From Mobula hypostoma (taxonomy: Eukaryota), in assembly GCF_963921235.1 (NCBI RefSeq), contig NC_086097.1, positions 19,656,001 to 19,720,000 of the forward strand: a stretch of DNA of 64,000 nucleotides, given 5' to 3'. Shown here in pieces: positions 1 to 64,000 of this stretch (positions are counted from its first letter, which is position 1; every line of letters starts with the position of its first letter). Position numbers and translations under genes: made by a program. The notes beneath the pieces were generated by a model that was given only the letters and a program-made list of their open reading frames with translations, was not told where the DNA came from and did not search any database.

Positions 1-114
1 CGCTCGACGCTCAACCCAGCACGGATGGAAAGCGTACAGGGAGCCGGCCGGATTCGAACCCGGGACCACTGGCCTTGAAGTCCGGCGCAGATGCCGCTAC
101 ACCATTGGCTGGCT
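1..114 (-). mobile_element. tRNA-derived SINE head (truncated by window edge)
   Basis: Minus strand reads TGGTGTAGCGG (Pol III A box) ... GGTTCGAATCC (B box), then continues into a non-tRNA body. Confidence 0.75.
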
Positions 115-993
115 AAATAGACCTTCACTTTTCCCTTATATAATGCAACATGTCATACGCGTTCCTCCCCTCTAAATCCTGTCCGCCTCTCTCTATGCTG
201 TACCTTATGGCCCACATTGTAACCCAAACTCCCCTGCCCTGGTCAGCCGCTCTATTGCGCACCCCTCCCTTGCCTTGGGCACCCTTTTCTTACCTGACTA
301 ATTGTACTGTCCTCAAGGATTGTTCATGCAGTGGGGCTTTATTCAGTGTAACTTCTTCCCTTAAACCTGAGGCTTTTCTCATCCTCTTCCTGTGTCCACA
401 GTTCCTGGGTCACGGAGGGAAATCTCACTTTAGTCCCTGGAGTAAACTGGCCAGAACTACTTGCTTTACACAGCTGAGTCGCCCATCTGTATGGGAGGGG
501 TCGTGACTGTCACGTGACAGCACTGCCCATTTACCTGGTCAAAAGACACGCCACCTGCCGATCAAGGTTTGACCCCTCCTCGCCCACCAATGCACACCTA
601 ACCATTGGCCCCTTTAATTAGCCTTGTACTTGACCTTGGGCAATTGGCCTTTGTAATCAACTTAACCCTGCTGGCACTGAGCCATTGGCTTCCCTGTGAA
701 TCACCTGGGCTGGACTCATCAGCCCTGCTGCACTGAGCAGTGCCTGAAAACTTTCAGCCCGGGCAGAACGTGCAGAAGATCGGGGTGGGCTGGAGTTGCC
801 AATTCCACTAGGACTTTCCTGGACATCCATACCAGCACTATTCCAGTGGCCTGTTGGTTGGTTAGCCAAGGGGATTAATCTTGACAGTTAGCATGCAGGA
901 TTGCTTGGGTAGGGAGAAAGGGATTCATTGTTGTCCCTCAGTGCCTTCATAGCAAGCCGAGGTCAAGGGGAAACGTCAAGTCATCACCTCAGT

Positions 994-1530
994 TTAATTC
1001 CACATCCCATTCCCATTCTGACATGTCTATCCACGGCCTCCTCTACTGTAAAGATGAAACCACACTCAGGTTGGAGGAACAACACCTTATATTCTGTCTG
1101 GGTAGCCTCCAACCTGATGGCATGAACATCGACTTCTCTAACTTCTGCTAAGGCCCCACCTCCCCCTCGTACCCCATCTGTTACTTATTTTTATACACAC
1201 ATTCTTTCTCTCACTCTCCTTTTTCTCCCTCTGTCCCTCTGAATATACCTCTTGCCCATCCTCTGGGTCACACCCCACCCCCCTGTCACCTGTCCAGCTC
1301 TCGGCTCCATCCCTCCCCCTCCTGTCTTCTCCTATAATTTTGGATCTCCCCCTCCCCCCCCAACTTTCAAATCCCTTACTCACTCTTCCTTCAGTTAGTC
1401 CTGACGAAGGGTCTCGGCCTGAAACGTCGACTGCGCCTCTTCCTATAGATGCTGCCTGGCCTGCTGCGTTCACCAGCAACTTTGATGTATGTTGCTTGAA
1501 TTTCCAGCATCTGCAGAATTCCTGTTGTTT
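994..1530 (+). mobile_element. 5'-truncated Penelope-like element: GIY-YIG C-terminus plus 3' pseudo-LTR with hammerhead
   Basis: 993-1151 translates FNSTSHSHSDMSIHGLLYCKDETTLRLEEQHLIFCLGSLQPDGMNIDFSNFC*, a PLE endonuclease end; 8-bp TSD ACCTCAGT at 986-993 and 1531-1538. Confidence 0.88.
1397..1432 (+). ncRNA. Minimal type-I hammerhead ribozyme (PLE-associated)
   Basis: AGTC-CTGACGA-AGG(gtctcgg)CCT-GAAA-CG-TC^GACT: intact core, stem I AGTC/GACT, stem II AGG/CCT; predicted cut after 1428. Confidence 0.8.
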
Positions 1531-1964
1531 ACCTCAGTATAGTCACACTTTTACCACTTAGCACTACATTTAACTTTTCTTTGTGTTCTAATTATGTTCC
1601 TTCTTGTCTAATTTGTTTCTCTTTTGAATATTTTGTCTTTGATGCTGCTACAAGTTTTTCATTACAACAAACTTGACTTTGCCTTTGTTTATCATTGTGT
1701 CTGTTCATGCAATAAATTTGACTTTGTTTATCGCCAGCTGCACAAGTGCAGTGAGGTGCAGTACAATAAAAATTAGCAGCAGCAGCATCGCAGGCAGCTA
1801 ACTACAGATAACGCATATTGATCATTCAAGGTGGTGAAGAGAACGGTTGTGCAGATAGGTAGATTTTTGAAAGATGAGGCGATTGAGGGCTGTGAGGATG
1901 TGGCACAGGGGAAGAGTTGAGACCTGGGGTGGATCAGTCACGATCAGACTGAAGGATGGCATGG

Positions 1965-2250
1965 TAGTGAACCAATTACCGTAACACTTTAGAACGGCAG
2001 CTGAAAGATCGCGGTTCAATTCTGTAAGGAGTTTGTACGTTCTCCCCAGACCTGTGTGGGTTTCCTCCAGACGCTCTGGTTTTCTCCCACATTCCAAAGA
2101 CTCACAAATTAGGGTTAGTAGAAGTTGTGGTCATGCTGTGTTGGTGCTGGAGGCACGGCGACACGTGCAGGCTGCCTCCAGCACGTTCTCAACACAAACG
2201 ATGCATTTCATTGTATGTTCTGGTTTCAATGTACGTGTGACAAATAAAGC
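1965..2250 (+). mobile_element. HE1/V-SINE-type SINE
   Basis: Degenerate tRNA head plus V-domain GAGTTTGTACGTTCTCCCC...GGGTTTCCTCC...CTCCCACATTCCAAAGAC; boundaries approximate. Confidence 0.65.
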
Positions 2251-2729
2251 TCATTTTTTAAAAAAAATCTTTAGAATGACAGGCAGGCTTGACGAGCCAG
2301 CGGGGCACAAGAGATTCAGTGGGTGCTGCAAATCTTGGGCAACGCACACCAATACTGGAGGAGCTCAGCAGGTCAGGCGGCATCCTTGGAGGAGGGTAAA
2401 GAGTTGGAATTTCATTGCCGAGACCCTTCGCTGGGGCTCAGGACTCGTGAGCCCAGTGGGACGATTCCTGCTCTTGTGTGGCTGAAGAGGCAATTGCAAA
2501 GTGTGCCACTGGGTGGTGCTGGAGGACACAAGAATACCGGAAAGTGGCGCTGTGCTCAGCCCGTATTCCCAGCACTTGACTTGCCCATTCATCAGACGCT
2601 GGGCCTGAACCACCCGTCAGGAGGATCACACAACCCCACGAGGGTCCTGGGTCCCTCACTGACCAAAACTCGACCGCAGACCTGGGCTTCTTGTCGCGGG
2701 ATTTAAGAAAAATGGATGGTTTTGGGCTG

Positions 2730-2948
2730 CAACACACATCAAAGTTGCTGGTGAACGCAGCAGGCCAGGCAGCATCTCTAGGAAGAGGTACAGTCAACGT
2801 TTCAGGCCGAGACCCTTCGTCATTTCAGGGTCTCGGCCTGAAACGTCGACTGTACCTCTCCCTAGAGATGCTGCCTGGCCTGCTGCGTTCACCAGCAACT
2901 TTGATGTGTGTTGCTTGAATTTCCAGCATCTACAGAATTCCTGTTGTT
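2730..2948. mobile_element. Palindromic Penelope pseudo-LTR insertion
   Basis: ~90-bp inverted arms folded inside the hammerhead core; 13-bp TSD TGGTTTTGGGCTG at 2717-2729 and 2949-2961. Confidence 0.85.
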
Positions 2949-3679
2949 TGGTTTTGGGCTGTGTAGGAGGGAAGGATTAAATTGAACACAGAGTATGTTT
3001 TATAGGTCAGTAGAGCAGTGCAGGCTGAAGGCCCTGTGTTCTAACTTCTGTGACCCTTATGCAAAGGTTAGTGCTGCAACCCTTATTGTTTGTGCTACAT
3101 ATTAATGATTTGGATGTACGTTTGTAAATATGGGAGGTATGAAGGGCCTCAGCCCTAAATGGCAACTATTTATTCCTGTCCATAGATGCTGCCTGACCTG
3201 CTGAGTTCCTCCAGTGTTAGATGTGTGTGACTCTGGATTTCTAGCATCTGTAGATCCCTTGTGTTTGTGGGTGTGATCAGTAAGTTGGCGGATGACATGA
3301 AGGTTGGTGGTGGTGTGGAGAGCAAGGAAGGTTGTCCAAGGCTACGGCATGATACAGATTAGATAGGAAGTTGGACAAAGGGTTAGCAGGTGGAATTTAA
3401 TCCCGAAATGTGAGGTGATGAATTTTGGCAAGTCTCACAGACACAGGACACATACAGTAAGTGGTACAGTGTGATGGAGTGTGGATGAGCAGAGAGCTTA
3501 ATTCAAATCCCCCCTTCCCTGGCAGTGGCAAAGTGAGTGGATAAGGAGGTGAAGGAGCATGTGACGAGCTTCTTGTGTCACGGTAGAACAGATAAATTAA
3601 CAGTTTATTATTAACATACGTACCGAAGTACAGTGAAAAGCTTGTCTTGCATACCATCCATACAGATCCAGTTATTTAC

Positions 3680-3955
3680 TTAGTAATACAGTGCAAAGTA
3701 GGCCTTTGGAGCCACACTGCCCCATGACCCCACAACCCCAGGACCCCAAATAACCCCAACCTAATCACGGAACAACTTATAATGTCCAGTTAACATCTTT
3801 GGACTGTGGGGGGAAACCAGAGCATCCGGGGAAAACCCACACATTCCACGCGGAGGACTTACAGACTCCTTACAGAACGATGCCGGAATTGAACTCCAAA
3901 CTCCGGAACGCCCCGAGCTGGTACAGTGCCACACTCACCACGACACCACCGTGGC
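3680..3955 (-). mobile_element. HE1/V-SINE-type SINE
   Basis: Reverse-complement V-domain CTTTGGACTGTGGGGGGAAACCAGAGCATCCGGGGAAAACCCAC. Confidence 0.65.
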
Positions 3956-3959
3956 TTCA

Positions 3960-4600
3960 GGATGTACAAGGTAAAAACAGTCATAGTGCAGAATAAAGTG
4001 TTACGGAGAAAGTGCAGTGCAGGTAGACCAAGGTGAAAGGTCACAATGAGGTACATTGTTAGGTCAAAAATCCATCATGTCTTACTAGGGAAGCATTCAG
4101 TAATCTTATAACAGTTGGATTGAAGATGTCTTTGTTCCTGGTGATACCTGCTTTCGGTATTTTCTGCCCAATGAGAGAGGGGAGAAGAGAGAATGCTTGG
4201 GGTGGGTGGGGTCCTTGATTATACTGGCTGAGGTAATGAGGCAGCAGGAAGTGTGGACAGAGTCTGTAGAGAAGAGGCTGTTCCTGTGATGTGCTGAGCT
4301 GTGTCCGCTGCTCTCTGCAGTTTCTTGTGGTCACTGGCACAGCAGTTGCCATAACAAACCGGGTTACATCCTGGCGGGATCCTTTCAATGCTGCATTGAG
4401 GTTCAGAGGGAACAGGCCTCCCGAGGAAGTGAGACAGTGGTGAGAGCTTTCTCGGCTGTGTCATCAACGTGGTCGGACCAGGACAGGCGGGTGGTGATGT
4501 TCACTTCTTGGAACTGCCAATCCTCTTGACCTCAGCACTGTTAATATCAGCAGGAGCATGGAGTCCTGAGGTCAATGGCTAGTTCTTTGGTTTTTCTTAT
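3960..4600 (-). mobile_element. Rex1/Babar-type LINE relic
   Basis: Degenerate C-terminal frames (CYGNCCASDHKKLQRAADTAQHITG; PHPPQAFSLLPS...FNPTVIRLLN). Confidence 0.6.
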
Positions 4601-4739
4601 TGAGGGAAAGATAAAAGTTAGGACTTAATGTTTCAACTTTACACAGCTGGTTGTACTTCACTTGGAGTTTTGTGTGCAGTTCTGGTCACACACCTGAGGA
4701 AGGATGTGATTTGTTTTGGAGTGAGCACAGAGGAGATTT

Positions 4740-4877
4740 GCAAACAGGAGGAATTCTGCAGCTGCTGGAAATTCAAGCAACACACATCAAAGTTGCTGGT
4801 GAATGCAGCAGGCCAGGCAGCATCTCTAGGAAGAGGTACAGTCGAAGTTTCAGGCCGAGACCCTTCATCAGTAGTCC
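4740..4877 (-). mobile_element. Penelope pseudo-LTR 3' end inserted into a CR1 relic
   Basis: Reverse complement of the 1400-1530 end; joined to an inverted copy of local DNA at 4878-4975. Confidence 0.8.
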
Positions 4878-6456
4878 TGACACAGCCGAGAAAACTCTCA
4901 CCACTGTCTCACTTCCTCGGGAGGACTGTTCCCTCTGAACCTCAATGCAGCATTGAAAGGATCCCGCCAGGATGTGATTCATCAGGATTGACGGACTTTG
5001 GACAGGCTTGGCTTGTTTTCTTTGGAGTGAACGAGGCTGAGTGTTGACTTGATATGGGCACAGATGGGATAGGTGGTTAGAATCAGAATCTTTCTCCCCG
5101 TGGTGAATCACAAACAAGAGGGATAGACTTGGGGTGAAAGAAAGGACTTTTAAAGGAGATTCGAGGGGAAAGCTTTCCACACAGAGTGTTGATCTTTAGA
5201 ACTCACTGCTGAAGGATATGGTGGCATTGGATACAAGCATGACTTTTAAGAAAGAGGTACTTACATGGGAAAGGCATACAAGGGTATGGACTTAATGTGG
5301 GCGTTTGGGCTGAGTGCAGATGGGTAATACGATCACAAGGTCTTGCTGGACATTAAGAACGTAAAGTACTGGAGGTCTACGCCATCAGCAAGTTGCTCCT
5401 TGGCGGATAAAATGAAGGAGCTGTGCATCGTGCTGCTGCCTGTGTTGAAGGAGGCGTACAGTCTAACAGCAAGTGACCATCTTGGTCACTTTACTTGTGA
5501 TCGCAAGACCCTTTGGCCATTGTTAATGTGGAGTGCCGCACGTTTGATTCACTGATTTGTTGGCTAAGAGCAGGGGCGGATGGCAGGGGAGCTGCGTGGC
5601 CTCGATTGTAGAGAGGATTAGGCCTTAAGCTGTGGGCATCGCCTGTTTACAGCTGCCAAGAGAGGTGTCAGAGTTGGTACGCTCAACCAGGGGCGGTGTG
5701 GTGCAGTGTCCAGGCTGGAGACAGTGCTGCCCCCCAGTGTACACTCAGCAGACGACAAGCTGTGTTGTGGTCAACTGCAGATTTCTGCGGCATTCATGGA
5801 TCAGGCCTGGTCTTTTGTTGTGTGGCTGTATCTTGCTGATATCTTTGCGTGCTTTGTGACTGTTGGGACTGTGTTTTGCACCTTGGCCCCAGAGAAATGT
5901 TGTCTCATTTGGCTGTATTCATGTATTGCTGAATGACAATTAAATTCGAATTAAATTGAAAATAATAACCTATTGTGGATCAAGGACTGGTCAACAGACT
6001 GAAAGGAATGAGTAAGAATAAGCTGGGGTGCTGTAACAAAGAGATCGGTTCTGTGCCCCAGATGTTCACAGTCTCTCAGTGAGTTGAATGGGGAGTGCAG
6101 GTGTAATTTGTTTAAGCTTGTTGATGTTGCCAAGCTGGGAGTCAGTGTGAGGATGATGCAGAGAGACGTCAGGACAATATGGGCAGACTAGGTGAGTATA
6201 CACGCAATAGAGTGCATGGCTTCCTAGCTTCCCAAGGCAGTACATCCATAATATCATCAACCACATTACAAAGCCCCAGTTCCACTCATGTGGCCTGTGA
6301 ACAATGACATATCAAATGGGGTCACAAGCTCCACCCTTACCTGCCCAGGTTGAGCTTTGAGCAGGGTGACGACTGTAGCCTGTGTCTGTCAGGGGAACCT
6401 TGCCTGTAGCCGTGTGGGTGTAGCTGCTGCTGATCTTCGTCCTCTCCTTCTCACAG

Positions 6457-6548
6457 AACGCCTTCGTGTCCATCTACCTGATCAACTGTTTCAGCCGCCT
6501 GATTGACCTCTCCACCACCATGTCCGACCTCGCGGGCTACGCACACAG
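6457..6548 (+). CDS. ABCD4: ABCD4 coding exon (exon 10 equivalent)
   Basis: tcacag|[31 protein letters not shown]|gtaggt; 92 bp; matches the end of the ABCD4 transmembrane domain. Confidence 0.93.
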
Positions 6549-6774
6549 GTAGGTGACGGCAGACCAGCGCGAGAGAGCGTGGGGGCGGGGCGAGGGAGAG
6601 AGGGAGGGGAGTTTGAAAAAGGGTGACAGCAAGAGGAAGGAGAAGAGATCGAGGTGTGTAGGAGCAGGGAGAGAGTGAAGGGGAAAGGCTGGAAAAGGAG
6701 AGGGAGTGTGGAAGAGGGTATGGACTGGGCAAACCATGCTAGCAATAACAACGTGGTGAACAAACTCCATGTGG

Positions 6775-7035
6775 GGCGCCGTGGTAATGTAGCAGTTAGT
6801 GCAACGCCATTGCAGCTTGGGGCGTCGGAGTCTGAAGTTCAATTCTGGCATCCTCTGTAAGAAACTTCGTACGTTCTTCCCATGAGGGGTTTCCTCCAGG
6901 TGCTCCAGTTTCCAGAGACCTATCGATCAGTAGATTAATTGATCGTTGTAAATTGTCCAGTGATTAGGTGGGATGCTGGGCGATGCGGCTCGGAGGGCCA
7001 ATAGGCCCCGTTCTACACTTCGTCTCTGAATAAAA
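6775..7035 (+). mobile_element. HE1/V-SINE-type SINE
   Basis: tRNA-like head GTGGTAATGTAGCAGTTAG...GTTCAATTC plus V-domain; A-rich end. Confidence 0.6.
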
Positions 7036-7199
7036 AAACTCATGTAGAAGAGGCTGATAGGTTGATGAAAGAACAGGATGTTTTGCATGGAGTGTTGTAC
7101 ATTGAGAAACAGTAAACTGGTAATGAGGTATTTAAGGATCCTGTAGGGTGAGCATAATTTGGTAGAAATTTGAAGGAAAAAAATTGGAAGTAATTTATT

Positions 7200-8860
7200 T
7201 TAATCTTGTGTGCAGTACCACTGCCCTATTACAGGAAGGATGTGGAGGTTCTGCAGAGGGTACGAGGATGCTTGCTGGATTAGATGGCATTGTTACAAGG
7301 AGAGGTTGGACAAACTCGAATGGTTTTCTCTGGAGATTTGGAGGCTGAGGGGAGATCTAATAGGAGTTTATAAAATTATGTGAGGTGCAAATAGGGGAGA
7401 TGGCCAGGATCTTTTTCGCAGGGTAGCGTTGTCAAATACCAGAGGACATGCAGAAGGACTAGAATAGCTAGAAGGAGCGGAAATCCCTTTAGAACAGGGA
7501 AGGAGGAAGAATTTCTTTTAGCCGGAGGGTGGTGAATCTTTGGAATTCATTTGCACAGACAGCCGTGGAGATTAAGTCATCGGGAATATTTAAAGGGAGG
7601 TTGATGGCTTCTTGATTAATAAGGACGTCAAAGGTTGCAGAGAGAAGGCAGGAGAATGGGGTTGAGAGGGATAATAAATCAGCAATGATGAAATGATGGT
7701 ACAGACTCGATGGGCCAAATGGCCTGCTTCTGCTCCTAAGTCTTACGCATGTAAGGTGACAAAAGTAACTTTATTATTTGAGTAAGACAGCAGAAGTTAA
7801 AAAGGGAACTGTGAACCAGTTAATCTGACATTTGTGGAAAAAATGTTAAATCTATCATTAAGCAGGTAACAGGGTTCTTGGAAATAATATTAATTGGATT
7901 GGGCAAGTTAATGATGTATAAGAGGATTTATGGATTTACATTTGACAAATCTAGATTTTTTTGATGCTCTAATTACTGAACTGAAGGGGTAACTAAAAGA
8001 TCTGAATTTGACAAGACTCTTTGAGACGCCACACAAGAGGTTTTTAAATAAAATTAGACACAACTGTTTGGAATAGAAAACTGGTGTGGATGGTGATTGG
8101 TTAATCACACTCCCTGTGAATGGGCTACGTTTGAGTCGGGGGGCTATGTCGCAGAAATTGGTGCTGGAACACCAACTGTTCATTATTAATATCATTGATT
8201 TGTGTAAGATATCCTCAAATTTAAAAAGTCAGAATTGCTGGAAATACTGAACAGTTCAGGCAGCTGGAGAGTTCCTGGAAATCCATCCAGTCGCTAAGCT
8301 TGATGACTGTGCCACATGTAAGGAGGGCTCAGAGGATTTAGGGGAATATACACCAGCAGAGTGAATCGGCTAGGCTATTGCAGGCAGCATAAAAAGAACC
8401 TAAGAAAATGAGTGGTTACCCACAGGCAGAAACTCATGCTATATATTATCTACCTGTATAAGCTATTTTATGAAACCCATCATTGAAACCAATTGATGTG
8501 GAAAGGCCTTGATAAAGTGGATGTGGAGAGGATGTTTCCGATGGTGGGAGAGTCTAAGACCAGAGGCAGAGCCTCGGAATAGAGGCGTGTCCTTTTAGAA
8601 CGGTGATGAGGAGGAATTTCTTTAGCCAGAGAGTGGTAAATCTGTGAAATTCATTGCCACGATTGACTGTTGAGGCCAAGTGTTTATGTATATTTAAGGC
8701 AGAGGTTGATAGATTCCTGATTGGTCAGGGCATGAAGGAAATGGGGAGAAGGCAGGAGATTGGGGCTGAGACGGAAACTAGATCAGCCATGATGAAATGG
8801 CGGAGCGGATGTGATGGGCCAAATGGCCCAATTCTGCTCCTATATCTTATGGTCTTGTAT
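7200..8860 (+). mobile_element. Cluster of decayed CR1-type LINE fragments
   Basis: Repeated CR1 3' ends (GAGGAAGAATTTCTTTAGCC...GTGGTGAATC...GGGCCAAATGGCC...CTTATGGTC); boundaries approximate. Confidence 0.65.
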
Positions 8861-9670
8861 TTATTGTGTTTTTATATTACTGTATTCTTAACCTTAATGT
8901 GTTTTGAATTGAATCTGGAGTAACCCCTTGTGTATTAGAAATGACATTAAACAATCCTGAATCTTGAAAGGTAGATTGTATTTTAAATGGTTAGAGATTG
9001 AAAGCATTGATGTTCAAAAGGACCTGGGTATCCTTGTGTACGAATGACTGAAGGTTGACTTTGTGGGTACAGGAAGCAGTTACAAAAGTTGTGTTTATTT
9101 TTGACCTGGGGATTTGACTAGAACAGTAAATACATCTTTCTGCGGGGAGACATGGCCCTGCTGAGACCAGACCAGGAACATTATGTGGATTTGAATCGCT
9201 AAAGCATGGAAGGGAGTGGGGCTCGACGTGGAAAATGGGGTTAGTCTAGACTGGGGCTTGATGGTTACCACTGGCTTGGTAGGCCGAAGCATCGTACGTT
9301 TCTGGTGCCAACGTAGCCTGGCCACAACTTACTGCCGCTAACCTGTACGCATTTGGAATGTGGGAGGAAACCAGGGCGCTTGGAGGAAACCCACGTGATC
9401 ACAGGCAGAACGTACACACTCTTTACAGATAGCGTCAGGAATTGAAACCCAATCTCCTGTGCACCGGTGCTGTAAAGTGTTGCATTAACAGCGGTGTCAA
9501 ACCCAGACCTTCAGATTATGAGACTGGCGCGGTGCCTGCTACAGTAAGAGGTCGCTCAGTGTAGAAGGCCCTTTGAGTTGAATTTTATTCGTGGCCGTGT
9601 TCGGGACCACCCTTCACATCCCATCCATCCTCACTGTGTTTCTCTGTCTCCTCTGTGCTGTTGCTGACAG

Positions 9671-9763
9671 AATCGGGGAACTACAAGAGGTGATTGTTAA
9701 GCTCTCCATGTTGCACCAGACAGGCAAGCGCTCAGCAGACAGACACCCACCCGGATCTGAGGA
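9671..9763 (+). CDS. ABCD4: ABCD4 coding exon (exon 11 equivalent)
   Basis: tgacag|(R)IGELQEVIVKLSMLHQTGKRSADRHPPGSE|gtaagt; 93 bp; phases fit both neighbours. Confidence 0.85.
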
Positions 9764-10338
9764 GTAAGTCTCACTGACAGCAACGAGCACTAACCCGACC
9801 CCATTTTCCATCCACCTTTCCCCTTTTCCCTCCTTCCGTCCCCCATCCCCCCTATCTTTTTGCCTAACAAGAGGGGCTGCGAAGAGGGGTGGGTGGGGTA
9901 TTTGACTATGTCAGCTGCTCAGCTAAGGCAGCGAAGTATAGACAGTCCCCGTAGACAGGGGACTGGATCCCGTCATGTGCTGAGCTGTGTCCACACACAG
10001 TTTCCTGTGGTCACGTGCAGAGCAGTTGTCGAGCCATGATGCATCCAGATAGGATGCTTTCTGTGGACAATCAATAAAAAATTGGTGAGGGTTAACCCGC
10101 CAAATTTCCTTATTAGCCTCCTGCTGAAGTAGAGGCGCTGCTGAGCCTCCTTGGCCATAACTTGCGATTGGCAGGAGCCTGCAGTGTGTCCCACTGACAG
10201 CACTTTGCCACTCACACGGATTGGAAAGGCCATGATGCCCGCTTCTCACACTTCCTCTGCTTTCCCTTCATCTGCCTATCACCTGGATCCACCAACCATT
10301 TGCTAGCTCTTCTCCTACCAGTTCCCCTCACCCCTTCA

Positions 10339-11856
10339 CAGTGCCTATAAAAAGTATTCACTCCCCACACCCCCTTGGAAGTTTGTTGTTTTACAACATC
10401 GAATCACAGAAGATTTAATTTGGCTTATTTTTTGACACTGATCAATAGCAAAGGACTCTTTCATGTCAAAGTGAAAACAAATCTCTACAAAGTGATCTAA
10501 TGTAATTACAAATGTAAAACACAAAATAATTGATTGCATAAGTGCTATAGGTAAGCCTAGTAATTTCTAAGGTAGGGACATGTTCGGCACAGCTTTGTGG
10601 GCTGAAGGGCCTGTATTGTGCTGTAGATTTTCTATGTTTCTATGTTAAGTATTCACCCCCTTCAAGTCAGTATTTAGTAGATGTACTGTTGGCAGAAATT
10701 ACAGCCTTGAGTCTGTGTGGATAGGTCTCTATCAGCTTTGCACATCTGGACACTGCAATTTTTCCTCATTATTCTTTACAAAACTGCTCAAGCTCTGTCA
10801 GATTACATGGGGATTGTGAGTGAACCCTCTTCAAGTACGGCTACAAATTCTCAATTAGATTGAGGTCTGGACTCTGACTTGGCCACTCGAGGACATTAAC
10901 TTTGTTGTTTTTAAGCCATTTCTGTATTGCTTTGGCTTTATGCTTGGGCTCATTGTCTTAATGGAAAACAAATCTTCTCCCAAGTCGCATTTCTCTTGCA
11001 GACTGCATCAGGTTTCCCTCCAGGATTTCCCTGTATTTTGCTGCATTCATTTTACCCTCTACCTTCACAAGCCTCCCAGGGCCTGCTGCAGTGAATCATC
11101 CCCACAGCATGATGCAGCCACCACCATTCTTCACAGTAGGGATGGTGTGTTTTTGATGATGGGCAGTGTTTGACTTACACCACTGAATACGCTAGTGTTG
11201 TATGCGCTGTCTGTTCCATCTCAGCAACTGAAGCTTCTAACTCCCCCTGCGATGTCATAGTCTCCTGGTTGCCTCCCTCACTCGTCCCCTTCTTGCACGA
11301 TCACTCAGTTTTTGAGGATAGCCTGCTTTAGGCAGATTTACAGCTCTGCCATATTCTTTCCATTTCTTGATGATTGATGTTACTGTACTCAAAGGGATAT
11401 TCAGTGACTTGGAAATCTTGTATCCAAGTTCAGACTTGTGCTTTTCATTAACCTTTTCGTGGAGTTGCTTGGAGTGTTCTTTTGTATTCACGGTGTAGTT
11501 TTTGCCAGGATACTGACTCACCTGCAGTTGGACCTTCCAGATCCAGGTGTATTTTTACTACGTTTGAAACACCTTGACTGCACACAGTGATCTCCATTTA
11601 AGTAATTACGTGACTTTTAAAACCAGTTGGCTGCACCAGTGATGATTTGGTGTGTCATATTAAAGGGGGTGAATATTTAAGCAATTATTTTGTGTTTTTT
11701 ATTTATAATTGATTTAGATCACTTTGTAGAGATCTGTCTTCACTTTGATATGAAAGGTTTTTTTTTCTGTTGATCAGTGCCAAATTAAATCCACTGTGAT
11801 TCAATGTTGTAAAACAATAAAACATGACAACTTCCAAGGGGGGTGAATACTTTTAT
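10339..11856 (-). mobile_element. Tc1/mariner DNA transposon relic
   Basis: ~200-bp inverted termini (CAGTGCCTATAAAAAGTATTCA ... TGAATACTTTTATA); ORF 11255-11521 is the Tc1 HTH region (GYKISKSLNIPLSTVTSIIKKWKEYG); small CR1 tail inserted at ~10543-10645. Confidence 0.85.
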
Positions 11857-12252
11857 ATTGGCTGTCTCTCCTCTCTCAGTCCAGGTGAACGGTCTCAACC
11901 CGATATGGACAGTTGATGTTTCCCAGAACATAAAACAGAACAGCACAGTAAGTCCCTTCGGCCCATCATGTTGTGCCAAGCTCACAAGCTTCAAAGTCAA
12001 TCTAACGTTTTCCTCCCACGTTGTCCTTCATTTATCTTTCATCCACGTGTTAGGTTGAGACTGTCAACAATTTCCCACTGCAGATGCTGCCTGACCGGCT
12101 GAGATCCCCCAGCGTTTTTTCCCCTGTACGGTTGAGGGTGACATTCACCAGGTTTACTGGGAGCTGGTGGTGCTTGCGGGATGCGGTGTGGTCTCGTGGG
12201 TCTGCAGGGGCCGTGTTGGCAAAGCTAACATTGTCACCCTGACCTTCTCCAG

Positions 12253-12476
12253 GAGCAGCATGGATTCGGAAGAGGAGGAGGAGGAGAAGGACTCCAACCA
12301 CACGGCTTTTACACTGGACCAGGTGTCCTTTACCTCCCTGTCCTCTGAGGAGCTGTTGGTGAGGAACTTAACACTGGAGGTCAGCACAGGACACAACCTG
12401 CTGGTCACGGGCAACACAGGCACAGGGAAGACCACCCTGTTACGGGTACTGAACGGATTATGGAAGATTGCCCACG
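12253..12476 (+). CDS. ABCD4: ABCD4 coding exon (exon 12 equivalent, Walker A)
   Basis: ctccag|...TAFTLDQVSF...LLVTGNTGTGKTTLLRVLNGLWKIAH|gtaaga; 224 bp. Confidence 0.93.
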
Positions 12477-12594
12477 GTAAGACTTTCAGATCATTTCATC
12501 CAGGGGATTGTAGCTTTTCCTGTCCACCATCTGTCTCAATGCTCCGAGATTCTATGACTGACTGATCAAGACCAGCCAACCTCCTCAGCTGTGG

Positions 12595-12742
12595 GAAAGA
12601 GGGTTCCAGGCATAGAACCCACAGATCTAGGCTGACCCTCCAGTGCAAAACTGAGGGGAGCTCTGCATTGTCAGCTGCATCCTCTTTCAAATGAGACCTG
12701 CCCCTATCTGCTCTCCCAGGTGTACATGGGTCCAATGGCACC
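12595..12742 (+). mobile_element. Old Deu-domain SINE fragment (SacSINE/AmnSINE-like)
   Basis: ATCTAGGCTGACCCTCCAGTGCAAAACTGAGGGGAGCTCTGCATTGTC...TTTCAAATGAGAC resembles the Deu domain from memory; not aligned. Confidence 0.5.
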
Positions 12743-13107
12743 TGCCCCTGTCTGCTCTCCCAGGGTACATGGGTCATACTTGGTGGACTGAATGGCCTAA
12801 TTCTGCTCTTATGTCTTATGGTAATATTACAACAGAGACTGTACTTCAGAAGTGTCTCAGCAGTTTAAAGGAGCTGGAGATCTGCCGAAGGAGGAATGAA
12901 AGGTTCCATAGAAATGCAAAACTGTCCAACACACTTAATTGAATTGAATTGACCTCATTTCTTACATCTTTCACATACATGAGGAGTAAAAATCTTTACG
13001 TTATGTCTCCGTCTAAATGTGCAATCATAGTAATTTATAATAATTTATAATAGAAGAGTCAATGTAAAATACAATACACTCAAATCAGCGTGAGTTCACC
13101 AGTCTCA

Positions 13108-13328
13108 TTAATGCTGGAGGAACTCAGTAGGTCATCCATGGAAGTTAATAAAAAGTTGACGTTTCGGGCTGAGTTCCTTGGTCCTGAAGAAGGGTCTCGG
13201 CTGGAAATGTTGACTGTTTATTTATTTACATTGATGCTGCCTGTCCTGCTGAGTTCCTTCAGCATTTTGTGTGTGTGTGTGTATGTGTGTTGCTTGGATT
13301 GCCAGCAATTGCAGACTTTCTCGTGTTT
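13108..13328. mobile_element. Older palindromic Penelope pseudo-LTR with decayed hammerhead (13181-13214)
   Basis: GTC-CTGAAGA-...-GAAATGTT-GAC with imperfect inverted arms. Confidence 0.7.
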
Positions 13329-14336
13329 ATGCAAATCCATCCATTCCTATGATCTTGAGTGTGGACTATGGTCTCTTGGAGTCACAGCATGAAAATAGGC
13401 TCTTCGACCCAACTGGTTCATACTGACCAAATATATAACTATATAACCATATAACAATTACAGCATGGAAACAGGCCATCTCGGCCCTTCTAGTCCGTGC
13501 CGAACTCTTACTCTCAGCTAGTCCCACCGATGGTAAAGATGTTTTAGGAAATAAATTCCTTATTTTTGAACCTTGACAGCTGTAACCTTAAAAGGCTGGT
13601 TGATTGGCTGGAAGGTACACGATACCACTAGTAAACAGGAGCAGGGGTAGGCCTTCTGCCCTACCTGAATTCCTAAATCATTCAAAATCATTATGGCTGT
13701 TTTATTTTGGCCTCACCTCCTCTTCTGTGTCATTTCTCCATACCCCTCTATTTCTAGATCTCTCAAATATGTATCGAGCTCCTTTAAATACTTAGAAAGT
13801 AGAACACAGGGCCTGTAACGTTACAGCAGAGGTTTCGGGCCTTCGGTTCATGAAGTCTGTGTTGACTGTGGTGCCAAATAAAACTAAAACTGTCCACCTG
13901 CACATGATCTAAGTCCCTCTTTTCCTTGCCTGTTCATGTGCTTCTTAAACATTGCTACCATATCTGCTTCTGCTCCTTTCCCTGGCAGTGTATTTGAGAT
14001 TTCTGTCCTGGAGAGTAAATACTTCATCTGCGCTGTCTGTGCCTTTCATCCCGCTATCCGCCCCCCTATAGATGGGCACCCCATTGCGAGGGATTAAGTG
14101 AGGAAAAGTGAGAAAAATGATAATGCCTATACCGCTCAGTAGCAGTCAAATGCCCAGTGCACCCGTTTAGACTGCTGCAGGGGGCAGTTTCCCTCCCTGG
14201 GCCTTCATGGTTGGCTGATGTCAAGGGCAGTGGACTGTGAATCTCCTCTCCTCACGATGAAGCTGCTGGGACACTGGCTTCATCAGCAGAGGATGCACCT
14301 GTGGCTTCCCTGGGTCCCTCAACAGCTCTCTGGCAT

Positions 14337-14690
14337 ATATGATCAGATTAGATATGGCAAAGTTATTTCCCACGGTAGGGGACTCTAGGACAAGAGGGCA
14401 CGACTTCAGGATTGAAGGACGTCCTTTTAGAACTGAGATGCGGAGAAATTACTTTAGTCAGAGGGTGGTAAATCTGTGGAATTTGTTGCCACGAGCTGCT
14501 GTGGAGGCCAAGTCATTGGGTGCATTTAAGGCAGAGATAGGTTCTTGATTAGCAAAGGCATCAAAGGGTATGGGGTGAAAGCAGGAGAGTGGGGATGACT
14601 GAATGAAGTGGATCAGCCCATGATTAAATGGCGGAGCAGACTTGATGGGCCGAATGGCCTACTTCTACTCCTAAATCTTATGGTCTTATA
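14337..14690 (+). mobile_element. CR1-type LINE 3' end
   Basis: ORF 14339-14548 LFPTVGDSRTRGHDFRIEGRPFRTEMRRNYFSQRVVNLWN. Confidence 0.8.
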
Positions 14691-15122
14691 TTTTTGGTGT
14701 TTTTCCTTTATTGATTTCTGTAAATTATGTGTGTTTGGAGTGGCTATATCTCTTAAGTAAGTTGTTTTTGCTTGTTTACCCTGTAATATTATATCCGAAC
14801 AGTTATAATGGATTGTCCTATATGTAATAATGGATCAGTTGTAATATAATCTGTGGTAATCTGACTCTAAAACTGGATCAGGCTTTATTTATAGTAAGGT
14901 ATAGTGTCTTTTATGAGATTGTATATTAAAGCAAGCTTTTGTTGAATGATGTTTGCCACTTGATTGTGCCTGTGTAAGTCATCAGATTGAGTTGAACTGC
15001 TACAGGATCCTCTGATGTGTTGGATTGTTTCTGGTTTCTCTTGGCATTTTCTGCATTTATTGTCTTGAATTTGTTGGTCTTTTGTTATGTATTTTTGATG
15101 ATGATAATTATAATTATTATTA
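14691..15122 (-). mobile_element. R4/Dong-like non-LTR fragment (restriction-like endonuclease clade)
   Basis: KCRKCQEKPETIQHIRGSC...HRHNQV CCHC knuckle and RHN motif. Confidence 0.7.
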
Positions 15123-15601
15123 CTTGCCATCTCCTGCTCCACCACTTTTCTCCACCTGTATGTGCTACATTATTCCTTGTGCCTGTGATACTGCAGTAAG
15201 TATGTTTTTCATTGCACCTGTACATGTACCATATATATGACAATAACTGTGGCTTTGGCTGTGACTCTTTATACTGGCTATCTCCCCTCTAGTTTTCTCG
15301 TTCAGATGAAGTCACTGAACCTCGAAGAGACATCGATTGTCCATTTCTCTCCATTGATGTTACCTGACGTACTGAGTTTCTCCAGCATTTTGTGTGTTGC
15401 TCCAGATTCAAGCCTCTGCAGTCTCCTGTGTCTGCAGAAGTGCGTCACACAGCTCCTCGAGTCAGCTCCGCCAGCCTGTGTGACCGGGCCTCACCCACGC
15501 TCCCCATATCTGATCCTCGTGCCACAGGAAAGCCTTTAAGTAGTTGGTGGGTGTTGAGCAAGAGATGAGACCTCTCTGATGTGTTCTCTCTTCACCTGCA
15601 G

Positions 15602-15693
15602 GCTCTGTCCACATGGCAACTTGCTTTGGGCCCCGTGGGATACTCTTTCTCCCCCAGAAGTCATACTTCACTGATGGAACCCTCAGGGAGCAG
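15602..15693 (+). CDS. ABCD4: ABCD4 coding exon (exon 13 equivalent, Q-loop)
   Basis: ctgcag|(G)[30 protein letters not shown]|gtaaat; 92 bp. Confidence 0.94.
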
Positions 15694-18060
15694 GTAAATG
15701 TGGGGAGGACACGGCAGCAATCGGTCCAGGGTGGGTAAGTGGGAGGGGGGTGATGGATGGATCAAGGAATTAGCTTTTTTCATCATGTACATTAATACGT
15801 ATTATGAATTTGCTGTGGTGTATTGGTCTGGATGTGACATGTCAACAATTACAAAGAATTGTATAAGAAATACATAATTATGTGTGTGTGTGTGTATATT
15901 ATTTATTTTAGAGGTTAAAAGATGGGTATGGAATAAAACGTGCATCAATAAAAGCCAGTATATATTTACAATAAAACATTATAAAAAGCAGATTAAAGAG
16001 TCTACAGTGCAGCAATGGGGGTAATAAAGGGGGTGGGGGAGCACTAACTAGAATGGTTGATCAGAATATATGCCTGGGGGATATGAAACTTTTAAGATGG
16101 TGTGAAGTTTTGGCGGGTGGTAGGATGAGGAGAGCAGACAGAGACCTCGAGAGGCTCTTGACGTTGCTCAAGGCAGGGGCAACAGTGGTGGGTGATGGGT
16201 GAGGTGGCCTGGATCACTTTCGCCTTTCTCTCACTCCCTCCATTTCCTCCTACAGTGAGGAAGGTGGGGGGGGGTAAGTGGGCAGACCAGGGGGCAATAG
16301 CGTTGCCAAGGAATGCTGGCCATTGGAAGGCGGAGGCAGGAGGGAGCACTGGGAGGGTGGGGGAGAGGAGGGCAGAGGCACAGAATGGAGGGGGGGGTGA
16401 ACAGAGAGAGGATGTTTCCAATAGTGGGAGAATCTTCAGACCAGAGGGCATGGCCTCAGAAGACAAGGACATCCCTTTAGAATAGAGAGGAATTTCTTTA
16501 ACCAGAGGGTGGTGCATCTGTGGAATTCCTTGCCACAGAATGAAAGACGTTCATCAAACTATGCGAGGCTCAGATTGGGGAGATGGTCAGAATCTTTTTC
16601 CCAGGGTAAGCAATGTCAAATACCAGAAGGCATGCAGAAAGACTAGAATAGCTAGAAGCAGGATACTAGTAGGACTTCCCTATAAAACAGAGATGAGGAA
16701 GAATTTCTTTGAGCGGAAGGTGGTGAATCTGGAATTCTTTGCAACGGAGGGCTGTGCAGGCCGAATCATTGGGTACATTAAAAGTGGAGGTTGATAGGTT
16801 CTTGATTAGTCAGGGCATCAAAGGTTACCGGAGAAGGCAGGAGAATGGGGTTGAGAGGGATAGTAAATCTGCCATGATCAAATGCTGGAGCAGACTCATT
16901 GGGCTGAATGGTCTATTTCTGCTCCTATGTCTTGTGGAAGAAGAGACCTCTGGGTAAAGCCAGTGGGAGTACTGGGTGGAGGGGAGAGGGAGCCCACTAG
17001 TAGAGAGGTGTGGAAACCCTATGCTGGCGAGGGCAGGGTCAACTCCAGCTTAAAGTCTGGGCAGTGATTGGGACAGAACACTGGTGGGGAATGTGGGGGA
17101 TTGGGGGGGTGGGCAGGGAGGGAGAGTACATGAGTCCCTGGAATGTCAGTGCTACAACATGCAAATGAGGCCATACGGCCTCTGGAGCTCCCTGCAAAAT
17201 GCCTGCAATTCCAAAATTCAGATAACAGACAGCTGGAGAAACTCAGCAGGTCAGGCAGCATAGAACATCGAACGCTACAACACAGTACAGGCCTGTCGGC
17301 CCACGATGTTATGCCAACCTTTTAACCTACTCTTAAGATCAATCTAACCCATCCCTCTTAGATAGCCCTTAATTTTTCTGTCATCCATGTGCCTATTGAA
17401 GAGTCTCATAAATGTCCCTAATATATCTGCCTCTATCTCCATCCCTCGCCATGCACCCATCGGTCTCTGTGTATCTCCTCCCACCCCCTGTACTTTCCTC
17501 CAATCACCTTAAAGTTATGCCCCCTGATATTAATCATTTTCGCTCTGGCGAAAAGTTACTAGCTATCCACTTGGTCTATGCCTCTTTTCATCTTGTACAC
17601 CTCTGTCACCTCCTATCCTCCTTTGCTCCAAAGAGAAAATCCTAACCTCCTCAAGTTATCTTCATAAGAAATGCTCTCTAATCCAAGCAGCATCCTGGTA
17701 AGTCTCCCCTGCACCTTCTCTAAACCTTTCACATTCTCCCAGAACTGAACATAATACTCCATGTGTGGTCTAACCAGGGACTTGATAGAGCTGCATTGTG
17801 ACTTCCCGGTTCTTTAACTCAATCAACTCGCATAATGAAGTCCAATATGCCATCTCACCCCTCATCTGGATTAAATCCCAGTGTGAATGAAAGGTTTCAG
17901 TCCAAGCATCGACTGTCCATATTCCTCTGCGGATGCTCCTCGACCTGCCGAGTTCCTCCAGCAGTTTGTGTTTTCTTTTGCTCCAGATTCCAGCATCTGC
18001 AGTCTCTTGTATCTCCATTTTGTTTGGTAACAAAGCTAATAATTTTGTCTCTTTGAACAG

Positions 18061-18097
18061 GTGATTTACCCTTTGAAGGAAATTTACCCTGTAACAG
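18061..18097 (+). CDS. ABCD4: ABCD4 coding exon (exon 14 equivalent)
   Basis: gaacag|VIYPLKEIYPVT(G)|gtacca; 37 bp. Confidence 0.92.
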
Positions 18098-18190
18098 GTA
18101 CCAAATTGCCTATCTTTCTATATCCCAAAACAACACTCACAACACGCTGGAGGAACTCAGCAGGTCGGGCAGCATCCGTGGAAAAGATCG

Positions 18191-18224
18191 GTCGACGTTT
18201 CGGGCCGGAACCCTTCGTCAGGAC
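18191..18224 (-). ncRNA. Minimal type-I hammerhead ribozyme
   Basis: Minus strand GTC-CTGACGA-AGGGTTCCGGCCC-GAAA-CG-TC^GAC. Confidence 0.75.
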
Positions 18225-18226
18225 AA

Positions 18227-18260
18227 GTCCTGACGAAGGATTCCGGCCTGAAACGTCGAC
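18227..18260 (+). ncRNA. Minimal type-I hammerhead ribozyme
   Basis: GTC-CTGACGA-AGGATTCCGGCCT-GAAA-CG-TC^GAC; predicted cut after 18257. Confidence 0.75.
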
Positions 18261-18395
18261 CGATCTTTTCCACGGATGCTGCCCGACCTGCTGAGTTCCT
18301 CCAGCGTGTTGTGAGTGTTGCTTTGACCCCAGCATCTGCAGAGTATTTTGTGCTTCCTATAGGGAATTGTGACACTGTTGCATTGTATCTCATAG

Positions 18396-18445
18396 GTTCA
18401 GCAGATGACAAGAGAATCATCCACTTCTTGGAGGTGACTGGATTG
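18396..18445 (+). CDS. ABCD4: ABCD4 coding exon (exon 15 equivalent)
   Basis: tcatag|(G)SADDKRIIHFLEVTGL|gtaagt; 50 bp. Confidence 0.92.
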
Positions 18446-21277
18446 GTAAGTTGAAAATTGGTTTATTGGTGTCACATGTACAAAGTTACAATTGGAAACT
18501 CTCTTGCATGCTGCCCCTACAAATCCTTTACAACATTGATTCGTCGAGAGTACAAGAGTAAAACAATAACAAAATGCAGTATTGTATATAGTGTTACACT
18601 TAGTGTTACATACTGTGTTACAATTACAATGTTACGTATAGTGTTAGTTACAGGGAAAGTACAGTATAGGCAGACAATGTGGAAGAGCCATGGTGAGGCG
18701 GATGGTGAAGTCGAGTCCATCTTATCCGGCTAAAGGTTCATGCAGTAGCCCTCTAACTGTGGGATAGAAACTGTCCATCAGCTTGGTGGTGTGTAATTCG
18801 GGGCTTTTGCATCTTCAGTGATAGAATTGTTTAGGTGAGTGGAAATATCATGGAGATGTAGGTGGTGAGGTCAAAAATCCATCTTGTTGTTCAGGAGGTT
18901 CATTCAGTAGTCCTATTACAGCAGTATAGAAGCTGATCTTGAGCCTAGTGGTGTGTAATTTGGGGATTTTGTATCTCCTGCCCGATGGGAGAGAGAATGG
19001 CTGGGAAGAGAGGTGTCTTTGATTCTGTTGCCTGCTTTGCCGAGGTAGTGAAGTGCAGAGTCCATGGGGATTTCCCTTCAGTAAAGGTGGGGGTGGGAAC
19101 TGTCCCTGTGTTTTGCCTCTCAGTCCTTATGATCTGGTCCAGTCCTGACCCCTGCTGCTGTCTGTGCAGGTTACAAGTTCTCTCATTGACAGGCTGGGTT
19201 TCCCCTGGGTGCCCTGGCTTTCTCCCACATCCCAAAGATGTGATGGGCTCATTTTCCAGGGTGGGTAAATGTCAAAGAGACAATGAGTGCAAGAGCGAAT
19301 ACATTGGAGGTACAGAGAAATTAGAGAGGGAATGGGGTTAATGGGATTGTTCTGCTGGGAACCTGTATAGATCAGATGGGCTGAGTGGCCTGCTTCTGTG
19401 CCATACTGAATAAGTACTTACCCCTTAATCAGAAAAACATATTATGCAGTTATTACACTGTTATGGAATCTTGCTGTGTGCAATTTGGCCGCTAACAAAA
19501 GCATCTCGTTGAATCAGAATCAGGTTTGATATCACTGGCATAATTCGTGAAATTTTTTGTCTTTCTGGCAGCAGTGTACTGCAATACATAATAATAGAAA
19601 AACATGAATTACGTTAAGTATATTTTTATTAAATAGTTAAATAAAATGGTGCAAGTAAGTAATAATGTCTTGAGAGGGATGTTGACAGCTGCTATATGAA
19701 TGCAGGACTACGAAGAGCTCCTTATTGTGTGTTTCCTGTCACTGTGTGTTTGGATGATTTCATTGGTTCATGTCCGACCAATCTGCTTGTCTCTTGATAA
19801 CCTTCTGACATGTGCAACTAAATTCAGGAGAGTCAGTCTAGGGAGCAAAAGCACATCCCAAAAAACTTTACCTGAACTAATCTTGTGTTTATGCATAGAC
19901 ACCTCCAACACCGTGCTCTTCCCTAATCAGTACTTTAGAAGCATAGAAAACCTACAGCACAATACAGGCCCATGGTAAATTGGTGCTTTATTGTCACATG
20001 TACCGAGGTACAGCGAAAAGCTTTGATCCATACAGATCATTTCATCTCATCAACACTTAGAGGAAGTACAAGGGCAAAGCAATAACAATGCAGAATAAAG
20101 TGTTACAGAGAAAGTGTAGGCAGACAATAAGGGCAAGATGTGAAGAGGCAGATTGTAAGGTTTAGAGTCCATCTTATACTACGAGACTGTTCAGTGGTGG
20201 GATGCAAGCTGACTTTGATCCTGGTGGTATGTGCTTTCAGGCTTGGGCATCTTTGTGTTGATCGATATCATTGCGATGTTTTTAAAGTGGTGTAGCTTGT
20301 AGAGCCACTGCCTCATGTGTCCAGTGACCTGAGTTCTATCCCGACCGTCTGTGTGGAGTTTACGTGTTCTCACTCTGACTCCAGGTGCTCCAGTCTCCTC
20401 CCACATTCCAAAGAAGTGCAATTCGGTCGGCTAATTGGCTACTGTAAGTTACCCCTGTTGTGCAGGAGAGTGGTAGAATCTGGGGATAGTTGATGGGAAT
20501 GTGAGGAGAACAAAATGGGATGAATGAGCGCTTGATGGTCAGTTAGTATGGACATGTAGGGCCGAAGGGCTCTTTTCTGTGTTGCTTGGTTCTATGACTC
20601 TCTATTTGATTTGGAAGAGAGTTAATGAAAATAATGTAAACTCTAATCTGTTTCCCATCTCGCCATACGGCAGAAAACAAATTGATTTCAACGAGGCACA
20701 CGGTATGTAAGGACTGTGCAGAATCCCTACATTTGTATAAAACGGTGGTTAGACCACATTTGGAGTGTTACTTGCAATTCTAGTTGTCCCATTGCCAGAA
20801 GAATGAGGAGGCTTTGGAGAGGATGCAGAAGAGATCCACTAGTGTGTCGCGTGGACTAGAGAGTATTGGAAAAGTTGGACTCGGATTGGTTTCTCTGGAA
20901 TATCAGAGGCTGAGGGGTGACCTGAGAGAATTTTATCGGATTATGCAAGGCATCAATAGTTCAAAGTAAATTTATTGTCGAAGTACGTATACGTCACCAT
21001 ATACAGCCCTGAGATTAATTGTCTTTGCTCATACTCAAAAAATGCACAGAATAATAACCATAACAGAATCAATGAAGGAAAGGGTAGATAGTCAGTTTCT
21101 CTTGGTCTGGAAGTTTTATGTACGAGGGAGCACAGCTTTAATGTGTGAGGGGCAGAGCTTGATGCTAATTTGCATGACACTTTTTTTTCCCCACATGCAG
21201 TGGTGGGTGCCTGAAATGTGCTGCCAAGGGCAATGGTGGAAGCAAATGCAATAGCAGAGTTGAAGAACCATTTAGAC

Positions 21278-21357
21278 CAGGGGTTCCCAACCCTTGTTAT
21301 GCCATGGAACCTTACCATTAACCGAATGCTCCGTGCACCCCAGGCTGGAAGCCCTTG
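21278..21357. mobile_element. 80-bp hAT-type MITE
   Basis: CAGGGGTTCCCAAC...GCTGGAAGCCCTTG termini with perfect 8-bp TSD ATTTAGAC; further copies at 21749-21830 and ~31648-31697. Confidence 0.75.
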
Positions 21358-21958
21358 ATTTAGACAGATACATGAACAGGCATGGGATGGAGGATATATA
21401 TACCACCTTCAGATGGGATTAAGGTGGTCAGAACAGACATTGTGGGCTGAGGGGCCTGTTTCTGAAAAATGATAGTATCGATTCATTCGAGGGGGTACAA
21501 TACCGGTTATTGATGCAGATGGAGGAGGAAGAGCAGTGCATGACTTTTCCTTGTTCACGTGGCAGGTGCACACGGCAAGTAAGCATTGCCTATTTTACAG
21601 AGGAACTTACAGCCTTGAACAACCATCAACCATTGGGCTGGCCTGAATTTCAACTCAGCTCCCCAACACTATCAGGGCTATGCCCTATTAGCCACTGTCA
21701 AAATGCCAGGATGCTTTATTTCAAAAATAAGGCAAGGTTTGAACTAGGCAAGGGTTCCCAACCTTTTTTTAATGCTGTGGACTCCTACCATTAACTGAGG
21801 GGTCCACGGACCCCAAGTTGGGAAACTCTGCTCTAAGGGAACAATCCCTCCCACCCCTTTAAACTTGGACTTCTCCCCCGGTTTTAAATGAGGCTTCAAT
21901 AAGCGACTGCAGGCACACTTATGCTTTTGGCAAATAACTGATATGGGTTCCCTTTAAG

Positions 21959-22011
21959 GAGTCCCTCCTGAAGAGGACCGGTGGGCTGGATGAGCAAGTC
22001 GATTGGAATTG
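21959..22011 (+). CDS. ABCD4: ABCD4 coding exon (exon 16 equivalent)
   Basis: tttaag|ESLLKRTGGLDEQVDWN(W)|gtgagt; 53 bp. Confidence 0.93.
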
Positions 22012-23282
22012 GTGAGTCACTCTTATTCTGCTCGAAGAGCTTTGGGTGTTGTTTATAACTTGTAGTTTGTGAAAATAATCAGCAGTGCCCACAGTTTTTA
22101 TCTGGCCACAAGCACGTGTACTGTACTCGCCCGCAACATACGCGTGGGCGTAGGCTCTGTGAGTGACTTTAGTGACTTTGGCCCCAAGGTGGCTCAGCAG
22201 ATTACAGCTTCGGATACTTGGTGTTAGACTGTTGCTTGCATAAGAGTTCCTCCCATGTGGTGCAGTCTGCCAGCTGGAGCCTGTAGAAAGGGTTGGACAC
22301 CCACTTTATGTGGATAGGACTGAAGGCTGCAGATGGACGTAGATCAATTTTGCTGTCTCCCATCTGCTCACTGTGAGAGTGAGGAAAGACCTCTTGGAGC
22401 CCAGCAGTGACCTGTTGGGGTGAATAACTCTTGTCTGGCACAGATATCTCCTCGGGGCTAATCACAAAGTAGATGATGTAACCTCCCTGCCGGTCTCCCC
22501 ACTTTGATGAGCCTCTCTCCTGTTCTCTCTGTGACAGACCAGTGCCTCCTAGTCACTGGTTCCAACCTGTAATGTCTCCGTGAAGCTCTCATTTCATTCT
22601 AGAATTAGAGAACTTCAAGGATTCTAATCCTTTAATAGGAAACCTAAGAAACAGGAGGAGGCCATCTGGCCTGTTGAGCGGATTCCACTATTCAATAAGA
22701 TCATGGCTGATTTAGCCATTGTCTCAGTTCTACCTACCTGCCTTTTCCCCATAACGCACAATTATCCTGCTATGGAAAAATCTATCACCATGTCCCTCTC
22801 TATCCAGCCCATGTTCTCTTTTCACTGCTGCCATCAGGATGGAGGTACAGGAGCATCAAGTCCTACACCATCAGATTCAGGAATGGTGATTATCCCTCAG
22901 TCTTCAGGCTCTTGAACCAAAAGGGATAAGACCATAACACAAGAGCAGAATTAGCTCATTTGACCTATTGAGTCTGCCCTGCCATTTCATCATGGCTGAT
23001 CCATTTTCCTCTCACACCCAGTCTCTTGACTTCTCCCTGTATCCCTTCATGCCCTGACTAATTGACCTCTGCCATAAATATACTAAAATGACTTGCCCTC
23101 TACAGCCATCTGTGGCAATGAATCCCACAGATTCATCACTCTGGCCAAAGAAATTTCTCCTCACTTCCATTCTTTACTCACTCCAACACTAAACTGATTC
23201 CATCAACCTATGGGCTCACTTTTATGGACTCAACAACTTGTGCTTACTATTTATTGCTTATTTATTATTATTTTTATTTTTT

Positions 23283-23915
23283 ATCAGCTCGAGCTGTTAA
23301 AACCTAAGGTACGGGCATAGCCAAGTACACTTACTTCTCAATTGCTAGGCTCTTATGGACTATTCTGGTGGTGTTTAGTATTGTTTTCTGAAGATTTACC
23401 TAAATATTGCTCTGTAGCCCTAACTGTTTAATGAAACCATTTGTAGATATTACTGTCCAGTGTATATATACCCTGTTTATGTTCCAAAATCTATCAATTT
23501 CCTCTGTTAACTCAGCATATTTCTTGTGTTTTTCACTTACTGATTTCTGTATGTTGTGTGTGTTTGGAATGGTTATATCTATTAAGTTGTTCTTGCTTAT
23601 TTATCCTGTAATATTATATCTGGACAGTTATTATAGATTGTTCTGTCTGTAATAACATATTGGCTTATAATTTGTGAGATCCTGACTCTAAAACTAGATC
23701 AGGCTTGTGAGGTGTGGTTTCTTTTATAAGTTTGTATTGTAAAGCAATGTTTTGATGAATGATGTTTGCCACTTGATTGTGCCTGTGTAAGTAATCAGAT
23801 TGAGTTAAACTGCTGCAGGATCCTGCGATGTGTTGGATTGTTCCTGGTTTCTTTTTGGAATTTTCTGCATTCATTGTCTTGAATTTGTTTGTCTTTAATT
23901 ATGTACTTTTGATTA
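23283..23915 (-). mobile_element. R4/Dong-like non-LTR 3' fragment
   Basis: TIQHIAGSCSSLTQSDYLHRHNQVANIIHQ and a C-terminal NLQKTILNTTRIV; flanked by TTA-rich sequence. Confidence 0.7.
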
Positions 23916-25268
23916 TTATTGTCATTTTCCTTTTGTATTTGCACAGTTTACCTTTTGCACATTGGGTGTTTGTCCATCCTGTTGTGTGCAGTTTTTCATT
24001 GACTCTTTTGTTTTGTACTTATTCTGAATGTCTGCAAGAAATTGAGTCTCAGGGTAGTATATAGCGTACTTTGATAATAAATTCACTTTGAACTTTAAAT
24101 ATATTTAATGAGGTGGCCTCTACCGCTTCCTTGGGCAGAGAATTCCACAGATTCACTACTCTCTGGGGGGAAAAAAAAGTTTCTCCTTGTCTTCATCCGA
24201 AATATATTCACACAAATCTTGAGGCTGTGTCCCTTACTTCTAGTTCCACTTGCCAGATTATTCCTTGGAAATGATAACTGGTTCCAGGGTTCTGAGTGTC
24301 TTCATCCAGTAAAGTTGACCTCTAATTCCAGTCTCACCCAACCTCAGTAGAAAAAGCCTGGTTACATTTACCCTATCTATACCTGTCAGAATTTGGTATA
24401 CCTCAATCAAGTCTCCACTCATTCTCCTGTGCTCCAGTGAATGAAGTCACTATTCACTATTCACTATGTTCGGCACAGCTTTGTGGGCCGAAGGGCTTGT
24501 ATTGTGCTGTAGGTTTTCTATGTTTCTATGTTTTCAATCTTTGCCTGTAACTCAGATCCTCAAGACCCAGCAACAGCCTTGTAAATTTTCTCTGTACTAT
24601 TTCAATCTTACTTACATCTTTTCTGTAGCTTGTTGAGCAGAGCGGCACACAATTCTCTAAATTTGATCTCATCAATGCCTTAAACAACTACAACGTAACA
24701 TCCCTCCTCCTGTACTCAATACTTTGAATTATGAAGGCTGATGTGCTAAGTGTTCTCTTTATGACCTTAGCTACCTGTGATGCCACTTGCATGGAGTTGT
24801 GGATCTGAATTCCCGGATCCCGCTTTTCCACTGCATTATTCAATGCCCTTTTGTTCACTGTGCAAGTCCTACTCTGATTTACCCTCACAAAGAGCAACAC
24901 CTCGTACTTGTCTGCATTAAACTCCACAGGCCATCTTTCAGCCTATTTTCCCCAGCTGGTCCAGGTCACCTCAGACCTACACGTAGTACATGGTATCATA
25001 TACATTCTTCGATAACAAATTTACATTGATCTTTGAGGAAGTGGAAGAGTTTGTTTGTGGAAGTGAAAGGCTGCTGGTCAGCTCTGAGATGATGGATTTC
25101 TGAGACATCCCAGTGCATAATTCCTTCAGTGCCTGATAAGACATCCCATTAGAGCAGGGTAGAGAACGAGTGAAGTGTGGGTAGAAAGCTTGACCGTCTG
25201 TATTCCCTCCATGTAATGAAGTAAAGAAGATCTGATTCTGATTGGCTTGCTCTTGTTCTTCTCTCCAG

Positions 25269-25345
25269 GTATGACGCGTTGTCTCCAGGAGAAATGCAGC
25301 GGTTGTCCTTCACCCGACTCTTATATCACCAGCCCAAGTATGCAG
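25269..25345 (+). CDS. ABCD4: ABCD4 coding exon (exon 17 equivalent, ABC signature)
   Basis: ctccag|(W)[25 protein letters not shown]|gttggt; 77 bp. Confidence 0.94.
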
Positions 25346-27125
25346 GTTGGTCTATGATGCTGGAATCTGGAGCAACACACAATCTGCCAGAGGAATTCAA
25401 GGGGTTGAGCAGCATCTGTAGGAGGAAATGGGATTGTTTAACAGGATGCAGGATTTTGACCTGAACCAGCCACCGTTCCTTTTCTCACCTGTTGCTCAAC
25501 CCTCTGAAACTAGCAGATAGTTTGTATGTCCGCTGGTGGTATTGGATGTCCACTCCACAGGCTCGTCAGGGATAGGACCTCCTTGAAATCTGGTATCAAC
25601 TGATTTTTATCCCAATTCTTGGTGCATTCCAATCCCCAGTCCTGGATGTATTGACTGTCAGTTAGGTCAGAGGGGTGGGTTGAGGTTAGATATTGGGGTG
25701 GCGGGGAAAGCATTGGGAGATGTTTGGGATCATGGCGTACATTCTTGTTTCCAGCAGTTAGGGGTCAGTGAACCCAAGTGCTTCACTTGGACAACTTGGC
25801 CTGCTAGTGCCTCCGGCTGTACGGGGCGGAGTGCGCAGTCCCAGGAGCCTGCATTTTACCTCTTGTCAGGTGGCACAGCCTACGCTCGGCAAGCATGAAT
25901 TCAGTTCTTCGCGTCACGTTTATTCATTCAAAACCCAAGTTGGCCCCTTGCCCAGCGTGTTCCACCACTTCTGGTCACATCTGTGCACCCAGAAGGGTTC
26001 TGGTTAAGCTGTGGCCACGGGGCCTTCAACCGTTACCCACAGATGGAAGTGGCTGGCAGTTTTTAGTTACCTACTTGGAACAGAGAATATAGAACACTAC
26101 AGCACAGTACAGGCTCTTTGACCCACAATGTTGTATCGACCTTTTAACGCACTCCAACATCTGCCTAACCCTTCCCTTCACGTAGCCCATCCATGTGCCC
26201 GTCTAAGAATGTTTTAAATGTCCCTAATGTAACTGGCTCTACCACCACTCCAGGCAGTGTGTCCCATGCACCTACCACTCTCTGAGTAACAGAAAACCCA
26301 TCTCTGATATCTCCCCTAAACTTTCATACACTCACCTTAAAAGGAAGTCCTTTGGCATTGGCCACCCTGGGTAAAAGGTCCATTCTCCACCTCTATCAAG
26401 TCACTTCTCATCCTCCTTCACTTCAAGCAGAGCAGCCTTAGTTTGCTTAACTTAAGTTTAAATCTTGCGTTATTTAAGAACTAAAACTTCCTGGAGTTTT
26501 GACAGTGCCCGCTGGTGGCATAGGCTATCGGTATTGCGGAGCTGGGTTGAAATGCAGGCCAGTCAAGTGAGATGACGGTTGTTCATTTCTGCAAGATCCT
26601 CTTTTAAATGGGCAATGCCGACTTGCTGGATGTGTCTGCCACTTGACCAATGATGGCAGCAAGAACTCAGTCACGTGGAGAGGTTGAGGTGCTATTTTAA
26701 GGAGAAGAGTAAGCCCTTCATGGTCATTCTCTATCTATCCATCCATCCATCCATCCATCAATCCAGCACGGTGACAGGCCCAACGAGCCCACAGCACCCA
26801 ATTACACCCATGTCACCAATTAACCTACTAAGCAGTACATCCTTTGATATGAGGGAGGAAACCGGACCACCCGGAGGAAACTCACACAGTCACAGGGAGA
26901 CCAGACTCCTTACAGACAGCGGCGGAATTGAACCCAGGCCACTAGGGCTGTAATAGTGTTAGTGTTACAAATGCTGAGGTGATTGGGTGGGATGATTTAT
27001 TACCACCGACATGGACCATCGGGGCAGGTGTCTGTTTCTCTGCTAAGTTCCATTGTGGGTTGGATGGGGACCATCCGGGCTCCAGAGATACCTCTCCTTT
27101 AAATTTGCACTTTTCCTCCTCCCAG

Positions 27126-27241
27126 TTTTAGATGAAGCTACAAGTGCCCTGACGGAAGAGACGGAAGCTGAGCTGTACCACATCTGTAAACAGCTGGGGA
27201 TGACAGTCGTCAGCGTGGGACACCGTAGTAGTTTGGAGAAG
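27126..27241 (+). CDS. ABCD4: ABCD4 coding exon (exon 18 equivalent, Walker B and H-loop)
   Basis: cccag|(V)[38 protein letters not shown]|gtgggt; 116 bp. Confidence 0.95.
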
Positions 27242-27279
27242 GTGGGTACAATGGTTAGAACACAGGACACACTATATGT

Positions 27280-28410
27280 GGTACGTGGTATATGATGATG
27301 TGGCCATTGCTGAATCATGGCTGAAGGATGGTTGTAGCTGGGAAATGAATGTCAAAGGTTGCACACTGTATCGGAGGGATAGGAAGGTAGGCAGAGGGGG
27401 TGGCGTGGCACTGCTGGTAAAGAATGGCATCAAATCAGTAGAAAGCTGTGACGTAGTATCGGAAGATGTTGAGTCCTTGTGGATTGAGTTAAGAAACTGT
27501 AAGGGTAAAAGGACCCTGATGGCATTTATATACAGACCTCCCAACAGTAGCTGAGATCTGGACCACGAATTACATCGGAGATAGAAAAGGCATGTCAAAA
27601 GGACAATGTTATGATAGTCATGGGAGATTTCAACATGCACGTCGATTGGGAAAATCAGGTTGATAATGGATCTCTAAAGAGTGAGTTTCTTGAATGCCTC
27701 CGAGATGGTTTTTTAGAGCAGTTTGTCATTGAGCCTTCTGCAGATGAGCTATACTGGATTGGGTGTTATGTAATAAACCAGAGGTGATTAGGGATCTTAA
27801 GGTAAAAGAACCTTTAGGAGGCAGTGAGTTGGTGGTGAGGAAGGCAGATGCAATGTTAGCATTCGTTTCAAGAGGTCTGGAATACAAGAGCAACGATGTG
27901 ATGCTGAGGCTTTATAAGGCATTACAAGGTGAGGCCTCACCTTGAGTATTGTAAACAGCTTTGGGCTCCTCATCTTAGAAAAGATGTGCTGGCATTGGAG
28001 AGGGTCCAGAGGAGGTTCACAAGGATGATACCAGGGTTATCATACAAGGACCGTTTGATTTCTCTGGGTCTGTACTGGCTGGAATTTAGAAGGATGAGGG
28101 GGGATCTCAATGAAACCTTTTGAATGTTGAAAAGCCTAGACATGATAGATGTGGAAAGGATGTTTCCCATGGTGGGGGAGTCTAGGACAAGAGGGCACAG
28201 CCTCAGGATAGGTGGAGGCCAGGTCATTGCTTGTGTTTAAGGCGGAGATTGACAGGTTCTTGATTGGCCACGGCATCAAAGGTTATGGGGAGAAGGCCGG
28301 GGAGTGAGCTAAGGAAAGGGAAATAAAGGATCAGCCATGGTTGAATGGCTGAGCACATTCAATGGGCCAAATGACTTAATTCTGTTTCTATGTCTTAATG
28401 TCTTATGGTC
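27280..28410 (+). mobile_element. CR1-type LINE relic: AP-endonuclease part joined to RT C-terminus
   Basis: VAIAESWL...YRRDRKVGRGGGVALLVK, then an abrupt jump at ~27826 to RPHLEYC...RRFTRMIPG. Confidence 0.8.
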
Positions 28411-28881
28411 CTGTGGTATATGGTACATGGTGTATGCTAATTCCACCCACTGTAGCAGCCACCTATTCACTAAATTCCCATCAGGGAGATGCTGCAAGTC
28501 CACCACCACCACCAGGAGCTACATGCCATCTGTGAAGCTTCTTTCCTGTAGCTATCCAGCTTCTCAACAAAACTCATTCAGGTGTAATACCCTAACTGCC
28601 CCCGCACAACGTCTGTTAGATAGTCTTTCCTGCTCTCCTTGTTCTGTTGATAATTATTGAGTCCGTTCATATGTTTACATTTATTTAAGTTTGATTATTG
28701 ACGTTTGCACGTGACCGTTCTGCTAATTGTTGCTTGCTCATGGCTGTTTGCACTATTGTCTTGTAAACTGTTGGTTGCTGTTGTGTTGTCTGTTATGGTA
28801 TTGTCCTGTGTTTTATGCTTGGCACTGAACCACGATCAATTCCAGTATGTTTCACAATAAGGTGATTCTGATATGTACTTT

Positions 28882-29301
28882 GATCAATGCCTCTCATCAT
28901 CTTGTACACCTCTATCAGGTCACCTCTCATCCTCCATTGCTCCAAGACCTGGCTGATGGGGGTCCTTAATGATGGATGGACGTCCGCCGCCTTTTTGAGG
29001 CATTGTTCCTTGAAGTTGTCCTGGATACTGTGGAGGCCAGTGCCTGTGACAGAGCTGACTAAGCTTCCAAGTCTCTGCAGCTTATTTCGATCCTGTACTG
29101 TGCTCTCCCAGCCCACATGTTGGTGCAACCGGTTAGAATGCGCTCCACAGTACATCCGTAGACATTTGTGAGTGTCTTAGGTGACCTATCAAATCTCCTC
29201 AAACTCCTAATGAACTATAGCCGCTGTTGTGCGTTCTTTGCAGCTGCATCAATGTGTTGGGTCCAGGATAGATCCTGAGAAATGTTGACACTCAAGAGCT
29301 T
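28882..29301 (-). repeat. Inverted duplicate of 30145-30564
   Basis: 420 bp, highly similar, and includes the same Rex1/CR1 junction. Confidence 0.88.
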
Positions 29302-30124
29302 GGCTGTGAACGATTAACCCAAGTTCACTTGGCACTGCTGGCTCTGAGGAGTTTGTCATTCACCCCATTACCGCGTGGCTTTCCTCCACAGTCCAAAGAT
29401 GTATGGGTTATTAAGGTAGTTGGTCACATGGATGTAATTGGATGGTGCAGACTCATTGGGCTGGGAGGGCTTGTTACCCCGTTGTGTTTCTAGGTAAAAT
29501 TAAAATCAAGATCTAGGGAGTGAAGGTTTAAGGTGAACAGGGAAAGATTTGATAGGAACCTCCCCCAGTCTCATGACCTACCCATCACATCTCTTTGGTT
29601 CTCCTCTCCTTCCCTTAGTTCGATGGTCAGATTCCTCCTCCTCCAGCTCTTTGCCTCTTCCACCTATCACCTCCCAGCTTCTCACATCATTCCCTTTAAT
29701 CCCCCCTTCCCTACCCCCCCCTTACTTATTCTCACCTATTTATCTGCCATCTGGTGCTGCTGCCCTTTCCCCCACCTTTTTATTCTGGTTTCTGTATTCC
29801 ACATTTCCAGCCTTGGTGAAGTGTCTTGGCCCAAAACGTTAACAGTTCCTTTCACTCAGCAGGTGCTGCCTGACCTACTGAAACCCCGCAGCATTTTGAT
29901 TGTGTGTTGTTTATTAGGAACTTTTACATCCAGAGGAAGTGGTTGAGACAAGTACATTAACATTTAAAAGATACCTCAAATACGTACATGGGTAGGAAAG
30001 GGTTAGAGGGATTTGGGCCAAATGGGAGAAGATTAAACAGGCATCCTGGTCACTGTGGACCAGAAGGTCCTGTTTCTGTGCTGTATTGCTCCATGAATCC
30101 TCATCGAGGGATCAGAAGTGGAAG

Positions 30125-31140
30125 GAGGGAAAGAGAGAAATTTCAAGTTCTTGGGTGTCAACATCTCTCAGGATCTATCCTGGACCCAACACATCGATGC
30201 AGCTACAAATAAGGCACAACAGCGGCTATATTTCATTAGGGGTTTGAGGAGATTTGATATGTTACCTAAGACACTCACAAATGTCTACGGATGTACTGTG
30301 GAGCGCATTCTAACTGGTTGCACCAACATGTGGGCTGGGAGAGCACAGCACAGGATCGAAATAAGCTGCAGAGACTTGGAAGCTTAGTCAGCTCTGTCAC
30401 AGGCACTGGCCTCCACAGTATCCAGGACAACTTCAAGGAACAATGCCTCAAAAAGGCGGCAGACGTCCATCCATCATTAAGGACCCCCATCACCCAGGCC
30501 TTGGGGCAATGGAGGATGAGAGGGGACCTGATAGAGGTGTATAAGATGATGAGAGGCATTGATCGTGTGGATAGTCAGAGCCTTTTTCCTAGGGCTGAAA
30601 TGGCTAGCACGAGAGGGCAGTTTTAAGGTGCTTGGAAGAAGGTACAGGGGAGATGTCAGGGGGTAAATTTTTTTACGCAGAGAGTGGTGAGAGCGTGGAA
30701 TGGGCTGCCGGCGACAGTGGTGGAAGCAGATACGATAGGGTCTTTTAAGAGACTCCTGGATAGGTACATGGAGCTTAGAAAAATAGAAGGCTATGGGTTA
30801 CCCTAGGTAATTTCTAAGGTAAGGACTCAGCTTTGTGGGCCAAAGGGCCTGTATTGTGCTGTAGGTTTTCTACGTTTCTCATCGCCATTGGCAGGGAAGA
30901 GAAACAAAGGTCTGAATGTACACACTCAATGATTCAGGAACAGCTTCTTCCCCTCTACCTTCTGATTCCTGAATGGACATTGAACCTATGAACACTACCT
31001 CACTACTTTTTTTAGTTCTATCTGCACTACTAATTTAATTCAATTATCTTACAATTTTTTTTCTCTTTTTATGCATTGCTGCCGCAAATACAACAAATTT
31101 CACATCGGCCGATGATAATTCAGCGTGATTCTGATTCTGA
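30125..31140 (+). mobile_element. Rex1/Babar relic with nested CR1 3' end (~30500-30880)
   Basis: FKFLGVNISQDLSWTQHI...KAQQRLYFIRGL; CR1 RMRGDLIEVYKMMRGID; GATTCT tail. Confidence 0.75.
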
Positions 31141-31380
31141 ATTGTGAATCTGTGACTCCAGTTCCAACCATTGTGGTTGATCATTAAGTGCTCTCTGAAA
31201 GTGACAAGGACTCTTTTCAACTCATGTTCTCCATATTAGTTTTATTGCACAGTTTGTCTTCTCTTGGACAGTTTGTCAGTCTTTGTTTATTTATCATTGT
31301 TTTGAAAAATTCTATTGTATTTCTTTTTTTTCCTGTAAATGCCTGCAAGAAAATGAATCTCATTAGTATATGGTAACATA

Positions 31381-31971
31381 CGCTCAGTGGCCACTTTATT
31401 AGATACACTGGTACACCTGCTCATTAATGCAATTATCTAATCAGCCAATCATATGGCAGCAACTCAGTGCATAAAAGCATGGAAACATGGTCAAGAGGTT
31501 CATTTGTTCAGACCAGACATCAGAATGGGGTAGAATTCTGATCTAATTGGCATTGACCATGGAGTAATTGTTGGCGCCAGATGGGGTAGTTTGAGTATCT
31601 CAGAAATGAATGATCTCCTGGGAACTTCATGCACAACAGCTTCTAGAGAGAGCTTCCCAACCTTTTTTATGCCATGGACGCCGGTTTAGGAACCCTGTTC
31701 AGATATTACAGAGAATGGTGCAAAAAAAAACATTCAGTGAGAGGCAGTTGTATGGGCAAAAACGCCTTGTTCATGAGAGTGATCAGAGGAGAATGGCTGG
31801 AGTGGTTCAAGCTGACAGGAAGGCGACAGTAACTCACTACACATTACAACAGCGGTGTGCAGAAGAGCATCTCTGAATGCACAACATGTCAAACCCTGAA
31901 GTGGATGGGCTACAGCAGCCGGAGACCACTCCGGCTTCCACTCCTGTACCTGATAAAGTGGCCACTGAGTG
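31381..31971 (+). mobile_element. Internally deleted Tc1-like transposon
   Basis: TA-flanked TIRs CGCTCAGTGGCCACTTTATTAG / CTGATAAAGTGGCCACTGAGTG; remnant GQKRLVHESDQRRMAGVVQADRKATVT. Confidence 0.85.
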
Positions 31972-32347
31972 TATGGACTTCGATAATAAATTTATTTGTA
32001 CTTTGAAGCTGCTCAGTTGGCAGTAAGCAATATTGTGGGTGTAGCTATACCTCACGGACTGCAGTGGTTCAAGAAGGCAGCTCACTGTCACCTTCTCAAC
32101 CAACAATTGCAGATAGACAAATGCTCGCTCAGCCTGCGAACCCCACACCCCAATCACCCAGTTCATAAATGAATAAAACAGGCCACTTGGTCCATTGACT
32201 GTACTGGCTGTCTGAGGAACAATCCAGGGTGAGGGATTAAGATGCAAGGACAGGAAGGGAAGGTGTAGTGGTATTGTTGAGGCGATGGGTAACCATCCCA
32301 ACAGCACAATAAGCTGATCAGTTTGTACTTCTCTTCTCTTCCGACAG

Positions 32348-32419
32348 CATCATGACTCTGTGTTGAACCTGCTGGGAGGTGGAAGGTGGGAGCTGACCGA
32401 AGTCCAGCACAGCAGCTGA
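32348..32419 (+). CDS. ABCD4: ABCD4 last coding exon
   Basis: cgacag|HHDSVLNLLGGGRWELTEVQHSS* (TGA 32417-32419). Confidence 0.9.
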   Translation, partial: HHDSVLNLLGGGRWELTEVQHSS

Positions 32420-33674
32420 TCTCTCCTAGGGCCAGACTTGCATGCAATCCAGCTGATGCCTCGTCACACGATCACGTGCCCAGATTGGAGCCTCTACCTC
32501 ACATTCCCTCCCCTCCTCTTTTACTTCACAGGAGGGAGGTTTACAATACTTTGGTAAATTTTGATCATCAATGCCATGGGAACACCAGCACTCTTACCTC
32601 CATGGCTAAGAGGACAATATTGTACAATCTTGTATTTCAGTATTAACTTGGATCCCCTCTTGTCAAATGTCTACTCAAACTAATTCTACCTCAGCCTCCA
32701 GAGGAAGAGACTCTGTTTTGCTAAGAACTACTGAATAATGCTGTAAAGAACCTTCTTAAATCATGGCTTTAGTTCTCCTTGCCCTCCTATGACAGATATG
32801 AACGGAGGCTCAGACTCAGTTTGGAGAGTTGGGTCCGCACCCCGCGCGTTTCAGTTTTTAACTAACCGTTCAGAATGGATGGAGAGGGAGGGTTGATGAG
32901 TTGCAAAATACTTCGGAGAATTTTATTGAAATGTGCATTGAGGATGAAGTACTTGATTGACACTCTTTCAAAACCATGTGCAAGTTATTAAGAGGATTAT
33001 TTTTAAAAAGTTTTGAAGTGTAGCTGGGTGTTAGTAGGCTGATTATTGTGGCATTGAACAGTTCAAGCTTGACTTTAACACAGTGCTGCAGACTACTTAG
33101 GGAGTGTACAGCTGAAGAGAGTGTGGCATTCTGTGATGGCTTCTAGATTCCAGAGGTCCTCCACTGTATTGTCCTCATTGTGGTCGTCTTGCTCTCTCTG
33201 CTGAGGGTTACATATTAGAAAAAAAATGACTGATAAAACTGCACCACTGTAAATAGGCCCTGCCTGTCCCTCCTTGCTTGGCATTATTGTTAGAGCAAGT
33301 CATAGAGTCAAACAGCACAGAAACAGGGCCTTTGGCCCAACTGGTCCATGCTGACCAAGCATCCAGTCTAAGCTTATCCTATTTGCCCATGTTTGGCCCA
33401 TTTCTCTGAGACTTTCTTATCCATGTAACTGTCCAAGTGCCTTTTAAGTATTGGTAACATACTGCAGCTGCCCCAACCACTTCCTTTAGCACCTTTTTCC
33501 GTATGTGGACCACTCTTGGTGGAAGAAGTTACCCCTCAGCCTCCTATTACTCCCTCCTCACCTTAAACACACACAGAGTTCTTGATTTCCAGACCCTGAG
33601 GAAAAGACTGTGTGCATTTGCCCCATCTATGCCCCAACTAGCTAAAACTCAGACCTCCAAAAGCCAACCACTCC

Positions 33675-33870
33675 ACAATGCTGGAGGACCTCAGCAGCAT
33701 CTTTGGAGGGGAGGGGAATAAACAGTTGTCGTTTCAGACCGAGACATATTGGGAACATCGGAAATGTCAATTGCTTACTCCCATCCATAGATGCTGCCTG
33801 ATCTGCTGAGTTCCACCAGCATTTTGTGTGTTGGCCAGGCTTTCCAGCATCTGCAGAATCTCTTGTGTTT
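33675..33870. mobile_element. Decayed palindromic Penelope pseudo-LTR
   Basis: Imperfect inverted arms plus tail TTTCCAGCATCTGCAGAATCTCTTGTGTTT. Confidence 0.65.
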
Positions 33871-34267
33871 ATGATTCACAGAGGTACTGTTGTGTTGTCT
33901 CTTTAAGTCGTCAGTTTCAGGACGGAGGCGATAAACTAGGAGACCCAGAGAAAAAATACACGTTGCTAACATTGTAATGCTGACTCCATCATGGCACTCC
34001 TAAACACCCACCAAGGCACCTCAACTGAATATCCTAATCATGCTTAAACAGTAAAATAATTAAATAAGTCTCAGTAACAAATGGCTTGTGTCACTGTCAA
34101 AGGTGAGAAAGGTTAAAAAAAAATCTTCAAACTCCACATAAAAGACTTGCTGAGACTGGGAATCTTGCTCAACAAGCTGGTTAAAAGGGAGAACGTTGTT
34201 CAGAGTCACTCACAGTAGGGAGGAAACAGGTGCTTGATGTTACTGGACCAATACTAGGAAACTAAGA

Positions 34268-34470
34268 GCAACACACACAAAATGTTGGAGGCACTCAGGA
34301 AGTCAATATGCACGGAAAGGAATAAGCAGTCAACATTTCAGGCTTGATGAAGGATCTCAGTCTGAAATGCAACTGTATTCCACTCTATCGATGCTGCCTG
34401 ACCTGCTGAGTACTTCAAACATTTTGTGAGAATTGCTTTGGGTTTCCAGCAACTGCAGAATCTCTTGTGA
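34268..34470. mobile_element. Decayed palindromic Penelope pseudo-LTR
   Basis: Imperfect arms, TTGATGAAGGATCTCAGTCTGAAA remnant, same tail. Confidence 0.65.
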
Positions 34471-34748
34471 CTCGCAAATGAAACCTGCGGAAATGAAAAC
34501 CCACTGACTTGGAAATACTTTTCTGCCCAGATTCTCTCTCTCTGAGTATCAATGAGTATTTCTGTCATTTTCTGTTTCTATTTAAGGAAAGATGGAGTGA
34601 GGAAATCAGGTAGGTTTTAAAGCAATTATGGAATCATTAGTTAAATTGAGAAGGCAGTTCAGGGAAAACAACTATCAAATGACAGACAACACACATAAAA
34701 GTTGCTGGTGAACGCAACAGGTCAGGCAGCATCTCTAGGAAGAGGTGC

Positions 34749-34784
34749 AGTCGACGTTTCAGGCCGAGACCCTTCGTCAGGACT
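34749..34784 (-). ncRNA. Minimal type-I hammerhead ribozyme
   Basis: Minus strand AGTC-CTGACGA-AGGGTCTCGGCCT-GAAA-CG-TC^GACT. Confidence 0.8.
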
Positions 34785-35415
34785 AACTGAAGGAAGAGTG
34801 AGTAAGGGATTTGAAAGTTGGAGGGGGAGGGGGAGATCCAAAATGATAGAAGACAGGAGGGGGAGGGATAGAGCCAAGAGCTGGACGGGTGATAGGCAAA
34901 AGGGATACGAGAGGATCATGGGACAGGAGGTCTGGGAAGAAAGACAAGGTGGGGGGGGACCCAGAGGATGGGCAAGGGGTATATTCAGAGGGACAGAGGG
35001 AGAAAAAGGAGAGAGAGAGAAAGAATGTGTGTATAAAAATAAGTAACAGATGGGGTACGAGGGGGAGGTTGGGCATTAGCGGAAGTTAGGGAAGTCGATG
35101 TTCATTAGCGGCAGTTAGAGAAGTCTGTTCCCCACCTCCCCCTCGTACCCCATCTGTTACTTATTTTTATACACACATTCTTTCTCTCACCTTTTTCTCC
35201 CTCTGCCCCTCTGAATATACCCCTTGCCCATCCTCTGGGTCCCCCCCCCTTGTCTTTCTTCCCGGACCTCCTGTCCCATGATCCTCTCGTATCCCTTTTG
35301 CCTGTCACCTGTCCAGCTCTTGGCTCTATCCCTCCCCCTCCTGTCTTCTCCTATCATTTTGGATTTCCCCGTCCCCCTCCAACTTTCAAATCCCTTACTC
35401 ACTCTTCCTTCAGTT

Positions 35416-35451
35416 AGTCCTGACGAAGGGTCTCGGCCTGAAACGTCGACT
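35416..35451 (+). ncRNA. Minimal type-I hammerhead ribozyme
   Basis: AGTC-CTGACGA-AGGGTCTCGGCCT-GAAA-CG-TC^GACT; predicted cut after 35447. Confidence 0.8.
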
Positions 35452-36250
35452 GCACCTCTTCCTAGAGATGCTGCCTGGCCTGCTGCATTCACCAGCAACT
35501 TTTATGTGTGTTGCTTGAATTTCCAGCATCTGCAGAATTCCTGTTGTTTGCGATCAAATGACAGACAAAAGGTTTCCAGTAAAAGAAGCAGTGGGGTTAA
35601 TGTTACAATAAAGGGACGAGCATAAGAAAAGATGCATCATTGAGGTTTGGAAGCTCGGAGAGGAGGTGAGAGAAATGGTGTCCTCAAAGATTGTTAAATG
35701 TTAGCTGTGAAGTGAACCCTGAGTTACTGTCCTGGCAGGCTTGAAAGAAATCAATATGGAGGGAGTGTAAAATGGAGATCTTTGAGAACTGAAGAGGTAA
35801 ACAGTGCTTTCTGTAGTCCTGCTGGGCGTGTCACAAGGACCGTGGTGCTCAGGTTAACATGCAGTTGGATAGAAAATAGAAGAAATAAGCTATTCAAGCA
35901 TCCCCCGCCATTCCAATACAATCAGGCTGAGCCTCTGTCGCAACACCGTACTCCCACACCTCCTGAGGACATGTTTAGAAATCCTATCAACTATTTCAAA
36001 TCATAGAAATAAGCTCTTTGGCCCAACTCATCCATGTCAACCTCAGCTAGCCCCATTTAACCATATCAATCAAAACCTTCCCTACCTATGTACCTGCCTC
36101 AATGTCTTTTAAACAGTGTAATTGTACTCACCTCTACCACTTTGCTCTGGCAGTTCCTTCCATGTACTCACAACGCACCTGTGGAAGAACTTATTCCTCA
36201 ATTCCCATTCACCCTCCTAATTTTGGACTCCCCTACCATGGGAAAAGCAC

Positions 36251-36832
36251 TAACACACTGTAACGTTTCACTGCTAATGGCTTCTCTGTAATATTCCACT
36301 GCTGAGGTAATGGTTTCTCCCTGTAGCAGCAATGTTTGGGTCATGACCAGAGATAATGGGGCATGCTAGCCAATGAGCAGGATGTTGTTCTTTCTTATGT
36401 GTCTGGGAGGCAGGAATTAGCAGTGTTTCGCCGGAGAGAGATGAGCAGAGAAGACGCGAATGGAAAGTGATGGACGACCTCAGACGGAGTGGACTTGGAG
36501 CGAGGGTCCGAAGGTCAGTGACGATTGGAGGAGGTCGATGGTGGACGAACGGCCTCATCCGTGAGCTCCAAATTTGTGCATTTGACTGTTTCATGAGAAT
36601 GGGCCCTTTTTCTTCTTTTGTTTTCTTTACTAACCATATAGTCGAATTAAGAATTATAAAGCTCAATCGTTTAATCGCATATTGTGTACTGTTTGTTATT
36701 TCATGGTACTGATTTGTAACATCACGCAGCATCCACCCAAATGAGATTTCTTAAGTTTGGCCGGTGGCGGGGCGGGGGGGGGGGGGCACTATCATCCCCT
36801 ATATTAAGCTGCTAGCCAAAGCAAGAGTTACA
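36251..36832. mobile_element. Probable solo LTR
   Basis: TGTAAC (36259) ... GTTACA (36832) termini, CCAAT box, interrupts a CR1 relic; TSD not clean. Confidence 0.5.
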
Positions 36833-37244
36833 ACTGTAACCATTCTGTTATTTACACCTCTCACAATTTTATATAAGGTCACCTCCCCCAACCCCCTACA
36901 CCACTTTGAAGAATAAAGCTGCAGTCTCTCCAGTTCCAATATCCTTGTGAACCTTGTACACCATACCCAGCTTAATGGCATCCTTCCTACAGTCTGGCAA
37001 TTAGAAATGCACACAATACTCCCAAGTGTGGTCTCACCAACATCTTGTACAGCTGTAACATGATTTCCTCTCTTGTACTCTTGACAGATGCCGTGTGCAA
37101 AATGCTGCCTTTGCCATCCTGTCTACCCATTTTTGCCTCTTTCAAGGAACTACATACTTGCACCTGTAAGTGTCTCTGCTCTACAACACTCTCCAGTGCC
37201 TTACATTCACTGTGTAAACCCTGCCCCGGTTTCATCGCCATTGT

Positions 37245-37585
37245 TATTTTGTGCCATGGCATATGGCGTAGACGATCAAGGTCTCATGGCCATGATGGTT
37301 CTTGGCAAAGTTTTCTACAAAAGTGGTTTGCCATTGCCTTCTGTGCAGTGTCTTTACAAGAGTATCAATACTCTTCAGAGATTGTCTGCCTGGCTTCAGT
37401 GGTCACATAACCTGGACTAGAGATGTGCACCAGCTGCTCAGATGGCCATCCATCACCTGCTGCCATGGCATCATGTGACCCTGATCCTGGGTGACTAAGC
37501 AGGTGCCCAAGGGTGACCTGCAGGCTAGCGGAGGGAAGGAGTGCCTTACACCTCCTTTGATAGCGATGTGTCTCCACCCAGCCCT
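37245..37585 (-). mobile_element. RTE-tailed SINE or non-autonomous element (second copy at ~60705-61075)
   Basis: Two similar copies; minus strand contains GAAGGCAATGGCAAACCACT, typical of RTE/BovB-type ends. Confidence 0.6.
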
Positions 37586-38261
37586 GATTTAACTTCCCAA
37601 AGGGCAATTCTTCCCTTTTGTCCCAGTGGAGTTCCATCTGCTATTCCTTGGCACAGTTTCCTAATTGACCTGGAACCTGTTGTATTCTTGGATTGCTCTA
37701 CAATACACCATCCATTTTACTTACTAAGCATGCCAACTACATTCTCATCCCTAAATATTAAAATAGATGACAGTGGACTCTGCACCGATCCCTGTGGCTC
37801 ACCTCTAGCAAGTCCTCAATCTAAAAAACCTTTCACGACTCTGACCCTACCACCAAGCCAACTTTGTATCCAGTTGGCTAGCTCATCCTGGATCTCATAA
37901 GATCTAACCTTCCGGACCAGCCGACTATGCAGAGGCCTTGCTAAAGTCCATGTTTAGACAATGCCTACTGAACCACCTTCATTGAACATCGTGGTCACCT
38001 CTTCCGCAAGAAACCACCAAATTTGTGAGACACTATTTCACACACACATAGCCATGCTGACTATGCATTATCAGTCCTTGCCTTTGTACGTGCAGATAGA
38101 TCCTATCTCTCAGAATCTCCTCAGTGATTTACCCCCAACTGATGTTAGGCTGACTGGCCTGTGATACCCTGGCTTGTCCTTGCAGCTGTCTTAAATAAAG
38201 GCACGTCGTCAGCCACCCTCCAATCTTCCAGTACCTCACCCATAGCTAGTAATGGTTTAAG

Positions 38262-41007
38262 TACAGGACTGTGCTAAAGTCTTAGGTGTATATAGTGCCT
38301 AAGACTTTTGCACAGTACTGTACTTGTCAATGGGGAGCAAAGAGCAAGTTTGCAAATCTGGTGGGAGCAAAAGATGTTGGGAATAGAAACATAGAAAATA
38401 GGTGCAGGAGTAGGCCATTCGGCCCTTCGAGCCTGCACCGCCATTTATTATGATCATGGCTGATCATCCAACTCAGAACCCAGCCTTCCCTCCATACCCC
38501 CTGACCCCTGTAGCCACAAGGGCCATATCTAACTTCCTTTTAAACATAGCTAATGAACTGGCCTCAACAGTTTGCTGTGGCAGAGAATTCCACAGATTCA
38601 CCACTCTCTGTGTGAAGAAGTTTTTCCTAATCTCGGTCCTAAAAGGCTTCCCCTCTATCCTCAAACTGTGACCCCTCGTTCTGGACCTCCCCAACATCGG
38701 GAACAATCTTCCCGCATCTAGCCTGTCCAATCCCTTTAGGATCTTATACGTTTCAATCAGATCCCCCCTCAATCTTCTAAATTCCAACGAGTACAAGCCC
38801 AGTTCATCCAGTCTTTCTTCATATGAAAGACCTGCCATCCCAGGAATCAATCTGGTGAACCTTCTTTGTACTCCCTCTATGGCAAAGATGTCTTTCCTCA
38901 GATTAGGGGACCAAAACTGCACACAATACTCCAGGTGTGGTCTCACCAAGGCCTTGTACAACTGCAGTAGTACCTCCCTGCTCCTGTACTCGAATCCTCT
39001 CGCTATAAATGCCAGCATACCGTTCGCCTTTTTCACCGCCTGCTGTACCTGCATGCCCACTTTCAATGACTGGTGTATAATGACACCCAGGTCTCGTTGC
39101 ACCTCCCCTTTTCCTAATCGGCCACCATTCAGATAATAATCCGTTTTCCTATTTTTGCCACCAAAGTGGATAACTTCACATTTATCCACATTAAATTGCA
39201 TCTGCCATGAGTTTGCCCACTCACCCAACCTATCCAAGTCACCCTGCATCCTCTTAGCATCCTCCTCACTGCTAACACTGCCACCCAGCTTTGTGTCATC
39301 CGCAAACTTGGAGATGCTGCATTTAATTCCCTCATCCAAGTCATTAATATATATTGTAAACAACTGGGGTCCCAGCACTGAGCCTTGCGGTACCCCACTA
39401 GTCACCGCCTGCCATTCTGAAAAGGTCCCGTTTATTCCCACTCTTTGCTTCCTGTCTGCTAACCAATTCTCCACCCACACCAATACCTTACCCCCAATAC
39501 CGTGTGCTTTAAGTTTGCACACTAATCTCCTGTGTGGGACCTTGTCAAAAGCCTTTTGAAAATCCAAATATACCACATCCACTGGTTCTCCCCTATCCAC
39601 TCTACTAGTTACATCCTCAAAAAATTCTATGAGATTCGTCAGACATGATTTTCCTTTCACAAATCCATGCTGACTTTGTCCGATCATTTCTCCGCTTTCC
39701 AAATGTGCTGTTATCACATCCTTGATAACTGACTCCAGCAGTTTCCCCACCACCGATGTTAGGCTAACGGGCCTATAATTCCCCGGTTTCTCTCTCCCTC
39801 CTTTTTTAAAAAGTGGGGTTACATTAGCCACCCTCCAATCCTCAGGAACTAGTCCAGAATCTAACGAGTTTTGAAAAATTATCACTAATGCATCCACTAT
39901 TTCTTGGGCTACTTCCTTAAGCACTCTGGGATGCAGACCATCTGGCCCTGGGGATTTATCTGCCTTCAATCCCTTCAATTTACCTAACACCACTTCCCTA
40001 CTAACATATATTTCACTCAGTTCCTCCATCTCACTGGACCCTCTGTCCCTTACTATTTCTGGAAGATTATTTATGTCCTCCTTAGTGAAGACAGAACCAA
40101 AATAATTATTCAATTGGTCTGCCATGTTCTTGCTCCCCATAATCAATTCACCTGTTTCTGTCTGCAGGGGACGTACATTTGTCTTTATCAGTCTTTTCCT
40201 TTTTACATATCTATAAAAGCTTTTACAGTCCGTTTTTATGTTCTCTGCCAGTTTTCTCTCATAATCTTTTTTTCCCTTCCTAATTAAGCCCTTTGTCCTC
40301 CTCTGCTGAACTCTGAATTTCTCCCAGTCCTCAGGTGAGCCACTTTCTCTGGCTAATTTGTATGCTACTTCTTTGGAATTGATACTATCCCTAATTTCTC
40401 TTGTCAGCCATGGGTGCACTACCTTCCTTGATTTATTCTTTTGCCAAACTGGGATGAACAATTGTTGTAGTTCATCCATGCAACCTTTAAATGCCTGCCA
40501 TTGCATATCCACCGTCAATCCTTTAAGTGTCATTTGCCAGTCTATCTTAGCTAATTCACGACTCATACCTTCAAAGTTACCCCTCTTTAAGTTCAGAACC
40601 TTTGTTTCTGAATTAACTACGTCACTCTCCATGTTAATGGTGAGGGTGGAGTGCCATGGGAGGGGTGTGGAACAGGTGGCAGGAGTGCCAGGGGTGGGGG
40701 GCAGTGACAGGGATTGCAGACACAACCAGCCCTGAAACACCAGACAAGGTCATTTGATTGCAAACAGTTGATTTATTGATCATTACAGATGTCTCTTTGG
40801 TGCTTCCCACCATCTCCCCTCGCCCTGCCTCCTTCCCACTCTCAGTACATAATAGAGACCCATATCACAATCAAGTTTATCGTCATTCACATCATAATTT
40901 TTTGTGGCAGCAGTACAGTGCAATACATAAAATTATCACATTACTGTGCAAAAGTCTTAAGCACCCTAGTTATATATATGTACCCAAGACTTTTGCACAG
41001 TGCTGTA
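38262..41007. mobile_element. Composite non-autonomous Tc1-type element bounded by two mini-palindromes, with a nested CR1
   Basis: TACAG(G/T)ACTGTGC(T/A)AAAGTCTTAGG...CCTAAGACTTTTGCACAGTACTGTA at 38262-38322 and 40937-41007; the flanking old CR1 relic is collinear across the block. Confidence 0.65.
38385..40638 (-). mobile_element. Young 5'-truncated CR1-type LINE with uninterrupted RT frame
   Basis: ORF 38473-40740: KSPGPDG, NYRPVSLTS, YLDFQKAFDKVPH, GVPQGSVLGP, KFADD; (TTCTATGT)n tail. Confidence 0.95.
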
Positions 41008-42811
41008 AATTTGCCAAAGCCCCATCAATTTATTTCCTAGCTTCCCACAATGTTCTAAGACAGGCTTGGTCAAGCCCCAGGGATTTATCCACCTTTAAAC
41101 ACTTTAAGTCCACCAGCACCTCCTCAGTTGTAATGTGGATACGTTTCAAACTTCACTTTTCCTGAGTTCCTGAGTTTCCATGATCTCCTGAGCATCTCAC
41201 TCCATATCCCAAGAGTGAGACTGTTTTCAGGAGAACCATCCGCCCTCTACTCACTCCAGCCCAACCCAGCTGGAAGTTTAGATGATTCCATGGGGATGGT
41301 GTTGGCTGGAAAGAATTAAGATCTGCAAAACATCTAACTGGAATGAACCAAGGACAGTGGAAGTAGGCAAACCAAAGGCCTTTGTTCTTGCCATGTGGTT
41401 GAAGGAAGGTGCCATTTTGTGGACTGTCCCTGCAGCCACCAATTTTGTGAACTGGTTCTTGCTCAGAGATGGCTTGATCAGAGCAATTGAAAGCAATCCG
41501 TTTACTGCTGGTGTGGTTGTGTAAACTAGAGATCATTTCCCACTGGAAATTGTCTATTTGGTTAGGTAGCAATGGTAGGCTTGTAGAAAGGACAGCCTAT
41601 GGCCTGAGGTAACCTGAGCCCAGTATTTGGCTGACCTGGCTAAACTGGGTGGAAGTGGTCTGAGAGAGCAAAGAAAGTGGCATGAAGGCAACAATGTTCT
41701 TTGTAGCCTTGGGCAAATCCAGTGACAAGCTGACAGCAACCAGTCAGCTGGGCCTGAGCCAATGAAATTGAAACACAACAGTTCGATCGAGTAAGAATGG
41801 AGAATTTCAGGAGAAGCAACAAGAAGTTTTGAGACCAACCATCGCGCAAGTGCATGACCCCATGTCAGAAACGTGGAGATTACGTCAGGATCCAGAGGAA
41901 CATTTGGCCAGTGTAAATTCCTATTCCCAGGGATCATGTTTTCTATTCTGACTGTTCACGGAGGGTCAGAGAAACCTAGCAGGTGCGTGCACAGATAATT
42001 CAGTTTGGTATGATTTGAGTGTTTGTTAACTGAACCAAACATGGTATTTGTCAATTAATACAGATTCTCTCTATGCCCACCTGATCATTATTGTTGAGCG
42101 TACTTACAACCAACAATGGAGCATTGGGTGCGCCAGAGGCCTCCGCCAGTCTCCTTGTGCTTAAGGTCAACGTGACTCCAGGCTTTTCTCGCTGTGAACT
42201 AGTTCTCAAGAAGATCCTGGACTACCTGGTACCATCCATCTCCACTAAGCCCAATCCACTTAGTGTCCAGAACACCACTGATCTCAAAAAAAAAATCTCA
42301 CACAAAATGCAGGAGGAACTCAACAGATCAGCCTCCCATCGATGGAGGGAAATAAACATGTGGGCTGGGACCCTTCCTATATGCAATGACTGGGAACTTC
42401 ACAAGTAAATGAACAAAATCTGAGCAGCCAGCTCATCTTCTGCCCGGTCCACGTAGCAGAAGGATCAGATGAACCAGTGCCCATGTCAACTCATTCTCAG
42501 GTACTGGATGCACTAACCCACAGACTGCCCCTCTCCACCAAACCCACACAGTGAGCCTCAGTGTGAGGGGAGAGAGAGCCCGTCACTTCAAGAAAGCTTC
42601 ATTGAAGTAGAGAGCTGATGCAAAGAGATCAATGTAAGGAACTGACAAGGTGCAACACGTCCCGCTGAGTGTTTCTGCACTTTCTGCTTTTGTTGTCATC
42701 CATCTTGTTTTATTTAGTCAAAGCAGTACTTGTGCAGATAATGAGGTGGTTTGACCAGTGTCCAGTTGCAATTACATGGAGTTCCTGGGCAAAGGGCTTC
42801 TTTTTGTTCTC

Positions 42812-43320
42812 TATAAGACACAGGAGCAGAATTAGGTCATTAGGCCCATGGAGTCTGCTTCACCATTCCATCATGGATGATTTATTATCTCTCTCAACCC
42901 CATTCTTTGCCTTCTCCCAATGATCTTTGATGGTCTGACTAATCAAGAACATATCAACCTCTGCTTTAAGTATACCCAATGACTTTGTCGCCACGGCAGT
43001 CTGTGGAGGCCATGAATTCCACAGATTCACCACCCTCTGGTGAAAGAAATTCCTCCTCATCTCCGTTCTAAATGGACACCCCTCTATGCTGAGGCTGTGC
43101 CCTCTGGTCCTAGGCTCACCCACGATAGGAAACATCCTTGCCACCTCCATTCTATCCAAATCTTTGACTATTTGATAGGTTTCAATGAAATCTCCCCCTC
43201 CTCATTCTTCTAAAAATCTCGTGAGTACAGGCCCAGAGCCAACAATGCTCCTCAAATGTTAACCCTTTCATTGCCAGGATCATTCTCATGAACCTACTCT
43301 GGACCTTCTCCAATGCCAGA
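42812..43320 (-). mobile_element. CR1-type LINE 3' fragment
   Basis: RMFPIVGEPRTRGHSLSIEGCPFRTEMRRNFFHQRVVNLWNS. Confidence 0.8.
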
Positions 43321-43632
43321 ATAATTGAAGCAGTGATGGATAAGTTTTGTGCTGGAGTCAGGACTCGATACTTGCTTGCCTTCACCATTCAATGTTGCTA
43401 ATCATTTTAAGTCCTTTATAAATGTATTTTTCCTTTAATTGCTGTTCTGGCCGCTCTCTTGTTCCATCCCAAAAGCAGGTACAGGGCTGTGTACTTAACT
43501 CTAGACTGTTTACACTGAAGATGGACCTGTGGGAAATCTTCTTTTCCCTTTTTCCTTAAACTGTGGCGCACCAGATTCAATATTTAAAGGTCTGTGTAAA
43601 ATCTTGTAGCAAGATATTCCCTCCAGAGGTTT

Positions 43633-43797
43633 AGAAACATAGAAACATAGAAAATAGGTGCAGGAGTAGGCCATTCGGCCCTTCGAGCCTGCACCGCCAT
43701 TTATTATGATCATGGCTGATCATCCAACTCAGAACCCAGCCTTCCCTCCATACCCCCTGACCCCTGTAGCCACAAGGGCCATATCTAACTTCCTTTT
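43633..43797 (-). mobile_element. CR1 extreme 3' end, identical to ~38385-38540
   Basis: Base-for-base match by eye; TTTAG at both junctions. Confidence 0.88.
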
Positions 43798-43919
43798 AGG
43801 GGGGCACCGACTGTTTAAGACATTCTGAAGAACCCAAGACTTAAACTGCGAGGGCACAGACTATAAGTTCACTCTGCGTGTCTCGGACAGTAACATTTCT
43901 CTTCCAGATAGGCTGAATG

Positions 43920-46068
43920 CCGTTTACTTTTGGTTTGATGTACAGAGCTATGTGTCTGCGAGGATGGCCCTCTGTTTCCCCGAAGAGCGCAAGCACTCTG
44001 TCTGGCTGCAGCTGATTGAGGAAGACCCTAGCCAGAGTCAACCCATGTAAATCTGATAACATATACTTGGTCGGGTGCTGAGGGACTGTGCAGTCCAGCT
44101 AACTGAGGCTGTAATAGACACCTTCAAAATCTTTCTGGAACAGTCCACTGACCCCTCAGGCTTCAAGGCAGCCACCATCACCCCAGTACCCACGAGGGTG
44201 ACAGTAACTACTGTCCTCAACAACAATGGAGTGCTTTGAGCGGCTGATTATGGATCATATTAAATCCCATCTTCCTGCGACGTTGTACCTTTCCAGTTCG
44301 CTTATCACTCAAATCAGTCCAATAATGATGTCATTGCTTCTGCACGCCATTCTGTCCTGTCCCACCCAAAAACGGTGCTTCATATGCCAGGATACTGTTC
44401 ACTGACTTCAGCTCGGCATGTAATGGGATCATCCCTCAGAAACAGTCTTCGCTGGGTCTCAACACCTCTGTAACTGGATCCAGAACTTCTTGACAGATAG
44501 GCCACAGTCAGTCCATGTTGGCAGAAACACCTCTAGCTCCATCACGCTGAGCGTTGTCCCTCACGAGAGCTGTATGCTCAGCCTGCTGCTGTTCACACTG
44601 CACTGCTAGAACCTGTTCAAGCCCAATCATCAGGTCCGATGATGACACAACAGTGGTTGGCCTCATCAACAATGACGAACTTCCCGCGTACAGAGAGGAG
44701 GAGGGGCGGCTGGCAGAATGGGGCAAACACAACAACTTATAGCGAGAGGATTCGAGTACAGGAGCAGGGAGGTACTACTGCAGTTGTACAAGGCCTTGGT
44801 GAGACCACACCTGGAGTATTGTGTGCAGTTTTGGTCCCCTAATCTGAGGAAAGACATCTTTGCCATAGAGGGAGTACAAAGAAGGTTCACCAGATTGATT
44901 CCTGGGATGGCAGGACTTTCATATGAAGAAAGACTGGATGAACTGGGCTTGTACTCGTTGGAATTTAGAAGATTGAGGGGGGATCTGATTGAAACGTATA
45001 AAATCCTAAAGGGATTGGACTGGCTAGATGCAGGAAGGTTGTTCCCGATGTTGGGGAAGTCCAGAACGAGGGGTCACAGTTTGAGGATAGAGGGGAAGCC
45101 TTTTAGGACCGAGATTAGGAAAAACTTCTTTACACAGAGAGTGGTGAATCTGTGGAATTCTCTGCCACAGGAAACAGTTGAGGCCAGTTCATTGGCTATG
45201 TTTAAGAGGGAGTTGGATATGGCCCTTGTGGCTACAGGGGTCAGGGGGTATGGAGGGAAGGCTGGGGCAGGGTTCTGAGTTGGAGGATCAGCCATGATCA
45301 TAATAAATGGCGGTGCAGGCTCGAAGGGCCGAATGGCCTACTCCTGCACCTATTTTCTATGCTTCTATGTTTTAACTTGAGTCTCAAAGTGGACAAGACC
45401 AAAGAGATGATTGTGGACTTTAGAAAAGTGCAGGCTGGCCACTCCTCACTGGACATAAACGGCTCCTCCGTGGAGAGAGTTAGGAGCACCAAGTTTCTGG
45501 AAGTGCACATAGCGGATGATCTCACCTGGTCCTTCAACACCACTTCTTTGGTCAGGAAAGTACAGCAGCATCTGCACTTTCTGAGGAGATGGAGGTGAGC
45601 AAGACTCCTGCCCCTCCCCTTCCTCCCCATTTTAACCAATTTTTACAGGAGCATCATCGAGAGTGTTCTAACTACCTAGTACAGGAATTGCAAGGCATCT
45701 GACCACAAGTCCTGACAAAGGATTGTGAGGAATGCTGAGAGGATCATCAGGGTCTCTCTTCCACCCATCAGAGATATTTATCAGGAGCACAGTGAATGCA
45801 GGGCCCTTAGCATTGTTAATGAGCCCTCTCATCCATCACAAACCTCTGACCCCCTCACATCAAGCAGGAGCTCCTGGAGCTTTATGGCAAGGACTGTTAG
45901 GATGGGAAACAGCCTCTTCACCCAAGCCATGAGATTACTGAACTCCCTGCCACTACTCAGGTCTCATCAAGTACTGTGAGTGAGTTATATGTAGTGTGTT
46001 GTGTACCTTGGCCCAGAGGAACGTTTCTTTTGGCAGTGTACATGTGACAAGTGACAATAAACTGAACT
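43920..46068 (+). mobile_element. Rex1/Babar LINE relic interrupted by a CR1
   Basis: DDDTTVVGLINND; LSLKVDKTKEMIVDFRK...KFLEVHIADDLTWS. Confidence 0.8.
44739..45373 (+). mobile_element. Young CR1 3' fragment
   Basis: ORF 44718-45278 nearly identical to the C-terminus of the 38473-40740 ORF; TSD AACTT at 44734-44738 and 45374-45378. Confidence 0.9.
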
Positions 46069-46258
46069 GGCCAATCCTTCCCCAAAATTCCCTCAGGAGG
46101 AAAGAATTGGCCATTTTCAGGACAGTCCAGTCCAGTCCACTGCATGCAGTGTGTTCACAGTACCGATCCAGGCCCGGGTGTGGAGAGGGCAGCGGGGAGC
46201 CACAATCTGTTGCACTCCAGTGTGGTTTTACAAAAATTAAAAAAAATTTCTCAGTTAG

Positions 46259-46447
46259 TTAAAACCCAGCCTTTCCTTCAGCTCTGTTCTTCAGCATCTC
46301 CTTGTGCCCAGCAACAATCTCCTGCACAGCTGTGTGGTCATCCAGCGTGGTGAGGTCTCCCAGCTCGTCCAGTTTACACTCCACTATCTTCCTCAGGACT
46401 CGCCGCATTATCTTCCCCGAGCGGGTCTTGGGCAGCCGCTTCACAAT
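46259..46447 (-). CDS. ACSS1: Acetyl-CoA synthetase, ACSS1-like, last coding exon
   Basis: ttccag|[37 protein letters not shown]...GF*; PKTRSGK catalytic/acetylation lysine motif. Confidence 0.92.
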
Positions 46448-47081
46448 CTGGAAAGAGCAAATGGCTCACCTTTAGTGCTTTTCTCTCAGCCGCGACCCGC
46501 GAGGGCAGCAGAGAGTGGACTGGGTTCAAAATGAAGTGGAAACCCTGGGGAGGGTGGGTAAGAATACGACAGGCAAGGCAGATCAGTACACAATAAAAAT
46601 GGCCCAGTTATCAACAGGTCATTCCTTTGGTTACAAACAACTAATTTATGGGCACTCCTACATCCAACGAGCCCAGCTTCCTCAGTGTCTCCATGTTTAG
46701 TCATTCACAAATCAGGATTGTTTATTGTCATTGCTCAGTATACAGGTGCAAAGGAGAACAAAATGATTGTTACTCGGATCTAATTCAGCATTAAAAACAC
46801 AATAAAGAAAACAAATATACTAAATATAAAATCAATCCTATCAGACATGTAGAAATAACTATTATTTACATAGACTGACTGTATGTGTTCTTTCTTATCA
46901 ATCTGATCTGATCATCAATTTAACGCCATACATCACAATACTGTGGAGGTACAGTTACCACATTGAAAGATTTTAATGTTTTTCCCAAATTATAAACAAT
47001 ATTAACTTAAGGCCATCCATAAAAACAAAGTCCGTTTGTTACCTGGGATGACTTCTATGAGCAAAATCTAAAATCAGAAAC

Positions 47082-47688
47082 CAGTTGCACTTTCTGAGGA
47101 AGCTTAAACAAGCATCACTCCCCACTAACATCTTAACTACATTCTACAGAGGCGTGGTTGAGAGTGTGCTGACCTTTTGCATCACAACCTGGTACTCCAG
47201 CTGCAGTGCTGTTGACAAAAAAGCCTTGCAGAGGGTGGTTAGGGGAGCAGAGAAGGTTATCGGGGTCTCCCCACCTTCTGTCCAAGACCTCTTTCAGAGT
47301 CGATGCCTCCAGAAGACACGGTACATCATTAAAGACCCCTCACACCCTCTCCATGAACTGTTTGTTCTTCTGCCATCAGGCAAACGTTACAGGAGCATCA
47401 AAACTAAAACCACAAGGCTACTAAACAGCTTCCTCCTACAGGCAGTCAGACTGCTAAATAGCTGCTGTACCTGACTCTGCTTTGGACACTTTTAACTTGC
47501 ACTGGACACTTATAACTTGATTTTAACCGACATGTGGCTGTTGTGTTTTACTATTTATTGTTATGTTTATTATTTAGTGTTGCATTTGTTATGTTATGAT
47601 TGTACTGCTCCTGAGAAACGCTGTCTCATTCTGCCCTGCAGAGCTGATGTACAGTTAGAATGACAATAAAATTTTTGAATCTTGAATC
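47082..47688 (+). mobile_element. Rex1/Babar LINE 3' end, well preserved
   Basis: HFLRKLKQASLPTNILTTFYRGVVESVLTFCITTWY...KDPSHP...LLPSGKRYRSIKTKTTRLLNSF; AATAAA and TTGAATC tail. Confidence 0.85.
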
Positions 47689-48301
47689 AATCCTAGACTG
47701 TCTAGATTATTTTAGCAGTGTTTCTGAGAAGTGTTTTGGAATGTTTTACAGGTTTAGCAGCATCATATGCTCGCAGATTTGCGGGAGGCCTTGAATCTAC
47801 GCCATTCACTCCTGAAGTTACCACTTGCCCTTCCTGCATTTGCCACATTACCCACTGCTGGGACAGGTATGCTGACAGTGAGATGGGGTGGTAGAAATGG
47901 GGTTGGAGGTCACTTGTGGAGAATGGCCACTAGCATAGACTAATAGAGCTGAATGCTCTATTTCTGCTCAAGCCTGCTTGTGAAATGATAACAGTTTAGA
48001 GGGCTGAGTTTTGGGGTACAGTTCAAGGTTTGTGTATATTTAAGGCAAAGTTTGACAGGTTCCTGATTATCCAGGTTATGAGGGGATATGGGGAGAAGGC
48101 AAGAGATCGGGGCTGAGAGGGAAATGGATCAGCCATGATGAAATGGCGGACAGACTCGATGGGCCGAATGGCCTGATTCTGCTCTAATATCTTATGTATA
48201 ATGGCAGGATTTGGCATTGAGGAACAGAGGAATCTTGGGGTCCACATCCTTAATTCTCTCAAAGTTGCCATGGAAGTGCATAGGGTGGTTAAGAAGGTGT
48301 A

Positions 48302-49259
48302 CAGGTGTCCCCCGCTTTTCGAACGTTCGCTTTACAAAACCTCACTGTTACGAAAGACCTACATTAATACCCTGTTTTCGCTTTCAGAAGGTGTTTTCGC
48401 TGTTACGAAGAAAGGCAGCACGTGATAAAAGGCAGCGTGCGCCCCGAGCAGCCGCTCTGCCCCGGATTTGGAACGGCATTGCTTATGCACGTTGCATCGA
48501 GCAGCCATTAGCAAGATGAGTTCTAAGGTGTCGGAAAAGCCTGAAAGAGTAAAGGTGTTACACTTAGCGTAAAACTAGACATAATTGTCGGCCCAGATCA
48601 GAGGCAATGCAATCGGCAATCGCCTCTGATCTGCGCCGGCATTTATGTGCCGGGCAGCACCCAATTAATTAGCATGTTTATTTCGGTTTTTTTGTTAACG
48701 ATGTGCTGTGTGCCTCCTGGCTACCGCTGCGTTCTTCGCGGCAATGTATCAGGTCGGCGGCCCATCTAACACACCATCATCAGTGAGCTCGGCGCTGTTT
48801 TCCCAATTCCAGTAAGTGATAATACACTGTACATACATTATTTCTACTTTATATAGGCTGTGTATTTTTACATGTTATTTGGTAGATTTGGCAGCTTCAT
48901 AATTTAAAGGTTACTGGAGAGCACGTTTATGCCAACAGTGCTTGCGTGAGATTTTCTGCCGAGAGCACTTGCGTGAGATTTTCGCTACGGAGATCTGTGC
49001 AGGCAATCGTTGTAGAGAAGTATTTCTACTTTATATAGGTTGTGTATTTATCATATCACTCCTGCTTTTACTATATGTTACTGTTATTTTAAGTTTTATG
49101 TGTTACTTGGCATGATTTGGTAGGTTATTTTTGGGTCTGCGAACGCTCATAAAATTTTCCCATATAAATAAAATGGTAATTGCTTCTTCGCTTTACGACA
49201 TTTCGGCTTACGAACCGTTTCATAGGAACGCTCTACCTTCGGATGGCGGGGGAAACCTG
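48302..49259 (+). mobile_element. Internally deleted Tigger/pogo-like DNA transposon
   Basis: TA|CAGGTGTCCCCCGC ... GCGGGGGAAACCTG; transposase start remnant MSSKVSEKPER..VTLSVKLDII; splits a CR1 relic. Confidence 0.75.
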
Positions 49260-50088
49260 TGTAGTCATTGGCCCTCATTATATTCAGTGCTGGTAGCCTC
49301 ATTCTGGGAAGGGTGTGGAAGCTTTAGAGAAGGTGAAGAGAAGATTCACCAGGATGCTGCCTGGATTAGAGAGCATATTTTATGAGGATAGGTTGAATGA
49401 GCCTAGAGCTTTCCTCACTGTACTAAAGGAGGATGAGAGATGACTTGAGATAAAGGTGTACAGAGTGGAGAGCCAGTAGCTTTCTCGCAGGGCAGAAATG
49501 GCTAATATCAGAGACCCTTCATCAAGACTGCAAAGGAAGAGGACAGAAGCCAAAATAAGAACGTGGGGGTCAGGGAAGGAGTACAAACTGGCATGTGGTA
49601 GGTGAAAGCAGATGATGGGGAAGGTAGGTGGGTGTCGGGACAGGGCGGGGTGAGGGAGAGGATGAGGTAAGAAGTTGGGAAATGATAGGTGGAAGAAATT
49701 AATGGGAATATGGGAAGACTTGATGGGAATGTGGAGAGAATGAAATGGGATTAGTGTAGGATTATTGTAATTAGGAACTTGATGTTTGGCACAGATTTGA
49801 CGGGCTGAAGGTGACTCTATGAGCAGGTGAAGGTTTGGTCAATCAGCCATATGTTCTTTAATCCATTCCTACTTTGCTTGACCCTGTGATATTGCCAGGT
49901 TTGAGTGCTTTGTCCACTGACGCTTGCCCTGGGCCCAGACATTGCAAGGTATACAGTAAGTTACTGAAACCGTGCTGCACACTGCTAGTCCCTGCAACTC
50001 CTGCACCCCGGGGTTATACGTGGACAGACACCGTACTGTGTGCATTAGAGCAGTTCCTGGTCCAGGACGCACCACACCCGGACATTAC

Positions 50089-50210
50089 CTGGATAAAGTC
50101 AGGAGCAGCGTACTTCGCAATCTTCCGGGAGACGATATCTCTCAGTTCCTCTCTGATGACCTGCTCAGACATGTCAACTCCATCCTTTAGAACAATGAAG
50201 ACATAGGAAG
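50089..50210 (-). CDS. ACSS1: ACSS1-like coding exon
   Basis: cgccag|(A)SYVFIVLKDGVDMSEQVIREELRDIVSRKIAKYAAPDFIQ|gtaatg; 122 bp. Confidence 0.9.
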
Positions 50211-51140
50211 CTGGCGAGAGAAACACAAGGACTAACATTAACCACTTCCTCCCCAACTCCAAGGAGTAGCCCTCCCGGAGAAAAGTCTTTCTCAACGTCA
50301 GAACTGAACCCCAGAATAGGCTGGTGACCTCCTGATCTCTCGGAGGTCAACACAAGTAGGTTGGACAGTAAAAAAGGCTTACAGCACATTCTCCTTCATC
50401 AGCTGGGGCAACGAGTACAAGAGTCAGGAAGTCATGATTCTGTTGAGTATAAAACTGCTTCGGCTGCATTTTTATTATTGTGTCCAGTTTTGGTCACAGG
50501 AGAGGTGCAGAGGAGGCTCACCAGACCGCTGCCTGCATTAGAGAACTTTCACTCAAAGGGAACGGTGGACAGACCTGGATTGTTGCTGGAACATCAGAGA
50601 CCGTTGGGAGCCCTGGCAGAAGCGTATGAAGTTTTCAGAGAGACAGATAGAGTTTCTTTCCCAGAGTAGAGGTGTGAAATATAGAGGGCATTGCTTTAAG
50701 GTGAGGGGAAACATTTAAATAAGTGTGTTTTACTGGAGCCTGGAAGCAGCCTCTAGTAATGGTGGCAGAAGCAGTCACAGTAGTTGTATTTAAAAGGCCT
50801 CTAGACAGAGCCATGAAAATCTATCCTGGGCTCAACGTATTGTTGCAATTACAAAGAAGGCACAGCAGTTACTTTATTTCGTTAGGAGTCTGAGGAGGTT
50901 TGGTATTTCACCAAAGACTTCAGCAAATTTCTATAGCTATACCTGTAGAGAGCATTCTGACTGGTTGCATCACCTTCTGGTACGGAGCGGCCACTGCACA
51001 TGACTGGAAAAAGCTGCAGAGAGTTGTAAACTCAGCCAGCTCCATCATGGGCAATAGCCTCCCCAGCATCCAGGGCATCTTCAAAAGCAGATACCTCTAA
51101 AGGGTGGCATCCATCATTAAGAGCCCCCATCACCCAGTAC

Positions 51141-51714
51141 ATGGTGAGACCACACCTGGAGTATTGTGTGCAGTTTTGGTCCCCTAAACTGAGGAAAGAC
51201 ATTCTTGCCGTAGAGGGAGTACAAAGAAGGTTCACCAGATTGATTCCTGGGATGGCAGGACTTTCATATGATGAAAGACTGGATCGACTAGGCTTATGCT
51301 GTCTGGAATTTAGAAGATTGAGGGGGGATCTGATTGAAACGTATAAAATCCTAAAGGGATTGGACAGGCTAGATGCAGGAAGATTGTTCCCAATGTTGGG
51401 GAAGTCCAGAATGAGGGGTCACAGTTTGTGGATAAAGGGGAAGCCTTTTAGGACTGAGATGAGGAAAAACTTCTTCACACAGAGAGTGGTGAATCTGTGG
51501 AATTCTCTGCCACAGGAAACAGTTGAGGCCAGTTCATTGGCTATATTTAAGAGGGAGACAGATATGGCCCTTGTGGCTAAAGGGATCAGGGGGTATGGAG
51601 ATAAGGCAGGTACAGGGTTCTAAATTGGATGATCAGCCACGATCGTACTGAATGGCGGTGCAGTCTCGAAGGGCCGAATGGCCTACTCCTGCACCTATTT
51701 TCTATGTTTCTATG
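51141..51714 (+). mobile_element. Young CR1 3' fragment nested in a Rex1 relic (~50820-51935)
   Basis: ORF 51141-51623 [14 protein letters not shown]...; TTCTATGT tail. Confidence 0.88.
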
Positions 51715-52581
51715 CTCTCTTCTCAGTGCTATCATCAGAGAGGAGGTACAGGAGCCTAAAGATGCACACGCAACATTATATGAACAGCTCCCTCCCCTCC
51801 ACCATCAGATCCAACTCATGAACACCACCTCACTATTTTTTTGCTCTTTTTAAATAATTTAATTTTTTCCATATTTATTTCTGGTTGTAGCTCATTTTTT
51901 TATGTACTGCTGCTGCAAAACACTTAGTTTTTTTATGTGTACTGCTCTTTTACAGTAAAGTTTTCGATATTTAGAAACTTTTCATTATTTTTGAAAGCAT
52001 CTTTGCTTTACAAATTTTTTTACATATGCCTAAGACTTTTGCAGACTACGCTAGTGATATTAAACCAGAGAAAGACACACACACACAATGCCATTGCTAG
52101 CACTTCTCCTCTATTAGCTATCTACCGAATAAACATTTCACTTTTTTAGACGTTATGTTGTAACTTTTTGCTTCCCTATACTTGTTTCTCAACCTATGGC
52201 GTGATCTGTGACATCTGGGGAAAAAAAATTACAGCAGCGTTTTAATCATTTAAGCACCTTATTTTCTCGTGTGTTTTCCATAGGGCAGCATTGTGTCATC
52301 CACATTTTGGTCCAAGACCGAAGAGTGTTTGTTATCTTCCATAGATGCTGCCTGACTTAGATGCTTCCTCCACCATTGTGTGCGTGTGTCGTGTTCAAGA
52401 TTTCCAGCATCTGCAGAATCTCTTGTGTTTACGATTGTATCATCTATCCTCCCGTCACTCAAGTATTGTCTCCCCTCCCGAACCCAATCACATAGGAACA
52501 AATATACAGTAACTCTTCACCCTAAGGAATGCCACTCCCTACAGCTACTTAACTCAGTCCGCCTCTCTCCATTCCTCTTAC

Positions 52582-52645
52582 CTTCCCCCTTGATCTCATG
52601 AGCACATCCGATTGCCGCAGACTCAGCCACAACTAGGTGTTGGTT
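52582..52645 (-). CDS. ACSS1: ACSS1-like coding exon (absent from the ORF track)
   Basis: tttcag|NQHLVVAESAAIGCAHEIKGE|gtaaga; 64 bp; phases fit neighbours. Confidence 0.9.
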
Positions 52646-52998
52646 CTGAAAGTTCAAAGGAAACTCAAGTATCAGTGCTTTAATCTGGCTATCTGCTTCA
52701 AAGATTCCTGCCCTTACAGGACTAGATCAACCCAGGAGCGAGGCCTGGGTAGAATGGACTTGGAGATGATATTTCCTGTAGTTGGAGAGTCTTAGGATCT
52801 GAGGGCACAGCCTCAGAATAAAAGGACCAAGAAAAGGAATTTCTTCAAACAGACTGGTAAATCTGTTACAACAGTGGGCTGTGGAGGCCAGGTCTCTGGG
52901 TATGTTTAAGGTCGGCTCTTGATTAGTAAAGGCAGTTGAGGGTAACAGGGAGAGGGGGAGAATGGGGGAAAATAAAATAACCATGACTGAATAACAGA

Positions 52999-53352
52999 CC
53001 TCCAAGAGGACCACAACCTTGTCATAGGGTTTGAAAGCTTCTGTGCCTCAATGACCCAGAGAGATGGAGCCAGGGCTTTGTGCTTTGGCTCTTGGTAGGG
53101 TCACCCATGCCATCCAGGGTCAAAGGGTAGAGGCCACACTAAGAGTGGTCCATCGGACCTCCAGGTTCGGAGGTTCGGCTCGAGGCTAGTAACCCCGACA
53201 GGTCAAAAAAAAGCATGTAATGGAAACAGCAATGAAGAATCTTTCTCTCTCTATGTGCGGCTGAGGACCCCGGGCCACAGAGAGAAGATGGCCAAGGACA
53301 GACAGAGATTGCTGCCCTAAACACCAGCTGCGTAACAGATAGCAAGTAAGTA
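52999..53352 (+). mobile_element. Bipartite RTE-derived non-autonomous element
   Basis: RTE/BovB-like 5'UTR words (GGACCACAACCTTGTC, TCAATGA, GTAGGGTCACCCA, GTGGTCCA), AAGT-repeat tail, TSD-like AATA(A/G)CAGA. Confidence 0.6.
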
Positions 53353-53626
53353 AATAGCAGAGTGGACTTAATAGGCCAAATGGCCTAACTCTGCTCCAAT
53401 ATTTTTATTTTTGGTATATTTTATCAGAATCAGGTTTATTATCACTGACATACGTCACAAATGAAATGTGTTGTTTTGCGCCAGCGAGAGAGGATGCCTT
53501 GGTGTGAAAACCTACAGCCCATGAGGTGATTCTTTCAATAAATCCCCAAAGAAGAAATACCAGCTGATACTATTAAGTCTGAAGTGCAAGTTCACCACCC
53601 CAAATCACCCTTCTTGGTTCTCCTAC

Positions 53627-53754
53627 CACTGCGCCTTCAATCTCAGCCGTGCCCAGCCTGTGTCCGCTGATGTTAATGACATCGTCCAGCCTGCCCGTGA
53701 TCTGGTAATAGCCTTTTGCAGATCTGTACGCCCCATCGCCTGTGAAAAAGTGGT
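53627..53754 (-). CDS. ACSS1: ACSS1-like coding exon
   Basis: ccacag|(N)[42 protein letters not shown]|gtagga; 128 bp. Confidence 0.94.
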
Positions 53755-54294
53755 CTGTGGAGAGAAAGGAGAGAAGGTGCTTTCTCAGAGATCGTTCACT
53801 GTGGCCGCGACTTTCTTTACCCTGCTCTTGCACCAGCAGTTTTGCTGCCCCTTTAATGTCAGCCCCACAATGATCAGTAGTTTCCTCGATGCCTCCCAAG
53901 GGGTCTTCTCACTGCCATCTCACCCACAGACTGGCAACCCCCCTGGTTTTGACATTCTTATCCTGTTACAGGAGTAAAACTGAACTTCAGATTCCCAATC
54001 TCGAGCAGGAGGAATCTCATTTTTTCAGCATTCCTATTCCACAGTCCCGATCTTGACATAATTTAGACGAGTGCTGCTTCAGCATAGAATAAGATGGCAC
54101 AGAAGATGACTATTCGGCCCATTAAGCCTGTGCAAGTTCTTTGACGGTTCTCTCCAATAGTCCTCGTCAAGGAGGGGATGGGACCATTTGTCAGCAGTCT
54201 AATCTCTCCAGCCCATTCTACCATATCCACTACCTAACTCCACAAGCAAGACTTTACCTCATTACCTTATTTGGTAATGAAATACCCAACCATT

Positions 54295-54560
54295 TTATTT
54301 ATTTAGGGACACAGCACGGAACAGGACGTCTGGCCCTTTGACCCATGCCACCAGGAACCCATCGATTTAACCCTAGCCTAATCACGGGACAACTTACAAT
54401 GACCAATATCCTACTAACATCTTTGGACTGTGGGAGGAAACCAGAGCACCCGGAGGAAAACCTCACATTCCACTGAGAGGACATACAAACTCCTTACAGA
54501 GGATGCCAGAATTGACCTCCAAACTCCAGCACCCCAAGCTGTCACAGCTATGCTACCAAC
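54295..54560 (-). mobile_element. HE1/V-SINE-type SINE
   Basis: V-domain on -; other approximate copies at 9335-9495, 20290-20600, 26760-26960, 55710-55945, 61080-61315, 62640-62870. Confidence 0.65.
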
Positions 54561-56401
54561 TGGTACCGTAATTTTAAATTATCAGCCAACCCAGAACTTA
54601 GTGCTAATTGCTGTACAGAAATCTACTACTGGCAATGTGTCGGAACGTTTCATAACTTCAACACTGAAAGGCCTGTCTCTGATTTCACAATCAGTGATTC
54701 CAGGCAATCTCTCCATTTACTTCAGCTTTTATTATTTGAAATGTCAATCTCGTAACATTTTAAACTTATTACTTCCATGAACCACTTTAACTTCTGTCAA
54801 TTCTCCTGGTAAATTATCCTTTGGAGCTGGGTATCATTCTGATAGGGATGGGCTGCTGTCCATCACAGGTTATAATCCCCACTCTGCCAGTTACTCCTTT
54901 GGTAATTTATTACTGTCACATGATTAAGACATGCTCTTTAATCCAGGCAAAATCCTAGTAAATCTCCTCTACACTCTCTCTAAGCCTTCCATATCCTTCC
55001 TGTAGTGAAGCAACCAGAACTGAACACAATACACCTAGTCTAACCAGAGTTTATAGAGCTGCAATATTACTTGTGGCTCTTGAGTTTGGCACGGACTAGA
55101 AGGGCTGAGATGGCCTGTTTCCATGCTGTTATGGTTATATGGTTGAACTCAATTCCCCAGTCAATGAAACCCAACACACCATATGCCTTCTTAACCAACC
55201 GAGGGTTCTATGGACCTGGACTCCAAGGTTCCTCTGTTCCTCCTCACTGCTAGGAATCCTACCATTCACTTTGTACTCTGCCTTCAAGCTTGAATCCAAA
55301 GTGAATCACTTCACATTTTTCTGGATTGAACTCCACCTGCCACTTCTCAGCCCAGCTCTGCTTCCTGCCTATGTCCTATTGCAACCTACAACCTTCTACA
55401 CTATCCACAACATCAGAGGGTCCTCAATGTCATATTCAAACTTTAAAAATCACGAAGATTTTTTTAATCTTTATCATTTTTTTTCATCACTTCCTTGAAA
55501 ACGTCAACCAGGATTCATGAGGCATGATCTGGCCTTCATAAAGCTATGCTGACTATACCTAATAAGACTATGCCTCTCCAAATGCTCATAAGTCTTGTCC
55601 TTAAGAATCCTCTCCAGTAGTTTTGCCACCATTACACCTGTAGACATTGGAGCCTAACTAGGCAATTTGGACCATTGAGTCTGATCTGCCATTCCATCAT
55701 GGCTGATTTAAAGAGTCAGCATGGTAATAAGGTCTTCTGGCCAACAAGCCCACGCCGCCTGGTTACACTCATGTGACCAATTAACCTTCTAGCCTGTACA
55801 TCTTTGGAACGTGGGAGGAAACGAGCACCTGGAGGAAAACCAAGCAATCACGGGGAGAATGCACAAATTCCTTGGACACAACGACGGGAATTGAACCTGG
55901 GGTGTGCCGCCGCTGTAACTGCACTACACTATCCGTTAGGCTGCCATGTCTCACCACTGATGTAAAACTAACTAGTCCACGATTACCAGGATTATCCCTT
56001 CTTGATCAAAGGTACGAGATTTACCATCCTCCGATCTACTGGTGCTACTGCTATGGCCAGTAAGGACGCAAAGATCTTCATCAATGACCCTGCAATCTCT
56101 TCCCTCACTTCCCACACTAACCTGTGGTTTATCCTGTCCGGCCCTGGGAATTCATCTATTCTACTATTTTTCAAAAGCTCCAAAGATGCACATCTCTTAA
56201 CCTCAGCATGCTCCAGCACATTCATCTGTTCTACAATAGCCTCACATTCATCAAGGTCCCACTTCCTAATGAAGCAAAGTATTAATTAAGAACCTCCCCT
56301 ACCTCCTCCTCCTCCTCCTCCAGGCACGTTTCCCCCTTTATCTCTGAGTGGTCCTACCCTCACTCCAGTCATCTCCTGCAACTCACGTACGTGTAAAATG
56401 C

Positions 56402-56608
56402 AAACACGAGGAAATCTGCAGATACTGGAAATTCAAGCAACACACATCAAAGTTGCTGGTGAACGCAGCAGGCCAGGCAGCATCTCTAGGAAGAGGTACA
56501 GTCGATGTTTCAGGCCGAGACGAAGGGTCTCGGCCTGAAACGTCGACTGTACCTCTTCCTAGAGATGCTGCTTGGCCTGCTGCGTTCACCAGCAACTTTG
56601 ATGTGTGT
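56402..56608. mobile_element. Palindromic Penelope pseudo-LTR insertion
   Basis: ~80-bp arms folded within the hammerhead; TSD TAC(G/A)TGTAAAATGC at 56388-56401 and 56609-56622. Confidence 0.85.
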
Positions 56609-57483
56609 TACATGTAAAATGCCTTGGGATTTTCCATAATTTTCTTCATCAAGACCTTCTGATGTCCCTTTTTAGCTCTCCTGAGTCCTTTTTAAGCTTC
56701 ATCCTGACTACCTTATAACACTTAAGAGCCATGTTGATCTTTGCTTCCTAAACTAAAGTATGCATCTATGCATTCCTCTTCCTCTTGACTAAAAGTTCCA
56801 CCTCTTGTCAACCACGGTTCCTTCACCCTACCTTCTTTTCTCTGCCTCAATGGGACAAACCTATCCAGGACCCTATGCAAGTGCCCCCTAAGCAAGCTCC
56901 ACACCTGTGTTGTGCAGATAAAGTGCAGTGCAGGTAGACAATAAGGAGCAAGAGCCCTGACAATGTAGATTGTGAAGTCAGGAGTTCCTGATATCAAACA
57001 ATTCAATATTCTTACAACAGTGAGACAAAAGCTGTCCTTCAGCCTGGCAGTTCATGCTTTCAGGTTTTTGAACTTTCTCCTTGAGGGGAAGGGAGCGAAC
57101 AGAAAATATCTGGGGTCTTTGATTGTGCTGGATGGTTTACTGAAATGGCAGGAAGTATAGACAGAGATCTTAGAGGTGGCTAGTTTCAACTATCCATTCA
57201 ATTCCACTTAGCAACTGACTGCTGAATTGACCTCTGAACTGTTCGAGGTGCTCCAGATCTAACAGCTCATTGGGTGAGCAGTTTTTGCTTCATTTGCTCT
57301 CCACCATCCCAGTTCTTTGGCTTTATTCCATGTCTTCCAGTTACCAGCCATTCTGCTAATTACTTGTCAAACTTCTCCTACTAATATTTTCTACCTCAGA
57401 CAGTGTGCACAGTCTCTCCCGAGGACGCAATTCCCTCTTCCCTGCAACAAATCTCCTATGATCGATGCAAAGAGTGCACTCAC

Positions 57484-57610
57484 TGGGGTAGGGCTTGAAA
57501 TAAGTGTTCACAAATCTGTTGTGGTCGTTGTAGATAGTCCTGGCCATCCCAGGCCACGGCTGGGCGATGCATAGCGAGCCAGAGATATTGTTGCCCGTCA
57601 ACCTCCTACC
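57484..57610 (-). CDS. ACSS1: ACSS1-like coding exon
   Basis: ttccag|GRRLTGNNISGSLCIAQPWPGMARTIYNDHNRFVNTYFKPYP|gtgagt; 127 bp. Confidence 0.94.
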
Positions 57611-58459
57611 CTGGAACAGACAGAGCAAAGTCAGTACGCAGAATGTAGAACAATACAGCACGGTACAAGGCCCTATGGCCTACGATGTTACACCATTCTT
57701 TTAACCTACTCCGAGATCAATCTAATCCTTCCCTCCCACATGGTCCTCAATTCTTCTTCATCCATGAACTATCTAAAGGTCTCTTTAATGTCCCCATTCT
57801 ATCCGCCTCTACCACCACCCCCATCAGTAAATTCCAGGCACTTGGCTCTCTGTGTAAATCTCCTCTAAAATGTTGCCGCTCACTTTAAAGGGATGTCCTC
57901 TGACATGAGCCATTGGCACCCTGGGGAAAAAGGCAGTGGCTGTTCACTGTGTCTATGGCTTTTATCAATTTGTATACTTCTAGCACCTCTCATCCTCGTT
58001 CGCTCCAAAGAGAAAAGCTCAAGCCTATCTTCATAAGACATGCTCTCTAGTCCAGGCAGCATCCTGGTAAACCTCCCCTGTACCCTCTCTTGTGCTTCCA
58101 CATCCTTCTTATAATGAGGTGACCAGAACTGAACACAGTACTCTAAGTGGGGTCAAACCAGACGTTTATAGAGCTATAACATTACCTCATGGCTCTTGAA
58201 CTCAATCCCTGACAAATGAAGGCCAACGCACTGCACTCCTCCTTAACCATCCTATCAATTTACGCAGCAGCTCTGAGAGATCTGTGGACTTGGACCCCAG
58301 GTTTCTCCACACTGCTAAGAATTCTGCCATTAACTTTGCACTCTGCCATCAAGGTAGTCTTCCAAAGTGAATCACTTGGCATTTTTCTGCAGTGAGATCA
58401 AGGGACCGAGTTAACTTTACTCAACGGTTGGAGAGCTAACTCAAGCTGCAAATATGAAT

Positions 58460-59245
58460 CATTCTACGGAAGATTACAGGACAAATGAAATAGACTAGTG
58501 AACAGGCAAGAAAGAGGCTAACCATACCATACATCAGGAAGGTTTCCGAAATGACAAGACTGCTCCAACCGCATGGAATAATACTGGCACACAAACCCAG
58601 CACAATCATCAGAACAAAAGATCCAACGGCCCGTGTGGACAGAACAAATGTACTATACCAAATCCTTTGTGGAGACTGCCCAAAACACTATGCAGGACAG
58701 ATGGGGAGAAAACTATCCATGAGACTATATGAACATCAGCTAGCCATAAGAAGATGTGATCCACTGTCACCCATCTCAGAAAATGAAGACCGAGACACAA
58801 GTTCGTCTGGAAAGCTACAAAAATCCTAGCAGAAGCACAAAAGAAGAAATCAAGGGAATTCTCAGGAGCTTGGTTCTGAATGGAAAACTCTGCTAACAAG
58901 CATATGGAACTGGACACAATTTATGAACTAATGCATCTGCAGGATCAGGACCAAGGGGTGAGCTGCAGACACCAGAGGAGCCAACGCTCACAACGACCGA
59001 TAACCAGGCATACGGGCTAGTGGAGATCACTCAGCTATCCAGTTGGCAGGATCCAGTGGAGACTGATGACCAGTGCGACAGCCACCGAGTCAGACCAACA
59101 TAAAGATGAACACTCGGCAGACAGAACACTCCACTGCACACTGATAATGCCACCTCCGCTGGCGATGAAACGTCTGCGACCTAACCTCCAGGCTCAGCAA
59201 ACAACCCAGAAATAAGCAGCCGACCCGAGCTACCAATCTTCTCTT
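58460..59245 (+). mobile_element. Second Penelope-like family relic (GIY-YIG) with hammerhead remnant at 59137-59178
   Basis: NVLYQILCGDCPKHYAGQMGRKLSMRLYEH; CACA-CTGATAA-tGCCA(cctccgc)TGGCgat-GAAA-CG-TC-TGCG. Confidence 0.78.
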
Positions 59246-60539
59246 TCATTTCCAAGGTCACAAGAACCAAGCGAGCAGGAAGACATGAGTGATAGGGCAA
59301 TACAGCACAGAAACAGGCCCTTCCATCCCAAGCAATCCATGCAAACCAACATGCCCATCCAAACAAGTCTCATTTGCCCTTGTTTGACCCATATCCTGTC
59401 ACATGCTGAAAGGTTTGGTGTTGGTTTATTATTGTCATGTACCAAGATAGAGTCAAAAGCTTGTCTTGCATACTGTTTCAACAGACTACACAGTGCGGAG
59501 ATAGAATAAAGTAAAACAACAACAATGCAGAATAATGTGTAAAAGCTGCAGAGAAAGTGCAGTGCAGGTTAACAACAAGGTGCAGGATCATAAAGAGGCA
59601 GATTGTAAGGCCAAGACTCCATCTTTCCATTCAAAAGTCTGATATCAGTGGGACAGAAGCAGTGCTACGGGCTTTCAGGCTTTCGTATCTTCTCCCTGAC
59701 GGGAGACAGGAGAAGAGAGAATGCCCGGGGTGGCTGGGGTCTTGGATTATGCTGGCTTCTTTACTGAGGAAGTGAGAAGTATAGACAGAGTTCATGGAGA
59801 GGAGGCTGGTTTCTGTGATGTCCACAGCTCTCTGCGGTTTCACGCGGTCACGTGCAACACAGACGCAATGGGAGCTATACACGTGCTGTAGATGTGGCTG
59901 AAAGGTCTCTTTCCACGTTACACTTAGAGTCATAGTACCCTACAGCAAAGAAACAGGCCCTTCGGCCCATCCTGTGCATACCAAACCTGCCTAATCCCAT
60001 GCCCACCCATCCATGTACCTGTCCAAAGTTCTCCTAAAAGCTGAAATCAAAATCGCATCCACCACTTGCACTGGCAGTTTGCCCCACACTCTCGCCATTC
60101 GGAGTGAAGAAGTGCTCCCTCGTGTTCCCCTTGAATGCTTCACCTTTCACCCTTAACCTATGACCTCTAGTTCTAGTCTTGCCCAACTTCAGTGGAAAAA
60201 GCCTGCTTGCGTTTACCCTATCATTCTACGCTGTTCGAAAGTGCTGTCTTTCGCGAATGGGCCACAGCTGTAGCTGTCATCACCTGCTGACTCACTGCAA
60301 ATACTGCATTCCTGCGGGACAAGGCACTTCCTCAAACCCACACTTCCCATGGCCTTTCACTGAGAGTTCAAATCACCGCATATTCTCCAGCAGGTCCCAG
60401 CCAGAACACATTACATTCCCTTTTGCTCCCTCAGTTCAGCGAGCATTATACACAGGCCAGCATCTTACTGATCTCCCCAGGCGAAGTGGCAGCAGCAGAA
60501 AAGCGAACCAGAGGGATTCGGACAATGTAACCCGGTTAC

Positions 60540-60652
60540 CTGCTCATCCATGAGGACAGGATCTATTCCAAAGAAGGGCCTCATGGCCATGGCTGGGACG
60601 ATCTCAGCGTCTCTCTTGGCAGGGTGGGGAGCAATACAGATTCCACCAGTCT
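60540..60652 (-). CDS. ACSS1: ACSS1-like coding exon (most 5' exon found in the window)
   Basis: ttccag|(E)TGGICIAPHPAKRDAEIVPAMAMRPFFGIDPVLMDEQ|gtaacc; 113 bp. Confidence 0.93.
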
Positions 60653-62061
60653 CTGGAAGACAAAGTGTCCATTAGTATAGAGGATCAACTTACTTCCAGA
60701 TCACCATCACCATTACATGCCATGTCGTATGATCTGGGCGATCATGGTCCATGACCATAATTGTTTTTGGCAAATTTGTCTTCAGAAGTGGTTTGCTATC
60801 ACCTTCTTCTGGGCAGCGTCTTTACAAGTCAGTTGGCCCCAGCCAGTATCAATACTCTTCAGAGACTATCTGCCCAGCAACAGTGGTTGCACAAGCAGGA
60901 CATGTGATATGAACCAGCCGCTCATACGACCTTCGACCAACTGCTCCCATGGCTTCAGGTGACCCTGATCGAGGGCCTAGGCAGGTGCTACACCTTGCCC
61001 AAGGGTGACCTGCAGGCTAGTAGAGGGAAGGAGCATCTTACACCTCCTTTGGTAGAGACGTATCTCCACTCCGCCACTCTCTGAGATACAGCACGGTAAA
61101 TAAACCCTTCTGAACCAACAAGTCCACGCCATCCAATTACACCCATGTGACCAATTAACGCTACTGACCTGTACACCTTTGGAATGTGGGAGGAAACTGG
61201 AGCACCCAGAGGAAACCCACATGGTCACTGAAAGAACATATAAACAGTGGCAGGCATCGAATCCACGTCACTGGCGCTGTAAAAGTGTTACGCTAACCAC
61301 TTCGCTACTGTGCTCCTCTAATTCATCAGATCCTCAAGGCAGATAATCAGCCCTTCACACAGAAACACTGAGAGCCCTCTTTTGCCTCACGAACCATGTC
61401 AGCAACAGAGTCTATTTGTAAAGTAATTGTAATAAATGGTCACTAATTACTCAACTTATCCTCACACACAATGCAAGGCTTTCTACTGGCCCCTTCTTCC
61501 TGCACAGTTAACTCCTTCAGTTCCTCTGCTGAAGTCCACTCGCCGTGCAAGAGGCACAGCAGTGCAGTCGCCAGCGCTGCCGCCTCACAGCTCCCGCGGT
61601 CCGGCTTCGGGCCTGACCTTCGGTGCTCGCTGCGTGGAGTCTGCACGCCCTCCCTGTGACCGCATGAATTTCCTGCCGGCGCTCCGGCTTACTTTCCACA
61701 TCTCAAGGACGCGCAGGCTGGTAGGTTAGCTGGCCACTGTAAATTGCTCCAAGTGCGCTGAGGCTCTGTGATTTGCTACTCCACTGCAAAGTCCGTTTGA
61801 GGTATGCCTCCCACGTAAAGGTTTAAATGCTCAAAGCTTTAGAGAGGGTGCCGAGATTTATCAGGATTCTGCCTGGATTGGAGAGCATGTCCTTTGAAGA
61901 AGGGCTTTTCTCTTTGGAGCCAAGGAGGATGAGAGGTAGCTTGATAGAGATGTACAAGATAATAAAAAGCATAGATAGAGTGGACCATTAAAAACTTTTT
62001 CCCCGTGCTGGAAATGGCTGATGCCATTGGGCATAATTTAAAGATGATCAGAGGAAAGTAT

Positions 62062-62520
62062 CAGACGAAGGCCCCAAATCCTCGGCTTTGTGTATCGCCT
62101 GTTGCCGGGGCCGGGGTCGAAATGCTCGGCAGAGATGGTGCTCGGTGTCAAATAGGTGGTCGGAGGCTCGGAGTTTTTCGGACGGACTCGGAGTCAGACT
62201 GTGGTCGGATGTTTCCGGGATGCTGCACCGGCAAGTTGGCGGCGCTGGAGGTTCACCGTCTATGTGAGATAATGGGACTTTCGAGTGACTCTGAGACTTT
62301 TACTGTGCCATGGTCTGTTCTTATCAAATTACGGTATTGCTTTGCACTGTTGTAACTATATGTTATAATTATGTGTTTTTTGTTAGTTTTTAAGTCGGTT
62401 TGTCATGTGCTTTCGTGATATCATTCTGGAAAAACATTTTTATCACTTCTTAATGCATGCATTACTAAATGACAATAAAAGGGGACTGCATGTCCTCATA
62501 ATCATAATAATAATAATAAT
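62062..62520 (+). mobile_element. Non-LTR 3'UTR-type insertion with (ATA)n tail inside a CR1 relic
   Basis: ATGACAATAAA then ATA repeats; host GAGGAAAGTAT|AGGGGGATGTCAG is collinear. Confidence 0.6.
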
Positions 62521-63060
62521 AGGGGGATGTCAGACGCAAGTTCTTTACACAGAGCGTAGTGAATGTGTGGAATGCCCTGCAAGGGTGGTGGTAGAAGAGG
62601 CAGATACATCAGGGGCATTCAAGAAACTCTTAGACAGACACATTCCCACTGCTGTCTGAAAGGAGTTTGTACATTCTCCCCGTGACCGTATGGGTTTCCT
62701 CCAGGTGCTCTGGTTTCCTCCCACAATCCAAAGACAAAACAGTTGGTTAAGTTAATTAGTCATTGTAAATTGTCCCGTGATTAGGCCAGGGATAAATCAG
62801 GGGATTGCTGGGTGGTGTGGCTTGAAGGGTCAGAAGGGCCTATTCTGTGCTGTATCTCAATAAATAAAACAAATAATTAAATTATGATAGCAAAATGGAG
62901 GAGGGAAGGGTTAGATTGATCTTGGAAAGGTTAAATGGTTGGTAGAAGATCATGGGTCAAAGGGCCTGGCCTGTGCTGTGATGTTCTATGTTCTCTTTTC
63001 AACAGTCCAGTGAGACTGACTCTCGCTGTTCCCCCTTCATAACCTCGACTGCTTTCTGGC

Positions 63061-63160
63061 AGTCCTGATGAAGCGTTTTGCCCTGAAACGGCAACTATAT
63101 ATTCCTTTCAACAGATGCTGCCTGACCTGCTGAGTTCCTCTAGCATTTTGTATGTTTTGC
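63061..63160 (+). mobile_element. Decayed Penelope pseudo-LTR with hammerhead remnant
   Basis: AGTC-CTGATGA-AGCGTTTTGCCCT-GAAA-CG-GC-AACT (cleavage triplet mutated). Confidence 0.7.
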
Positions 63161-63599
63161 CTCAGTACGATGTTGCATTAATAGACTTCTTTCAGTCACA
63201 GGACCAACAGTATAACCCATCTTTATTCAGAGATTGCAAAGGCCCAGAACAGATGGTAATAATACTGAACAACCCTTTTCTCTCAACAAATCAGGGGCAG
63301 AACCTTGTCTCCAAGTGTCTCTCTACTCCTGTTACTGTAGATGGCAGCACTCCCATCATCCATCCAGCAGGGAGAGGCATTGAGCCCATTCTCGAGCTTT
63401 ACGCCTGGAACTCAACACCAGTTCTGTACTGAGGGAGAAGCAGACCATCAGAACTTTAGATGAAAAGACAATGGGGTGACCTGTTGGGCACCCTTTGAGA
63501 GAAGGGTAATGCAGTGTGATGTGACCAGGATGAACATTAAATTTTCCTGAATGCTATTGGTATCGCTTTGCTTTGGAAACTGAAGCAGAAAACCTCAGT

Positions 63600-64000
63600 T
63601 TATTAAAGAAGAACGATGCATAGCAAAGCAAATATAGCTCCTCCTCGTTTAACGAAGGACACTTTTGATGGCATCATTTCCGGTTTACCTGCCACCCTCG
63701 TGCCTCTCGTTGTCATTCTGGAGACGTGCAGTCCTTTCATCCCCCGTCTCTTCATCTCTTCAGCTGTCTGTTGTTTGTCTCTGATCCTGGAGACGTGCAT
63801 GCCTCTCCTCCTCTGTCTCTTCTTCTCTCATCTTCTTTTGTCCTGACTCTTTGATCCTGGCCTCATCCGATTCTTGTTCTCTCCCTCTCCTTGCCGCTTC
63901 CTGACGACGTTTGGCATTATCTTTTGACCATAATGTCCCCCTTCCCTTTCCACGCGGCATAATTAGGCTGACGTTTTTTTTACCCTAATGCTGGATAGAA
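63600..64000 (-). mobile_element. Possible Helitron-derived fragment (charged repetitive N-terminus)
   Basis: MPRGKGRG...EQESDEAR...EETEEERHARLQDQRQ, with a repeated ARLQ unit; no Rep or helicase motifs in the window. Confidence 0.4.

What the first reader, a model, noticed from the sequence alone, without database searches (positions are those of the whole stretch)
986..1538. Penelope 3' end carries a minimal self-cleaving hammerhead ribozyme, sense to the ABCD4 pre-mRNA
Seen: a GIY-YIG C-terminus, then AGTC-CTGACGA-stemII-GAAA-CG-TC-GACT (1397-1432), bounded by an 8-bp TSD. The same intact core recurs at 18191-18224(-), 18227-18260(+), 34749-34784(-) and 35416-35451(+). Decayed copies lie near 2400, 3140, 11880, 13181, 15300, 17890, 29810, 34345, 49510 and 63061. 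Established: Penelope-like elements carry minimal type-I hammerheads whose helix III is reduced to a palindrome (here ACGU) and which are thought to cleave as dimers. Inference: this genome is densely seeded with potentially active ribozymes inside introns, about five intact cores in 64 kb.
Basis: partly seen in the sequence, partly recalled or inferred. Interest (0 to 1): 0.8.

Follow-up and report, generated by a model that had tools for sequence, protein, structure and literature searches.

The report
Penelope-like retroelement end with minimal hammerhead
A recently inserted, cut-short copy of a shark Penelope-like jumping gene sits in an intron of the ABCD4 gene and carries the small hammerhead self-cutting RNA motif already known from such elements, so the catch is correct but of a known kind and cutting itself is unproven.

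Summary
Observation confirmed. Window 994-1530 is a 537-bp, 5'-truncated insertion with an 8-bp target-site duplication. A contig from a related organism shows the empty site. The insert holds the last ~51 codons of a GIY-YIG endonuclease ORF, a 3' UTR, a minimal type-I hammerhead motif (1396-1433, GUC^G at 1428/1429) and a ~97-nt conserved tail. It lies sense in an ABCD4 intron.

The element is a Penelope-like element (PLE): full-length relatives have RT followed by GIY-YIG. The motif matches the published PLE min-HHR. The genome holds 49,246 copies of the 33-nt core.

Caveats:
- Four of the five intact cores sit in fold-back inverted repeats that would pair as long hairpins.
- There is no stem covariation above shuffles.
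- No Rfam hammerhead model matches.
- Thermodynamics favour inactive folds.
- Published PLE hammerheads cut weakly, as dimers or with protein help.

Conservation of the HHR block across subfamilies and species is real. The scan has met this kind before in other genomes. Verdict: new member of a known kind, activity untested.

Side finding: fold-back junctions cluster in the 5' half of the hammerhead, with more than 7,000 such loci.

The parts
986..993 (.). 5' copy of the 8-bp target-site duplication ACCTCAGT
   Evidence: Read directly. The contig of run X2 passes from 985 straight to 1531, so it carries only one copy.
994..1530 (+). 5'-truncated PLE insertion of 537 bp, the 'long-tail' form
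   Evidence: Empty site seen in X2 record 17. Filled 5' junction seen in X1 record 1 with 0 differences.
994..1151 (+). Last ~51 codons plus stop of the PLE ORF, the C-terminal end of the GIY-YIG endonuclease region
   Evidence: Translation. BLASTP to P0002 residues 400-450, 63% identity, E 4e-20. GIY-YIG lies above the Pfam cut-off in relatives. This fragment alone gives no Pfam hit.
1152..1395 (+). Pyrimidine-rich 3' UTR, specific to the young subfamily
   Evidence: 34% identity to older subfamily copies, which is no homology. Low cover in the distant organism C.
1396..1433 (+). Minimal type-I hammerhead motif. Helix I pairs 1396-1400 with 1429-1433. C3-A9 is 1401-1407. The extra A is 1408. 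Helix II pairs 1409-1412 with 1417-1420, with loop CUCG. G12-A15.1 is 1421-1424. C15.2 and G16.2 are 1425-1426. U16.1 and C17 are 1427-1428. The predicted cut is between 1428 and 1429.
   Evidence: Features compared with PMC4209133.
1434..1447 (+). Variable spacer
   Evidence: 40% identity to older copies.
1448..1530 (+). Conserved 3' tail. The last ~35 nt (about 1496-1530) are the optional extension that is missing from one arm of fold-back pairs.
   Evidence: A 30-40-bp 'tail' at one end is described for PLEs in PMC8557442 (passages).
1531..1538 (.). 3' copy of the target-site duplication
18126..18325 (.). Fold-back insertion of a diverged subfamily. Arms are 99 nt and 97% complementary, with 2 nt between them. 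Hammerhead cores lie at 18191-18224(-) and 18227-18260(+).
   Evidence: Window 18140-18310 folds as one hairpin at -177.5 kcal/mol, z -26.5.
34690..35552 (.). Fold-back insertion with ~390-nt arms and a 16-bp TSD ATCAAATGACAGACAA (34674-34689 and 35553-35568). Cores lie at 34749-34784(-) and 35416-35451(+).
2730..2949 (.). Fold-back insertion with a 12-bp TSD GGTTTTGGGCTG. The turn lies inside the hammerhead, so both cores are incomplete.
56402..56616 (.). Fold-back insertion with the turn inside helix II

Best explanation
Window 994-1530 is a recent, 5'-truncated retrotransposed copy of an endonuclease-bearing Penelope-like element of a shark genome. It probably belongs to the Neptune clade, judged by a C-x4-C-x2-C linker.

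The hammerhead at 1396-1433 is a conserved module of the element's 3' region. It has the complete catalytic boxes, a 5-bp helix I and a 4-bp helix II, but no helix III. One copy therefore cannot build the active site. Two copies must pair through the ACGU palindrome as a domain-swapped double hammerhead.

In the element's own life cycle this module most likely helps to process multimeric or read-through element RNA, aided by the element's protein. This step is inferred from the literature and is not shown here.

The solo copy in the ABCD4 intron is a passenger of target-primed reverse transcription. It probably cuts the pre-mRNA rarely or never.
For: Insertion:
- TSD read.
- Empty site in X2 record 17 (985 joined to 1531, 6 differences in 286 flank bases). 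Filled junction in X1 record 1.

PLE identity:
- The C-terminal peptide aligns to a GIY-YIG protein.
- Longer copies L006 and L008 carry GVIY...LYIGET, with Pfam GIY-YIG at E 6e-4.
- 54 longer relatives at E<=1e-10. The best named ones are sharks. Two 806-904-aa relatives, P0011 and P0016, have RVT_1 followed by GIY-YIG at 25-27 bits, above the 22.6 cut-off.
- Of 11 head-to-head pairs among 64 nhmmer hits, 10 have exactly one arm with the terminal extension. PMC8557442 describes this for PLEs.

Motif:
- 0 chance hits in shuffles.
- 42,891 exact 28-mers and 49,246 33-nt cores in the genome. Reversed controls give 0.
- The extra nucleotide after A9, the palindromic 15.2-16.2 and GUC match PMC4209133.

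Conservation:
- 19 of 64 nhmmer alignments start at q25-29, the 5' edge of helix I.
- Identity of 21 older copies to this one: upstream 34%, HHR 71%, spacer 40%, tail-a 63%. These copies were found through the HHR. For 31 copies ascertained by the tail (a set that also took in young short-tail copies), the figures are HHR 74%, spacer 62% and upstream 33%.
- N7 varies among C, U and A while its neighbours hold.
- Contigs of three other organisms lose similarity exactly at 1397 and 1433. In distant organism C, cover peaks over the ORF end and over 1403-1476.

Weak activity:
- PMC4209133 reports that single motifs are inactive and dimers weak.
- PMC11167929 (passages) reports a protein-assisted HHR whose cleavage is not needed for insertion in vitro, and no RNA-seq ends at the cut site.
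Against: - No covariation: 86.8% of cells paired against 87.1% in shuffles, and 380 of 500 shuffles are at least as high. Only one-sided U.G<->C-G and G.U<->G-C changes occur.
- No Rfam hammerhead family matches, even at E<=10 on 91 bases.
- The 10.1-11.1 pair is G.U here, not the G-C stressed in PMC4209133.
- The predicted monomer MFE (-11.7 kcal/mol) pairs GACG with CGUC. The plain hammerhead fold scores -7.7. The dimer MFE (-31.7) is an extended duplex, against -12.9 for the double hammerhead.
- Conservation of the HHR block could reflect RT binding rather than cleavage.
- Copies end 100 nt 3' of the cut site, so their templates were uncut at that hammerhead.
- RT was not shown in this copy, nor in L029 fragments (0 Pfam hits).
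Confidence: 0.8

Rival explanations
1. Active intronic ribozyme. Sense-strand cores in introns pair in trans with other copies, either in the same pre-mRNA or among abundant element transcripts. They cleave host pre-mRNAs such as ABCD4 often enough to matter.
For: - The core is intact, has the favoured GUC triplet and is sense.
- About 49,000 potential partners exist.
- Other + strand cores lie at 18227 and 35416.
- Dimer cleavage is reported for PLE hammerheads (PMC4209133; the Lunse et al. title was seen only in the reference list of PMC6765202).
Against: - Published activity is low or protein-dependent (PMC4209133, PMC11167929 passages).
- The predicted folds favour inactive pairings.
- The nearest sense partners are themselves locked in hairpins.
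- Such copies are tolerated at high density in both orientations: 13 plus-strand and 9 minus-strand in the window, and 24,589 forward against 24,657 reverse genome-wide.
Confidence: 0.08
2. The hammerhead-shaped module is kept mainly as a recognition or folding element for the element's RT-EN protein, or for priming. Cleavage would be a dispensable side activity.
For: - The HHR and the adjoining tail are conserved together as one ~135-nt module, while the 3' UTR and spacer are not.
- All inserted copies derive from templates that were uncut at this site.
- PMC11167929 (passages) reports that catalytic mutants do not affect insertion in vitro and that protein is needed for cleavage.
- PMC8557442 (passages) notes that PLE clades without HHR proliferate well.
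Against: - The pattern of variation follows catalytic rules: the boxes are fixed and N7 is free.
- Plant, fungal and protist PLEs carry efficient hammerheads (PMC4209133).
Confidence: 0.12
3. The motif is a chance match to the hammerhead consensus with no biological meaning.
For: - Rfam models do not match.
- No covariation.
Against: - 0 matches in 100 shuffles against 5 observed.
- Reversed-pattern controls give 0 against about 49,000.
- The motif occupies the position where PLEs are known to carry HHRs.
- It is conserved across subfamilies and organisms.
Confidence: 0.01

Closest known systems
Minimal hammerheads (min-HHR) in the pseudo-LTRs of metazoan Penelope-like elements (Cervera & De la Pena 2014, PMC4209133; fish Xena, Poseidon and Neptune elements, coelacanth, Xenopus)
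   Same: - Type-I topology.
- CUGANGA, GAAA and UH boxes.
- No helix III, with a palindromic 15.2-16.2.
- An extra nucleotide between A9 and 10.1.
- A short helix I.
- Location in the PLE 3' or pLTR region.
- Thousands of mostly solo copies.
- Pairs on opposite strands.
   Different: - Helix II is only 4 bp (G.U, G-C, G-C, U.G), against 7-8 bp in the Schistosoma families.
- 10.1-11.1 is G.U in the young subfamily.
- About 49,000 intact 33-nt cores, against the ~4,000 and ~9,000 min-HHRs reported for coelacanth and Xenopus.
- No compensatory changes in the sample examined here.
- My two searches found no paper on shark PLE hammerheads.
Poseidon PLE of Anolis carolinensis, PAc (Frangieh et al. 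2024, PMC11167929, passages read)
   Same: - RT-GIY-YIG element with an HHR.
- Two classes of 3' end and a 'tail' signature.
- Insertions derive from RNA uncut at the HHR.
   Different: - In PAc the ORF starts inside the HHR. Here the HHR lies ~245 nt after the stop codon of the preceding unit, and the position of the ORF start was not determined.
- No biochemistry was done here.
Animal non-LTR retrozymes (tandem type-I HHR repeats; Li et al. 2026 bioRxiv 10.64898/2026.07.22.740005, abstract and passages)
   Same: A type-I or minimal HHR related to PLE pLTRs. One chondrichthyan was sampled there.
   Different: Retrozymes are head-to-tail arrays that yield circular RNAs. This is a solo, TSD-bounded, ORF-bearing PLE fragment, and the paired copies here are head-to-head.

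Membership tests
PLE min-HHR (Cervera & De la Pena 2014) | Conserved boxes C3-U4-G5-A6-N7-G8-A9, G12-A13-A14 and A15.1...U16.1-H17, in type-I order | tested here: met
   CTGACGA at 1401-1407, GAAA at 1421-1424 and TC at 1427-1428. Pattern controls.
PLE min-HHR (Cervera & De la Pena 2014) | Helix III absent or 1 bp, with palindromic 15.2-16.2 that allows a dimeric helix III | tested here: met
   A-CG-U at 1424-1427 with no loop. The double-hammerhead pairing can be drawn, at -12.9 kcal/mol.
PLE min-HHR (Cervera & De la Pena 2014) | Unpaired nucleotide between A9 and 10.1 | tested here: met
   A1408. It is A in 18 of 21 older copies.
PLE min-HHR (Cervera & De la Pena 2014) | G10.1-C11.1 base pair | tested here: inconclusive
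   This copy has G1409.U1420. In A2 the counts are GU 14, GC 7, AU 1 and other 5. A T>C variant at 1420 makes up about a fifth to a quarter of the depth in X1 and X2.
PLE min-HHR (Cervera & De la Pena 2014) | Consensus families with covariation or compensatory changes in helices I and II | tested here: not met
   28 distinct sequences and 9 pairs. Covariation score 0.188 against 0.192 in shuffles. There are 3 double-change cells.
PLE min-HHR (Cervera & De la Pena 2014) | Self-cleavage at H17, as a dimer | not testable with these tools
   No listed run is on record as RNA, and all runs are held as contigs.
Rfam hammerhead families (release 15) | Match to a hammerhead covariance model | tested here: not met
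   No hammerhead hit at gathering score, none at E<=10 on the whole window, and none at E<=10 on 1370-1460. This is expected for a motif without helix III.
Endonuclease-bearing Penelope-like elements | A single ORF with RT followed by a C-terminal GIY-YIG endonuclease | tested here: met
   Shown for relatives: P0011 and P0016 have RVT_1 and then GIY-YIG above the cut-off, at 44-47% identity to L006. The window copy keeps only the ORF's end. L006 and L008 score 20.5 bits, just under the 22.6 cut-off.
Endonuclease-bearing Penelope-like elements | 5'-truncated copies, an adjacent inverted 5'-truncated copy, and a 30-40-bp tail at only one end | tested here: met
   Four fold-back insertions in the window. 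Twelve of 16 close neighbour pairs are head-to-head. Ten of 11 pairs have one long and one short arm.
Neptune/Nematis clades of PLEs | A CX2-5CxxC motif in the linker before the endonuclease (as given in PMC8557442 passages) | tested here: met
   C-KRNK-C-YT-C in L006 and L008. No phylogeny was made, so the clade is a lead only.
Non-LTR retrozyme | Two or more head-to-tail units, each with a complete HHR | tested here: not met
   The copy is bounded by its TSD. No same-strand HHR lies within 1.3 kb.

The most novel reading that the evidence does not exclude
The hammerhead module may double as the preferred snap-back point of PLE cDNA. Read as DNA, its own inverted repeats could seed the head-to-head insertions typical of PLEs. 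These repeats are helix I, the GUC/GAC triplets and the GACG/CGUC pairing.

On this reading, thousands of 'intact ribozymes' actually sit in long dsRNA-forming hairpins inside genes. A bolder variant is that arms starting exactly at G1.1 record in vivo ribozyme cleavage of template RNA.
Probability: 0.3. Interest if true: 0.5.

Novelty: new member of a known kind. Interest (0 to 1): 0.3.

Why it matters
This is a correct recognition of a ribozyme-bearing retroelement. It adds a cartilaginous-fish family with an unusually high number of intact cores and evidence of recent activity, since an empty site survives in a related organism.

It would matter more if sense-strand intronic copies cut host pre-mRNAs. 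It would also matter more if the fold-back hot spot explains how PLEs make their inverted repeats. Neither is shown. As it stands, the finding mainly helps annotation. It also warns that many 'intact' cores are buried in hairpins.

Tried and rejected
- **Rfam.** Run at gathering score and at E<=10. It returned only sub-threshold miRNA- and snoRNA-like hits, which are the fold-back insertions themselves.
- **First DNA alignment.** A1 used wrong coordinates and was discarded.
- **RNA evidence.** No RNA holder was listed, and all 23 runs are held as contigs of guessed kind. The laying therefore says nothing on expression, RNA ends or cleavage (table 6: none).
- **Stem covariation.** None for the hammerhead. 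None for a 7-nt GAUGCUG/CAGCAUC complementarity in the tail.
- **Tail structure.** RNAalifold finds no convincing tail structure, at -1.8 kcal/mol.
- **Pfam on the window's 84-aa frame and on L029 fragments.** No hits.
- **Cleavage footprint in DNA.** Fold-back arms starting at G1.1 are common. GTC/GAC microhomology explains them equally well, and 0 of 64 nhmmer hits start at q58-62.
- **Lunse et al. paper.** Not held.
- **Earlier notes.** The scan holds no notes on this genome.

Full report
**What is there**

Window 1397-1432(+) reads AGTC-CTGACGA-AGGGTCTCGGCCT-GAAA-CG-TC-GACT. ACCTCAGT stands at 986-993 and again at 1531-1538.

A descriptor, CTGANGA-N6-30-GAAACGTC, finds five places: 1401+, 18194-, 18230+, 34753- and 35420+. 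It finds none in 100 dinucleotide-preserving shuffles. The whole 36-mer is identical at 1397+, 34749- and 35416+.

**It is an insertion, and a recent one**

I laid contigs of four public runs on 700-1800.
- One 464-nt contig of run X2 (organism B) lies on 700-985 and continues directly at 1531-1648. It has 6 differences in the first 286 bases. This is the empty site with a single copy of the 8-mer.
- A contig of X1 bridges 705-1021 without any difference, which is the filled site.

The insert is therefore 994-1530, 537 bp.

**It is a Penelope-like element**

- The frame ending at TAA 1149-1151 gives ...FNSTSHSHSDMSIHGLLYCKDETTLRLEEQHLIFCLGSLQPDGMNIDFSNFC*.
- From the residue that starts at the 5' junction, this aligns to residues 400-450 of a whale-shark protein, P0002, at 63% identity and E 4e-20.
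- P0002 has a GIY-YIG match over residues 355-432 at 23.2 bits, against a cut-off of 22.6.
- Longer genomic copies (L006, L008) read ...YPCKRNKCYTCPY...GVIYCVRCSRCGLLYIGETRRRLGDRFAEH... They score 20.5 bits for GIY-YIG, just under the cut-off.
- A search for longer relatives gave 54 proteins at E<=1e-10. The closest named ones are from Rhincodon and Chiloscyllium.
- Relatives P0011 (806 aa) and P0016 (904 aa) have RVT_1 followed by GIY-YIG at 25.0 and 27.2 bits.
- The C-x4-C-x2-C linker fits the CX2-5CxxC motif that PMC8557442 (passages) ascribes to Neptune and Nematis. I made no tree.
- RT was not detected in the fragments I could reach. L029 gave 0 Pfam hits, although FLRYIDD is visible.

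**Host gene**

- The ORF at 12095-12565(+) matches ABCD4 structures over residues 382-445, at E 2.7e-15.
- The ORF at 27047-27292(+) matches only ABCD4, over residues 526-589, at E 3e-14.
- An LSPGE signature exon lies at 25225-25461(+).
- ABC_membrane_2 exons lie on the same strand just upstream of the window, at C1:19,642,750-19,647,959.

The insert is therefore inside the gene and in sense. That it is intronic is inferred from the lack of coding signal around it.

**Anatomy against the published family**

I read parts 1-2 of 4 of Cervera & De la Pena 2014 (PMC4209133). Metazoan PLE hammerheads have four traits:
- They are type I.
- They lack helix III.
- They have a palindromic 15.2-16.2.
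- They carry an extra nucleotide between A9 and 10.1, with a short helix I.

Single motifs did not cleave in vitro, and dimers cleaved weakly.

The motif here has all the boxes:
- A1408 is the extra nucleotide.
- A-CG-U serves as the helix-III palindrome.
- GUC is the cleavage triplet.
- Helix I has 5 pairs (U.G, A-U, G-C, U-A, C-G).
- Helix II has 4 pairs (G.U, G-C, G-C, U.G) and a CUCG loop.

It departs in having G.U instead of G-C at 10.1-11.1.

Rfam's hammerhead models do not see it at any threshold tried.

**Scale**

- The exact 28-mer core occurs 42,891 times in the 3.48-Gb genome.
- A 33-nt version with N7 and 11.1 relaxed occurs 49,246 times.
- Reversed controls give 0.
- A covariance model built from 30 copies (A2, R1) finds 62 copies in 290 kb held. 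Of these, 17 are intact by strict criteria.
- Broken down, that is 22 copies (4 intact) in the window and 30 copies (6 intact) in 200 kb taken at arbitrary places.
- Decay is mostly at the three CpGs of CUGACGA and ACGUCG.

**Conservation and covariation**

Covariation is absent. On 28 distinct sequences, 86.8% of cells pair, against 87.1% after shuffling. The only systematic variation is one-sided:
- U.G/C-G at the outer helix I pair (14:12).
- G.U/G-C at 10.1-11.1 (14:7).

Conservation is real.
- 19 of 64 nhmmer alignments begin at q25-29, the 5' edge of helix I.
- Twenty-one older copies are 34% identical to this one upstream, 71% in the hammerhead, 40% in the spacer and 63% in the first part of the tail. 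These copies were ascertained through the hammerhead.
- Thirty-one copies ascertained by the tail, a set that also took in young short-tail copies, give 74%, 62% and 33% for hammerhead, spacer and upstream.
- N7 is C, U or A while its neighbours hold.
- In contigs of three other organisms, similarity stops at 1397 and at 1433.
- In the most distant organism (X9), summed depth peaks over the ORF end and over 1403-1476. It is low over 1144-1365. Contig depth is a rough measure.

**Would it cut?**

Folding gives no encouragement.
- The monomer MFE (-11.7 kcal/mol) pairs GACG of the box with CGUC of the cleavage site.
- In a longer context, CUCUUCC pairs with GAAGGG.
- The plain hammerhead fold scores -7.7.
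- The dimer MFE is an extended duplex at -31.7, against -12.9 for the double hammerhead.

These energies ignore tertiary contacts.

The literature points the same way.
- Frangieh et al. 2024 (PMC11167929, passages) found a PLE hammerhead that cleaves only with the element's protein.
- In that work catalytic mutants still inserted in vitro, and no RNA-seq ends were seen at the cut site.
- Craig et al. 2021 (PMC8557442, passages) call the function unclear.

All copies here extend ~100 nt past the cut site. Their templates were therefore uncut there.

**The other 'intact cores'**

- 18126-18325 is a fold-back with 99-nt arms that are 97% complementary, with 2 nt between them. It folds as one hairpin at -177.5 kcal/mol, z -26.5.
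- 34690-35552 is a fold-back with ~390-nt arms and a 16-bp TSD.

Only the core at 1397 is a solo copy. Two more fold-backs, at 2730-2949 (with a 12-bp TSD) and at 56402-56616, turn inside the hammerhead.

**Side finding**

- Among the first 100 exact cores on contig 1, 16 neighbour pairs lie within 5 kb. Twelve are head-to-head, two are tail-to-tail and two are on the same strand.
- Genome-wide I counted loci with two intact GAAACGTCGACTG 13-mers head-to-head. There are 1,463, 4,138, 1,082 and 569 loci for gaps of 0-30, 31-60, 61-90 and 91-120 nt. The turn therefore peaks in the 5' half of the hammerhead.
- A second pattern finds 1,196 loci that turn at or just 5' of the cut site. In the 50 listed, 4 are CAGTC|GACTG, about 16 have one arm starting exactly at G1.1, and about 12 are ambiguous (classified by eye).
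- The recurrent junctions (CAGTC|TCGGCC, CAGTC|GACGAAGGG, CAGTC|CTGACGA) all share GTC/GAC(G) microhomology. They fit cDNA snap-back.
- No nhmmer hit starts at q58-62 (0 of 64). I therefore do not read these junctions as cleavage footprints.

**Prior art and verdict**

PLE min-HHRs are published. My searches found no paper on shark PLE hammerheads. One preprint sampled one chondrichthyan for tandem retrozymes (10.64898/2026.07.22.740005, passages). Its supplements are closed and may list such families.

The scan has noted the same kind in other genomes. Verdict: a new member of a known kind. Its activity is untested.

Noticed in passing
genome-wide; window examples 2730-2949, 18126-18325, 56402-56616: Head-to-head fold-back insertions turn preferentially in the 5' half of the hammerhead. 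Loci with two intact 13-mers number 1,463, 4,138, 1,082 and 569 for gaps of 0-30, 31-60, 61-90 and 91-120 nt. The recurrent junctions share GTC/GAC microhomology.
   Followed up: partly
window 1448-1530 and 24 related tails (A4): The ~83-nt tail after the hammerhead is strongly conserved in sequence across subfamilies (GATGCTGCCTGRCCTGCTG...TTTCCAGCATCTGCAGA). It has no supported consensus fold. A 7-nt GAUGCUG/CAGCAUC complementarity shows no covariation.
   Followed up: yes
64 nhmmer hits: There are two classes of 3' end, ending near q127-135 or at q160. In 10 of 11 head-to-head pairs, one arm is long and the other short. This is the PLE 'tail at one end' signature.
   Followed up: partly
window 2787-2856, 35009-35195, 56495-56553: Sub-threshold Rfam hits to miRNA and snoRNA families (mir-3926, MIR2118, snoR125) are artefacts of the fold-back insertions. 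Such hairpins in introns could still feed dsRNA pathways.
   Followed up: no
window 38473-40749(-); also 44676-45278(+), 51030-51623(+): A 758-aa open frame with RVT_1 (E 6e-34) belongs to a non-PLE LINE-like element. Related C-terminal fragments lie nearby.
   Followed up: no
window 1383-1389, 1437-1443 against 1407-1412; 1403-1406 against 1425-1428: CUCUUCC on both sides of the hammerhead can pair with GAAGGG. GACG of the catalytic box can pair with CGUC at the cut site. These alternative folds would hold the motif inactive.
   Followed up: partly
L029 183-1088(+) next to L006 1931-2731(-): Two PLE ORF fragments lie head-to-head at C1:~281.5 kb. One carries FLRYIDD and is interrupted after ...YYKPTDS by unrelated sequence.
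   Followed up: no
L012 4963-5207(-): Two same-strand partial copies (q1-114 followed by q42-159) may be a partial tandem (pLTR-like) arrangement.
   Followed up: no

Follow-up and report, generated by a model that had tools for sequence, protein, structure and literature searches.

A palindromic hammerhead-bearing insertion in an ABCD4 intron of the ray Mobula hypostoma: an ordinary copy of an abundant repeat, probably of Penelope type

A short intron of the ABCD4 gene in the ray Mobula hypostoma is occupied for the most part by a near-perfect palindrome, whose two arms carry hammerhead cores of opposite polarity. Such a locus raises the question of whether a sense-strand ribozyme is kept in check here by its own antisense arm, or whether the palindrome is simply one more copy of a repeat. 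The first-pass annotation of this DNA favoured the former and took the antisense arm for an inbuilt safety catch that would allow insertions of this kind to survive in genes. The present analysis covers the window (the whole 64,000-nt stretch of DNA analysed) together with samples and searches from the 3.48-Gb genome. The ABCD4 palindrome is an ordinary repeat copy and not a ribozyme with a safety catch. With a probability of about 0.8, it represents one insertion of a short, non-autonomous and hugely amplified retroelement with PLE-type anatomy, in which the hammerhead motifs are passengers and which is tolerated in the intron.

The host intron and the predicted hairpin

The 3' half of the ABCD4 gene lies on the + strand of the window, as mapped exon by exon with the ray ABCD4 protein (P0005), which was picked up using the exon translation as query and then mapped by tblastn. 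The exons follow in order on the + strand, from residues 315–347 at 6451–6549 on to residues 594–617 at 32345–32416, and residues 1–314 fall within the 21 kb upstream of the window. Residues ~484–513 are shared out between two micro-exons that flank the intron in question:

18061–18097, + strand: ABCD4 micro-exon of 37 nt, ending in ..VIYPLKEIYPVT plus the first base of a Gly codon, with AG before and GT after (tblastn with P0005)
18098–18395, + strand: ABCD4 intron of 298 nt, GT..AG (splice dinucleotides and joined exon translation)
18396–18445, + strand: ABCD4 micro-exon of 50 nt, the last two bases of the Gly codon plus SADDKRIIHFLEVTGL (tblastn with P0005; contiguous joined translation)

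The two exons joined encode 29 residues that align without gaps to ABCD4 orthologues, with identities of 26/28 to ray ABCD4, 23/29 and 24/29 to two sharks, and 22/29 to a mammal. Together with the AG/GT borders, this alignment confirms the earlier reading of 37-nt and 50-nt exons around a 298-nt intron, and at the level of sequence all three can be taken as real. The original sequence of the intron amounts to about 65–68 nt (18098–18125 and 18356–18395), and the remainder is the insertion. The 40 nt downstream of the insertion (18356–18395) are the likely site of the branch region and the pyrimidine tract. The insertion is made up of the following parts:

18126–18224, − strand: left arm, an inverted partial copy of the element without tail, its outer end near the proximal 3' end of the family (repeat and family alignment)
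18225–18226, no strand: spacer of 2 nt where the arms turn back; in either arm, the CUGA box follows after 3 nt (sequence)
18227–18325, + strand: right arm, the primary copy in ABCD4 sense, the portion pairing with the left arm (repeat and family alignment)
18326–18355, + strand: tail of 30 nt containing CCAGCATCTGCAG, on the right arm only (family alignment), like the PLE 'tail' described in PMC8557442 and PMC11167929

The inverted-repeat arms are 99 nt each and 97% complementary, with mismatches at 3 of the 99 positions. The palindrome proper thus measures 200 nt and the entire insertion with its one-sided tail 230 nt, in keeping with the near-perfect palindrome of about 225 nt noted at first. 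No convincing target-site duplication (TSD) was seen around 18126–18355, the best candidate being one of 5 nt (CTATA/CCTAT).

Folding of the intron RNA, which the first-pass annotation had proposed as a check, returned a single long hairpin with a minimum free energy of −214.5 kcal/mol (z = −26), and none of 200 shuffled sequences was equally stable. On the strength of this model, the hairpin is very likely to form in the ABCD4 intron RNA. In the predicted fold, the sense core of the + strand transcript is enclosed in a stem of 99 bp, close to the duplex of ~95 bp in which it had been proposed to be locked. If the hairpin forms, its base would be separated from the 5' splice site by 28 nt and from the 3' splice site by 70 nt, and the splice sites would be brought close together, as had also been suggested. 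Moreover, an intronic duplex of 99 bp would be a textbook candidate substrate of ADAR or Dicer. In these predicted properties, the ABCD4 hairpin resembles the inverted Alu pairs found in introns, which likewise form a long intramolecular duplex in the pre-mRNA, are generic ADAR or Dicer candidates and shorten the effective distance between splice sites. An inverted Alu pair consists of two elements, whereas the ABCD4 hairpin would be the product of one insertion event. The sub-threshold Rfam matches to miRNA precursors, RUF6 and snoRNAs were rejected as generic hairpin artefacts.

Hammerhead motifs in the two arms

A search with the core pattern CTGANGA-N12-TGAAACGTCGAC found one motif in each arm, with a chance expectation of 0:

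18191–18221, − strand: minimal hammerhead motif antisense to ABCD4, with the subfamily consensus (unpaired A, 4-bp helix II, G10.1-C11.1) (motif match)
18230–18260, + strand: minimal hammerhead motif in ABCD4 sense, with complete boxes and a weakened helix II (motif match)

Extended by the 3-nt GTC of helix I, these coordinates reproduce exactly the two opposite-polarity cores annotated earlier at 18191–18224 and 18227–18260, and their presence is thereby borne out. Both arms contain the boxes CTGACGA ... GAAAC-GTC, with C3-U4-G5-A6-N7-G8-A9, G12-A13-A14, A15.1..U16.1 and H17 all present. Read against the hammerhead numbering, the motif has one extra unpaired A ahead of a 4-bp helix II capped by a tetraloop. 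After GAAA, the sequence C-G-U-C follows directly in both arms, without helix III or loop 3, and A15.1-C15.2-G16.2-U16.1 is the self-complementary ACGU in both. Helix I comprises only GUC/GAC in either arm, because the copy ends 3 nt upstream of CUGA; these 3 bp fall short of the 4–5 bp expected of a min-HHR.

The sense arm carries two private substitutions, G>A at 18240 and C>T (C>U) at 18249, both of which lie within helix II. The calculated stability of helix II is −3.9 kcal/mol in the antisense arm (A + GGGU/GCCC) versus −0.2 kcal/mol in the sense arm (U at 11.1, A at 10.3), and a helix II closed by G10.1-C11.1 after one unpaired nucleotide is present in the former and absent from the latter. 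Position 18240 is G in nearly all contigs derived from other copies of the family; an A>G change by RNA editing at this position was considered and rejected, as the G reflects these other copies. The contigs, from four runs of uncertain kind and consisting largely of other copies of the repeats, showed no splice joint, no sign of editing and no ends at the motif. Folded alone, each arm prefers an inactive structure with GACG, from the first box, paired to CGUC. The predicted cleavage site of the sense motif, were the motif ever active, is 18257/18258. Furthermore, the transcript carries one motif per polarity and therefore offers no same-polarity partner in cis. The Rfam hammerhead models had 0 matches at gathering score in the 64-kb window, and Hammerhead_1, Hammerhead_3, Hammerhead_II, HH9 and HH10 gave no match even at E ≤ 10 in 18000–18500 or 900–1600. 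The description of the cores as complete hammerheads holds for the conserved boxes, but it does not hold for the ribozyme as a whole, in which helix III is missing, helix I is minimal, the sense helix II is nearly abolished and Rfam finds nothing.

Amniote intronic hammerheads and canonical type I and type III hammerheads are built of all three helices with tertiary contacts and show conservation at orthologous sites. Like the amniote intronic hammerheads (Rfam Hammerhead_HH9 and HH10), the ABCD4 copy has a hammerhead core in sense orientation within an intron of a protein-coding gene; it differs from them in having no Rfam hammerhead match and in being a recent repeat copy.

From their sequence, the motifs are best classified as minimal, helix-III-less hammerheads of PLE type (min-HHR). 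The min-HHRs of PLEs described by Cervera & de la Pena (2014, PMC4209133) share with them the type-I topology, the CUGANGA and GAAA boxes, the extra unpaired nucleotide and G10.1-C11.1, as well as the lack of helix III and loop 3, the palindromic 15.2/16.2 and a short helix I. Their copies also run into the thousands in a genome, the majority being single truncated motifs, and the 'dual' motifs of Schistosoma lie close together on opposite strands, as in the ray palindromes (PMC4209133). Two differences should be mentioned. Helix II has 4 bp and a tetraloop in the ray family versus 7–8 bp in the Schistosoma families of that account (PMC4209133). Unlike the PLE min-HHRs, those of the ray are carried by an ORF-less unit of 541 nt, which is at most a putative pLTR of a coding PLE.

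According to the same account, helix III of a PLE min-HHR can be built only as a dimer of two same-polarity copies, and in the in vitro tests given there single motifs showed no detectable cleavage and dimers little (PMC4209133). Similarly, a lizard PLE hammerhead is described as cleaving only with the protein of the element present, with 0 RNA-seq reads ending at the cut site (PMC11167929). By analogy with these systems, a single helix-III-less copy would be unable to form an active dimer; the ribozyme is probably inactive in the 18126–18355 copy, and its hammerhead motifs would be passengers.

The repeat family and its palindromic copies

The insertion belongs to a large family of repeats, which was not found described in a literature search. 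The 31-nt core of a sister subfamily occurs exactly 19,921 + 19,976 = 39,897 times in the 3.48-Gb genome, with 0 occurrences of a reversed control. A copy of this sister subfamily at 1397 in the window is 76% identical to the 18126–18355 copy and 92–95% identical to other copies of its own subfamily, which supports the earlier assignment of the ABCD4 copy to a distinct subfamily. The full unit has a length of ~541 nt, as seen at 990–1530 of the window and in three further copies of equal length; it holds no ORF, and ARAGORN found no tRNA-like head in it. The copies in the window on which the following comparison draws are:

990–1530, + strand: full-length solo copy of the sister subfamily, ~541 nt, without ORF, in sense orientation in an upstream ABCD4 intron; complete motif at 1401–1431 with a 5-bp helix I
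2729–2949, no strand: second palindromic copy; junction inside the core, tail on the right arm only, 12-bp TSD GGTTTTGGGCTG
34687–35549, no strand: third palindromic copy, with long arms that turn back ~280 nt before the motif is reached; tail restricted to the right arm, TSD of 13 bp
56402–56609, no strand: fourth palindromic copy; junction inside the core, tail on the left arm only, TSD of ~10 bp

An unbiased sample was obtained from a contiguous 264 kb, comprising the window and the 200 kb upstream of it, by blastn with two reference copies. It yielded 77 family matches, with 47 solo matches versus 10 tight pairs. Among the solo copies, the 3' end falls preferentially at one of two places, reference 394–398 or 429–433, which differ by a tail of ~35 nt with CCAGCATCTGCAG. 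The hammerhead motif is situated ~65–100 nt from the 3' end of the element. As many as 13 of the 47 solo copies start at reference 296–303, just upstream of the core (302–332). Hammerhead cleavage was rejected as the origin of these 5' ends, as the cleavage site lies at 329/330. An apparent second cluster of 5' ends at reference 336–347 proved to be an artefact of truncated alignments of old, diverged copies. The anatomy of the family is thus PLE-like: a dimer-type min-HHR sits near the 3' end, this end takes two alternative positions ~35 nt from each other, copies are frequently truncated 5' directly before the motif, and an inverted head-to-head partial copy is often attached.

The palindromic form is common. 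Tight head-to-head double cores of the form CCTTCGTCAG-N0-14-CTGACGAAGG occur at no fewer than 1,242 loci in the 3.48-Gb genome (control 0), the ABCD4 locus among them. Neighbouring copies no more than 60 nt apart in the 264-kb sample comprise 10 head-to-head, 0 tail-to-tail and 3 tandem pairs, and four of the ten head-to-head pairs lie within the window (2729–2949, the ABCD4 copy, 34687–35549 and 56402–56609). Exactly one arm bears the tail in all ten tight pairs. In a second sample, consisting of the first 20 other double-core loci on one contig (C1), 19 palindromes have one tail, none has two and one has none, which brings the one-tailed palindromes to 29 of 30. The tail-less arm of the contig C1 palindromes ends variably, most often near reference 390–403. 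A TSD of at least 10 bp surrounds the entire palindrome in 7 of the 10 sample pairs, with flanks judged by eye, and an exact TSD of at least 11 bp does so at 13 of the 20 contig C1 loci. In these relatives, both arms came in by a single event.

The point at which the arms turn back is less constant. In 6 of the 10 pairs, both inner ends fall directly 5' of the core at reference 296–312, and a few pairs are asymmetrical, with inner ends at 322/271 and 304/378, for instance. The junctions of the 2729 and 56402 copies remove the CUGA box and thereby delete part of both cores. As the turn-back is variable and has cost two of the four palindromes in the window part of both cores, the form is not built around an intact ribozyme. 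The palindrome appears instead, on these sequence comparisons, to be a normal product of the insertion process of the family.

Origin of the palindrome and its meaning for gene and genome

A close parallel to this anatomy is provided by PLE insertions (Craig et al. 2021, PMC8557442; PMC11167929), for which 3' ends ~35 nt apart, a one-sided tail, an inverted copy at the 5' end, a variable TSD and a hammerhead ~70–100 nt upstream of the 3' ends are likewise described. In the account of PMC8557442, an inverted 5'-truncated copy often adjoins the 5' end of a PLE insertion, and a tail of 30–40 bp is often found at one end only. Compared with the PLE insertions with a pLTR in these papers, the ABCD4 insertion is only 230 nt long, forms a tight hairpin with a 2-nt spacer and encodes no RT/EN. 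Since the element encodes nothing, it can be at most a non-autonomous dependant. The non-LTR retrozymes of Li et al. (2026 preprint) are similarly non-autonomous, hammerhead-bearing and PLE-related, and are given there as absent from birds and mammals and present in a cartilaginous fish. Retrozymes as described are, however, head-to-tail tandems whose paired ribozymes excise a circular RNA, whereas the ABCD4 copy is arranged head-to-head with one ribozyme polarity per transcript, and such same-polarity tandems account for just 3 pairs among the 77 family matches.

A possible source of the enzyme was sought by a profile search of the genome. GIY-YIG frames above the Pfam cut-off are numerous, with 39 scored from 27,350 first-look candidates, and the GIY-YIG domain is located C-terminally in its frame. 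In one frame of 529 aa, a C-terminal GIY-YIG comes after an RVT_1 match that falls slightly short of the cut-off (E = 1.3e-6). Copies of the element were found near the GIY-YIG frames at 4 of 8 loci, always upstream and on the same strand, which could be chance neighbourhood. No autonomous PLE with the 3' module of the element was found in the 8 GIY-YIG loci and one RT-EN locus.

For the ABCD4 copy itself, a single-event origin is probable by analogy with its relatives and from the common end and common subfamily of its arms. The insertion could have proceeded as follows. First-strand cDNA would be primed at the distal start site and give rise to the right arm with its tail. Synthesis would then turn back, through a template switch or snap-back on the copy being made, or because the other target strand primes a second cDNA, and this turn-back would yield the tail-less left arm. 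The product would be sealed into the intron, then ~65 nt long, downstream of the 5' splice site and upstream of the branch region. Among these variants of the turn-back, the near-symmetrical junctions seem to favour snap-back, and the few asymmetrical pairs seem to favour two independent cDNAs. In the pre-mRNA, the insertion would loop itself out as a 99-bp hairpin and leave the intron's own splice signals intact. It is presumably tolerated because it lies between the 5' splice site and the kept 3' segment, with the splice signals untouched. We infer this order of polymerase steps, and likewise neutrality for splicing, from the anatomy of the copies and the intact gene model.

A more specific version of the PLE-type reading is tentative. 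The palindromes may record a Penelope-type integration step, in which synthesis is primed at the distal start, runs to a fixed 5' end of the RNA at the foot of helix I and not at the cleavage site of the ribozyme, turns back and stops near the proximal start. Purified PLE protein has been described as starting reverse transcription from two adjacent internal sites that delimit the tail, and as cleaving and extending both target strands (Frangieh et al. 2024, PMC11167929). The one-tail rule (29/30) would then arise because the returning strand usually stops near the proximal start site. If this version is true, a process different from canonical self-cleavage would start the RNA of the element, or trim it, just 5' of the hammerhead, and the palindromes would supply a model that can be tested for the inverted copies and tails of PLEs, which have long lacked an explanation.

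An improbable alternative is that the element is a SINE moved by a LINE of L2/UnaL2 type through a 3' stem-loop, with the inverted arms made by twin priming or template switching of the LINE enzyme. A short, ORF-less element would suit this explanation, and the stem-loop of the tail at 1474–1527 of the window does match the Rfam UnaL2 LINE 3' element weakly and non-significantly (15.9 bits, E = 6.8). This score is, however, far under the gathering score of 55 bits, a tRNA-like head is lacking and the ends inspected show no 3' microsatellite or poly(A). Moreover, the two 3' ends 35 nt apart, the one-sided tail, the min-HHR and the inverted copies together make up a PLE signature as described in PMC8557442, PMC11167929 and PMC4209133.

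The safety catch, by which selection inside genes would favour the palindromic form with the antisense arm locking an active sense ribozyme, is very improbable, and this part of the first-pass annotation has to be given up. The full pairing of the sense core in the predicted hairpin agrees with it, and the fact that both private substitutions of the sense arm strike helix II would be sensible if the sense ribozyme were mildly harmful. Nevertheless, insertion itself generates the palindromes, their junctions vary and in many cases destroy the core, the ABCD4 copy has a damaged sense helix II besides its missing helix III and 3-bp helix I, and single min-HHRs showed no detectable cleavage in the published tests at hand (PMC4209133; PMC11167929). 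Especially, two solo sense copies with complete boxes and the palindromic 15.2/16.2 persist in other ABCD4 introns, at 1401 of the window and at −4681 relative to it, and thus a safety catch is neither needed nor indicated. As a weaker addition to the PLE-type reading, the two helix II substitutions could hint at selection against the sense ribozyme, which might have acted in the pre-mRNA; if this is true, the motif is not wholly harmless.

It is hardly credible that the locus is a foldback or MITE-type DNA transposon with a natural hairpin form, or that a hairpin RNA gene, for instance a miRNA or mirtron precursor, arose here by exaptation. Such origins would account for the near-perfect hairpin and for the sub-threshold Rfam miRNA matches (mir-2432 with 44.3 bits against a gathering score of 100, mir-1791 and mir-491), but these matches lie far under the gathering score and merely reflect the long stem, the family is mostly solo and non-palindromic (47 solo versus 10 tight pairs), the arms, with a tail on one side, are not equal, and copies differ in their junction point. 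Least credible of all are two independent insertions landing head-to-head by chance, for instance when one copy homes into another. Nicking of their own sequences and the assembly of complex arrays are reported for PLEs (PMC11167929), and the ABCD4 copy has no clear TSD; yet its two arms begin at an identical nucleotide, are members of one subfamily and differ at 3/99 positions, relatives have one TSD around both arms, and close pairs are 10 head-to-head versus 0 tail-to-tail with a one-arm tail in 29/30.

For ABCD4 itself, a PLE-type insertion would have little consequence; an intron of ~65 nt between micro-exons took in a retroelement hairpin of 230 nt, with the splice signals kept. For annotation, the locus calls for caution, as a 'complete' hammerhead core in a vertebrate intron can be the helix-III-less passenger of an abundant repeat, and palindromic pairs of motifs can be a mechanical by-product of insertion. 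Finally, with ~40,000 exact cores, at least 1,242 tight palindromes and a nearly invariant one-sided tail, the ray genome constitutes a large natural sample for the study of the inverted copies and tails of PLEs.

Element copies and GIY-YIG frames

Copies of the Penelope-like, hammerhead-bearing element are located on the same strand as the endonuclease domain, 0.6-1.2 kb upstream of it, in four of the eight GIY-YIG loci fetched, a count in which two loci (L045 and L047) belong, as separate units, to a single tandem array.

Element copies upstream of the GIY-YIG domain (positions within each locus)
L043, 2218-2773, same strand as the domain, element copy
L048, 188-744, same strand as the domain, element copy
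L045, 2922-3251, same strand as the domain, element copy
L047, 2908-3252, same strand as the domain, element copy

These placements reflect either a real association or chance, the latter being conceivable because the element is dense in the genome. In the whole genome assembly (G000), GIY-YIG frames are repeated on contig C130 (~559,000-575,000) at spacings of ~2.1, 3.6, 4.9, and 5.0 kb, and on contig C18 (~109,594,000-109,604,000) at ~2.8 and 5.9 kb. This recurrence every ~2-6 kb suggests tandem arrays of Penelope-like elements. Additionally, an irregular head-to-head copy (L049, 86-237) follows an RT+GIY-YIG frame at a distance of 2.1 kb downstream; its - arm, which shares the frame's strand, comprises unit positions 409-499, and its + arm only 486-541.

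Other repeats in and around ABCD4

The 37-nt ABCD4 exon is preceded, 58 nt upstream, by the end of an older, diverged family copy (17909-18002, +; ~71-77% identity), and family copies thus flank the micro-exon pair on both sides. At 16384-17700 and 19478-21024, sequencing-run contigs are thousands-fold deeper than over unique parts of the introns, a sign of further high-copy repeats in the introns nearby. Two inverted repeats were also observed. The larger (28882-29302/30144-30564; 421-nt arms, 95% complementary, 841 nt between) lies within the ABCD4 intron bounded by exons 27126-27241 and 32345-32416, and the smaller (4366-4463/4878-4975; 98-nt arms, 98% complementary, 414 nt between) encloses an antisense family copy at 4742-4871.

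The 3' end of the family and helix II of the sense arm

At the boundary separating the short from the long 3' end of the family lies a stem-loop (1474-1527), whose Rfam score against the UnaL2 LINE 3' element is weak and non-significant (15.9 bits, E = 6.8). In the sense arm of the palindromic ABCD4 intron copy, both private substitutions (18240 and 18249), one of them a CpG transition, fall inside the hammerhead's helix II segment, which is 13 nt long. Such a coincidence could be due to chance or could hint at selection against a sense ribozyme.
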